From: a virus
Lineage: Duplodnaviria > Heunggongvirae > Uroviricota > Caudoviricetes
DNA: 6,858 nucleotides
IMG/VR virus record: IMGVR_UViG_2660238190_000001
Direction: 5' to 3' (one strand)
Part shown: piece by piece, positions 1 to 6,858 of the stretch
Layout: the number at the start of each line of letters is the position of its first letter
Position numbering within the stretch: the stretch's first letter is position 1
Translations under genes and position numbers: made by a program
The notes under the pieces: model-generated
The model's input: only the letters and a program-made list of their open reading frames with translations
What the model was told of the DNA's origin: nothing
The model's database searches: none

Positions 1-451
1 ATTTCTCAGCCTGGGTCATTGAAGCCTGCCGTCGGAGACTAACGTCAGAAAAGAGAGCATATACATCAATCCAAAGTGATGATGGATGAACATCCCGGTT
101 TCTTCCACCATCGCACCGGAAAAGCGACTATGAGGGTAACCCTGCGTCTGTCAGCACAGTAAAACCCGGTGTGCATCGTTTTTGATTATTCCCGCACACT
201 CACGCAGAAGGAATTCCCCGTCGGGCTACGGTCATGGTTAATGCGGGAATACGGCGACGATACAGCGCAGCTAAAAGGGTAATAGACGGATAGACCGGTT
301 TATTTCATTCCACAGGATTCTGAGTGTCCCCAACTTCCTCCAATAGTCTGAGCGTACACCTATATAGTTTTAATTTTCATCAATCCATTTAACTATCGTT
401 TAATTGTTGTCACATAGGATTCTGCCGTTTTTAACAATGCAGGATAATAAG

Positions 452-745
452 ATGAAAAAAATGTTGTTTTCTGCCGCTCTGGCAATGCTTATTACAGGAT
501 GTGCTCAACAGACGTTTACTGTTGGAAACAAACCTACAGCAGTAACACCAAAGGAAACCATCACCCATCATTTCTTCGTTTCGGGAATTGGACAGGAGAA
601 AACTGTTGATGCAGCCAAAATTTGTGGCGGCGCAGAAAATGTTGTTAAAACAGAAACCCAGCAAACATTCGTAAATGGATTGCTCGGTTTTATTACTTTA
701 GGCATTTATACTCCGCTGGAAGCGCGTGTGTATTGCTCACAATAA
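452..745 (+). CDS. bor: Bor outer-membrane lipoprotein (lambda Bor / Iss family, serum-resistance moron), 97 aa
   Basis: Translation from ATG 452 (MKKMLFSAALAMLITGCAQQTF...RVYCSQ) matches lambda Bor over its full length as I remember it; signal peptide with lipobox LITGC; AGGA 7 nt upstream of ATG 452. The track ORF starting at 404 has a 16-aa extension without RBS support. Convergent with Rz, as in lambda. Confidence 0.9.
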   Translation: MKKMLFSAALAMLITGCAQQTFTVGNKPTAVTPKETITHHFFVSGIGQEKTVDAAKICGGAENVVKTETQQTFVNGLLGFITLGIYTPLEARVYCSQ

Positions 746-776
746 TTGCATGAGTTGCCCATCGATATGGGCAGCT

Positions 777-1238
777 CTATCTGCACTGCTCATTAATATA
801 CTTCTGGGTTCCTTCCAGTTGTTTTTGCATAGTGATCAGCCTCTCTCTGAGGGTGAAATAATCCCGTTCAGCGGTGTCTGCCAGTCGGGGGGAGGCTGCA
901 TTATCCACGCCGGAGGCGGTGGTGGCTTCACGCACTGACTGACAGACTGCTTTGATGTGCAACCGACGACGACCAGCGGCAACATCATCACGCAGAGCAT
1001 CATTTTCAGCTTTCGCATTAGCTAACTCCTTCGTGTATTTTTCATCCAGTGCAGCAACATCACGCTGGCGCATCTGCATGTCAGTAATTGCCGCGTTCGC
1101 CAGCTTCAGTTCTCTGGCATTTTTGTCGCGCTGGGCTTTGTAGGTAATGGCGTTATCACGGTAATGATTAACAGCCCATGACAGGCAGACGATGATGCAG
1201 ATAACCAGAGCGGAGATAATCGCGGTTACTCTGTTCAT
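777..1238 (-). CDS. rzpD: Rz inner-membrane spanin (i-spanin), 153 aa
   Basis: Near-identical by recollection to lambda Rz ([29 protein letters not shown]...KYINEQCR); N-terminal TM segment then coiled-coil-like periplasmic part; ATG overlaps the stop of the upstream endolysin (ATGA). Confidence 0.92.
836..1018 (-). CDS. rzoD: Rz1 outer-membrane lipoprotein spanin (o-spanin), 60 aa, embedded in the +1 frame of Rz
   Basis: [24 protein letters not shown]...[16 protein letters not shown]: lipobox VVGC and proline-rich mature part, matching lambda Rz1 by recollection; lies entirely within Rz in a different frame. Confidence 0.85.
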
Positions 1239-1732
1239 TGCTTACCCCACAAACAGATTTCACGCTCAATCTCACGACGAGTCATGAGACCTTTCCATTG
1301 CTTACCGCCAGCATATGTCCAGCGACGTAGCTGATCACATGCGCCTTTGATATCACCCTGGTTTATTTTGCGAAGAAGCGTCGATATTCTGAAATTGCCA
1401 GCACCCACGTTGTAGACGAACGAGTAAAGAGCGCCGCGCGTTGTTTCCGGTATATCGACTTTGATGTACGGGTTAATTTGTCTGGCGACAGTGGCAAGGT
1501 CTTTATTCAGGAGGGCTTTGCATTCTGCTTCGGTATACGTTTTACCGGGAATGATGTCTTTTCCTGTATGCCCGTGACATACAGTCCATACGCCAACGAT
1601 ATCTTTATATGGTATGTAGCTGACACCTTCCAGACCATCGTCACCACTCGGACCAGTGATGAGCACAGACGCTATGGCAACAGCCCCACCACCAATAGCA
1701 GCTGCTACAGCCTTGCGTAATGATGGCGACAT
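1235..1732 (-). CDS. rrrD: SAR endolysin, phage 21 R21-type true lysozyme (T4 E-like, GH24), 165 aa
   Basis: N-terminal Gly/Ala-rich weakly hydrophobic signal-anchor-release segment ([20 protein letters not shown]), then E-x8-D-x5-T catalytic spacing ([17 protein letters not shown]) as in T4 lysozyme; strong recalled similarity to phage 21 R and K-12 RrrD. Start ATG overlaps the holin stop (TAATG). Confidence 0.92.
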
Positions 1733-1947
1733 TATTCACCTCTCGCAGCCTTACGCTTATCTTCTTTAATCTTGAAATAAAGGTTTGTCAGGTACGTCAG
1801 CAGGCCAAATACCAGGCTACCCAGCACTCCAATTGCCGCCCACTGTGAGGGCGTGACTTTATCTAGCAGCTGTAAAAACCAGTACCCGGCACTACCTGCT
1901 GAGGTGCCATAGGCGACACCCGTTGTTAACTTATCCATGGATTTCAT
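1732..1947 (-). CDS. essD: Pinholin, phage 21 S21-type class II holin with dual-start motif (M1/M4), 71 aa
   Basis: [26 protein letters not shown]...[17 protein letters not shown]: two TM segments, Met1-Lys-Ser-Met4 dual start (antiholin/holin), charged C-terminus; matches S21/EssD by recollection. GAGGT-type SD upstream. Confidence 0.92.
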
Positions 1948-2057
1948 AACCCCACCTCGCAGACAAAGCGGGTGTAAATTGAGGGAATACTACGAAACGT
2001 AACAGACTCGGAGTCAGTGAATAACTCAGGTATTGGGTTATCAGCTAATATCGAGAC

Positions 2058-2092
2058 TCAAAAAATGGAAAAACCCGCTCGACGGCGGGTTT
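2058..2092 (-). terminator. Rho-independent terminator on the minus strand upstream of the holin (tR'-like late terminator)
   Basis: Minus strand reads AAACCCGC-CGTCGA-GCGGGTTT followed by TTCCATTTTTTGA (8-bp GC-rich stem, 6-nt loop, T-rich tail); about 110 bp upstream of the S start. Confidence 0.6.
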
Positions 2093-2244
2093 AAGCTGTG
2101 TGACGAAGTAACCACTCTTAACAGCATAACCAATTTTTTACGTACGTAAACCACTAAATGATATTTGCGAGAATGCTACCGAGTATTGAAAACACCACTA
2201 CAAATACATAAGCAAATCTCAACAAATAACCAACAAATAATTTC

Positions 2245-2280
2245 CAGTGTTATTTTAGCTGATTTAAATTGAACCTTCAA
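2245..2280 (-). promoter_or_regulatory. Candidate sigma70 late promoter (pR'-like): -35 TTGAAG, 17-bp spacer, -10 TAAAAT on the minus strand
   Basis: Minus-strand hexamers at 2280-2275 (TTGAAG) and 2257-2252 (TAAAAT) with a 17-nt spacer; predicted start near 2245 would give a transcript of about 185 nt ending at the 2058-2092 terminator, similar to the lambda pR'-6S-tR' layout. Motif-only call. Confidence 0.3.
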
Positions 2281-2436
2281 ATTATAGAGCGCTTATAAAT
2301 AACAGCCGTTAATATAAATTGGCTAATAGATTTATTTTTATTCAGCCAAGAGCTATGAATAGGATTCGATAGAAAAAAGTTCAGATAAAAATAGAGATCT
2401 ACTTCACAAATCAAACGAGAAACCAAAACTTACATC

Positions 2437-2466
2437 TTGAAATAATCACATTGATTAGATGAATAT
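2437..2466 (+). promoter_or_regulatory. Candidate nmpC promoter region (weak -35/-10 matches) in the AT-rich 5' region
   Basis: TTGAAA at 2437-2442 followed 17-18 nt later by TGAATA/GAATAT; AAAGGG SD-like element 6 nt upstream of ATG 2520. Hexamer matches are weak and alternatives exist. Confidence 0.2.
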
Positions 2467-2519
2467 TTATCGCGCAGTGACATCATTTTTTAATAATAGT
2501 TCAAAAAAAAGGGCTCACG

Positions 2520-3617
2520 ATGAAAAAATTAACAGTGGCAATTTCTGCTGTAGCTGCATCAGTACTGATGGCGATGTCTGCTCAGGCAGCTGAAATTTAT
2601 AATAAAGACAGTAACAAGCTGGATCTGTACGGGAAAGTTAATGCTAAGCACTACTTCTCCTCTAATGATGCAGATGATGGTGATACTACTTATGCCCGTC
2701 TTGGCTTCAAAGGTGAAACCCAAATCAACGATCAACTGACTGGTTTCGGTCAGTGGGAATATGAATTCAAAGGCAACCGCGCTGAATCTCAAGGTTCCTC
2801 CAAAGATAAAACCCGTCTTGCCTTCGCTGGCCTGAAATTCGGTGACTACGGCTCCATCGATTACGGCCGTAACTACGGTGTAGCATACGACATCGGTGCG
2901 TGGACTGACGTTCTGCCAGAATTCGGTGGCGATACCTGGACCCAAACAGATGTGTTCATGACTGGTCGCACCACTGGTGTTGCAACCTATCGTAACAACG
3001 ACTTCTTTGGTCTGGTTGATGGTCTGAACTTTGCTGCTCAGTACCAAGGCAAAAACGATCGTAGCGATTTCGATAACTACACTGAAGGTAACGGTGATGG
3101 CTTCGGTTTCTCTGCTACCTATGAATACGAAGGATTCGGTATCGGTGCAACTTATGCGAAATCTGATCGTACCGACACTCAAGTTAATGCAGGGAAAGTT
3201 CTTCCTGAAGTATTTGCTTCCGGTAAAAATGCAGAAGTTTGGGCCGCAGGTCTGAAATATGACGCTAACAACATTTACCTGGCCACTACCTATTCTGAAA
3301 CCCAGAATATGACTGTATTTGCTGATCACTTCGTTGCTAATAAAGCTCAAAACTTCGAAGCTGTTGCACAATATCAGTTCGATTTCGGTCTGCGTCCGTC
3401 CGTTGCTTACCTGCAATCTAAAGGTAAGGATCTTGGAGTATGGGGCGATCAGGACTTAGTCAAATATGTTGATGTAGGTGCAACCTATTACTTCAACAAA
3501 AATATGTCTACTTTCGTTGATTACAAAATCAACCTGCTTGACAAAAATGACTTCACTAAAGCACTCGGTGTAAGCACTGATGACATCGTTGCTGTAGGTC
3601 TGGTTTACCAGTTCTAA
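2520..3617 (+). CDS. nmpC: Outer-membrane general porin NmpC / Lc (OmpC/OmpF/PhoE family), intact, 365 aa
   Basis: Signal peptide [23 protein letters not shown]|AEIYNK, C-terminal beta-barrel signature ...GLVYQF, porin-typical Gly/Tyr/Asp-rich strands; matches the prophage-encoded NmpC/Lc porin by recollection. No IS interruption in this window. Confidence 0.93.
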
Positions 3618-3625
3618 TCTGATTA

Positions 3626-3667
3626 CGAAAAAGATATGTTGCGGGAGGCGTTGCCTCCCCAACATAT
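3626..3667 (-). terminator. Long hairpin with minus-strand T-tract (terminator for leftward transcripts from the Q operon)
   Basis: Inverted repeat ATATGTTG(C)GGGAGGC-GTT-GCCTCCC-CAACATAT at 3634-3667 (about 15 bp stem with one bulge); on the minus strand the hairpin is followed by CTTTTTC (plus 3627-3633). No U-tract on the plus side. Confidence 0.55.
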
Positions 3668-3755
3668 AAGTGGCTCCCTCAAGCCACTTCCTTTAGAAGC
3701 ACAACCTTGCTTCTAACTATATAAACCTTCTGTTATATATTACCCTTTATTTTTG

Positions 3756-3779
3756 GGGGCGTCTCAACGCCCCATTTTT
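3756..3779 (+). terminator. Rho-independent terminator on the plus strand (nmpC terminator, before Q antisense)
   Basis: GGGGCGT-CTCA-ACGCCCC followed by ATTTTTAA on the plus strand; located between the nmpC stop (3617) and the Q stop (3807). Confidence 0.55.
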
Positions 3780-3806
3780 AATAACTTTTAGTAAACAACT
3801 GGCATA

Positions 3807-4190
3807 TTAATTAGAGTTATTAACAACGATATCCATCTCTAACCGGATATCTAATGCCATTAACATCCCTTCAATTATACCCTCAGCCTTCTGTAACCTT
3901 TTCCCGATATAACCATCAGAGCAGCAATGCTTACCTGCCAGTGACATGAATGTCATACCGACTACATAATAATCTACTAATAAATCGTGCAAATCGCTGT
4001 TGTTCTTTTTCAGACGGGCCATGCACCCGCAAATGATCATCGCGTCATCGTCACAACATTGCGGGCGAGATTTTACTTTTGAAGTAATTAATCCCTTAAA
4101 ACCGGCGGCAATGGACGACCAGGTCACATCTTCATGATTATTAGCCGCCCACGATCCCCAACGCTCAAGAACCATCTGAATATCACGCAT
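3807..4190 (-). CDS. quuD: Q-like late-gene antiterminator (DLP12 QuuD-like), 127 aa from ATG 4190
   Basis: [12 protein letters not shown]...[16 protein letters not shown]...KHCCSDGY: Cys-rich, recalled similarity to K-12 QuuD. The track ORF starts at a TTG (4205); ATG at 4190 has GGAG 7 nt upstream and gives the 127-aa form. Confidence 0.82.
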
Positions 4191-4275
4191 CAACTTACTC
4201 CACAAAAATCAGACCAGAACGCCAATTACAAGCAAAAATCAACAAAACAGTATTAGTTGATTGTTATCTCTGACT

Positions 4276-4416
4276 TCATACTCCTGCTCCTGTCAGGGTT
4301 TTGGCGTAATTCTTCAGTATTCGGTAATCGGTCAAAACAGAACCGGGGAAACGATATAAGCGCAGACGCCCCCAGCGGTGGCGAAGAAGTTCTGCCATAT
4401 TAAACTCAAACATCAT
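4276..4416 (-). CDS. ylcG: Small nin-region protein YlcG-like, 46 aa (below ORF-track cut-off; found by hand translation)
   Basis: Minus-strand ATG at 4416 gives [46 protein letters not shown], stop at 4278-4276; start overlaps the rusA stop (ATGA). Position between rusA and Q matches DLP12 ylcG as I recall. Confidence 0.6.
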
Positions 4417-4775
4417 TCATTCCCCATTTCGGTGATGGTCAGTTCCAGCCTCCCACCTTTGGTAACAGGCATCTTCACAACGCGGTAATCAACGACCTGA
4501 GCATCATCCAGCCAGAAACCTGCTTTAGTGAGTGCGTCAAAAGCGGCTTTTTGCAGATTATCCAGGTCACGGCGACGGCGATCCGGCATGTGGCACTCAA
4601 TGCGGATTTTCACAGGCATAGCCAGGCCGATATCCAGCATTGCGTTTTTAATGATTCGGGCGACGTTATCGCGGTATGCCTGCCCCTCTGCGCTGATGTG
4701 CGTGCGCCCGCGATTATGGCGGTAATAGCGATTATTGCTCGGAGGCCAGGGTAGTGTGATGTGGTAAGTATTCAC
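4413..4775 (-). CDS. rusA: RusA Holliday-junction resolvase (RusA endonuclease family), about 120 aa from GTG 4775
   Basis: [26 protein letters not shown]...[18 protein letters not shown]...[11 protein letters not shown] matches K-12 RusA by recollection including the acidic residues. GTG at 4775 overlaps the ybcO stop (GTGA); the longer track ORF from ATG 4838 overlaps the ybcO C-terminus by about 22 codons and is less likely. Confidence 0.85.
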
Positions 4776-5062
4776 GCCTTGATTACCCCCTCTTTCAGCC
4801 AGATAACCTGCGTTCTCGCCATACCTTCCAGCGCGCATTCTTTTGCGTGCTCAGCATCGACAAAATGCGTGCGGCGGTCGATTTCGGCGTGACAGGCAGA
4901 ACAGGCAATGGTGGCAATAAGGTCTGGCGGTTTAATACCGGTGCCGCACAATCCAGCCAGCCGGATATGTGCCAGTACAGACGTTTCAGGGTTGCCATTA
5001 CATACGCCAGGGATTCTTACCTGGCATTCCCGACCACGCGCTGCTTTTCTCAAATCAGCCAT
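4772..5062 (-). CDS. ybcO: YbcO-like nin-region protein (Cys-rich, putative zinc-binding nuclease, DUF1364-type), 96 aa from ATG 5062
   Basis: [32 protein letters not shown]...CSACHAEID...: Cys cluster; AAGGAGG 4 nt upstream of ATG 5062; recalled similarity to K-12 YbcO. The track ORF (from 5101) includes 13 extra N-terminal codons. Confidence 0.8.
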
Positions 5063-5225
5063 GATTCCTCCTTGCTGCCAGTCGCAACCATTTTTTATCA
5101 ACCAGGCTGGCGGTATATCCGAGCAGTGTTGGTATTTCGGAAGGCTTCAGCTCAGGTTTACGCTTACGACGATTTGGTACTCTGTAAATGTGCCCGTTCA
5201 TGACACGAATAAGCGGTGTAGCCAT
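5055..5225 (-). CDS. ninE: NinE-like small protein, 56 aa (below ORF-track cut-off; found by hand translation)
   Basis: Minus-strand ATG at 5225 gives [56 protein letters not shown], stop TGA at 5057-5055; start overlaps the ybcN stop (TAATG) and the 3' end overlaps the ybcO start by 8 nt. Confidence 0.75.
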   Translation of the reverse strand: MATPLIRVMNGHIYRVPNRRKRKPELKPSEIPTLLGYTASLVDKKWLRLAARRNHG

Positions 5226-5680
5226 TACGCCTCCTGCTTATCGCGCAGCAGCTGGAACTCGCAGCTCGGCGGAATAGTCAGGTGGCAGCCAATATTCATC
5301 GCCCAGGCTTCAACATTACACAGGAAGACATACATCTCTCCGGTATCAAGATCGGAGGTATGGCGTAACGACTGGATAGTGGTGATATCACCGGTTACGA
5401 CATCAACCAGGTCTTTGGTTTCATAACCGAGATATGTGTGTTTGAGAGCATCTTTTACCCAAGCTGGAGTGGCGAACGTTTTACCCCTGCTGATGAGGTA
5501 TTCACTGATTTCGCTGTACCACATGTGGCTGAGTGCATTCTGGGAAAGACTGCGTCTCTCGCGCCACGGTTTAAGCACCATGCGAAAGCATTTTCCGTCC
5601 TCCAGATAAGGCTGGATCTGCTGGCCGATAGCGGTGAAGTTGCCGCGATGTAATTTGATGCCGTCTTGTGGGAGGTTCAC
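5225..5680 (-). CDS. ybcN: YbcN-like nin-region protein (DLP12 YbcN; reported DNA base-flipping protein), 151 aa, GTG start
   Basis: Track [18 protein letters not shown]...LLRDKQEA; start codon at 5680 is GTG with GGAGGT 5 nt upstream; identity from recalled similarity to K-12 YbcN and from synteny with ninE-ybcO-rusA. Confidence 0.78.
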
Positions 5681-5778
5681 GCTTCACCTCCGCAGAGGTC
5701 AAACTCAGGATACAAAAAATCGCAGGTGCATTTCTGCATCTGTGAAGGGAGAAGAGAGTTTGGATTGTATGTGCGCAT
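5677..5778 (-). CDS. ylcH: Small ORF, 33 aa, YlcH-like (below ORF-track cut-off; found by hand translation)
   Basis: Minus-strand ATG at 5778 gives [33 protein letters not shown], stop TGA at 5679-5677 overlapping the ybcN GTG start (GTGA). Length and position match K-12 ylcH as I recall; no independent coding evidence. Confidence 0.45.
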
Positions 5779-5870
5779 AAACGTCCCCGTTTAGCGCAGA
5801 AGTCACCGGAGTTGTTCAAGCTCCGATGACTTTATTATTACGAATTGATTTTACAAAATCAAAAGGTATG

Positions 5871-6323
5871 TTAGTGACGCGGGTCTGTTATTATGCGAGA
5901 AGGGTTTCCGTATAAAACAAGGACCTTACTTCCTTGAGTAAATAACGGATCTTTGCCTTGAACAATGGTCATTAAATTCCCATTCTCAGTTTCGACAACA
6001 TATTCCATGCCTGTTTGTTTTGTTGCTGAAGATTCGATTGCTGCCCCGGCAATACCACCAATGACTGCACCACCAACGGCACCAACGATATTAGAACGAA
6101 CTCCCCCACCAAGCGCAGAACCAGCGGTTGCCCCCACGGCAGCCCCAGCAGTCCCGCCTAACGCGGAAGTCCCACTGATATCAACCCCCCTGGCACTAAT
6201 AACTGTACCAGCGATAGTTCGATTAACCATGCCCACAGAGCCAACAGAATAACTATTTGGCGATATATTTTGTGCGCATCCAACCAACACTAAGAGTGGA
6301 GCAATTACGAATAATCGCTTCAT
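5871..6323 (-). CDS. SlyB/Pcp-like outer-membrane lipoprotein with glycine-zipper region, 150 aa
   Basis: Signal peptide with lipobox LVGC (MKRLFVIAPLLVLVGCAQN), central Gly/Ala zipper (GGTAGAAVGATAGSALGGGVRSNIVGAVGGAVIGGIAGAA), C-terminal segment GMEYVVETENGNLMTIVQGK...SKVLVL resembling the SlyB C-terminus (GVELEIRKDDGNTIMVVQKQ...QRVVL) as I recall it. ATG overlaps the stop of the upstream ORF (ATGA). Confidence 0.75.
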   Translation of the reverse strand: MKRLFVIAPLLVLVGCAQNISPNSYSVGSVGMVNRTIAGTVISARGVDISGTSALGGTAGAAVGATAGSALGGGVRSNIVGAVGGAVIGGIAGAAIESSATKQTGMEYVVETENGNLMTIVQGKDPLFTQGSKVLVLYGNPSRIITDPRH

Positions 6324-6664
6324 TTAGCTACCCTAACAGGAAACATTGGACGAGAAAGATCAACACTTTCTAATGCTTGCAAGAACTGCGTTATGTTGTT
6401 TTGCACCGCGCGATTAACAGATTCGCGTGCTCGAACAATACCGTAGAATGCGTAACTGGCTGGAACAGTACCGGTAGACTCAATATCCTGCGTATATATA
6501 ATATCACCATTCGCACGGTTGATTATTTCATACCTTGCAATTGCTTTAGTTGTCATTGAAACACCAAAAGCAGGAACGTCAAGAGCCAACACTTTAACAT
6601 TTAAGCTAACCGTATTTGGTGAACTATCACGAAAAATAGTCATTCGGTCGAGTGCTTCCTGCAA
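6320..6664 (-). CDS. Unknown protein, either intact (about 107 aa from ATG 6643) or a 5'-truncated remnant of a longer gene interrupted by IS1
   Basis: Track ORF begins at a TTG (6664) only 17 bp from the IS1 end; the first ATG is at 6643 with AGGAAG 11 nt upstream. The frame stays open upstream through the IS1 boundary to a stop at 6772-6770 with no start codon in between. No signal peptide or recognisable family in what remains; translationally coupled to the downstream lipoprotein. Confidence 0.5.
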   Translation of the reverse strand: MQEALDRMTIFRDSSPNTVSLNVKVLALDVPAFGVSMTTKAIARYEIINRANGDIIYTQDIESTGTVPASYAFYGIVRARESVNRAVQNNITQFLQALESVDLSRPMFPVRVAK

Positions 6665-6681
6665 AGATTCACGCCAAATTG

Positions 6682-6858
6682 GGTGGTGCTGCCAACTTAC
6701 TGATTTAGTGTATGATGGTGTTTTTGAGGTGCTCCAGTGGCTTCTGTTTCTATCAGCTGTCCCTCCTGTTCAGCTACTGACGGGGTGGTGCGTAACGGCA
6801 AAAGCACTGCCGGACATCAGCGCTATCTCTGCTCTCACTGCCGTAAAACATGGCAACT
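6682..6858 (+). mobile_element. IS1 insertion sequence, left end (IRL plus start of insA); continues beyond the window
   Basis: GGTGGTGCTGCCAACTTACTGATTTAGTGTATGATGGTGTTTTTGAGGTGCTCCAGTGGCTTCTGTTTCTATCAGCTGTCCCTCC... matches the canonical IS1 left end almost base for base as I remember it (IRL GGTGATGCTGCCAACTTACTGAT with one mismatch). Confidence 0.9.
6737..6858 (+). CDS. insA: IS1 InsA (transposition repressor / N-terminal part of InsAB' transposase), partial, 3' end outside the window
   Basis: GTG start at 6737 gives [39 protein letters not shown]..., the zinc-finger N-terminus of IS1 InsA. Confidence 0.88.

Follow-up and report, generated by a model that had tools for sequence, protein, structure and literature searches.

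Late control by Q in lambdoid phages

The late promoter of phage lambda, pR', is constitutive, makes a short terminated leader, and depends on the Q protein for readthrough into the lysis genes. The leader (the 6S RNA) is 194 nt long, and the promoter abuts the Q gene. Promoter-embedded Q-binding elements are known in lambda and in phage 21; the phage 21 element lies between the −35 and −10 hexamers (PMC6606751). There, Q21 binds two direct repeats of TGAGCA.

The closest described relatives of the locus considered here are phages 933W and VT2-Sakai. Their records annotate, straight after the Q gene, a "pR' putative late promoter" (TTTACG-16-TATCAT), a "qut" site, and a "possible rho-independent terminator". 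The 933W promoter overlaps the Q stop codon. In Sakai, dRNA-seq places the pR' start 258 nt upstream of a Term-seq 3' end, and pR' transcripts run to a second terminator at +258 (PMC7547250); the first hairpin there is therefore an incomplete stop. The 258-nt RNA is the precursor of the Hfq-binding small RNA StxS, whose stable part is the 3' 74 nt.

Cargo genes between Q and the lysis genes have also been described, and the SfIV authors already named this region a moron (PMC3851460). Such morons, including SfIV orf47-49 (PMC3851460) and the lc gene of phage PA-2, are low-GC cargo with their own promoter and terminator, lying between Q and the late genes.

The window and its genes

The window (the whole 6,858-nt stretch of DNA analysed, IMG/VR record IMGVR_UViG_2660238190_000001) is the late-control region of a DLP12/PA-2-type lambdoid prophage. 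Its genes are as follows.

452-745, plus strand: bor
777-1238, minus strand: Rz (Pfam PF03245)
1235-1732, minus strand: SAR-type lysozyme (Pfam PF00959)
1732-1947, minus strand: holin, S21 type (Pfam PF04971), with its ATG at 1947; the first late gene after the pR' unit
2520-3617, plus strand: nmpC/lc porin (Pfam Porin_1 PF00267, E = 1e-156), on the strand opposite to the late genes
3807-4190, minus strand: Q antiterminator, 127 aa, QuuD/DLP12 type (PF06530, E = 8e-53)
4276-4416, minus strand: ylcG
4413-4775, minus strand: rusA
4772-5062, minus strand: ybcO

A first-pass annotation, made from the letters alone, had already given the position of Q, the opposite orientation of the porin gene, and a minus-strand terminator at 3626-3667, all of which are confirmed. 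The nmpC gene matches lc of phage PA-2 (record J02580.1), and the DNA of the window is found also in the K-12 prophage DLP12, in PA-2, and in many viable phages (mEp332, ev099, and the PhiR series). One edge of the window carries an IS1 end. Searched against Rfam (E <= 1), the whole window returned zero matches, and the leader described below corresponds to no curated RNA family; ARAGORN found zero tRNA or tmRNA genes in the window.

The window Q protein is 77% identical to the VT2-Sakai/933W Q (both PF06530), 84% to that of PhiR55_1, and 88% to that of Lambda_ev087, and thus 77-88% identical to the Q proteins of phages with the TTTACnnnCGTAAAAA promoter type. It belongs to the same Pfam family as Q21, although the relationship is distant (E = 2e-6 against the Q21 structures 6P18 and 6JNX); lambda Q belongs to a different family, PF03589. 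An assignment of Q as phage 82-like, with an 82-type pR', was rejected, the Pfam and PDB comparisons having placed it in the Q21/933W family.

A probable 933W-type promoter unit next to the holin

On the minus strand, the segment 2150-2060 is very probably the late promoter, Q-loading site, and terminator of this DLP12- or PA-2-type prophage, homologous to 933W pR'. This reading, built on sequence comparison, involves three adjoining elements and a palindrome.

2137-2150, minus strand: 14-bp perfect palindrome TTTACGTACGTAAA, then an A tract; it covers the −35 TTTACG and the upstream spacer
2123-2150, minus strand: pR' homolog, with −35 TTTACG (2150-2145), a 16-nt spacer, and −10 TATGCT (2128-2123)
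2093-2116, minus strand: initial transcribed region AGTGGTTACTTCGTCACACAGCTT, equivalent to the "qut" annotated in 933W
2060-2092, minus strand: tR' equivalent, with hairpin AAACCCGC-cgtcga-GCGGGTTT at 2092-2071, then TTCCATTTTTT to 2060

Read on the minus strand, the unit runs TTTACG tacgtaaaaaattggt TATGCT gttaag AGTGGTTACTTCGTCACACAGCTT AAACCCGCcgtcgaGCGGGTTT. The alignment of positions 2151-2069 to VT2-Sakai and 933W spans 83 nt, 77% of them identical, and takes in the annotated promoter, "qut", and first terminator (E = 2e-13 pairwise; E = 8e-8 against the whole phage collection of 2.3 Gb). The homology extends from the −35 hexamer through the first hairpin: TTTACG-16-TATGCT in the window corresponds to TTTACG-16-TATCAT, and the two share the transcribed region AGTGGTTAC... 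and the hairpin core CCCGC/GCGGG. With Sakai it ends at about +49. Beyond the first hairpin, 933W continues to its second terminator and StxS, whereas the window continues to the holin. The 3' part of the StxS precursor is missing from the window and is present in two relatives (L064 and L067).

The nmpC-holin spacer was aligned in the window and 74 relatives (55 distinct variants in all), the relatives being IMG/VR loci with near-identical Q together with phage and K-12 records. Positions 2147-2113 are identical in all 75 sequences, and there are zero variable columns from 2151 to 2099. The transcribed region is thus invariant among relatives; it is also nearly identical across three Q clades. 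In relative L039, an IS1 lies between the −35 and −10 hexamers. The hexamers themselves match the consensus at only four of six positions each, with a 16-nt spacer, which puts the promoter under the threshold of the promoter scan.

For any 3' end within the T run of the second Sakai terminator, the 258-nt distance puts the Sakai start 2-9 nt past TATCAT. By homology, transcription in the window would start near A2116, giving a leader of about 50 nt and a terminated RNA of about 50-55 nt. The segment 2093-2116 is the expected site of a sigma-dependent pause and of Q loading. The window leader has no evident −10-like pause hexamer with A2 and T6; the Sakai equivalent is TACATT. AAGAGT was considered as a lambda-like pause element at +1 to +6, and was dropped because the Sakai-derived start falls inside it. 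The searchable, possibly incomplete supplements of Adams 2021 and Ettwiller 2016 showed no start or 3' end near K-12 ~577,229 and ~577,280.

The hairpin at 2092-2071 (−11.6 kcal/mol) spans approximately +25 to +46 from the inferred start. It is the sole terminator found by scan between pR' and the holin, and its homolog in 933W and Sakai is the first annotated "possible rho-independent terminator". An intrinsic terminator about 110 bp before the holin had been predicted at the first pass, and both parts of that prediction stand, the hairpin lying 124 nt and the U tract 113 nt before the holin ATG. The scan found one terminator-like site in 1948-2519, somewhat above chance (0.3 +/- 0.6 in shuffles); homology supports the terminator much more strongly than the scan does. 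In about 24 of the 75 sequences GCTGG replaces GCGGG, weakening the stem to −5.4 kcal/mol, and the window carries the strong form. By comparison with Sakai, the window hairpin may nevertheless be leaky.

A palindrome over the −35 hexamer

The −35 hexamer forms the left half of the palindrome TTTACGTACGTAAA, and this palindrome/promoter motif occurs as a single copy in the window. Its 933W counterpart, TTTACGATCGTAAA, is a perfect palindrome too; the two central bases alone distinguish DLP12-type sites (GTAC) from 933W-type sites (GATC).

A broader comparison used 79 loci picked solely by their shared transcribed-region motif, each paired with its upstream Q. Each Q subclade among them has its own element at the same position.

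Window type: TTTACGTACGTAAA
933W type: TTTACGATCGTAAA
ev087/PhiR55 type: TTTACAATCGTAAA
SfII/569R4 type: GCGTACGC
cdtI and Stx2d types: (T)GCGGTCCGC(A)
Three more distant groups: TGTTATAACA, TGGAATTCCA, and ATTCGTTACGAAT

In eight of the ten promoter types the element is a perfect inverted repeat, with 4-7 nt per arm and a shared centre; in the remaining two, which are derivatives, the outer arms pair and the central bases do not. This centre lies 23 nt upstream of a TAAGAG anchor, or at about −27 relative to the inferred start. Among shuffled 34-mers, about 24% contain arms of 4 nt or more at any position.

Because the palindrome changes with the Q subclade at a fixed position, the element at 2150-2137 is probably a Q-binding site. 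Such covariation is the pattern expected of a promoter-embedded Q-binding element, and by this comparison it ties 2150-2123 to the window's own Q. A wider proposal, advanced tentatively and at slightly under an even chance, is that Q proteins of the 933W/DLP12 branch of the Q21 family bind this palindrome, each subclade having a version of its own at the same position. The candidate element is an inverted repeat, in contrast to the direct repeats bound by Q21. A search of the accessible literature found no paper naming both QBE and 933W, and the subclade-specific palindrome is the one mildly new point of this analysis.

nmpC as inserted cargo

In the window, the promoter and the Q gene are separated by 1.66 kb that includes nmpC. 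Four further features define this interval.

2151-2519, no strand assigned: nmpC regulatory region, the right part of the block; 26-30% GC; contains 2252-2280
3626-3667, minus strand: intrinsic terminator for transcription leaving Q, with hairpin 3634-3667 and tail CTTTTTCG at 3626-3633
3756-3783, plus strand: intrinsic terminator found by scan, GGGGCGTCTCAACGCCCC then ATTTTTAATA
3831-3842, minus strand: left mosaic joint, where Q DNA homology to the 933W and ev087 types ends after ...TTAGAGATGGAT (codons LEMD)

The window, 933W-type, and ev087-type Q genes diverge from one another at this same joint, and the megablast match to ev087-type phages ends at query base 380. Homology to 933W, PhiR55_1, and others restarts exactly at the −35 hexamer, at 2150. 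From this gap in homology, between 3831 and 2150, it follows that the nmpC block entered between Q and pR', as the first-pass annotation had supposed.

The block (2151-3830, 1.68 kb) comprises the last seven Q codons, both terminators, nmpC, and an AT-rich control region. The minus-strand hairpin folds at −25.5 kcal/mol (z = −4.2) and has no U tract on the plus strand; the plus-strand terminator (−13.9 kcal/mol, z = −4.3) is probably that of nmpC. A list of "promoter islands" in K-12 includes the nmpC spacer (PMC3661553), and an nmpC promoter has been reported (PMC11677980). The 189-bp spacer between Q and nmpC occurs solely in nmpC-carrying phages (36 of 36 records) and is therefore part of the inserted block. 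In 933W and Stx2d_112808, Q abuts pR' without the block. With its own promoter and terminator, deviant composition, and absence at the same joint in related phages, the block behaves as a single inserted unit, a moron. It is the PA-2/DLP12 instance of the Q-to-lysis moron pattern, with no difference of substance. Late transcription never crosses nmpC, because the gene is upstream of pR' and oppositely oriented.

Alternative late promoters

The first-pass annotation had put pR' elsewhere in the nmpC-holin spacer, at the minus-strand hexamers TTGAAG (2280-2275) and TAAAAT (2257-2252), with a lambda 6S-like leader of about 185 nt stopped at 2092-2071. Its placement of the control unit on the holin side of nmpC agrees with the 933W/Sakai alignment, although the promoter homolog lies about 130 bp further downstream. 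The hexamers are present, they score 9/12 with a 17-nt spacer, and the arithmetic is sound: some 183 nt separate a start at about 2245 from the point where the U tract ends, much as in lambda. A score of this kind is at chance level in such AT-rich DNA (26-30% GC), where the scan of 1948-2519 gave one promoter-like site and local shuffles gave 2.1 +/- 1.1 (nine versus 11.9 +/- 4.1 over the whole window). Moreover, no other 30-nt stretch of the spacer is as variable as the one holding 2252-2280 (pi = 0.12). The exact TTGAAG-17-TAAAAT form occurs in two of the 75 sequences; 23 have TCGGCA, TCGATG, or similar in place of TTGAAG, and most of the remainder, K-12 among them, have an extra A inside the −10. 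It is missing from every other phage with the conserved unit, homology to 933W, PhiR55_1, and SfII beginning only at 2150, and the conserved promoter homolog lies between it and the terminator. No conserved promoter was found 185-195 nt upstream of the terminator, and the lambda pR' region shows no sequence homology to the window. TTGAAG-17-TAAAAT was therefore rejected as pR', a role for which we see scarcely any probability; with a leader of about 50 nt, the likeness to lambda's 194-nt 6S RNA is a coincidence. Equally improbable is a pR' directly 3' of Q, within 3668-3806, with 3626-3667 as tR' and Q-modified polymerase reading antisense through nmpC. That is the canonical place of pR' in lambda and 933W, and a strong minus-strand terminator does follow 140-180 nt past Q. 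However, 3668-3806 contains no copy of the promoter/palindrome motif with three mismatches allowed, and no minus-strand promoter-like site at 9/12; inspection by eye was likewise unconvincing. The restriction of the Q-nmpC spacer to nmpC-carrying phages also argues against this reading, as do the closest Q relatives, in which the TTTACnnnCGTAAAAA promoter either overlaps the Q stop (933W) or follows other cargo (ev087, PhiR55_1). The absence of a motif copy downstream of Q bears out the first-pass view that Q works at a distance: it must act in trans across about 1.66 kb.

A third candidate comes from reporter work on DLP12, the same K-12 locus. For control of essD-rrrD-rzpD by Q and RpoE, PMC7918800 refers to Rueggeberg 2013 and 2015, and it describes a cloned promoter fragment, "-121 to +650". 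Q is likewise said to control these genes from the essD side of nmpC, although this promoter, essDp, maps upstream of the 933W-type pR' homolog and is said to use RpoE. The primers given there map to K-12 576,753 and ~577,520, which would put +1 at ~576,872, or window ~2469. An RpoE-like TGAACTA-N16-TCACT is found at 2503-2476, exactly where essDp is reconstructed, about 355 nt upstream of the pR' homolog (K-12 −35 at 577,195). On this primer-based reconstruction, it is unlikely that the Q-responsive promoter is this RpoE-type site, with Q working alongside sigma-E. Loading at sigma-70-dependent pauses is the rule for every Q protein examined structurally (PMC6606751; bioRxiv 10.1101/651190). 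The essDp site adjoins the nmpC start, which could explain its conservation, and in other phages it is the 2150-2060 unit, not essDp, that accompanies Q. Transcripts from essDp must still cross that unit, so essDp and the pR' homolog are not mutually exclusive. The unit might instead be an inactive relic in this DNA, the lysis genes being expressed, if at all, only from host-type promoters. Many carriers of the segment are cryptic prophages, and it is very widespread (see below); IS1 splits the promoter in L039, the hairpin is weakened in one third of relatives, and the window itself ends in IS1 sequence. Against this, the window has an intact Q gene, its promoter and palindrome match those of viable phages exactly, and its hairpin has the strong form; we consider a relic very unlikely. 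An active 933W-type unit at 2150-2060 is the reading followed below.

The same layout in other phages

The order Q, nmpC, promoter unit, holin occurs also in the viable phages PA-2, mEp332, ev099, and the PhiR phages. More generally, the unit stands apart from Q in SfII, PhiR55_1, 569R4, cdtI, Stx1_499, and Lambda_ev087, in which last the homolog, TTTACA-16-TATGAT, was found by eye at about 4776-4803 of the locus (L003). Distances from Q to pR' vary widely.

933W: −12 nt (overlap)
Stx2d: 11 nt
PhiR55_1 type: ~600 nt
Another group: 774 nt
SfII, 569R4, cdtI, and Stx1_499 types: 830-2450 nt

Genes in the gap are on the reverse strand in annotated examples, with the exception of Lambda_ev087, where one of the two main genes is forward. 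The layout read at the first pass is correct and ordinary: cargo, mostly reverse-strand, is common at the Q/pR' joint. Of 5426 complete E. coli genomes, 2656 carry the 260-nt region that surrounds the unit. The prophage is very common, and its unit is an ordinary case of a 933W-type pR'.

A model for late transcription

The following model draws on the 933W-type homolog and on established knowledge of Q proteins; to these the present analysis adds homology, conservation, the pairing of Q with palindrome, and the mosaic joints. Sigma-70 RNA polymerase would initiate constitutively near A2116, pause early, make a leader of about 50 nt, and mostly terminate at the hairpin 2092-2071. Q, encoded within the same prophage (3807-4190) and expressed from the early-right operon, would diffuse to the promoter in trans and bind its promoter-embedded site, probably the palindrome 2150-2137. 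It would then join polymerase paused within the first 15-25 nt, and the Q-modified polymerase would read through the hairpin into the holin, lysozyme, and Rz genes. The logic would be that of lambda, with a shorter leader and a promoter apart from Q. Because Q is a diffusible protein, the separated layout is mechanistically unsurprising.

Implications

These results correct the map of an E. coli prophage region that roughly half of the complete genomes carry. Its late promoter responsive to Q is very probably a compact 933W-type unit abutting the lysis genes, rather than TTGAAG-17-TAAAAT; by primer mapping it would also differ from the RpoE-type essDp of DLP12 reporter work. The Q/pR' joint emerges as a frequent landing site for cargo, and cargo that lands there escapes late transcription.

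If the palindrome is indeed the Q-binding element of this branch, a symmetric Q dimer would load on it, versus the head-to-tail pair on the Q21 direct repeats, and a sequence rule would follow for which Q activates which late promoter. Moreover, because the DLP12-type and 933W-type sites differ in two central bases only, the Q of a DLP12-like cryptic prophage might cross-activate the pR' of an Stx phage, or vice versa.

A palindrome at the late promoter

The −35 element of pR', the late promoter, is covered by a palindrome (window 2137-2150) whose sequence varies by Q subclade (related loci L085, L088, L089-L093, and L095-L173). Its centre is nonetheless fixed, lying 23 nt upstream of the shared TAAGAG anchor in eight of ten promoter types, and the sole difference between the window-type and 933W-type palindromes is at that centre: GTAC in the window, GATC in 933W. 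The palindrome has dyad symmetry, where Q21 has direct repeats, and is a candidate for the element bound by Q.

One related prophage, L039, carries an IS1 within the pR' spacer (~6140-6920, corresponding to window 2129-2137). The target duplication is AAAATTGG, possibly with one further flanking base, and the element separates the −35 and palindrome from the −10, a naturally occurring late-promoter knockout.

The hairpin downstream of pR'

The 3' arm of the tR'-equivalent hairpin (window 2071-2092) reads GCTGG rather than GCGGG in about 24 of 75 related sequences. The variants contain no compensating change, and their stem is weaker, at −5.4 rather than −11.6 kcal/mol; in one third of carriers the terminator is probably leaky.

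Two further related loci, L064 and L067 (~8025-8290), match the window in Q, nmpC, and pR'. Beyond the first hairpin they contain a 933W-like long leader, with StxS-like sequence, in place of the S21 holin region, and the divergence therefore places a mosaic joint directly after the hairpin, at about window 2067.

Flanking genes

Three features lie toward the far edge of the window:
5871-6323, minus strand: ORF upstream of the nin-like genes
6320-6664, minus strand: ORF upstream of the nin-like genes
~6680-6858: IS1 end, InsA N-terminal zinc ribbon (PF03811, E = 3e-22)

One of the two ORFs has a weak glycine-zipper match (PF05433, below the Pfam cut-off) and is a probable lipoprotein; the other has no Pfam match. 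Both may be further cargo genes. The prophage is broken by the IS1 end at the window edge.

Between Q and the late control unit

Two hairpins separate Q from nmpC, the porin gene, and an RpoE-like motif adjoins the nmpC start:
3626-3667: hairpin, U tract in one orientation only
3756-3783: hairpin, U tract in one orientation only
2476-2503: TGAACTA-N16-TCACT, RpoE-like

Given the order of the hairpins, transcripts converging from the Q side and from nmpC would run past each other's terminators, with a predicted overlap of about 150 nt.

The RpoE-like motif coincides with the +1 of the DLP12 promoter essDp, as reconstructed from published primers (PMC7918800). Motif and start together correspond to K-12 ~576,842-576,872; the start falls at about window 2469, and the pR' homolog of 933W type lies some 355 nt downstream.

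The 1986 PA-2 record (J02580.1) annotates a CRP-binding site at 1067-1087. That interval maps exactly to window 2096-2116 (plus strand, CTGTGTGACGAAGTAACCACT), which is the initial transcribed region of pR' and is invariant. The late control unit, 400 bp from the porin start, accounts better for the conservation of the annotated site.

Follow-up and report, generated by a model that had tools for sequence, protein, structure and literature searches.

According to a preprint (bioRxiv 10.64898/2026.06.08.730324, citing Janssens et al., Nature 2024), SlyB forms stress-induced oligomers and encapsulates outer-membrane proteins in lipid nanodomains. SlyB (b1641; PDB 7ojf and 7ojg) is the product of a PhoPQ-induced host gene that lies beside slyA and has no partner gene, and its residues I65, V69, and F73 are needed for the binding of outer-leaflet phospholipids. 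YajG (b0434, PF03923), the gene of which adjoins ampG, is an outer-membrane lipoprotein of ~190 aa, and host YajG and host SlyB were both co-purified with LptDE in one pull-down study (PMC12065857). LptE, PqiC (DUF330, ABC_trans_aux), PelC, and the N-domain of CsgG form a further group, defined by fold type. Finally, Bor/Iss, Lom, Cor, Llp, and TraT are encoded by accessory outer-membrane genes located in otherwise syntenic mobile backbones and are expressed in the carrier cell, with TraT forming a ring in the outer membrane whose membrane-embedded segments are alpha-helical.

Here, we analyzed a stretch of 6,858 nucleotides (hereafter, the window) from a tailed virus of the class Caudoviricetes (IMG/VR record IMGVR_UViG_2660238190_000001), which contains two overlapping genes, referred to as Y and S (Table 1). 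It is well supported that Y-S is an obligate two-gene cassette, mobile and encoding outer-membrane lipoproteins, that a lambda-like prophage bears as moron cargo. The copy in the window, by contrast, has been broken by IS1 and is probably non-functional. Y-S is akin to Bor/Iss, Lom, Cor, Llp, and TraT in being accessory to a syntenic mobile backbone; however, it has no sequence relationship to any of them, consists of two components, and has a range spanning proteobacterial classes.

Table 1. Features of the window at and around the Y-S cassette.
Feature	Position	Strand	Description
ylcH-like 33-codon ORF	5677..5778	minus	Downstream edge of the slot; corresponds to the hypothetical protein at 7978-8079 of locus L001; K-12 equivalent ylcH
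S	5871..6323	minus	Intact gene for a predicted 150-aa outer-membrane lipoprotein, SlyB paralogue; TAA stop at 5871-5873
Y remnant	6320..6682	minus	3' portion of a lipoprotein gene of 186 aa: 120 codons (residues 67-186) and the stop codon
IS1 left end	6683..6858	plus	Runs off the window; IS1 genes oriented away from the Y-S strand

On profile and model evidence, S is a full-length SlyB paralogue and a predicted glycine-zipper lipoprotein of the SlyB type, matching SlyB in length and in architecture from the lipobox to the C-terminal PR. Its N-terminus is a lipoprotein signal (MKRLFVIAPLLVLVGC) with the lipobox LVGC (MKRLFVIAPLLVLVG-C16-AQN); Cys16 does not vary in a 42-sequence alignment, and the +2 residue for inner-membrane retention is absent. 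The signal is followed by an N-terminal strand, a Gly/Ala-rich centre with a glycine-zipper helical hairpin (approximately residues 55-101), and a SlyB-like C-terminal beta domain. A profile search against the PDB aligned residues 2-150 of S end to end with SlyB (7ojf, E = 3.7e-15), and E. coli SlyB was matched both by hhalign (98.7%, E = 4e-16, 148 columns) and by BLASTP (33% identity, E = 7e-13). The AF2 model of S, which has a pLDDT of 70 and hence moderate confidence, contains helices at residues 55-71 and 75-101 and C-terminal strands; its sole significant match in the PDB, found with Foldseek, is the SlyB13-BamA structure 7ojf (E = 2.5e-8, TM 0.52-0.55). An earlier reading of this DNA from the sequence only had proposed a 150-aa lipoprotein with a Gly/Ala zipper and a SlyB-like C-terminus, which the present analysis bears out. 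It had also expected a Gly-zipper or SlyB match, and this holds for SlyB in the profile, hhalign, and BLASTP comparisons, whereas in Pfam the window protein falls below the gathering cut-offs (21.1 versus 24.2 bits for PF05433 and 16.9 versus 25 bits for PF13488). Precomputed matches to PF13488 or PF05433 are present on many close S homologues. The residues of S aligned to I65, V69, and F73 of SlyB are T58, A62, and T66 (Thr/Ala/Thr), and the corresponding columns of the S family hold T/A/G/S, mostly A, and V/T/A, respectively. Because the residues at the phospholipid-binding positions of SlyB are small in S, the latter may not build the same lipid nanodomain.

In relatives of the window virus, intact Y is a gene of 561 bp (positions 8621-9181 of locus L001), the 186-aa product of which (WP_000720581.1) starts with MKKIILLAMIIGSLTGC. 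The assignment of Y as a lipoprotein with the alpha/beta fold of the LptE/PqiC/PelC type is well supported: in a test against solved LptE/PqiC/PelC-like members, the alpha/beta sandwich proved common to both. Nevertheless, Y has the fold type of the LptE/PqiC/PelC/CsgG group without sequence membership and differs from the group by an unusually highly conserved tether that follows the lipidated Cys (PPLNFSVPNVG). This tether and a conserved helix (RARESxNRxxQNNIxQFLQ) are candidate parts of any Y-S interface. Searches of Pfam, NCBIfam, and the PDB returned no sequence-family match for Y; its neighbours include no MCE/Pqi, Pel, Lpt (LptD), or curli genes; and a viral structure library gave weak CsgG-like and ERF-like matches only, none of them informative.

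Existing records label Y or S as 'hypothetical protein', '17 kDa surface antigen', 'UDP-N-acetylglucosamine acyltransferase', or, in one case, 'YajG family lipoprotein'. The acyltransferase name, carried by many records, is mistaken for Y, which has an alpha/beta lipoprotein fold and not the beta-helix of an acyltransferase. Membership of Y in the YajG family was likewise rejected. The two proteins are of similar length, and a weak alignment puts their secondary-structure elements in matching order, but the hhalign probabilities of 74.7% and 91.8% obtained with the signal peptides fell to 0.5% (E = 0.13) when mature regions only were compared. The NCBIfam YajG model PRK11627 matches Y at residues 1-62 only, that is, at the signal peptide (E = 0.17), and PF03923, present in all listed true YajG relatives, was matched by 0 of 79 diverse members of the Y family. 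The trimming control, in which all alignments were cut at the lipobox Cys before profile-profile comparison, also disposed of an apparent homology between Y and S, which dropped from 91% over the signal peptide to 0.2%, and of an N-terminal motif seemingly common to Y (NFSVPNVG) and S (SYSVGSVG), which was not significant once trimmed. Since both the YajG and the Y-S signals vanish on trimming, they are signal-peptide artefacts. PADLOC matched neither Y nor S to any defence family, the PHROG families of the pair (12521 and, for S, 13877) are of unknown function, and the searchable literature holds no published function of the pair and no paper on it. Hundreds of homologues of each protein, at 55-85% identity, place both genes clearly beyond chance ORFs.

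In the window, the ATG of S overlaps the TGA stop of Y (ATGA; tcat on the plus strand at 6320-6323), just as the sequence-only reading had stated. However, what it took for a complete upstream protein of 107-114 aa without a recognizable family represents only the final two-thirds of another lipoprotein gene, into which IS1 has inserted (Table 1); it had named IS1 merely as an upstream feature and had missed that the element cuts Y. The window DNA is identical to that of intact relatives through position 6682, where the megablast match stops (query base 983), and is unrelated beyond, this being the IS1 end. Consistently, hmmsearch with the Y profile covers the window ORF at profile positions 66-184 only. 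Read upstream into IS1, the Y frame meets a stop codon, and the earliest possible start is a TTG at 6664. IS1 has thus cut off the 5' end of Y, leaving a remnant devoid of the signal peptide and lipobox; lost are the signal peptide, lipobox Cys17, the conserved tether PPLNFSxPNVG, and a promoter-like site found in front of the intact gene. The bases beyond the junction match thousands of E. coli sites on chromosomes and plasmids (median, 10 per genome) and include the terminal sequence GGTGGTGCTGCCAACTTACTGATTTAGTG, which we take to be the IS1 inverted repeat. The IS1-Y junction itself was found in 0 of 5426 complete E. coli genomes. On the minus strand, no promoter-like site was detected between IS1 and the start of S, and Rfam revealed no RNA family in the window. 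Given that Y is destroyed and the promoter-like site removed, the cassette of the window is defective and expression of S is doubtful. A second, independent IS1 insertion (loci L123 and L137) destroyed Y as well, with S again intact.

The cassette occupies a slot between ren and ninB in which the backbone is conserved and the cargo is swapped. In this phage type, the order is ren-Y-S-ylcH-like-ybcN (ninB), as opposed to renD-emrE-ylcJ-ybcK-ybcL-ybcM-ylcH-ybcN in DLP12 of K-12, with Y-S standing in for emrE-ybcK-ybcL-ybcM. This comparison substantiates the suggestion of prophage cargo at the place where K-12 carries ybcM/ybcL. The DLP12-type content that had been recognized is indeed common to both, but the prophage is not DLP12 itself, as in the relatives examined it is located at ybhC, which is where lambda attaches. 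Rather than being ordinary chromosomal flank, the locus is part of prophages, and neither protein gave a high-identity match to a characterized operon. Two further prophage positions were found: at 9 loci, Y-S follows a cI-type repressor gene on the same strand at a distance of 43-122 nt, and in L108-110 it is flanked by the tape-measure gene on one side and minor tail genes on the other. The GC content is 32-37% upstream of Y and in its 5' part, against ~50% in the flanks. A promoter-like GTGATA-16-TATAAT lies ~30 nt before the Y start, although such sites are not more frequent than expected from shuffled sequences. No convincing terminator directly follows S, and a terminator-like hairpin is found at 5738-5721, inside the ylcH-like ORF. 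Unlike for slyB, PhoP control of Y-S was rejected: upstream of Y in the plaque-forming phage PhiR30_1, no PhoP box with fewer than 2 mismatches was found, and matches with 2 mismatches occur at chance level. The same phages encode other outer-membrane cargo (bor/iss, lom, a porin, and an omptin) and a complete lysis cassette (holin, lysozyme, and Rz/Rz1).

Besides PhiR30_1, intact Y and S are present in 279 of the 5426 complete E. coli genomes, and in all of these they are positioned between ren and ninB. The conservation of the pair across prophages, which the sequence-only reading had wished to see compared, is evident: S lies directly 3' of Y on the same strand at 33 of 36 viral loci and at 68 of 74 genome loci, with the 4-nt overlap being present at 29 and 51 of these, respectively. 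Pairwise distances of Y and S are correlated (r = 0.88, Mantel p = 0.001), a co-divergence that is confounded by shared ancestry. The pair is spread over alpha-, beta-, and gamma-proteobacteria, with 60-70% identity kept across classes, and many copies reside in chromosomal contexts outside prophages. Among plasmids, Y was found on none of 72,556 records apart from one partial match of 29% identity. The surroundings are highly variable: 150 neighbours fall into 115 Pfam families, none of which recurs more than 4 times, clustering of the neighbours of 90 loci uncovered no third conserved gene, and some neighbourhoods contain toxin-antitoxin genes and insertion sequences. In ~6 lineages, Y is found without S and must therefore also act independently of it in some way; intact S of this clade was not seen without Y except in the IS1-broken copies.

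Our preferred reading, tentative and somewhat short of an even chance, is that intact Y-S is a lysogen-expressed module that remodels the outer membrane using SlyB-type rings. Because neither protein has Asp at +2, both would be sorted to the outer membrane, where, by homology with SlyB, the glycine-zipper hairpin of S would insert in the membrane and S would form rings (12-14-mers on the model of SlyB) enclosing lipid patches and outer-membrane proteins. Y would be produced in step with S and might be its dedicated partner, nucleating, capping, or targeting the ring that S forms, a role proposed because ring-forming lipoproteins found docked beneath assemblies of the outer membrane (PelC, PqiC, LptE, CsgG, and TraT) typically have the fold of Y. 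Linkage of the two genes, their co-divergence, and the type of fold are the only grounds on which we infer a Y-S complex. Speaking against this reading are the small residues of S at the phospholipid-binding positions, the moderate confidence of the S model, the lineages with Y but no S, and the chance-level strength of the promoter-like site. Expression would come from the prophage rather than being under PhoPQ stress control, and the module would remodel or stabilize the outer membrane of the lysogen, a lysogenic conversion in addition to the cargo genes that these phages already carry (bor/iss, lom, porin, and omptin). That sequence identity is maintained from one proteobacterial class to another speaks for a target independent of the host, which may be membrane lipids or the pair itself, and not one species-specific receptor. 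Decidedly doubtful is a further proposal, namely, that a SlyB-type ring nucleated or capped by an LptE-fold partner, a self-contained device spread across Proteobacteria by prophages and islands, permanently walls off outer-membrane proteins of the lysogen, which would represent a new kind of envelope-level superinfection exclusion, or of resistance to envelope attack, through compartmentalization and not through binding of one receptor.

A moron or superinfection-exclusion role, as suggested by the sequence-only reading, would fit the context of the locus. Exclusion or envelope-level anti-phage defence, whereby Y-S of the lysogen would sequester or cover receptors or block DNA passage through the outer membrane, has precedents in the Cor and Llp lipoproteins acting on FhuA and in TraT, which physically hinders conjugation, and the position behind cI suits exclusion or defence genes equally well. 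Nonetheless, each of the known exclusion lipoproteins is specific to a single receptor and a single group of phages, whereas Y-S is conserved across bacterial classes and often found in non-phage chromosomal contexts; together with the PADLOC and PHROG results, this leads us to regard exclusion as the less likely reading, though still a serious rival. A role in the lytic cycle appears highly improbable. Transcripts starting at pR would then cover Y-S together with the nin genes, and the pair would condition the outer membrane during phage growth, for instance, by holding the envelope until lysis, for which its location in the rightward early operon of the E. coli phages and, in L108-110, within the tail gene module could speak. 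However, the lysis genes of these phages are already complete, many copies lie behind cI or outside prophages, and the insert, AT-rich and equipped with a promoter-like site, would seem to be expressed independently.

It is also very unlikely, in our estimation, that S is a membrane-perturbing glycine-zipper toxin neutralized by the translationally coupled Y, comparable to entericidin A/B or effector-immunity pairs. The arrangement of the two genes and their overlap of 4 nt do resemble those of antitoxin-toxin operons, toxin-antitoxin genes and insertion sequences occur nearby in some genomes, and the solitary Y of several lineages, with S lacking Y only where IS1 has struck, would be reminiscent of an orphan immunity gene. 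Yet S is homologous over its full length to a structural scaffold protein and not to a known toxin, both proteins are outer-membrane lipoproteins with no linked delivery system, and two independent IS1 insertions destroyed Y and spared S, which would be lethal with a live toxin unless S is silent. Finally, the notion that the genes are ordinary and known, such that Y would be an acyltransferase or orthologous to YajG, S would simply be slyB of the host, and both would lie in chromosomal flank, is scarcely tenable. It draws on the single PGAP record naming YajG, the many acyltransferase labels, and the YajG probabilities of 75-92% given by hhalign with signal peptides included, that is, on matches that did not survive trimming and on a fold that Y does not have; PF03923 is missing throughout the Y family, S is only 33% identical to host SlyB, encoded elsewhere next to slyA, and Y-S lies inside prophages.

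For the window itself, the message is more modest, its copy being IS1-broken and probably non-functional. For databases, the analysis implies that Y should not be named a UDP-GlcNAc acyltransferase and that the 'YajG family' label rests on signal-peptide similarity. The SlyB principle, protection of the outer membrane through enclosure of proteins in lipid nanodomains, has been shown only recently, and its reach and its use by mobile elements constitute a wider question. S represents a distinct SlyB clade, characterized by a dedicated second lipoprotein as constant companion, transfer by phages and islands between bacterial classes, and a spot behind the repressor in several phage lineages. 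These features make it an experimentally accessible candidate for a new role in lysogenic conversion or exclusion, for which PhiR30_1 offers a ready experimental system.

The window covers the nin-to-lysis region of a prophage of lambda type, and its gene assignments agree with the annotation of identical E. coli genome DNA. In 4 E. coli chromosomes and in PhiR30_1 (PV340558), a plaque-forming lambda-like phage, the gene order is O-P-ren, an AT-rich spacer of ~490 nt, Y-S, a ylcH-like ORF and ninB, where Y and S denote the upstream and downstream genes of a lipoprotein pair. The prophage integrase adjoins ybhC, the lambda attachment site, not that of the K-12 prophage DLP12, in 2 of these chromosomes. 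The same slot in DLP12 reads renD-emrE-ylcJ-ybcK-ybcL-ybcM-ylcH-ybcN; the sequence-only reading, which placed ybcM/ybcL here in K-12, was therefore correct, and Y-S represents an alternative cargo. The locus comparison that it proposed found Y-S together in relatives, with ren and the AT-rich spacer upstream where IS1 is absent. Both the spacer and the 5' portion of Y have a GC content of 32-40%, versus ~50% in the flanks, and a promoter-like GTGATA-16-TATAAT, a consensus match only, lies ~30 nt upstream of the Y start. A terminator-like hairpin with a T-run is located within the ylcH-like ORF, just downstream of the cargo slot, and the first 66 bases past S align at 85% identity with phage 82 DNA (X92588) whose annotation gives promoter signals and a possible site for binding of a regulator.

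Coordinates of features in the window and in numbered loci of related genomes and viral contigs
Locus	Feature	Position	Strand
Window	bor/iss	404-745	+
Window	Porin gene, intact, 365 aa, NmpC/Lc/OmpD type	2520-3617	+
Window	Rz/Rz1, lysozyme, holin, Q, ylcG, rusA, ybcO, ninE, ybcN/ninB		-
Window	Terminator-like hairpin and T-run	5721-5738	-
Window	S, 150 aa	5871-6323	-
Window	Y remnant	6320-6682	-
Window	Multi-copy DNA, IS1 left end	6683-6858	
PhiR30_1 (L003)	PhoP-box-like direct repeat	3585-3601	
L123/L137	Second IS1 insertion in Y	about 1-605	
L055	Solo Y and CRISPR array	5916-7263	
L073	Decayed cassette	5555-5884	
L085	Decayed cassette	5121-5734	

The protein encoded upstream of S, previously described as an unknown product of 107-114 aa, is a gene fragment comprising codons 67-186 of Y, all that the window retains, cut by IS1 at 6682/6683. 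In intact relatives, Y spans 561 bp and encodes 186 aa, with an N-terminus (MKKIILLAMIIGSLTGC) that is a lipoprotein signal; the DNA of the window is identical to theirs through 6682 and unrelated past that base. A megablast search with 5700-6858 as query matched 279 of 5426 complete E. coli genomes, and in each of them the match ended at query base 983, which corresponds to 6682. The DNA beyond is multi-copy (median of 10 sites in each genome), and its terminal sequence is that of the IS1 left end. Traced backward into IS1, the Y frame is closed by a stop; its first start codon is a TTG, which yields the 114-aa ORF of the sequence-only reading, whose locus covered 5871-6664. The remnant lacks an export signal, and the Y-S strand has no promoter-like site from IS1 to the S start; the window's copy of Y-S is disrupted and probably inactive. 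None of the 5426 complete genomes carries the IS1-Y junction, although several match the flanking phage DNA at 100% identity; the window may derive from an IS1-rich strain, possibly Shigella, that is not part of this collection. Another viral contig (IMGVR_UViG_2617270945_000004) has an independent second IS1 insertion near codon 148 of Y, with the IS1 right end toward Y-S, in the orientation opposite to that in the window, and with S again intact. Either an AT-rich target or selection against Y could account for the repeated insertions.

S is a SlyB paralogue. Its ORF encodes a lipoprotein signal that ends in LVGC, then a central region rich in Gly and Ala and a SlyB-like C-terminus, and the S start codon overlaps the Y stop codon as ATGA, all as read from the sequence beforehand. 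The anticipated match to SlyB or a glycine zipper was obtained for SlyB by profile: a profile of 42 S homologues matches E. coli SlyB (7ojf/7ojg) over the entire length (E 3.7e-15), and hhalign aligns S with K-12 SlyB across 148 columns (98.7% probability, E 4e-16; 33% identity by BLASTP), with matches to the Pfam glycine-zipper models falling below cut-offs. In the AF2 model of S (pLDDT 70), an N-terminal strand precedes a helical hairpin (55-101), and a beta domain follows at the C-terminus; the SlyB13-BamA structure is the one PDB entry that the model matches significantly. Unlike slyB, S does not adjoin slyA, and no PhoP box was found upstream of Y-S. Mutation of I65, V69 and F73 in SlyB abolishes outer-leaflet phospholipid binding (bioRxiv 10.64898/2026.06.08.730324). 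These residues align to T58, A62 and T66 of S, and small residues occupy the positions across the S family; judging from this alignment, S may not mimic SlyB exactly, given the loss of phospholipid-binding residues.

Y constitutes an unassigned family, because searches of Pfam, NCBIfam and PDB sequences gave no matches outside the signal peptide and a link to YajG failed. An exhaustive search gave 973 cluster representatives for the family. Y falls in PHROG 12521 (function unknown), and sources call it 'UDP-N-acetylglucosamine acyltransferase', 'lipoprotein' or 'hypothetical protein', with 'YajG family lipoprotein' used in a single recent PGAP record. With signal peptides kept, hhalign gives 75% and 92% probability for Y versus YajG; with the alignments trimmed at the lipobox Cys, it gives 0.5% (E 0.13). 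Signal peptides alone yield 75-92% between unrelated lipoprotein families (91% for Y versus S) and <1% once trimmed. PF03923 is present in all listed true YajG relatives and in 0 of 79 diverse Y-family members. Thus, assignment to YajG is rejected, and the name may be explained by signal-peptide similarity. Fold comparison matched Y to XCC0632 (DUF330/PqiC-like; 13.0), PelC (10.6), LptE (10.0), CsgG (9.5), PqiC (9.2), LpoB (7.3) and the TraT decamer (7.3), ruling out an acyltransferase; the predicted fold is characteristic of outer-membrane lipoproteins that form rings or plugs.

Together, Y and S are one mobile unit. Of the loci retrieved with Y as probe, 68 of 74 from genomes and 33 of 36 from viruses have S directly downstream of Y on the same strand, with a 4-nt overlap in 51 and 29 loci, respectively; probing with S returned the same viral contigs and one extra, likewise with Y. 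Pairwise distances of the two proteins are correlated (r = 0.88, Mantel p = 0.001, 84 pairs), with a contribution from shared ancestry, and Y occurs without S in ~6 lineages. Homologues of both, with 55-85% identity, are found in Klebsiella, Serratia, Edaphovirga, Bordetella, Pusillimonas, Comamonas, Cupriavidus, Xanthomonas, Stenotrophomonas, Luteimonas and Azospirillum, and homologues are present too in Sphingomonadaceae and even Chthoniobacteraceae genome bins. The neighbours of the pair are nearly all unique (115 different Pfam families among the 150 nearest flanking proteins, each in at most 4 loci) and include IS66, toxin-antitoxin and ordinary metabolic genes; none of the carriers is a plasmid. 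In 9 loci from different bacterial classes, Y-S is co-oriented with and 43-122 nt downstream of a cI-type repressor gene (HTH_3 + Peptidase_S24); it is convergent with such a gene in 4 further loci and sits between tape-measure and minor tail genes in 3 viral contigs.

Several individual loci merit mention. A solo Y in Photorhabdus caribbeanensis (L055; L058 is similar) lies ~360 nt upstream of a CRISPR array with at least 23 repeats of 28 nt (GTTCACTGCCGTACAGGCAGCTTAGAAA, period 60 nt), of the type I-F kind, and no cas genes were found in the 5 kb upstream. In one decayed cassette (L073), S is reduced to 109 aa and has lost the entire glycine-zipper hairpin; in another, from Oxalobacter (L085), fragments of Y and S lie beside an S-like gene that is intact and encoded on the other strand. 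The DLP12 counterpart of the window porin gene, nmpC, is interrupted by IS5. PhiR30_1 (L003, L128) carries six outer-membrane-directed accessory genes, namely Y, S and those for porin, Bor, Lom and an omptin protease. For a single lambda-like phage, so dense an envelope-remodelling load is unusual. A perfect PhoP-box-like direct repeat (TGTTTAGGGTTTGTTTA) lies ~50 nt upstream of bor in PhiR30_1; the window, with an iss-type allele, has no match to this repeat, even at one mismatch.

Y and S are thus two outer-membrane-type lipoproteins, the latter homologous to SlyB, encoded by tightly linked genes with overlapping reading frames, and prophages carry them at sites usual for lysogen-expressed cargo. 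We propose that S would assemble into SlyB-like rings with Y as its dedicated partner, and that the two may remodel or stabilise the outer membrane of the lysogen independently of PhoPQ. Such a generic envelope function is favoured because sequence identity stays high across bacterial classes and because the same phages carry bor/iss, lom, porin and omptin genes. Superinfection exclusion by receptor masking is a serious rival, since Y-S sits behind cI and since TraT, an alpha-helical outer-membrane ring that excludes through physical interference (PMC12658005), provides a precedent. Two IS1 events that destroyed Y yet spared S make a toxin-and-antidote pair an unlikely reading. Collectively, the observation made in the sequence-only reading is partly confirmed, and its interpretation as an envelope-targeted function partly supported.

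Our literature search found no publications on the Y-S pair. The family emerges as a widely mobile SlyB-plus-partner cassette that has yet to be characterised; it is well suited to experiments, for which PhiR30_1 offers a system.

Follow-up and report, generated by a model that had tools for sequence, protein, structure and literature searches.

IS1 insertion into a prophage lipoprotein gene upstream of a SlyB-like gene

We analyzed a stretch of 6,858 nucleotides (the window; IMG/VR record IMGVR_UViG_2660238190_000001). At its right end, an IS1 element interrupts a prophage gene that encodes a 186-residue lipoprotein. A complete 768-bp IS1 transposed into this gene, just after the codon for Trp69, and duplicated 8 (or 9) bp. 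The gene was thereby split into a 3' piece (codons 67-186), which is in the window, and a 5' piece (the promoter-like site, the ribosome binding site, and codons 1-69), which would lie beyond IS1 and would read into it as a 95-codon fusion ORF. The lipoprotein product would be knocked out. We are highly confident in the explanation as a whole, namely that an IS1 insertion split the lipoprotein gene and that the downstream gene was most likely silenced or reduced by polarity. This is an already known kind of event, a textbook insertional knock-out by IS1, and not a new feature.

Results and Discussion

An IS1 element at the right end of the window

The left end of IS1 occupies 6682-6858 on the plus strand, and the element runs off the edge of the window. 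Its left inverted repeat (IRL) is at 6682-6704 and reads GGTGGTGCTGCCAACTTACTGAT. One base of the repeat is a variant: it has GGTGGTG instead of GGTGATG, which we take to be the usual form. IS1 copies from E. coli match the window from 6682 onward (9,419 records, at 95-99% identity or better). The sequence and these matches agree with the initial annotation, which had the inverted repeat beginning at 6682. The insA gene begins with a GTG at 6737 (plus strand), and the zinc ribbon of InsA is encoded at 6737-6856 (PF03811, E = 2.6e-22). A promoter scan also found a promoter-like site at 6689-6716 (CTGCCA-16-TATGAT), which points into IS1.

The window includes just 177 bases of IS1, and the far junction is outside of it. 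As a proxy for the far junction, we used a 37,424-bp contig from E. coli (JBAGQM010000028.1, from assembly GCA_052184385.1; we call it L006). This contig was among the ten loci returned by an exact look-up of a 107-residue product that can be called from the interrupted gene (see below). L006 is 100% identical to positions 32-6858 of the window, including the junction and the 177 bases of IS1; the window reaches 31 bases past the end of L006, so it is from a different assembly.

L006 contains the whole IS1, at 9195-9962 (768 bp). Its termini (IRL GGTGGTGCTGCCAACTTACTGAT and IRR GGTAATGACTCCAACTTATTGAT) match each other at 17 of 23 positions. In other words, the element has the length of an IS1 (~768 bp) and imperfect inverted repeats of about 23 bp that resemble GGTGATGCTGCCAACTTACTGAT. 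The terminal repeats are intact, the insA and insB' frames are open, and the A6C slippery motif TTAAAAAACTC is present. The gene order is that of the IS1 family, in which insA (zinc ribbon and helix-turn-helix) precedes insB' (DDE domain, -1 frame), and the element matches DDE_Tnp_IS1 (PF03400, E = 7.9e-53). The locus table gives a product of 232 amino acids over 698 nucleotides, which implies a frameshift.

The insertion is much like the classical IS1 knock-outs with polarity, such as those in the gal and lac operons. The element is the same: 768 bp, with imperfect 23-bp repeats and the insA and insB' frames. As in the gal and lac cases, it interrupts the coding region of the first gene in a small operon, it is accompanied by a short direct duplication of the target, and it would be expected to have a polar effect on the gene downstream. 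Except for the one variant base in the left repeat, we saw no difference of substance from a classical insertion. (The unambiguous part of the target duplication is 8 bp here, versus the usual 9 bp for IS1.)

The interrupted gene encodes a 186-residue lipoprotein

To identify intact alleles, we compared positions 5681-6682 of the window to 5,426 complete genomes of E. coli, using megablast. The whole stretch is carried by 280 of these genomes. We inspected the IS-free alleles from two strains, N137 (L001) and BS74R-D (L002). The IS-free gene is 561 bp (4640-5200 on the minus strand of L001) and encodes a protein of 186 amino acids, whose N-terminus is MKKIILLAMIIGSLTGC / MKKIILLAMIIGSLTGCAS. 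The product has a typical lipoprotein signal peptide and a lipobox (LTGC), with Cys17 as the lipobox cysteine. The sequence from BS74R-D is 99.98% identical to positions 1681-6682 of the window, and the identity ends exactly at 6682. Across the insertion site, the native DNA reads ...CCAAATTGGAGTTATAGCC..., while the window reads ...CCAAATTGGGTGGTGCTGCC....

Based on the IS-free alleles and an alignment of 38 sequences, the window contains the 3' fragment of this gene, at 6320-6681 on the minus strand. The fragment comprises codons 67/68 to 186 and the stop codon. Missing from it are the promoter, the start codon, the signal peptide, the lipobox cysteine (Cys17), and, according to an AlphaFold2 model, the first beta strand. 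The initial annotation, which was made from the letters of the window, had noticed that the residues just inside the junction look like the interior of a protein, and they are: IWRESLQEALDRMTIF corresponds to positions 68-83 of the 186-residue lipoprotein. It had also proposed aligning an IS-free allele of the locus. With the alleles from N137 and BS74R-D and 38 homologues in hand, the gene in the window is indeed truncated relative to a native product of 186 amino acids.

Truncation is not the full story, however. The gene is broken, as was suggested, but it is split rather than merely truncated, because codons 1-69 lie beyond IS1 in L006. The flank on the far side of IS1 in L006 contains these codons and a promoter-like site. 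There, an ORF of 95 codons (8988-9275) is made up of 69 native residues and 26 residues that are encoded by IS1. Judging from the identity of the two sequences, the genome that the window comes from probably has the same arrangement beyond IS1 as L006 does.

The downstream SlyB-like gene is probably silenced or strongly reduced

The gene downstream of the 3' fragment is intact. It encodes 150 amino acids (5871-6323, minus strand), and its ATG overlaps the stop codon of the upstream gene (ATGA, 6320-6323). When compared to SlyB (PDB 7ojf) using phmmer, the protein aligns over its full length (residues 2-149, E = 1.3e-14). Like SlyB, it has a lipobox (LVGC), a glycine zipper, and the C-terminal domain, although its matches to PF05433 and PF13488 are below the curated cut-offs. 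We therefore consider it to be a glycine-zipper lipoprotein of the SlyB/Pcp type. The identical protein is found on at least 1,000 contigs. Chromosomal slyB stands alone. In contrast, the gene for the 150-residue protein is behind the gene for the 186-residue lipoprotein and is a paralogue carried by prophages or by other mobile DNA.

On the gene strand, the promoter scan detected a single promoter-like site, GTGATA-16-TATAAT, at 8931-8958 of L006. It precedes the native ATG by about 30 bp and is now on the other side of IS1. Neither IS1 nor the junction has such a site on this strand, and expression of the 3' fragment has probably been lost. If the remnant were translated from Met80, then it would, according to an AlphaFold2 model, be a cytoplasmic fragment with an incomplete fold: strand 40-48 and part of helix 62-80 are missing from it.

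Between the promoter and the SlyB-like gene, there would now be about 1.1 kb of untranslated RNA (antisense IS1 and the dead 3' fragment). Because of this long untranslated stretch, the SlyB-like gene is probably silenced or strongly reduced by transcriptional polarity. More broadly, it is reasonable to conclude that the expression of the two-gene module is altered; for the downstream gene, we infer this from the arrangement of the locus.

Alternatively, just the lipoprotein might be lost, and the SlyB-like gene might still be expressed, either by read-through of IS1 or from a weak hybrid promoter. This strain would then make a SlyB paralogue without its partner. We think that this is unlikely, but it has some arguments in its favor. 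The SlyB-like gene is intact and has its own weak Shine-Dalgarno sequence (AGGG, ~7 nucleotides upstream), so it could be translated from a read-through transcript. Also, the end of IS1 contains an outward-facing TTGGCA (6695-6690), and IS1 insertions can create functional promoters, as a paper by Prentki et al. 1986 indicates in its title (it is among the references of PMC12095673). On the other hand, the native ATGA overlap suggests translational coupling, which is now lost, and the ~1.1 kb of untranslated RNA favors Rho-dependent polarity. The title of another paper in the same reference list (Hubner, Iida & Arber 1987) refers to a terminator within IS1. As for the hybrid promoter, the scan of the gene strand gave no hit in IS1 or at its junction with the gene. 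The candidate that we considered combines the outward TTGGCA with GTGAAT (6672-6667) across a 17-nucleotide spacer. It matches the consensus at 8 of 12 positions, which is below the threshold of the scan, and its -10 element lacks the key A at position 2. Silencing or strong reduction of the SlyB-like gene by polarity remains our preferred reading.

We also noticed a terminator-like hairpin, TTGGGGTAATGACTCCAA followed by CTTATTGATA, at 9191-9208 of L006 (plus strand). It is formed by the duplicated target and the right end of IS1, and it is placed where transcription from the native promoter enters IS1. This hairpin is a consensus-level match only, and shuffled sequences contain an average of 1.9 such sites.

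The insertion appears to be simple and recent

One copy of the target duplication is at 6674-6681 of the window (CCAAATTG on the plus strand, which is CAATTTGG on the gene strand). In L006, CAATTTGG directly flanks IS1 on both sides, at 9187-9194 and at 9963-9970. Thus, both copies of a direct duplication of 8-9 bp, as is typical for the IS1 family, are visible in L006, and one of them is in the window. The length of the duplication is ambiguous: it is 8 bp, or 9 bp with the G at 6682 included, as this base is compatible with the terminus of IS1 and with the native target alike. The initial annotation proposed that the far end of IS1 be checked for a duplication near GCCAAATTG at 6673-6681. 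The check in L006 does find a short repeat, but the guessed sequence was one base off.

If IS1 and one 8-bp copy are removed from L006 in silico, the result matches the IS-free allele of BS74R-D exactly over 2,400 bp. Over a longer range (9,002 bp), the excised sequence has one mismatch to BS74R-D. Since a clean excision restores the IS-free allele, this was a simple insertion and not a deletion.

As the window ends within IS1, we considered whether IS1 might have mediated an adjacent deletion or inversion in the window's genome. In that case, the promoter and the 5' part of the gene would have been lost or moved. IS1 is known to promote adjacent deletions, and the same prophage lineage already has a deletion that fuses ren to the exo-xis region (described below). 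Nevertheless, we consider such a rearrangement to be very unlikely. In L006, which matches the window at each of 6,827 bases, the insertion is clean: the target is duplicated, and the 5' part of the gene is in place.

We also searched for the exact junction between IS1 and the gene. It was not found in any of the 5,426 complete genomes of E. coli, nor did it have any matches in a set with one genome per species or in viral contigs. Similarly, in a collection of about 15 billion proteins, the 95-residue fusion product is present on a single contig. The absence of the junction from the 5,426 genomes, the single contig with the fusion product, and the near-identical flanks all point to a recent insertion. 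The IS1 strain and its near-identical IS-free relatives (such as BS74R-D) form a natural pair of mutant and wild type.

At seven draft loci (L003, L004, L005, and L007-L010), we saw other lesions in the gene, about 60-240 bases upstream of the start of the 107-residue call. These include a change of an A7 tract to A6 or A8, a nonsense mutation (CAG to TAG), and the end of an IS3 element at about codon 52. We considered if the gene might be subject to recurrent decay or to phase variation at the A7 tract, but we rejected this idea as a general claim. These loci were selected via their broken product. The exact 74-mer with A7 is present in 278 of the 280 complete genomes with the gene, while queries with A6 or A8 had an exact match in none of the 280. 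The homopolymer variants are therefore rare or else are sequencing errors. The lipoprotein gene is normally intact.

The 107-residue ORF is a fragment of the lipoprotein gene

The initial annotation left it open whether the ATG at 6643 might be the true start of the gene. In the window, the ORF ending at 6320 (minus strand) has a frame that continues through the junction without interruption until a stop codon at 6772-6770, as had been described; it reads ...SWQHHPIWRESLQEALDRMTIF... there. Translation of the minus strand from 6775 shows no ATG, GTG, or TTG in the part of this frame that is derived from IS1. The open frame within IS1 is a coincidence and has no coding meaning. The first possible start codons are a TTG at 6664 and the ATG at 6643, and these do lie 17 and 38 bases from the end of IS1, as had been noted.

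Neither of these codons is a start codon in the IS-free alleles. The TTG at 6664 encodes Leu73 of the native protein. According to the alignment and the native translation, the ATG (6641-6643, minus strand) encodes the internal residue Met80. To see how well the preceding residues are conserved, we used the alignment of 38 homologues, which come from many genera and include some with identities as low as 58%. Conservation is strong across residues 17-69, and the invariant positions include C17, P22, F25, P28, G31, K36, A39, T45, V46, G56, W69, and M80. Because the internal Met80 is invariant and the residues before it are conserved, the ATG at 6643 is ruled out as the start codon.

The alternative that a 107-residue protein genuinely begins at this ATG, so that its coding sequence is intact, IS1 sits in its promoter, and regulation alone is altered, has an AGGAAG 11 nucleotides upstream and gene calls on 175 contigs to recommend it, but it is almost certainly wrong: at every such locus that we inspected, either the allele is broken (by IS1, IS3, a frameshift, or a nonsense mutation) or the contig ends inside the gene; the IS-free alleles encode 186 amino acids with a lipoprotein signal peptide, instead of beginning at the equivalent of Met80; conservation in the 38 homologues extends across residues 17-79; and the predicted fold would be incomplete without strand 40-48 and helix 62-80. 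An exact look-up of products did not find a version of the ORF that begins at the TTG (114 amino acids) on record. The 107-residue ORF should be annotated as a pseudogene fragment and not as a gene.

A widespread lipoprotein family with misleading names

A protein search found at least 512 homologues of the 186-residue lipoprotein, and most of them have about 186 amino acids. Among the 120 homologues that were listed, all have at least 184 amino acids except for two fragments (of 160 and 162 amino acids), and most have about 185-190. Neither the protein nor its 38 aligned homologues matched any family in Pfam or NCBIfam. The protein does belong to a cluster of phage proteins whose function is unknown (PHROG 12521). 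A sequence search against solved structures gave nothing useful for this family.

The AlphaFold2 model of the 186-residue protein has a two-layer alpha/beta fold, which matches those of outer-membrane lipoproteins. The strongest resemblance is to XCC0632 (DUF330; score of 13.0), followed by PelC (10.6), LptE (9.8), CsgG (9.4), and PqiC (9.3). Although the folds are alike, the sequence identity to LptE, PelC, PqiC (DUF330, XCC0632), and CsgG is just 8-15%, and there is no detectable relationship at the sequence level. Based on the model, the likeness to LptE, PelC, and PqiC would be one of fold only, rather than membership in these families.

In the databases, the protein is named either "UDP-N-acetylglucosamine acyltransferase" or "YajG family lipoprotein." We do not believe either name. 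YajG is, like the 186-residue protein, a lipoprotein of ~190 amino acids. However, neither the protein nor any of the 38 homologues matches the model for YajG's family (PF03923, Lipoprotein_16), while YajG from E. coli K-12 itself matches with E = 3.4e-52. A comparison of profiles with hhalign aligned only residues 2-54 to the first 51 columns, with a probability of 76%. The other name would make the protein a relative of LpxA. We found no match to any hexapeptide or acyltransferase model in Pfam or NCBIfam; the predicted structure is alpha/beta, not a left-handed beta-helix; and the protein has a lipoprotein signal peptide, while LpxA is a cytoplasmic enzyme. In other words, this is a widespread family that lacks a Pfam model and is mislabelled in the databases.

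The two lipoprotein genes form a conserved and mobile operon

We surveyed 65 loci that contain a member of the 186-residue family, with one genome per species (L019-L083). These loci are from Gammaproteobacteria, Betaproteobacteria, Alphaproteobacteria, and Chthoniobacteraceae. In 60 of the 65 loci, a SlyB-like gene is directly downstream on the same strand. (Within the extracted loci, the gene from the 186-residue family is at about 3001-3560 and its SlyB-like partner is at about 3560-4020.) In prophages and in Escherichia phage PhiR30_1, the pair is found between ren and ninB/ybcN. It is also found outside of prophages, in Klebsiella and in Bordetella. The pair might be a lambdoid moron (a cargo gene between ren and ninB that has its own promoter and is dispensable for phage growth): the position and a promoter-like site about 30 bp upstream were both seen, as was the occurrence outside of prophages.

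The pair is a conserved, mobile operon of two lipoproteins, and it appears to be undescribed: literature searches for YajG, and for SlyB together with prophage, found nothing about this gene pair. As genes of the 186-residue family nearly always have a SlyB paralogue behind them, the survey points to an unstudied module of two outer-membrane lipoproteins. It is possible, and we suggest this only tentatively, that the pair is a deeply conserved outer-membrane system, carried as cargo by lambdoid phages and found on chromosomes from Enterobacteriaceae to Alphaproteobacteria and Chthoniobacteraceae. In this system, the SlyB-like protein would be a dedicated paralogue that always works with the 186-residue protein (as its client, cap, or assembly factor), whose fold resembles LptE, PelC, and PqiC, and the pair would have a role in protecting the envelope or in phage exclusion. 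If so, the IS1 strain is a natural knock-out of the system that can be compared to its IS-free sister strains.

Phage PhiR30_1 (PV340558.1; L084) has an intact module at 11151-12160, and its upstream protein is 100% identical. PhiR30_1 is a complete lambdoid phage of 47 kb whose host is E. coli C, so the module is carried by a complete, deposited phage genome and not by remnants alone.

One of the surveyed loci is from a record whose title refers to an actinomycete (L041; JBJNRH010000001.1, "Nocardiopsis yanglingensis strain A18"), yet it contains this pair of outer-membrane lipoproteins. The spacing of the pair matches that of the loci from Stenotrophomonas maltophilia, and its identity is close to theirs, which suggests that the assembly is contaminated or mislabelled.

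The prophage around the insertion

The window covers the late and nin regions of a lambdoid prophage, with nearly all of the genes on the minus strand. These include Rz (777-1238), lysozyme (1235-1732), holin (1732-1947), antiterminator Q (3807-4205), rusA, ybcO, ninE, and ybcN/NinB (5225-5680), all on the minus strand. The two overlapping genes, for the lipoprotein fragment and for the SlyB-like protein, are upstream of ybcN on the same strand. The bor gene (404-745) is on the plus strand.

A porin gene of the OmpC/NmpC type (365 amino acids; 2520-3617, plus strand) is between Q and the holin, in the opposite orientation from the late genes of the phage. With it, the prophage has a second piece of cargo for the outer membrane. 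Its counterpart in PhiR30_1 is annotated as OmpD.

Between the SlyB-like gene and ybcN, RefSeq has a hypothetical ORF of 33 amino acids (5677-5778, minus strand). Inside this ORF there is a terminator-like hairpin, TGCAGAAATGCACCTGCG followed by a run of T, at 5738-5721 (minus strand). This hairpin could terminate transcription of the two-gene cargo, or it could be a tR2-like site.

The window's lineage has a remnant prophage. A truncated ren is joined directly to the exo-xis region (DUF1317 and DUF1382), at 5685-6058 of the locus from BS74R-D and at 8130-8990 of L006, and the region with P, O, cII, cro, and cI is missing. The element adjoins ybhC (pectinesterase), the lambda attachment site.

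Finally, the left end of the window (1-110) lies inside a gene of the DUF3950 family, which is present in multiple copies across prophages. With this repeat at the left end and IS1 at the right end, the window looks like a contig from short reads that is bounded by repeats.
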